A stretch of 63,789 nt of DNA, filler included, from Reclinomonas americana ATCC 50394 (taxonomy: Eukaryota), in assembly GCA_048213135.1 (NCBI GenBank). It is 6 parts of 3 records of this genome, joined end to end, with 100 filler letters (N's around TTAATTAATTAA, not from the genome) between each part and the next. Parts side by side here need not be neighbours in the genome. Positions count along the whole stretch, not along the records: positions 23,351 to 34,214 come from PS015034.1; 5 more parts are not named here. One strand, written 5' to 3'. Of this stretch, positions 1 to 63,789 are shown in pieces (positions within the stretch are counted from its first letter, which is position 1; every line of letters starts with the position of its first letter). The translations under genes were made by a program, and so were the position numbers. The notes beneath the pieces are model-generated. The model did no database searches. It saw only the letters and a list, made by a program, of their open reading frames with translations, and was not told the DNA's origin.

Positions 1-126
<126 letters not shown>

Positions 127-132
127 GTGCAG

Positions 133-1213
133 TCGATTGTGCCGCTGCCGAATGTGGAGACGGCCATTCTGCGCTTGGTGGTGCTGTTCATGACGTATCA
201 CCACAGGTTCCCAATGCCGGTGCGTGATCAGAGGAGAAGGGAGAGGAGAGAGAGAGAATGGATGCCGGGTTGCTGGTTGTCTGGATTCCAAGGCGCCTTG
301 GGATGCCAGCCGCTGCTCTTGTGAAGCTTTTCAAGGAGCATTGTTGTCTGTCTCGCAAGGAGCCTCGTTGTCTGTCTCGCAAGGGCTCTTTGACTGTCTC
401 GCAAGGCCTCTTTGGCTGTCTCACTCAGGAGCCTTGCCTCGTTGTCTGTCTCCCAAGGAGCCTCTTTGACAGTCTCGTTCTCCCTCTCTTCGTCTCGTCA
501 GAATCCTCTTCCCGTATCCGGTCTCTCGTTCACACTCGCTCTTTTCTCAGTTCGCCATGCCCCTTTGTGCATTCCTTCATATCTCGTCTTCTCGGTTGTC
601 TTCCTCGACTCAGCACAAGAAGCATTGTTGTGTTCTTGGTCCGTCTGTCCACTTTTTGCAAGAAACTTGATTGCCGCACTGCGTGCCGTCTCCTCCGCTC
701 TTCGCTTTCTACGTCTCGCAATGCATTCTGCCCTGCCTTATCTCGTCGTGAGTTCTCTTTTTCTGTTCCATTGTTCTCGTCTCGCTGTCCCTGCCTTGAT
801 CTCGTCGTCAGTGCTCTTTTGCTCTTTCATCCTTCCCGGTGCCCTCACACCCTCTTCCCCCCGCCACCGCAGGAAATCGAACGACCTCTGAAGAAGAGCA
901 TTGAGCAAATACTTGAGCCGTTCGACCTGGCCTTCCTGCAGGTGGACTCGATGACTCTCTTCAAGCTGGTGCTGGCCGCCAACTACCTCGACTGTGGCGA
1001 CTTGCTGGCACTGACCTGCGCCAAGATCGTGTCAATGATCAAGGTCTGTGTGTGTGCGTGTGATTCCCGACGCAGGCAAGTGCTGCTCTCTTACTCGCCA
1101 CGCTGCAGGGCAAGACACCGGAGCAAATCAAGGACATTTTCAGCGTGGCGCAGTTCACGGCAGAGGAGGGTGCGGCCATTCGCGAGGAGGGCAGACTCGG
1201 CGAGGACTCGTGA
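133..1213 (+). CDS. SKP1: SKP1 family SCF adaptor, 5' part outside window; exons 133-219, 873-1043, 1109-1213
   Basis: Spliced peptide IVPLPNVETAILRLVV..HH / EIERPL..LFKLVLAANYLDCGDLLALTCAKIVSMIK / GKTPEQIKDIFS..FTAEE* matches the Skp1 POZ and dimerisation motifs; GT-AG introns in phase. Confidence 0.92.
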
Positions 1214-1469
1214 GCGACGATGNNNNNNNNNNNNNNNNNNNNAGAGAGAGAGAGAGACTGCAACGAAAGTCAGCACAATAATCCAAGAAAGCGGCGTGGC
1301 TCCCCTCCATTTATCTCCTTCTGCCCCCTTCAAGACACACACGCGCATCGAAAGAGAGCGGCACAGAGCCACAACAATACGTCCACTATGGACAGCACAG
1401 TAACACAGTCGGTGAAGCAAGAGACATGTCACCCTAATCCTTCCCCTTTCCCTGCCCCTCCTCTGCCGC

Positions 1470-2062
1470 AACTCCACTCCTCCACCATATCGGCCGTGAT
1501 CTTGCCATTGCCTCCCATCCAATCGTCACCCGTGGGTCCACTGATGGTGTAAAACACCGTGAACCGACCCTTGTACATGGTCGCCAGCTGCTCGAGTTCC
1601 GCATGCAGGAGGATCTCGTCGACACTGACATTGGCCGAGATCATGGTGATCGCCGTGTGCTCCTCCGGATTGCCGAGGATCGCCACCGCCATCTGGAACA
1701 TCGGCAACACACCGGTGCCGGCGGCCAGCATCCCGATGCGTCGCCACCGGTTCGGCACAATCGGCATCTTCTGCAGCGGACCGCGCAGCGTGATGCAGTC
1801 GCCAATCGCCAGCGAGTGGATGTGATTGCTCATGAGACCTGTGTGCGAGCGTGGTGAGGGAATGAGCGAGCAGTCAGCGCAAGGCGACCACCGCACCGTG
1901 CTCGTATCGCTTGACAACCAGCACGAAGAAGCCGAGAACGTCGTCGCGACTGGCGAGCATACACAGGTGAGCAGATGATAACAACAACATCGGTGGCAGT
2001 GAGGAGACAAGGGCGCACCTCACGGGTGTGTATGGACGAATGACATCGGCGCCTGTGGGCAG
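1470..2062 (-). CDS. NADH-cytochrome b5 reductase family flavoprotein (partial, multi-exon)
   Basis: Exons give VIRPYTPVS / RDDVLGFFVLVVKRYEH / GLMSNHIHSLAIGD..LRGP..IGMLAAGTGVLPMFQ: the RxYTP FAD motif and GxGxxP NADH motif. The N-terminus and the C-terminal CGP motif were not found (gaps on both sides). Confidence 0.85.
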
Positions 2063-2104
2063 TGCGAGTCAGCACAAGAAGTCGTCAGTGATGTGCCCTT
2101 GTGT

Positions 2105-2243
<139 letters not shown>

Positions 2244-2699
2244 NNNNNNNNNNNNNNNNNNNNCTGTCAACGGATCCGGATCGGCCTCACCAACAACAAC
2301 CACTCGACTGCACCTCAGCTCCTTCCCGGACTTCCTTGCACGTTGCCTGGCTCTGTTGGTTTTCCCTATGTGTTCTGACACCAACTCCTCTTGCTATCTT
2401 TCTCGTTTCCTTTGTGGAATTCGGCCTCAAATCCATGCCAGTCATGAGCCGTGGTTTCTCTTGCAGAAACGCCAGCATTAGCCATCTCGACTTTTTCTCG
2501 CTTTTTTTTTTCGTGATGTCTGAGGTTCTGGTGCTCACTCAAGATGGTGATCATCATGCAGCTGTGTTGCTGTTTGGATTGGTAAAGTTGTTGTTGTTGT
2601 TGTTGTAATACTTCTCTTTACGATAGCTGTACACAAACACTCTCCCCCCTTCTCCCCTTGCCACCCTTCCGCCCTTCTCCCCCTCCCCCTTTCCCCTCC

Positions 2700-4452
2700 T
2701 CAGTCCATGCGAAACACATCATGCAGCACATCCACCATCCGCGGCGGGTTGCTGAAGCGGCACGCCGGGTGCGGGCACGCCACAAACAATCCAGCATTGC
2801 CGTTTCCGCCCGCCGCCTGCGCCGCCCGCGCACTCTGCAGGCACGACTGGTAGAAGCACGAGCGGCAAGTCGGAATGTGTCCGCAGTCGCCAAACCACAC
2901 AGCCGGCATGTTGACCCTGCACACCAAGCAAGCGTCGGCCACCGACCGCGACTCCTCCTCCGGCATGGCAAGTTCCACATTGGTGCGCAGCAAGCTCTGT
3001 GACAGACGAGGGTGAGCAATTACGCAGACGGCTCGTGTTCCCCTCTCACACCCACCAAAATGTTGTCGATCCGGTCGACCGGGTTGTCAAAGTGCTGCGG
3101 AGGTGGTGGCGGAGGCGGTGGCTGCTGCTGCGGCTGCGGCTGCGGCTGTTGGCGACGAGGCTGCAAATCGGCGTCGTCCATGTTATCCACATCAACAACC
3201 GACTGTCGAGAAGACGGTCGGGAGTGGGACGGTGACCCGCGTCCGGTCGCGCCTGCCAACGAGTGGAACTGGTTGGGCGGCGGCGGTCCAGCAACGTGCA
3301 CTGACGGAGGACGCGGTGGATCCAGGGGCACGTGTGGCGACGGCGGTGGCCTGCAACCGGACTCGGGCGCCTGTGTCTTGGATCCAGAACGCGACACGAG
3401 GGCGCACAGTGTGGACAGCAACACACCAGAGACCAGCGGAACGGTGAGCCACGTCAATTGCACCTGCTTCCACGAGCCGTCGTGCGCCACAATCACCAGC
3501 AGGAACAGCATGCCGAAAAGAGCGCCGTATCCAGTGCTCAGCGCCCACGGACGAGCGGCAGAGTTCACCTGTGCATTTCAAGTCAGCAGCCAACAGAGAG
3601 GCAGACCCGCAGAGCAACGAACGCAACGCGGCTGAGAAGGCGCAGGAGGTTGATGTGCGCCACGGTGAGACCAAAGCCGACCACCGCGCCGAGAGTGGCC
3701 CACATCGCCCAGGTCAGCGCGGGTACCGGTGCGCGATGCACGAAGCGCTCCACCAGCAACATCGCGACGGCAATCGCCGCACCGCCGCACGCACCAATGG
3801 TCCACACGGAGGACGGAGGGGCAGGCAGCAGTCGTCCGACGCCCTCGAACTGCACCACGGGTACACTGTCAAGCACGAACTGGACAACGATGATGAAACA
3901 CACCACTCACATGACGAACGATCCACGCCGCCACAATCGCGCCAACGACCACCGCCACGACAGGCCACGCGCAGGTGGACCAGGGCGCCGGCATCGTCGT
4001 CGTCGTCGTCGTCGTCGAGCCACGAGTGGCGTGGAAGAGCGCGCAGATGACGAGCGCGAGTCCGGCGGCGAAACGCGCTGCCAGCCACGTTTCACTGCTG
4101 GCAGTGCCACTCGTCGAGACCGCGTTCGAGGCCTTGGCCTTTGCCTCGTCCAGGTTGAACGTCTGTCACGCAGAGAGGGAGGAGGAGAAACGTCATGACA
4201 CAGCAAGCACAGGGGCGGAGGAGAGGCAGCGCAAACCGTCGACGATCGGTTCCACTTGCTCATCAGCCACGACAACACAACACAGGCCATCGCCATGGCC
4301 ACGACATATCCGATCACCGATGCATGCACCGGCTCCACCTCCGCAGCCAGCGAGTGCGTAAGTCCATCGTTACATAGCAGCAGTTGATCCGTGCCACACA
4401 TTCTCAGCTCTCCACGGGAGGAAGCAAAAGACGACGATGCCGGAAATGCCAT
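2700..4452 (-). CDS. Multi-pass membrane protein with C-terminal RING-HC finger (putative E3 ligase); start uncertain
   Basis: Last exon CLVC..DCGHIPTCRSC..CPHPAC (C3HC4 pattern); upstream exons at 3400-3910 and 4250-4330 encode several hydrophobic helices; Pro/Gln linker. Confidence 0.7.
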
Positions 4453-4648
4453 TCACACCATCGTCAGATGACAACGAAACCAACCAGCGTGACAGGTTTG
4501 TTGCGTGCGCCCCGGCAAAATGGGGCAGGTGCGGATATATACACGCACACACAGAGAGAAAAGAGAGAGAGACTCACATGGCCAGCACGCATAGCGCGCG
4601 CGAAATGGAGAGTGTTGGGCGCGAAATTTTCCGATTGCGTGTTCGGAA

Positions 4649-6629
4649 ATGGCCTTTGTGGCGCTGGGCATTGACGAGGATCACTCTCTGCGCTCGCACG
4701 TGTTCCCGACTCCGCATCCCGAGTGTCCTGCACGACTGCGCGACGCGTGGGAGCATCTGACGCACACCGACGTCGATTGCATCGCTGCATGCACGTTGCG
4801 CATTGTTCCCCCGAGTCTCTGTCTCTCTTGTGCTCCTCTCTCATGTGCCCGCTGCAGACGAGTGCCCGTGACACCATGCACGCGCGATGATCTGCTTCTC
4901 GCGCACACCGACGAATACATCAGCGCTCTGGAGGAATACATTGCAGGGCGAGGTTGTATCTCTCTCGTGTGCTTGTGTTTCCTTGCTCTCACTGAGAGAC
5001 ACTACTAGGTCCGTCGCCACTCACTCCCGACACGTTTGCCGTGGCGGACTCGATGGAAGCGGTGCAGGCGGCCACTGGATGCGCGCTCAGTGTCATTCGC
5101 GAGGCCTGCAGACGCAAGGGCCATGGAGTGGCGTTGCTGCGGCCGCCGGGACATCATGCGACTGCCTCACGTGGCATGTTGCGCGTGGGCGGGGCGGGGT
5201 GCAGTAGTGGTGGAGGGCATGAGTGGTGTGCTGACTTGCGCTTCGTCGCAGGGGTTTCTGCTTGGTGAATCACGTGGCGGTGGCGGCGCGAGTGGCGCAG
5301 CGCGAGTTGGGCTGTCAGCGAGTGGCGATTGTTGACTGGGATATCCACCATGGGAATGGCACGCAGGATATCTTTTACGACGATCGCTCGGTGCTGTTTG
5401 TGTCCACGCATCGGTCTGACAATCGGTGGTGGTGAGGCGGTTGAGGGAAGCAGGGTGTGTTTGGAGCGATGAAGCTCACGCGTAACGTGCGCAGGTATCC
5501 GGGCACTGGGCACCACGAGGAGACTGGCGGTGACGAGGCACGCGGCTTCACGGTCAACTGTCCGCTGCTGCCGGTCAACGAGGAGCTGATGCACACGCCG
5601 GCGTTTGGCGACGCGGACTTCTTCGAGGTTGCGTTCGTTCCTGTTCACGTTGCTTTCCCCTCGCTCTCTCACTCCCCCGAGTGCAGATATTCGAGCGTCT
5701 CGTGCTGCCGGTGCTGCGTGACTTCCAGCCCGACTTGGTTCTCTGCTCGGCAGGCTTTGATGCAGCTGCTGGTGATCCGATTGGCCATCAGCGCGTGTCG
5801 GCCGCCGGTTTCGGCGTGCTCACCTGCATGCTGCGGCATTATCGCACCTGGCCGTCTGTCGATGCCAGCAACAGCACGCCGGTGCGTTGGTGGCATCCGC
5901 GTGTATGTGCGCGCTTGTTCTCACTTGCTGGTCGCAGTTGGTCCTCGTGCTGGAGGGCGGCTACTCGGGCGCCATCATTGGTGACTGTGTAGGGCGGTGT
6001 CTGGAGGCACTACTCGCTGCTGGCGATGAGTTGCCACACGCTAGTACGCTGGAGAATCGCCGCTGTTGCGTCGGTGTTCATCATGTATTGCTGGCCAGTC
6101 GTCGACGCTCATTCACACGCAGGCTCACCGCTGACACTGCCGACGCTGGCCAAGTGCCACACGTTCCACGTCCCGTACTGGCGCTCGCTGGAGACTCATC
6201 AGGAGCACGTCGGTACGTATGCAGTCGCAAAAGAGTGCCGACCCCGCACTTCATCTCAAATCCTCCTCCCCTCCCGCAGCTCGTGAACTGGCGACTCGCA
6301 AGTGCGACTGGGAAGCCTACTGGCAGTGGGTGGAGCGCACGTTTCCCTCACTGGTGGGCGACGATCTCCTGCACTCGAACCTCTACCAGCACACGTCGCT
6401 GGCGCAGTACCTGCACAGGGGTGGCCTGGTGCACTTGCGCGTCGGTGCCGACTGGGTGCATGCGGTGATTGTCGACGTGCGTGAGTCCGAATACCGCTGT
6501 AAGGTGGACAGGGAGGAGGCGGAGGAAGAGGGTGAGTGGGTGCCACTTCAGCGCTTGTGCAAGCGGCCATTTGTGATTGGCATGCGTGTCGACATGGCCA
6601 CCGGAGCGCTGTCGTATGTAAAGTCATAG
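4649..6629 (+). CDS. Class II-type histone deacetylase with C-terminal Tudor/chromo-barrel-like extension (multi-exon)
   Basis: [61 protein letters not shown] and LEGGY motifs occur in order across GT-AG-bounded exons; stop at 6627-6629. Confidence 0.92.
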
Positions 6630-6648
6630 TAAACAGCATGGATACTCT

Positions 6649-8449
6649 CTATGCCGCGGGCTTATACTTGACAGAGTGCTCGTGCACAATATCACGGGCG
6701 CACTTGGCCAGCGACTGCAGTTCTTCCTTGCTGGCCGTGCCGACACCGCGCCATCTGCCACTGGATGTGTGAGGACGAGTCGGGGAGCGCTCTCTCTCAA
6801 TCTCTCACTTCCATTCTCACACTTCCGCTCTCTCGCTGTCGCTCTCTTGCTGTCGCTCTCTCGCTTGTCGCTCTCTCGCTTCCGCTCTCTCGCTTGTCGC
6901 TCTCTCGCTTCCGCTCTCTCGCTTGTCGCTCTCTCGCTTCCGCTCTCTCGCTTGTCGCTCTCTCGCTTGTCGCTCTCTCGCTTGTCGCTCTCTCGCTTGT
7001 CGCTCTCTCGCTTCCGCTCTCTCGCTTGTCGCTCTCTCGCTTGTCGCTCTCTCGCTTGTCGCTCTCTCGCTTGTCGCTCTCTCGCTTGTCGCTCTCTCGC
7101 TTGTCGCTCTCTCGCTTGTCGCTCTCTCGCTTGTCGCTCTCTCGCTTGTCGCTCTCTCGCTTGTCGCTCTCTCGCTTGTCGCTCTCTCGCTTGTCGCTCT
7201 CTCGCTTGTCGCTCTCCCGCTTCCGCTCTCCCGCTTCCGCTCTCCCGCTTCCGCTCTCCCGCTTCCGCTCTCCCGCTTCCGCTCTCCCGCTTGTCGCTCT
7301 CCCGCTTGTCGCTCTCCCGCTTGTCGCTCTCTCGCTTCCGCTCTCTCGCTTCCGCTCTCCCGCTTCCGCTCTCCCGCTTCCGCTCCCCCGCTTCCGCTCT
7401 CCCGCTTCCGCTCTCCCGCTTCCGCTCTCTCGCTTTCGCTCTCTCGCTTCCGCTCTCCCGCTTCCGCTCTCCCGCTTCCGCTCTCCCGCTTCCGCTCTCC
7501 CGCTTGTCGCTCTCCCGCTTCCGCTCTCCCGCTTGTCGCTCTCCCGCTTCCGCTCTCCCGCTTCCGCTCTCCCGCTTCCGCTCTCTCGCTTCCGCTCTCC
7601 CGCTTCCGCTCTCCCGCTTCCGCTCTCCCGCTTGTCGCTCTCTCGCTTGTCGCTCTCCCGCTTCCGCTCTCCCGCTTCCGCTCTCCCGCTTCCGCTCTCT
7701 CGCTTGTCGCTCTCTCGCTTGTCGCTCTCTCGCTTCCGCTCTCTCGCTTCCGCTCTCTCGCTTGTCGCTCTCTCGCTTGTCGCTCTCTCGCTTCCGCTCT
7801 CTCGCTTCCGCTCTCTCGCTTGTCGCTCTCCCGCTTCCGCTCTCTCGCTGTCGCTCTCCTCTCTCTGTGCACGCTTACCTCACGAGGCCCGCATCGTCGA
7901 CCAGCAGCGCGTAGCAAGTGAACCGATTCAAGAGGCGCAACGGGCGACGCAGTGCATCCGTGTCGCCGAAGTAGACCAGCCGGTGATCCAAGCGATCCGG
8001 TGGACACGCGCGTCGCAAGCTGCTCTGCACCATGCCCCTCAACATTGTTCGCACCAGTCGGCCCTCCACCACCGACACCTCATACAGCTGCACTTGTGGC
8101 GTGCCACGGAACTCCTCCAGGAAAGGCTCGGTCCACGACTTGATGAATTGCTGCGGATACGTTATTCCACGTCAGCGCCCATTCCTTCCCACACCTCCCC
8201 ACTCTCTCTATCCACGCGACTGTGGCGTACTCGCGGAATGCGACGACCACCAGCGTGGCGCGCGCATCAAAGACCTTGCCGTCGAGAAGCACATCCTCGC
8301 CACGCAGCGAGCGACACAGAATCGAGGGGAACGACGGCGCCACGGTCACCGGCAGCAGCTTGTCCTCCGACGGGGGCGCCACGCGGCCGTCGGGATGCTT
8401 GTTGATCTCGTGCACGTCGGCAAAGTAGCCGCGGGAGAGCTCGTCTTCC
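6649..8449 (-). CDS. ATP10: Mitochondrial ATP synthase assembly factor ATP10, exon 2 to last exon
   Basis: EDELSRGYFADVHEI, TLVVVAFRE, QLYEVSVVEG, LNRFTCYALLVDDAGLVR|WRGVGTASKEEL match ATP10 motifs (GYFAD; LVD..G.VRW.G.G.A..EE); last intron 6755-7878. Confidence 0.85.
6822..7856. repeat. 14/15-bp minisatellite (CTTGTCGCTCTCTCG / CTTCCGCTCTC(T/C)CG) filling the last ATP10 intron
   Basis: About 1 kb of tandem units with interspersed variants. Confidence 0.95.
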
Positions 8450-8455
8450 CTACCA

Positions 8456-8525
8456 GGGGAAGGGGAAGGGGAAGGGGAAGGGGAAGGGGAAGGGGAAGGG
8501 GAAGGGGAAATGAGGGGAAGGGAAG
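8456..8525. repeat. (GGGGAA)n hexamer run
   Basis: Direct inspection; its complement forms the polypyrimidine tract of the ATP10 exon-2 acceptor. Confidence 0.85.
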
Positions 8526-8629
8526 GCAGTGTTAGCGAGAATGGAGAACGACAAGAGACAGAATGCTCCCTGGAATGCCAAGAATACAACAGGGGCACAA
8601 GGAAGAGACAGCAAGACTTAAGGCAATGA

Positions 8630-9217
8630 TAGCGAGGAGAGGAGAAGGAGAAGGCAAGAATGCAAGCTGGAAGGCCAAGGAAGGAAAGGCAGTGCGATGC
8701 AACTAAAGCTCAACACGACAGACCGCGAGGCCCATCAAGTCAAGAAAGATGAGAAGAGAAGAACAAGAGACAGAATGCATTGTTGGGAAGACCACGAGTG
8801 GAAGCTGACAGAACACAAGACTGAAGGCACGAGAAGGAGAAGGCAAGAATGCAAGCTGGCAGACCAAGGGAGGCATTGGAATGCAACCAGAGAGGCTGCG
8901 AGGTATGAACATGAGACTGAAGGCATCTCAAGGAGAACAGAATGCAAGAGGCAATGCATCCTCTGATGGCCCCGGGTTCAAGACGAGTGGAAGCTTGATG
9001 CAACTGGAGGCACCAGACTGAACACAAGACTGAGGGCACGAGAAAGAGAAGGCAAGAATGCAAGCTGGCAGACCAAGGCAGGAAGTGCGATGCAACTGAA
9101 GCTCAACAAGACAGACCGCGAGGCCAAGAAAGAACGAGAAGAGACGAACAAGAGGCAGAATGTATCTTGGGAAGGCCACGAATGCCAGACGAGCGGAAGC
9201 GAGATGCAACAAGAACA
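8630..9217 (-). repeat. Degenerate copies of the ~181-bp intronic satellite
   Basis: Reverse complement matches the unit at 10981-11161 (e.g. GAGAAGGAGAAGGCAAGAATGCAAGCTGG, ATGAGACTGAAGGCATC). Confidence 0.8.
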
Positions 9218-10059
9218 CNNNNNNNNNNNNNNNNNNNNNNNNNNNNNNNNNNNNNNNNNNNNNNNNNNNNNNNNNNNNNNNNNNNNNNNNNNNNNNNNNN
9301 NNNNNNNNNNNNNNNNNNNNNNNNNNNNNNNNNNNNNNNNNNNNNNNNNNNNNNNNNNNNNNNNNNNNNNNNNNNNNNNNNNNNNNNNNNNNNNNNNNNN
9401 NNNNNNNNNNNNNNNNNNNNNNNNNNNNNNNNNNNNNNNNNNNNNNNNNNNNNNNNNNNNNNNNNNNNNNNNNNNNNNNNNNNNNNNNNNNNNNNNNNNN
9501 NNNNNNNNNNNNNNNNNNNNNNNNNNNNNNNNNNNNNNNNNNNNNNNNNNNNNNNNNNNNNNNNNNNNNNNNNNNNNNNNNNNNNNNNNNNNNNNNNNNN
9601 NNNNNNNNNNNNNNNNNNNNNNNNNNNNNNNNNNNNNNNNNNNNNNNNNNNNNNNNNNNNNNNNNNNNNNNNNNNNNNNNNNNNNNNNNNNNNNNNNNNN
9701 NNNNNNNNNNNNNNNNNNNNNNNNNNNNNNNNNNNNNNNNNNNNNNNNNNNNNNNNNNNNNNNNNNNNNNNNNNNNNNNNNNNNNNNNNNNNNNNNNNNN
9801 NNNNNNNNNNNNNNNNNNNNNNNNNNNNNNNNNNNNNNNNNNNNNNNNNNNNNNNNNNNNAGGAGGAGGAGAAGAAGAAGAAAGAAGAAGAAAGAAGAAC
9901 AAGAACAAGAAGAAGAACAAGAAGAGGAAGAAGAAGAAGGAAGAAGAGACGAAGGAGGAGGAAGAAGAGACGAAGGAGGGGGAGGAATTGAAGAAGAAGG
10001 AGGGGAGGAAGAAGAAGAAGAGGAGAGAGAGAGAAGAGTCAATAAGTCAACAGTTTGAG

Positions 10060-10340
10060 TGATCACACTCAATGCATGCATCGATCCGCAACGATCCCGA
10101 GATAGTGACTGCATCAGAGGTGCCACTGCGCACCGCAAGAGGCTTGAAAGAGAACACCAGCGCACCTGTGCGACACACAATGAGAGAGCGAGACACACAC
10201 ACACACACTCGCGTGTCCGATCACTCACCACTCGTCACCAACGGGCACACCAGCACAACCAACAACAAGCACACATGCACACAAAGTGCACTGGAGGGCA
10301 GCAGCAGCAGATCGCACACACGCGCTCTCCCTCTCCTCAT
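10060..10340 (-). CDS. Probable first two exons (signal peptide and start of an Ig-like module) of the lectin gene, in an inverted segment
   Basis: MRRGRARVCDLLLLPSSALCVHVCLLLVVLVCPLVTSG|ALVFSFKPLAVRSGTSDAVTISG resembles module starts in the + strand gene at 11790-16980 (VFSFSPLFV..AITITS). Confidence 0.55.
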
Positions 10341-10619
10341 CACAAACAACAGAAACAAATGTCCAGGGGTCGGGGGGACACGAGGACACCCCTTTTTTTT
10401 TTACCCATTGGGGGATCGCGAGAGAAATTTTTTGGGGGAACGGGACTTTTTAACGGTGGGCGCCTGTGCAAGTCGGACGTGCACAGGTTGCGAGACCTGT
10501 TGAGGGTTGGGGGACACCTCCGAAACGAGGTGAAAAAATGGGGGACAGTGACAATTCTGGGCGAGCCAAAAAGGTTGCGCCCCCTTCCCCCCTATGTCCT
10601 GCTGTTTCCTATCGTTTTC

Positions 10620-10798
10620 ATGCTGTTCTCTGTGCGCCGAACGCTTCCATTGGCGTCGTTGTTTGTGTGTGCAAGTAGTCATAAGGCGAATGTGGTGAAG
10701 TCGGCGGTGGTTGCGGTGCAGCAGCAACAGCAACAGCGACGATTGTTCTTCAAGGATGTGTTTAGTAAGGAGCGCGCGGAGGAGCGCAGGAAGCGATT
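10620..10798 (+). CDS. ATP10: Probable ATP10 exon 1 (mitochondrial presequence), in an inverted segment
   Basis: MLFSVRRTLPLASL..RRLFFKDVFSKERAEERRKRL joins in phase 2 to (G)GAAGACGAG at 8449, giving EERRKRLEDELSRGYFAD, the conserved ATP10 helix. Confidence 0.7.
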
Positions 10799-10861
10799 GT
10801 TGAGTGAGAGAGAGGGAGGGAGGAGGGAGGGAGAGAGATGAGTTGCATTCACAAGTCAATG

Positions 10862-11355
10862 CTGCATTGTGCCTCTTGCATTGCGAGCTTCTGATGCCTT
10901 CAGTCTCATGTTTGTTCCTCTCACTCTGACTCCAATGCCTTCCTTGGCCTTCCAGCTTGCATTCTTGCCTTCTCCTTCTCATGCCTTCAGTCTTGTGTTC
11001 AAGCTTCCACTCGTCTTGAATCAGGGGCCTTCAGAGGATGCATTGCCTCTTGCATTCTGTTCTCTTTCTGATGCCTTCAGTCTCATGTTCATTCCTCGCA
11101 GCCTCTCTGACTCCAATGCCTTCCTTGGCCTTCCTGCTTGCATTCTTGCCTTCTCCTTCTCATGCCTTCAGTCTTGTGTTCAAGCTTCCACTCGTCTTGA
11201 ATCAGGGGCCTTCAGAGGATGCATTGCCTCTTGCATTCTGTTCTCTTTCTGATGCCTTCAGTCTCATGTTCATTCCTCGCAGCCTCTCTGACTCCAATGC
11301 CTTCCTTGGCCTTCCAGCTTGCATTCTTGCCTTCTCCTTCTCATGCCTTCAGTCT
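10862..11355 (+). repeat. 181-bp tandem satellite (about 2.7 copies before the gap)
   Basis: ATGCCTTCAGTCTTGTGTTCAAGCTTCC starts at 10981 and 11162, with a third start at 11343. Confidence 0.9.
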
Positions 11356-11610
11356 TNNNNNNNNNNNNNNNNNNNNNNNNNNNNNNNNNNNNNNNNNNNN
11401 NNNNNNNNNNNNNNNNNNNNNNNNNNNNNNNNNNNNNNNNNNNNNNNNNNNNNNNNNNNNNNNNNNNNNNNNNNNNNNNNNNNNNNNNNNNNNNNNNNNN
11501 NNNNNNNNNNNNNNNNNNNNNNNNNNNNNNNNNNNNNNNNNNNNNNNNNNNNNNNNNNNNNNNNNNNNNNNNNNNNNNNNNNNNNNNNNNNNNNNNNNNN
11601 NNNNNNNNNN

Positions 11611-11642
<32 letters not shown>

Positions 11643-11789
11643 GGAGAGACAAAGAGACGGAAGTCGTAGCGCCGCAGAGCTCGGGTGTCGATTCATCTTT
11701 GAGAGAGAGAGAAATGAAGCAGAGCTCGGCTGTCGCTTCGCATCCAATCCGATTGACACCGAGGGTCGACATCCTTTGTTGATTTCCAC

Positions 11790-25514: not shown

Positions 25515-28500
25515 ATGCCGCTGCTCACCGACAAGGAGTTGTGTGTGCCGCTGTGCTTCTGCCAGCACACGCCGTTCTCACTTCTCTCTCACTCTCTCAC
25601 TCTCGCAGATCCAACTTTTGGCGCGTCACCAAGGCACAACGCCGCGTGGCCACTGCCGCTCTGCGCTCTTTGGTGCAGCGCTTGCTTCCGCTATTCGTTC
25701 TCCAGTGCCACCGAGACACGGGTCTGTGGCTGATGCAGGAGTGGAAGAAGGCCGAAAACAAGCGTGACAAACGGTGAGTCTGCTCCTGACTCTTTCTCAG
25801 TGTGCGCTGCCGACTCGCTCACTCGCGCACACCGTTTGTGTGCTCTCTGTGCACAGTTGCCATGTCAACGATGTGTTTTTCGTGAGGATTCCTGGCAATC
25901 ATCACCACCCTCTATTCGACGCGTGGCATGATGCCCTAATGGCGGGCACTGCGGAGCCTTCGTGTGACGAGTTGGACACGACTGCGCTGGCGGCATTGGC
26001 TCTCGGTGCACACTACGAGACGCCGGCGGGCGCAGTGGTTCGCATGCTCGACGATCCCACGCAGGTGTGTGCACATGAAGACGTCCTGCAAATTCCTGCG
26101 CTTTCCCCACTGCGGATCCTGGAGAGAGTGAACTCACTTTCTCCACTTTTCTTCATGCAGCGCGATGCTGTCGGGTGGCTCCGCAGTGACTTGCGCAATC
26201 CTCTCAGCCACGAGAAGCCAGAGTTGGATCGTGCTGATCTTGTGCGCTTGCTCGGCGACGGCTCCAGCGAAGGCGAGATTGCGGCGAAGCTCCGTCAACT
26301 CGGCTTGCCCGCTGCGGACATTGATTCGTTTGTGGAGCAACTGGATGAGATTCGGCGAGGTGCGTTGGATGTGGTTTTCATTTACAATGCTGGCTTTCTG
26401 ACGTTGCTGTTGCTTTCTTTTCTACAGTTGCGGCGCCTCTGGGCCCGAAAGTTCAAGTCACAACGGTTGGTTCTATGAACCGATTTGTGTTTCCTCGTCG
26501 CCGTGACCTGGCCGCCAGCATCGCCGTGCACATGTTGGGTGCTGAAGCCAGTGAGTTGCAATTTGTTGCTTGGGTGTTGGCTGCAGGATTCCACTTGCTC
26601 ACTTGTGTGATGAATGTGTGTGCGTCTCTCCCCCTCCCCCTCTCTCCCTCTGTGTGTAGACGAGCGACCTGCCATTGTGGTGCTCACTGGAGAGGCCGGC
26701 AGTGGCAAGACCATGCTCGCCGAACTGATCGTCAGTGAGATGGAGAGTGCCGGCATGTGGCGTGGTTCGGCGCTGTACGCAGACATGCGCGGACACATTG
26801 CAGATCGCCAGCTGTACACGCCGGTGCGTTTCGTTGATCACCAGCTCTCCATTCATACGAGACTCATGTAGTGTTTCGTTGAATATCAGGCCAGTGAGAT
26901 GTTGGCCGGCTGCTTGTGTGACTTCGCAGACGAGCTACAAGCGAGTTTCCCTGCTGACGCGGCACAGCTGCACGCTGACATTGAAGCGTGGGCGCGCACA
27001 TCCGATGTTGATAACATGCGCATTCGGCTGAGTGAACTGATGCGAGACAGCCGCGGTGTTTTGCTGCTGGACAACGTAGGCTCATTGGAGCAGGTCAGCG
27101 CAGCTCTCCTGGCTCCTCATGTACGAGGAAGGCGGCGAGGTGTGTATCACGTGTCGAGTCTTGCCGCATTGAGGGTATTGCTTTTCCCAAAACGCTTTCC
27201 TCTCTCACAGACCTATCGGCTGTCGCCCCATTCGTCATCATCACTTCGCGGTTCGCGGTGGTAGCGGATGACGTGCGACATGCATTCTCGTCTGCATGTG
27301 TGTTGTGTGAGGAAGTGGGCGACGTGGACACAGCTGATATTGTCGAACTGGTTGACAGTCGCCTCTCGCATGCGCCTCCGGAGGTGCGAGTGAGAGTGGC
27401 GGACATGCTGTCAGTGAAGCCACAGGCTTTTCGAGCATCGCTGTGTTTGAGGTGCGGTCTTCGCGTATGGTGCATGCAGTCATTATCGAAGTGCATTCGC
27501 TGAATGTCAATTGTACAGCGAATTGATCCGATGCAACGTGGAGTTGCTAATGGGCGATGAACTCGTCCGGCTGCTGGACGAGAAGAATCGTTTGGCGCTC
27601 GGCGATTTGATGCAGTCCAACTTTGCTGCCTGTTCGACTCGGATGCGGCAAGTGCTGCTGCTGATTGCTGCACTGCAAGAGATGCGCATATCGCCAACGA
27701 CAAGACTGGTCGCCACGCTGCTGTCGGTGTATAATGTGCCTGACGTCTGTGGTGTGCCGCTTACGGAAGCCGATTGTGAAGCAGGCCTTGCGCGGCTTGT
27801 CGAGCGGTTACTACGGGCTGTTCTCAAGAATCAAGAGTTGCGGGACGCACGATATCAGTCTCCGCCACTCTCTGCAGAGGCGATTCTGCAGCTGCGGCGC
27901 GAGTTGGAGGTGCTGATTCCAGTGGATGCTCCACGTGACGGTGTTCGCGAAGACTTGGATGCACTGTGTAGGTCGGGCATTGTCAGTATTACTGTGCACT
28001 GCTCGGATAACGAACTGCTGCAATTGTTGTGTCGTCGAGATGCAGCTGGTGTTCGCGATGTGTGCCACTACCGTGTGCACGATCTTGTGGTTGAGTGGCT
28101 TTATCAGGGTCGACTTTGTGACGGAGATATCAACGGGCTGTCGGTGTGCCGACGAGGCTTGACGATTGTCGCGTATGGTGCGCTTGGTTGCACCATCGAC
28201 GACATTTTCAGCACCGAGGTGTTGATTTCGATGTCGCCGATGATGCAACTATTGTGGGCCGAACTCAAGCACAATTTTCTTTCGCTTCCGTGGGATGGGA
28301 CTGGCGCTGTCCATGATGCTTGGTTGCAGTTGTTTGCTGGCGGCTTGGAAGGTCTATGTTACTTGGTGCATGGTCGGCTTTCTACTGTCGAGTTCCCCGT
28401 GTCTTGTGCAGCGGGAGCGATTGCTGCGCTTAATTCAGTGACGACTTGTAGGGTCGAACGACTTGTCACTCGCATCTCCTGCGTGGCGTATCTTTCGTAC

Positions 28501-31500
28501 GCCTCGCGGCGGTATGCAGATGCTGCTGACATCCTCAGCAGTCTTGCCAGAACTGTCGATGAAGGCCGTATTAATATTCACTTTCCACTTCTCCTCGCCC
28601 GCTGCCTTCATGAGTGTGGGCGTGTGATAGAATCTGAGCAACTGTATCGCCTTGTACTGGTGGGGCAGACAGTCGTGTTTGGTGAACGGCATCCATCCAC
28701 GCTCGCCTCGATGAACAGCCTGGCCTCGTGCTTGGGGTCGCGTGGCGATCACGCCGGGGCTGAGCGACTGCTCCGCCGTGTGGTGGAGGTGCAGACCGAG
28801 GTATTGGGCGAACGGCATCCATCCACACTTGCCTCGATAAACAACCTGGCCTCGTGCTTGAATTCGCGTGGTGATCATGTGGAGGCTGTGGGACTGCATC
28901 GCTGTGTGATAGAGGTGCAGACAGAGGTGTTGGGTGAACGGCATCCGTCCACGCTTGACTCGATGAACAACCTGGCCTGGTGCATGCTGTCGCGTGGTGA
29001 TCATGTGGAGGCTGAGCATCTGCATCGCCGTGTGCTGGATGTGCAGACAGAGGTGTTGGGTGAACGACATCCGTCCACGCTCGCCTCGATGAACAACCTG
29101 GCATCGTGCTTGGAGTCGCGTGGTGATCATGTGGAGGCTGAGCGACTGCATCGCTGTGTGCTAGGAGTGCTGACAGAGGTGTTGGGTGAACGGCATCCAT
29201 CCACGCTCGCCTCGATGTGCAACCTGGCCTCGTGCTTGAATTCGCGTGGTGATCACGGGAATGCTGAGCAACTGCATCGCCGTGTGCTGGAGGTGCAGAA
29301 AGAGGTGTTGGGTGAACGGCATCCATCCACGCTCATCACGATGAACAATCTGGCCCTTTGCCTGGAATCGCGTGGTGATCACATGGGAGCTGTGGGACTG
29401 CATCGCCGTGTGGTGGAGATTCAGTCAGAGATGGCGGATGAACGGCATCCATCCACGCTTGCCTCAATGTGCAACTTGGCCTCATCCTTGCAGTCGCTTG
29501 GTGATCACGTCGAGGCTGAGCGACTGCATCGCCGTGTGGTGGAGGTGCGAACAGAGGTGTTGGGTGAACGGCATCCATCGACACTCACCTCGGTAAGCAA
29601 CCTGGCCTCGTGCTTGGGGTCGCGTGGTGATCACGTCGAGGCTGAGCGACTGCATCGCCGTGTGGTGGAGATGCAGACAGAGGTGTTGGGTGAACGGCAT
29701 CCATCCACGCTCACCTCGATGAACAGGCTGGCCTCGTGCTTGGGGTCGCGTGGCGATCACGCCGGGGCTGAGCGCCTGCTCCGCCGTGTAGTGGAGGTGC
29801 AGACCGAGGTATTGGGTGAACGGCATCCGTCCACGCTCGCCTCGATGAACAACCTGGCCTCGTGCTTCAATTCGCGTGGTGGTCATGTGGAGGCTGAACG
29901 ACTGCATCGCCGTGTGCTAGAAGTGCAAACAGAGGTGTTGGGTGAACGGCATCCATCCACACTCGCCTCGATGAATAACCTGGCCTCGTGCCTGGAGTCG
30001 CGTGGTGATCACGTGGAGGCTGAGCGACTGCATTGCCGTGTGGTGGAGGTGCAAACAGAGGTGTTGGGTCAATGGCATCCATCCACACTCGCCTCGATGA
30101 ACAACTTAGCCTTGTGCCTGGGGTCGCGTGGTGATCACGTGGAGGCTGAGCAACTGTATCGACGTGTGCTGGAAGTGCAGACAGACGTGTTGGGTGAACG
30201 GCATCCGTCCACGCTCGCATCAATGTGTGGCCTGGCGGCCTGCTTGCAGTCGCATGGTGATTACGTGGAGGCTGAGCAACTGAATCGCCGTGTGCTTGAG
30301 GTGCAGACAGAGGTGTTGGGTGAACGGCATCCGTCCACGCTCGCATCAATGTGTGGCCTGGCGGCCTGCTTGCAGTCGCATGGTGATTACGTGGAGGCTG
30401 AGCAACTGAATTGCCGTGTGCTTGAGGTGCAGACAGAGGTGTTGGGTGAACGGCATCCATCCACGCTCACCTCCATGAACAACCTGGCCTCGTGCTTGGA
30501 GGCTCGTGGTGATCACGTGAAGGCTGTGGGACTGCATCGCCGTGTGCTGGAGGTGCAGACAGAGGTGTTAGGTGAACGGCATCCATCCACGCTTGCCTCG
30601 ATGAGCAACCTGGCCTCGTCCGTGCAGTCGCGTGGTGAGCACGTGGAGGCTGAGCGACTGTATCGCCGTGTGGTGAAGGTGCAAACAGAGGTGTTGGGTG
30701 AACGGCATCCATCCACGCTCACCTCGATGAACAGCCTGGCCTCGTGCTTGGGGTCGCGTGGTGATCACGTCGAGGCTGAGCGACTGCATCGCCGTGTGGT
30801 GGAGATGCAGGCAGAGGTGTTGGGTGAACGGCATCCATCCACGCTCACCTCGATGGACAGCCTGGCCTCGTGCTTAGGGTCGCGTGGTGATCACATGGAG
30901 GCTGAGCAACTGCATCGCCGTGTGGTGGAGATGCAGGCGGAGGTGTTGGGCGAATGTCATCCATCCACGCTTACTTCCATGAGCAACCTGGCCTCGTACT
31001 TGAAGTTGCGTGGTAATTACGTGGAGGCTGAGCAACTGCATCGCCGTGTGGTGGAGATGCGAACAAAGGTGTTGGGTGAACGACACCCATCCACGCTCTC
31101 CTCCATGTGCCACGTGGCGGCGTGCGTACAGTCGTATGGTGATCACGTCGAGGCTGAGCGGCTGCATCGCCATGTACTGGAGGTTCAGACAGAGGTGTTG
31201 GGTGAACGGCATCCATCCACGCTCGACTCGATGAACAGCTTGGCTTCGTGCTTGGAGTCGCGTGGTGATTACGTCGAGGCTGAGCAACTGCATCGCCGTG
31301 TGCTGGAGGTGCAGACAGAGGTGTTGGGTGAACGGCATCCGTCCACGCTCGCATCAATGTGTGGGCTGGCTTCAAGCCTAAAGTCGCCTGGTGGTCATGT
31401 GGAGGCCGAGCGAGTGCTCTGCCGTGTGGTTGAGGTGCAGTCGGAGGTGTTGGGTGAACGGCATCCATCCACGCTTGCCTCGATGAACAACCTTGCCTCG

Positions 31501-32334
31501 TGCTTGGGGTCGCGTGGTGATCACGTGGAGGCTGAGCAACTGTATCGACGTGTGCTGGAGGTGCAGACAGAGGTGTTGGGTGAACGGCATCCATCAACGC
31601 TCGCCTCGATGAACAACCTGGCCTCGTGCTTGGGGTCGCGTGGTGATCACGTCGAGGCTGAGCGACTACATCGCCGTGCGGTGGAGATGCAGACAGAGGT
31701 GTTTGGTGAACGGCATCCATCCACGCTCGCCTCGATGAACAACCTGGCCTCGTGCTTGGGTTCGCGTGGTGATCACGTAGAAGCTGAACGAATGCTTCAC
31801 CGTGTGGTGGAGGTGCAGACAGAGGTATTGGGTGAGCGGCATCCATCCACGCTCAACTCGATGAACAATCTGGCCTCGTGCTTGGGGTCGCGTGGTGATC
31901 ACGTGGAGGCCGAGCGAATGCTCCGCCGTGTGGTGGAGATGCAGACAGAGGTGTTTGGTGAACGGCATCCATCCACGCTCGCCTCGATGAACAACCTGGC
32001 CCAATGCCTCATTGAAATGCGGCGATTTAAGGTCGCAAAACACCTGCTGAAACAAGTCGTTCGCTTGCGGACTAAGGTTCTCGGTCCGCAGCATGCGGAC
32101 ACTCTCAGGTCTCGAGTGCAGCTGGTGGCGATGAGCGCTGACCCGAGTGATGCTGCATCTGAACTTTCTCGCCTGCTTCCTCACATGAGAGACTCTTTGG
32201 AAGACGATCACCCACTTGTGTCGGAAACAATTGATTTGCATATCCGATTTGTGAGACAACAGCGGCAACAACAACAACAACAACAACAACAGCAGCAGCA
32301 GCAGCGTAAGGGTTCACGCAGTCCACGAAAGTAA
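25515..32334 (+). CDS. NLR-like protein: DZIP3-like HEPN domain, STAND (NB-ARC-like) NTPase and 42-aa TPR array
   Basis: Exons 25515-25540, 25609-25773, 25857-26064, 26161-26359, further short exons, then a terminal exon 27519-32334. HEPN RNPLSH (26194-26211); Walker A GEAGSGKT (26689-26712); Walker B VLLLDNV; sensor VIITSR; MHD-equivalent YRVHDLV; GERHPSTL repeats. Confidence 0.88.
28681..32082 (+). repeat. Coding tandem repeat: 27 x 126 bp (TPR_10/TPR_12, kinesin-light-chain-like TPR)
   Basis: GGTGAACGGCATCC-type starts at exact 126-bp intervals (28681, 28807, ... 29941, ... 31201, ... 31957); degenerate 28th start GPQHADTL at 32083. Confidence 0.97.
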
Positions 32335-32456
32335 AATCCTGTTCAACGTCGGCAATGAACCATACACNNNNNNNNNNNNNNNNNNNNAGCAATAAGCATC
32401 TACCGCTGATACTCAACAACTCTCGTGAGCGCAATGCGCAATAACACAATGGATCT

Positions 32457-32502
32457 ACTTGGTCATCAAGACAGCTGTTGCTTGTTTGTTGGTGAATGAA
32501 TT
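32457..32502 (+). repeat. 46-bp dispersed repeat, copy 1
   Basis: ACTTGGTCATCAAGACAGCTGTTGCTTGTTTGTTGGTGAATGAATT, identical to 61174-61219. Confidence 0.9.
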
Positions 32503-32771
32503 TGTTGTTTTTTGTTGTTGTCTCCAGTTGCTGCTTTTGGTCGCAAATATATACTTCGATATCTTGCGCACGCGCGACCAACCTGCTCGGAAAATCATGC
32601 GAGTACGCTGCTCTCCTCCCTCATGCGTACACACACATACAATCACACAATCAGTCCCTTACTCACTCCGCTGGCATCACTAGCATACACTCTCCCAATC
32701 AAGACGAAACTAAGATACGGCAAAGCACAATTTTTCCGTCTGCGCGTGAGTGAGCGCGCACAAGGCGAATC

Positions 32772-34033
<1,262 letters not shown>

Positions 34034-34133
34034 GTTTGTGTTGGTTTGCAGGAGTGAGCGATCGGAGAAATGCTGTTTTTTTCTGCATCTTTTCCCGTCG
34101 GCTCGAGAGACAGAGCTCGCAGTTGTCTCGCCT

Positions 34134-34173
<40 letters not shown>

Positions 34174-34258
34174 TCTTACTTACGTTACGTTACGTTACGT
34201 TACGTTACGTTACGNNNNNNNNNNNNNNNNNNNNNNNNNNNNNNNNNNNNNNNNNNNN

Positions 34259-34270
34259 TTAATTAATTAA
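34259..34270. other. Artificial scaffold-joining linker
   Basis: TTAATTAATTAA between N runs. Confidence 0.97.
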
Positions 34271-34314
34271 NNNNNNNNNNNNNNNNNNNNNNNNNNNNNN
34301 NNNNNNNNNNNNNN

Positions 34315-34907
34315 CCTTCGCCACTGGTGCCACGGCTCAGTTGAATCCGGAGCGAGTGGATTTGTGCATGTACTGGGACACTGATAGCGGACGCTTTGCC
34401 TCCACTGGCGTGCAGACATATCTGATGGTGCGTCCGAGTGCATCCGCAAGTGAGCTTTCCTCAGTCACTGAGCTCGATGGCCTGCATAGGTGGTCAATGG
34501 GAATGCGACGATGGCTGTGTGTGCCAGCAATCACTTGACGTCGTTCGACATTGACTTTAATGCGGTGTTCCCCCTGCAGTTTACCTTTGTCAAGTGAGTG
34601 CACTCGTCACCTCCGTGTGTGATTAACTGGCGCTCAACCCCTTTGTGTGCCTGCGCAGCCCGATCGATGTGCAGTACTTTATCAGCGCATTCTCCTCCAT
34701 TCGTTGCTTCTGGCTATTGTTGGGTTCGTCTGCGCCGCGCAAGCACTGCATGTGTGTCTTGCAGACTGAAGTTTTTGTCTCTGTCTGTCACAGCCGTCAA
34801 CGTGCTCTACGTGATCGCGTGGTGCGTCCTTTCTGTGCGCGACAAGAAGCGAGACACGATCCTTCGCATGATTGCCGTGCGTCAGCGCATGGCCTTGGAT
34901 CGCAAGG
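34315..34907 (+). CDS. GPS motif and first TM helix of a polycystin-1-like protein; probably the inverted continuation of the gene at 35277-49853
   Basis: LCMYWDTDSGRFASTGVQ | VVNGNATMAVCASNHLTSFDIDF | PIDVQYF | LSVTAVNVLYVIAWCVLSVRDKKRD; the HL-T-x-F autoproteolysis consensus is intact. Confidence 0.75.
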
Positions 34908-35276
34908 TGTGTGACCTTTCTTGGTGACTCACGGCACTCGAATACTCGATTCATTCTGAGTNNNNNNNNNNNNNNNNNNNNNNNNNNNNNNNNNNNNNNN
35001 NNNNNNNNNNNNNNNNNNNNNNNNNNNNNNNNNNNNNNNNNNNNNNNNNNNNNNNNNNNNNNNNNNNNNNNNNNNNNNNNNNNNNNNNNNNNNNNNNNNN
35101 NNNNNNNNNNNNNNNNNNNNNNNNNNNNNNNNNNNNNNNNNNNNNNNNNNNNNNNNNNNNNNNNNNNNNNNNNNNNNNNNNNNNNNNNNNNNNNNNNNNN
35201 NNNNNNNNNNNNNNNNNNNNNNNNNNNNNNNNNNNNNNNNNNNNNNNNNNNNNNNNNNNNNNNNNNNNNNNNNNNN

Positions 35277-38200
35277 GATGCGCAGAGAGTGCAGGTTGTT
35301 GGCAAATGTGTGATTGGCGCCACGCTGCTGCGCTTGCATCAGGAACGGATTCACTCCTGCACACCATGGTCAGCACATCACAGGGGGCAAAGCACAGCAC
35401 ACACACACACACATGTGCAAACGCAACCTTTGAGGAATGTGACCGACGAATACACGGGCCAGCGCGCAGCGAGGCTCGACGGGAGCGTTTTGCTAAAGCT
35501 AAAGAGCGCCACTGCGCGATCCACCAGCTCCTCCGAGGAGGTCATCAAGGAGGGCAGGAGTTTCTGTGCCGCGGCAGTCGAGGAGTTTGCCAGCTACGCA
35601 CACAGAGAGGCCGAGGTGAGTCTCCATCCATAAGTACACAGTGAGGAGATCAAGACAATACAACACAACTGTAACGGACTCCGTCTTTGCGGCGACACTG
35701 GACAGGTGCGATCCGTGGGCGGTGAAGGCATTCCCATAAAAGACTGCCGCCGGCTCGCCAACAGCCTGCAAAGAACAATCCAAGTCAGACGCTTGCACAC
35801 TCACACACCGACACTGCACTGCGCTGCGCTGTCACCTTGAAATTCATCTGCGTGGCAATCACCCGATTCGTCAACTCCAACACCATGGACGACACGTCGC
35901 CGACGGCCGACATGGACGACTTGTCTTGCGCGGCACTGTACAGCAACGCGTCTACTGTCGCCAGAATATCCTGTGTGCAACACAAACAGTGTGCGTGAGT
36001 GCACAGACGTCGACGAGTCGATAGTAGGCGACAGCCAAACCTGTGCGTATGTGTCGTTCTTGAAAATCATCGAGTAGGAGAGCGAATTCAACGCCTGCAC
36101 GGTGTTTGCAGTCACTGCCTTGACACGACTCAGCGGTAGCTGCTGCGCCGCACTGTGTGTGGTACTGCTGTTAGGCCATTGAAGTCGACACTCTCGACAA
36201 GAACGGGAGTGTGACGCAACGCGGCGAGAATTTTCGCAGATCGCAACGCCGACAGCACCGCAAACGGGAACACTTGCACATCCATGCTGGCAGTCGCTCG
36301 AGCCAATGTTGATGAGACTCCTTCGAGAGCCACTTGGACATTGGGTCCGGAGACACCGTTGGTGAGCGCGGCATACATGTCCGCCGGTTGCTCCATGAGT
36401 GTGAGCATGAACTGGATGTCAGACAGTGCTGTCACTGCCTCCACCTCCGAGCGGATTGGCAACACGGCAATGCACAGAGCCTCGTTGATGATTACTCGCT
36501 GCAGCGAGCCGACAGAGCCGTCATCCTGCGGTACGACTTTGACTTTTGCGCGCAAGTCTCCAGTACTCCTGCANNNNNNNNNNNNNNNNNNNNNNNNNNN
36601 NNNNNNNNNNNNNNNNNNNNNNNNNNNNNNNNNNNNNNNNNNNNNNNNNNNNNNNNNNNNNNNNNNNNNNNNNNNNNNNNNNNNNNNNNNNNNNNNNNNN
36701 NNNNNNNNNNNNNNNNNNNNNNNNNNNNNNNNNNNNNNNNNNNNNNNNNNNNNNNNNNNNNNNNNNNNNNNNNNNNNNNNNNNNNNNNNNNNNNNNNNNN
36801 NNNNNNNNNNNNNNNNNNNNNNNNNNNNNNNNNNNNNNNNNNNNNNNNNNNNNNNNNNNNNNNNNNNNNNNNNNNNNNNNNNNNNNNNNNNNNNNNNNNN
36901 NNNNNNNNNNNNNNNNNNNNNNNNNNNNNNNNNNNNNNNNNNNNNNNNNNNNNNNNNNNNNNNNNNNNNNNNNNNNNNNNNNNNNNNNNNNNNNNNNNNN
37001 NNNNNNNNNNNNNNNNNNNNNNNNNNNNNNNNNNNNNNNNNNNNNNNNNNNNNNNNNNNNNNNNNNNNNNNNNNNNNNNNNNNNNNNNNNNNNNNNNNNN
37101 NNNNNNNNNNNNNNNNNNNNNNNNNNNNNNNNNNNNNNNNNNNNNNNNNNNNNNNNNNNNNNNNNNNNNNNNNNNNNNNNNNNNNNNNNNNNNNNNNNCG
37201 ACGACGACGACGACGACGACAGTGGTGAGTTGGACACGCCAAGAGACAGTACAAGATGGGCTGCGCACGCACCACACTGAGCCGAGGCCGTCGGTGATGA
37301 TGACACCAATCGTGAGCATGTAATCGGGCGTCGCGCCGCTCTCCAGCTTGCGCACAATCCACGGGTTCACCGACGTGCCGAGGGCCACCTGCCGTCAAGC
37401 GAAAGGTCAGCTCACGAGGGCACAAAACAGACCGCATTGAACACATAACAGACCATCGTCTGCGTAGAAGGTCGGATGTAGTAGAACGAGTAGCGCACTG
37501 GTGCGTCAATGTCGACGCCAATGGGCGACGTGATGTTGAAGTTGGTCACTCGGGCGGTGCCGTTGATTGGCAGCACACCAACGGCGCCGCTTAGGGTCGG
37601 CACAGTGTTTGTCGTCACTGTCATTGATGACGATACTGTAGACAGCATACGCTGGTCAACAACGAGAGAAAAAAACACGACACATGAGAGAGTGCAAGTG
37701 CTCGAAACTGGTATCCCATCCAGCAACAGTGACATTGGCATGGAACGTGTACGTCTTGCCAGGCGAGAGGACGCCAGGCAACGGGCGCAGTCCGGTGGTC
37801 TTGCCGTCACTATTGTACACAAACGAGAGGTTGTCGTTGGGCACGCGACGGCCAAGATCGTCTGCGCACGAAACAATGGCGGTGAGTTCATCCGACCATT
37901 TTTCAGCCAGTGGCAGCTGCACCTGCGCACCTTCCATCCACAACGAGTATGAGGCTTGCGACGCCTGCAAGTCAGTCAGCGTCGAGTTGAAGGCCACTTG
38001 CACGGCGTTGGGTGTCAGTGTGTCTATGCGTGGTGAGCCGCCAACTTGTGGCTGTGATAATCATCATGAGCAACAAGCACGACACGGGCAAAAAAAGAAC
38101 TCGGTGTACAAAAAGTAGACGCGCTCACCATGTCGAGAAGCAACGAAAATGCTGATCCATACTCCAAACTCGTGGCTCCACTGGCAGAGCGGCGACCGCG

Positions 38201-63789: not shown

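Follow-up and report, generated by a model that had tools for sequence, protein, structure and literature searches.

The locus at positions 25515-32334 (+ strand) of Reclinomonas americana ATCC 50394 raises the question of whether a protist carries a complete NLR-like immune receptor in a single gene, and of what kind of N-terminal domain such a receptor would bear. NLR-like STAND receptors are found in bacteria, fungi, plants and animals and usually possess an N-terminal domain; to our knowledge few are from protists, and the effector domains of these have hardly been studied. Within the stretch of DNA analysed (63,789 nucleotides, filler included; hereafter the window), the locus is an intact nine-exon gene from a sparsely sampled eukaryote, its exon chain predicted from the sequence, which encodes an immune-receptor-like protein with a switch ATPase and TPR repeats. 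Joined by their coordinates, the nine predicted exons give a single open frame of 6,192 nt, made up of 2,063 codons and a TAA and free of internal stops, and the product is probably a 2,063-residue NLR-like receptor made up of a head, a STAND NTPase and a 27-unit TPR array. The layout put forward in the original prediction, with an N-terminal head, a P-loop STAND-type NTPase and a TPR array in one eukaryotic gene, is supported.

The chain, all on the + strand, begins with exon 1 (25515-25540), an ATG plus 8 2/3 codons that ends at the donor GAGTT/GTGTGT and has an in-frame stop 14 codons upstream of its ATG. Exon 2 (25609-25773) starts ...SNFWRV and carries the first helices of the head, exon 3 (25857-26064) forms the middle of the head, with DTTAL at residue 104, and exon 4 (26161-26359) contains RNPLSH (26194-26211, residues 145-150) along with three more predicted helices. 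A linker and the helix preceding the P-loop strand come from exon 5 (26428-26550), the Walker A motif GEAGSGKT (26689-26712, residue 251) from exon 6 (26660-26823), the Walker B motif VLLLDNV (27058-27078; LLLDNV at residue 353) from exon 7 (26890-27139), and the sensor-1-like VIITSR (27234-27251; IITSR at residue 388) together with a GLPL-like KPQAF from exon 8 (27211-27451). Exon 9 (27519-32334) holds a helical/winged-helix-like region with the MHD-like YRVHDLV (28069-28089, residue 643), the TPR array, a C-terminal tail and the stop codon. All eight introns are GT-AG and measure 66-109 nt; every donor starts GTG, and the acceptors are CAG in seven cases and TAG in one, with pyrimidine-rich tracts upstream. 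Codon statistics place the model frame as the best of three in all eight small exons (for exon 2, -1.1 vs -34.5 and -9.5), and these exons follow the order GC1>GC3>GC2, as does exon 9. As Walker B and VIITSR lie in separate genomic frames, they are joined in one frame only by intron 7, the removal of which puts the Walker B aspartate about 35 residues ahead of the sensor-1 arginine. Other splice sites were considered and rejected, namely donor 27094 with acceptor 27173 (a non-GTG donor, weaker signals) and acceptor 27480, which either leaves a 28-nt intron or requires the poor donor GTCAGT. Intron 3 (96 nt) is open and in frame, so that its retention may occur. Exons 1-4 are predicted from splice signals and coding statistics.

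Exons 1-4 splice to exactly the N-terminal peptide that the original prediction quoted from four small 5' exons, and its Walker A, Walker B, VIITSR and YRVHDLV motifs are all present in the spliced 2,063-codon frame. Its reading of the sequence stands, but four further small exons (5-8) had been overlooked, and the NTPase, which it had placed straight after the four 5' exons, is not on the big exon but has its core split over exons 5-8.

At the level of profile similarity, the central module appears to be a divergent NB-ARC/NACHT-like STAND NTPase, to which putative Walker A, Walker B (hhhhDN), sensor-1 TSR, GLPL-like and MHD-like (VHD) elements can all be assigned. GEAGSGKT fits GxxxxGK[ST] and has the sole genuine P-loop context of the three matches to this motif in the window. 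Pfam was searched with single exons, three introns interrupting the NTPase domain, and exon 6 gave sub-threshold matches to NACHT, AAA_22, nSTAND3, AAA_16 and NB-ARC, with NACHT at 23.8 bits (cut-off 26.7) and NB-ARC at 16.6 (cut-off 23.5). When spliced residues 215-700 were aligned by hhalign to our own NB-ARC profile, built from 32 NB-ARC-labelled TPR proteins, residues 349-452 aligned with probability 84.5 and a score of 48.9. This alignment crosses the exon 7/8 junction and pairs LLLDNV, VIITSR and KPQAF with the Walker B, TTR and lPLAI columns (in exon 8, VIITSR lies opposite ILfTTR and KPQAF opposite lPLAI), so that Walker B, the sensor-1 arginine (TTR/TSR) and the GLPL-like motif follow in canonical order and spacing. 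Our own NACHT profile, from six NACHT-labelled proteins, gave probability 89.4 and a score of 53.6 in an alignment that begins in exon 5 and runs from the P-loop to Walker B over the exon 5/6 and 6/7 junctions. The best of 30 shuffled controls for each profile scored 27.5 (NB-ARC) and 26.2 (NACHT). The kinship with NB-ARC and NACHT is backed by these hhalign scores, which lie above those of shuffles, but not by the single-exon Pfam scores, which remain under their cut-offs. In hmmsearch, the NB-ARC and NACHT profiles matched the P-loop only, and the PADLOC defence models gave P-loop-level matches on exon 6 only and none on the seven other pieces. YRVHDLV starts 392 residues past the P-loop, where the AlphaFold2 model, made without alignments, has a pLDDT of 41, too low to use, and the region around it has no Pfam match.

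The identity of the TPR array is certain. The 27 regular TPRs (TPR_10/TPR_12; 28654-32055), a count that agrees with the original prediction and is read from a draft contig with 20-N gaps at its ends, are 42 residues each, with spacing of exactly 42 residues in 27/27 units and one degenerate repeat on either side. In Pfam, TPR_12 reaches 1,015 bits, and TPR_10 covers 28 stretches with 809 bits (E 4e-252); Tandem Repeats Finder counts 26.7 copies of a 126-bp unit, with 84% matches. Mean identity between repeats is 82% for nucleotides and 75% for protein. Across the repeats overall pN (0.13) is below pS (0.30), and the relation is reversed at repeat positions 18, 28, 38, 4 and 30. The sites varying most (18, 21, 22, 25 and 28) recur with the i, i+3/4, i+7 spacing of a helix, which places the variable positions on a single face of helix A. 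Among relatives of the TPRs, the best are fungal proteins of the NLR type and bacterial STAND, CHAT or kinase-TPR proteins. Outside the repeats, exon 9 had a single match in the homologue search, via TPR-like sequence only; a (CAA)n tract (32266-32291) encodes a polyglutamine run just ahead of the C-terminus.

The head comprises about 215 residues, is predicted to be mostly helical and has no detectable relatives. DZIP3-like HEPN domains are characterized by a family-specific N-terminal helix and DxTxL-type motifs, and the original prediction had read the head as a DZIP3-like HEPN RNase. This assignment was not borne out by the searches: there was no HEPN match in Pfam, phmmer found zero relatives, and the HEPN_Swt1 profile aligned no better to the head than to shuffles. 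The leading candidate identity for the head is nevertheless a very divergent HEPN RNase that would act via R145, N146 and H150, a proposal to which we give somewhat less than an even chance. The case for it begins with R145-N-P-L-S-H150, which fits the HEPN pattern Rx4-6H with a polar N, D or H following the R. As evidence RNPLSH is weak: when the head was shuffled 20,000 times, 24% of the shuffled sequences contained R[NDH]x3-5H, 87% Rx4-6H and 1.4% RNxxxH, and the head itself has another R[D]x3H at residue 61. An Ex3[KR] motif upstream of RNPLSH is absent from the spliced head as read by eye; in the available part of PMC3710099, Ex3[KR] in helix 2 is the second conserved acidic residue of many HEPN families and is not universal.

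Close to an even chance attaches to the reading in which the protein is an NLR-like receptor, its head is a helical effector or adaptor of a kind not yet described (such as a module for signalling, membrane targeting or oligomerisation, of which many fungal NLRs have examples) and RNPLSH is there by chance. Neither profiles nor sequences nor structures lent any support to HEPN. PF18738 (HEPN_DZIP3; 144 positions, cut-off 27 bits) and all other Pfam HEPN models gave no match at E<=10 to exons 2, 3 or 4 or to the exon 3-intron 3-exon 4 read-through, and the silence of PF18738 on exon 4 counts against HEPN, since a typical member should match this exon at least weakly. With the read-through as query, phmmer gave zero matches in 1.84 billion representative proteins and zero in the PDB, where exon 4 had two weak, irrelevant matches, and the ESM Atlas returned no usable match. 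The spliced head aligned by hhalign to a HEPN_Swt1 profile, built from 27 loci, with probability 1.7 and a score of 17.1, the best of 30 shuffles reaching 17.4. Below threshold, exon 4 resembled nothing in Pfam or the PDB but small three-helix modules, namely RecX_HTH1 in its C-terminal half (E 0.012, under cut-off) and the NtrC DNA-binding domain (E 0.62). HEPN-like motifs are moreover frequent by chance, and the available part of the fungal NLR study describes varied N-terminal domains on such receptors (PMC4986451). Against a chance origin of the motif, RNxxxH itself seldom occurs by chance, and HEPN families make up two of the five clusters listed for exon 4, which alone gave weak language-model matches to two Csm6 HEPN clusters (0.78 and 0.76; Atlas scores in this range, below 0.8, are attained by shuffled proteins in a third of cases). 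RNPLSH also sits at a helix end, ahead of a loop, in the AlphaFold2 model made without alignments from the read-through without exon 2, a model that at pLDDT 46 is unusable and untrustworthy. Finally, the head lies N-terminal to a STAND-TPR body, and the combination of HEPN with STAND-TPR is already known (PMC3710099, Table 1).

The head would not belong to the receptor at all if exons 1-4 formed a separate transcription or translation unit or were untranslated, with the protein beginning at the in-frame ATG in exon 5 (~26475); the unspliced frame of exon 4 indeed stops at a TGA that overlaps this ATG (~26475-26478). We regard such a split as unlikely. Intron 4 is like the other seven: it starts with GTGCGT, ends in CAG, has a tract of 78% pyrimidines and is the poorest in GC of all the introns (0.43). 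Exons 2-4 have coding-like codon statistics in the model frame, and the read-through tail beyond exon 4 is a translated polypyrimidine tract. A domain at the N-terminus is, besides, normal on STAND receptors.

It is less likely still that the gene product is a scaffold or signalling protein with a housekeeping role, akin to nephrocystin-3 or kinesin light chain, and takes no part in immune or non-self sensing. Nephrocystin-3 (NPHP3_N + TPR_NPHP3) likewise has a P-loop module followed by TPR_12-type repeats, and Pfam gives TPR_NPHP3 over its cut-off (E 1.3e-92) and NPHP3_N on the P-loop exon under its cut-off (E 3e-4). The TPR_NPHP3 score, however, stems from generic TPR_12-type repeats, the NPHP3_N similarity covers the P-loop only, and the array here is far longer and internally repetitive. 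The best TPR relatives are instead the fungal and bacterial proteins named above, and the 27 repeats with 82% mean nucleotide identity and site-specific amino-acid variation suit a fast-evolving receptor better than a conserved scaffold; the databases searched held no orthologues, which would be unusual for a housekeeping gene. The least probable reading, that of a decaying or mis-assembled copy, non-functional as read, in which short-read assembly collapsed or expanded the array, could appeal to a draft assembly with 31 N runs across the window, to the 20-N gaps flanking the gene's contig (25159-25178 and 32368-32387) and to a 126-bp repeat of 82% mean identity that is difficult to assemble, but the 6.2 kb frame is unbroken, 25179-32367 is free of N, all repeats keep an exact 42-codon register and pN lies below pS among them.

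A protist origin, as originally supposed, is plausible given the spliceosomal introns, the eukaryotic neighbours and a kinase next to the gene that is only 36% identical to its best matches. No paralogue of the gene model was found within the window by tblastn, and two metagenome scans revealed no related loci.

The NLR-like receptor translated from all nine exons has an architecture that is already known, since animals, Capsaspora and bacteria have HEPN-STAND-TPR proteins, and fungi, brown algae and Acanthamoeba have proteins of the NB-ARC-TPR type. The DZIP3/hRUL138-like HEPN-NACHT-TPR proteins of animals and Capsaspora have the same order of parts, from an N-terminal head through a STAND NTPase to C-terminal TPRs (PMC3710099, Table 1). 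Their HEPN has Rx4H with N after the R, as does this head, and in the available part of PMC9646362 this is the commonest DZIP3-like form (131 of 202 oyster members). In contrast to them, the exon pieces of this gene lack a PF18738 match, the NTPase best fits NB-ARC columns of the fungal type, with DN in Walker B, and the gene structure is non-animal. PF18738 exceeded its cut-off in none of 401 bacterial and none of 14 control genomes, and was carried by none of the 120 TPR relatives listed. Fungal NB-ARC-TPR NLRs share with this protein the 42-residue TPR unit, a hhhhDN Walker B, a TTR/TSR sensor 1 and a PLA-type motif (hhalign), and many of their TPR arrays are 44-49% identical to this one. 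The accessible text on fungal NLRs, Podospora included, describes 42-residue units with variable sites on the concave face (PMC4986451); those of Podospora lie on one helix face, as in this array, whereas the 75% protein identity between the repeats here is below the 85% criterion used there for fungal NLRs. The word HEPN occurs zero times in the text of that paper (PMC4986451). Unlike the fungal genes, this one has eight short introns, and phmmer with residues 1-790 (head and NTPase) yielded nothing significant among 121 retrieved proteins. Ectocarpus, a brown alga, and Acanthamoeba, a unicellular amoeba, are likewise non-animal, non-plant eukaryotes with NB-ARC and TPR proteins, proposed as pattern-recognition receptors and described without mention of a HEPN head in the available part of PMC4053784; the likeness to them is one of described domain content. 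Bacterial HEPN-STAND-TPR proteins (Swt1-like, Npun_F6454) unite a predicted RNase head with a STAND NTPase and with TPRs on one polypeptide (PMC3710099, Table 1). Together with the Avs-type antiviral STANDs they share the logic of sensor, oligomerising switch and effector proposed here, but the head of the present protein has no significant HEPN_Swt1 similarity, nothing in Avs-type or PADLOC STANDs matched beyond the P-loop, and the gene is spliced and eukaryotic. The limited collection of literature searched describes no protist HEPN-NB-ARC-TPR protein.

STAND receptors of fungi, plants, animals and bacteria suggest, by analogy, how the protein probably works, and sensing, oligomerisation and a possible part in immunity are inferred from them. 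A ligand would be bound by the TPR array, nucleotide exchange in the NTPase would lead to oligomerisation, and the oligomer would gather the N-terminal heads, turning on their activity. From the same analogy we infer that the system may serve abortive infection or allorecognition. A tentative reading, to be held with rather less than even confidence, is that of a single-gene NLR armed with a HEPN RNase warhead too divergent for present profiles, in a eukaryote that has no close sequenced relative.

The value of the finding is incremental either way, since the architecture itself is already known. The gene offers a clean, intact protist example with a long, internally repetitive, predicted TPR sensor, joined to a head with no relatives detectable among the ~15 billion proteins underlying the searches. 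Should the head be a HEPN RNase, it would be the first member of a new HEPN family, and the HEPN-STAND-TPR immune design would be older than animals or have been built independently in protists; RNA-degrading NLRs would then reach further among eukaryotes, and the head would provide a toxic domain small enough to be tested readily. Should it prove not to be HEPN, it would represent an NLR effector domain of a wholly undescribed kind.

In the ORF table, a stop-to-stop frame of 1,627 codons lies at 27451-32334 on the plus strand, with several short open frames in differing phases upstream of it. By reading 25300-27700 and then joining segments by coordinates, we built a gene model of nine plus-strand exons (exon 1, 25515-25540; exon 2, 25609-25773; exon 3, 25857-26064; exon 4, 26161-26359; exon 5, 26428-26550; exon 6, 26660-26823; exon 7, 26890-27139; exon 8, 27211-27451; exon 9, 27519-32334) for the NLR-like receptor, which consists of an N-terminal head, a STAND NTPase and a TPR array. 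The spliced frame of 6,192 nt comprises 2,063 codons and a TAA, has no internal stops, and begins at an ATG with an in-frame stop 14 codons upstream. All eight introns (66-109 nt) are GT-AG; every donor starts with GTG, and the acceptors (seven CAG and one TAG) are preceded by pyrimidine-rich tracts. When codon log-odds are trained on exon 9, the model frame outscores the two alternatives in each of the eight small exons, which also share the GC1>GC3>GC2 order of exon 9. Exons 1-4 translate to exactly the N-terminal peptide quoted in the original prediction, and all the motifs that it listed were recovered in the spliced protein (RNPLSH at residues 145-150, GEAGSGKT at residue 251, LLLDNV at residue 353, IITSR at residue 388 and YRVHDLV at residue 643), so its sequence observation is confirmed.

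Intron 3 (26065-26160, 96 nt) has no stops, continues the frame of exons 3 and 4 and looks coding there, with a score of 1.1 versus -18 and -21 in the other frames. Retaining it would thus leave the reading frame intact and, if this occurs, would add 32 residues immediately before the RNPLSH helix. At 26470-26480, the frame of exon 4, if read on without splicing, stops at a TGA that shares bases with an in-frame ATG in exon 5 (ATGA); this would allow the gene to be read as two units (two ORFs) were intron 4 left unspliced.

In the nine-exon model adopted here, the NTPase core is itself split over exons 5-8, a feature absent from the original description and the main correction to it. Pfam searches with single exons matched the P-loop alone, under the curated cut-offs (NACHT, 23.8 bits against 26.7; NB-ARC, 16.6 against 23.5; also AAA_22, nSTAND3, AAA_16 and NPHP3_N), and the P-loop was likewise all that was matched by PADLOC models and by hmmsearch with custom profiles. 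The NB-ARC profile was made from 32 proteins labelled PF00931 (at least 32 carry this label among the 120 listed relatives of the TPR array) and the NACHT profile from six of the same 120 with PF05729 but without PF00931 (at least six), each protein being trimmed to a segment that reaches 25 residues upstream and 430 residues downstream of the P-loop. With hhalign, spliced residues 215-700 matched the NB-ARC alignment with a probability of 84.5 and a score of 48.9 over residues 349-452, pairing LLLDNV with hhhhDNaDD of Walker B, VIITSR with ILfTTR and KPQAF with lPLAI; the NACHT alignment was matched from the pre-P-loop helix through Walker B (residues 231-359; probability 89.4, score 53.6). 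The highest scores from 30 query shuffles were 27.5 and 26.2, respectively. The NB-ARC and NACHT alignments cross the junctions of exons 5/6, 6/7 and 7/8, and Walker B and VIITSR, which lie in different genomic frames, are brought into one frame by intron 7 alone, so exons 5-9 are independently supported. Because of this motif set and of hhalign scores beyond those of the shuffles, we class the module as a STAND NTPase of divergent sequence whose motifs are NB-ARC-like, an assignment that holds at the level of profile alignment and not at that of the Pfam cut-offs, which the exon pieces did not reach. Downstream of the NBD lies a region with an MHD-like VHD, in which a Pfam search found nothing and for which AlphaFold gave a pLDDT of 41.

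The TPR array carries the defining features of TPR_10 (E 4e-252, 28 stretches) and TPR_12 (1,015 bits, 25 stretches) in Pfam, which also matched TPR_NPHP3 (E 1e-92). The 27 repeats originally claimed were counted again as 27 units (28654-32055) at a spacing of exactly 42 residues, with one further degenerate unit on either side, and Tandem Repeats Finder gives 26.7 copies of a 126-bp unit with 84% matches. Because the single 7.2-kb contig that holds the gene ends at two 20-N gaps (25159-25178 and 32368-32387), the count of repeats may be no more than an estimate made in assembly. (GA)n and (CA)n microsatellites flank this contig, and the (CAA)n tract at 32266-32291 is translated as polyglutamine, a few residues ahead of the stop codon. 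In pairwise comparison, units are on average 82% identical in DNA and 74-75% in protein, with repeats 13 and 14 reaching 97% DNA identity. Overall, pN (0.13) is lower than pS (0.30), but the reverse holds at unit positions 18, 28, 38, 4 and 30. Amino-acid variation clusters at the most variable positions, 18, 21, 22, 25 and 28, whose i, i+3/4, i+7 spacing sets them on one face of helix A, and also at 38 and 40. Minus-strand open frames of up to 293 codons run through the array (28435-32313; e.g., 30971-31852) and recur with the 126-bp unit; they look like a by-product of repeat composition and not like genes.

Of 8,000 candidates scored in a search of a 5.8-billion-cluster collection, 4,752 were matches, and 120 of these were listed; among the matches listed, the closest relatives of the array, at 29-52% identity, are fungal NLR-type proteins and bacterial STAND, CHAT or kinase-TPR proteins. 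According to PMC4986451, the majority of TPR motifs in fungal NLRs are of 42 residues, internal conservation is high in a fifth, and the concave face holds variable or selected sites. The receptor array resembles these in its 42-residue unit and site-specific variation, but its identity falls under the 85% criterion of that paper.

The core claim of the original prediction, that the head (residues 1 to about 215) is a DZIP3-like HEPN RNase, is not established, and neither is its assignment to any other HEPN family. Pfam returned no HEPN family, even at E<=10, for exons 2, 3 or 4 or for the read-through (the contiguous translation of exon 3, intron 3 and exon 4); the sole rows for the head pieces, each well under its cut-off, were Bfc, RecX_HTH1 (E 0.012) and LRV. 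A phmmer search of 1.84 billion representatives with the read-through gave 0 proteins at E<=0.001, and PDB searches with head pieces gave no matches and then two weak, irrelevant ones. No paralogue was found in the window, nor a related locus in two metagenome scans. PF18738 (HEPN_DZIP3; 144 positions, 27-bit cut-off) passed its cut-off in 0 of 401 sampled genomes from one bacterial phylum and 0 of 14 control genomes, and had no carriers among the 120 listed TPR relatives. A HEPN_Swt1 profile (27 loci in 26 of the 401 genomes) served as its stand-in; hhalign set RNPLSH on the RNxxAH column of this profile with a score of 17.1, no better than the shuffles, 30 of which reached up to 17.4. Within exon 4, the C-terminal half (26266-26358) has sub-threshold matches to two small three-helix modules, RecX_HTH1 in Pfam (E 0.012) and the NtrC DNA-binding domain in PDB (E 0.62).

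The head occupies the usual effector position of STAND receptors, and in the low-confidence AlphaFold2 model of the read-through (pLDDT 46) RNPLSH follows a helix and precedes a loop. In DZIP3-like HEPN domains, the motif most often takes the form Rx4H with N following R (PMC9646362); the RNPLSH form fits the HEPN superfamily description (PMC3710099), and the HEPN-STAND-TPR combination is already known (PMC3710099, Table 1). Among 20,000 shuffles of the head, Rx4-6H occurred in 87%, R[NDH]x3-5H in 24% and RNxxxH in 1.4%, and a second R[D]x3H lies at head residue 61. Exon 4 alone gave language-model matches to two Csm6 HEPN clusters (0.78 and 0.76), a range that shuffled proteins also reach. 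A specific N-terminal helix and DxTxL motif are further features of DZIP3-type domains, invoked in the original prediction. We take RNPLSH as weak evidence for a HEPN fold, regard a HEPN head as possible and on balance slightly doubtful, and consider membership of PF18738 less probable still.

Pfam analysis of 159 further ORFs in the window (18 + 141) indicates that the neighbours of the receptor gene are ordinary eukaryotic ones, with no obvious partner among them. A DUSP-domain ORF of the ubiquitin-protease type (24051-24446, minus strand) lies head-to-head with the gene, just upstream. The others include a Wee1/Myt1-like protein kinase C-lobe (18202-18999, minus), a histone deacetylase piece, an NAD_binding_1 oxidoreductase, a RING finger, and minus-strand NHL-repeat ORFs at 40725-48528 (e.g., 44015-44833, E 6e-10, and 47863-48528) that are probably exons of one large NHL-repeat gene broken by N runs. 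An LRR_6 ORF of 641 codons with RNI-type leucine-rich repeats (61675-63597, plus; E 7e-33) also belongs here, and no P-loop motif was found near it. The kinase reaches only 36% identity with its best matches, which come from a Phalansterium transcriptome and from Willaertia, then 33% with Entosiphon and 29% with Drosophila, so the organism is without a close relative in the collection; that it is a protist is plausible.

By analogy, the TPR array would act as a repeat sensor, the STAND NTPase as an oligomerising switch between sensor and effector, and the head as an N-terminal effector, the same design as in NLR or Avs-type receptors. No protist HEPN-NB-ARC-TPR protein was found in the literature searched. 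Published accounts cover HEPN-NACHT-TPR proteins from oysters, cnidarians and Capsaspora (PMC3710099, PMC9646362), HEPN-STAND-TPR proteins from bacteria (PMC3710099), and NB-ARC-TPR proteins from fungi (PMC4986451) and from Ectocarpus and Acanthamoeba (PMC4053784). Because such proteins have been described in these other organisms, the R. americana receptor gene is of an already known kind of architecture, carrying an orphan head.
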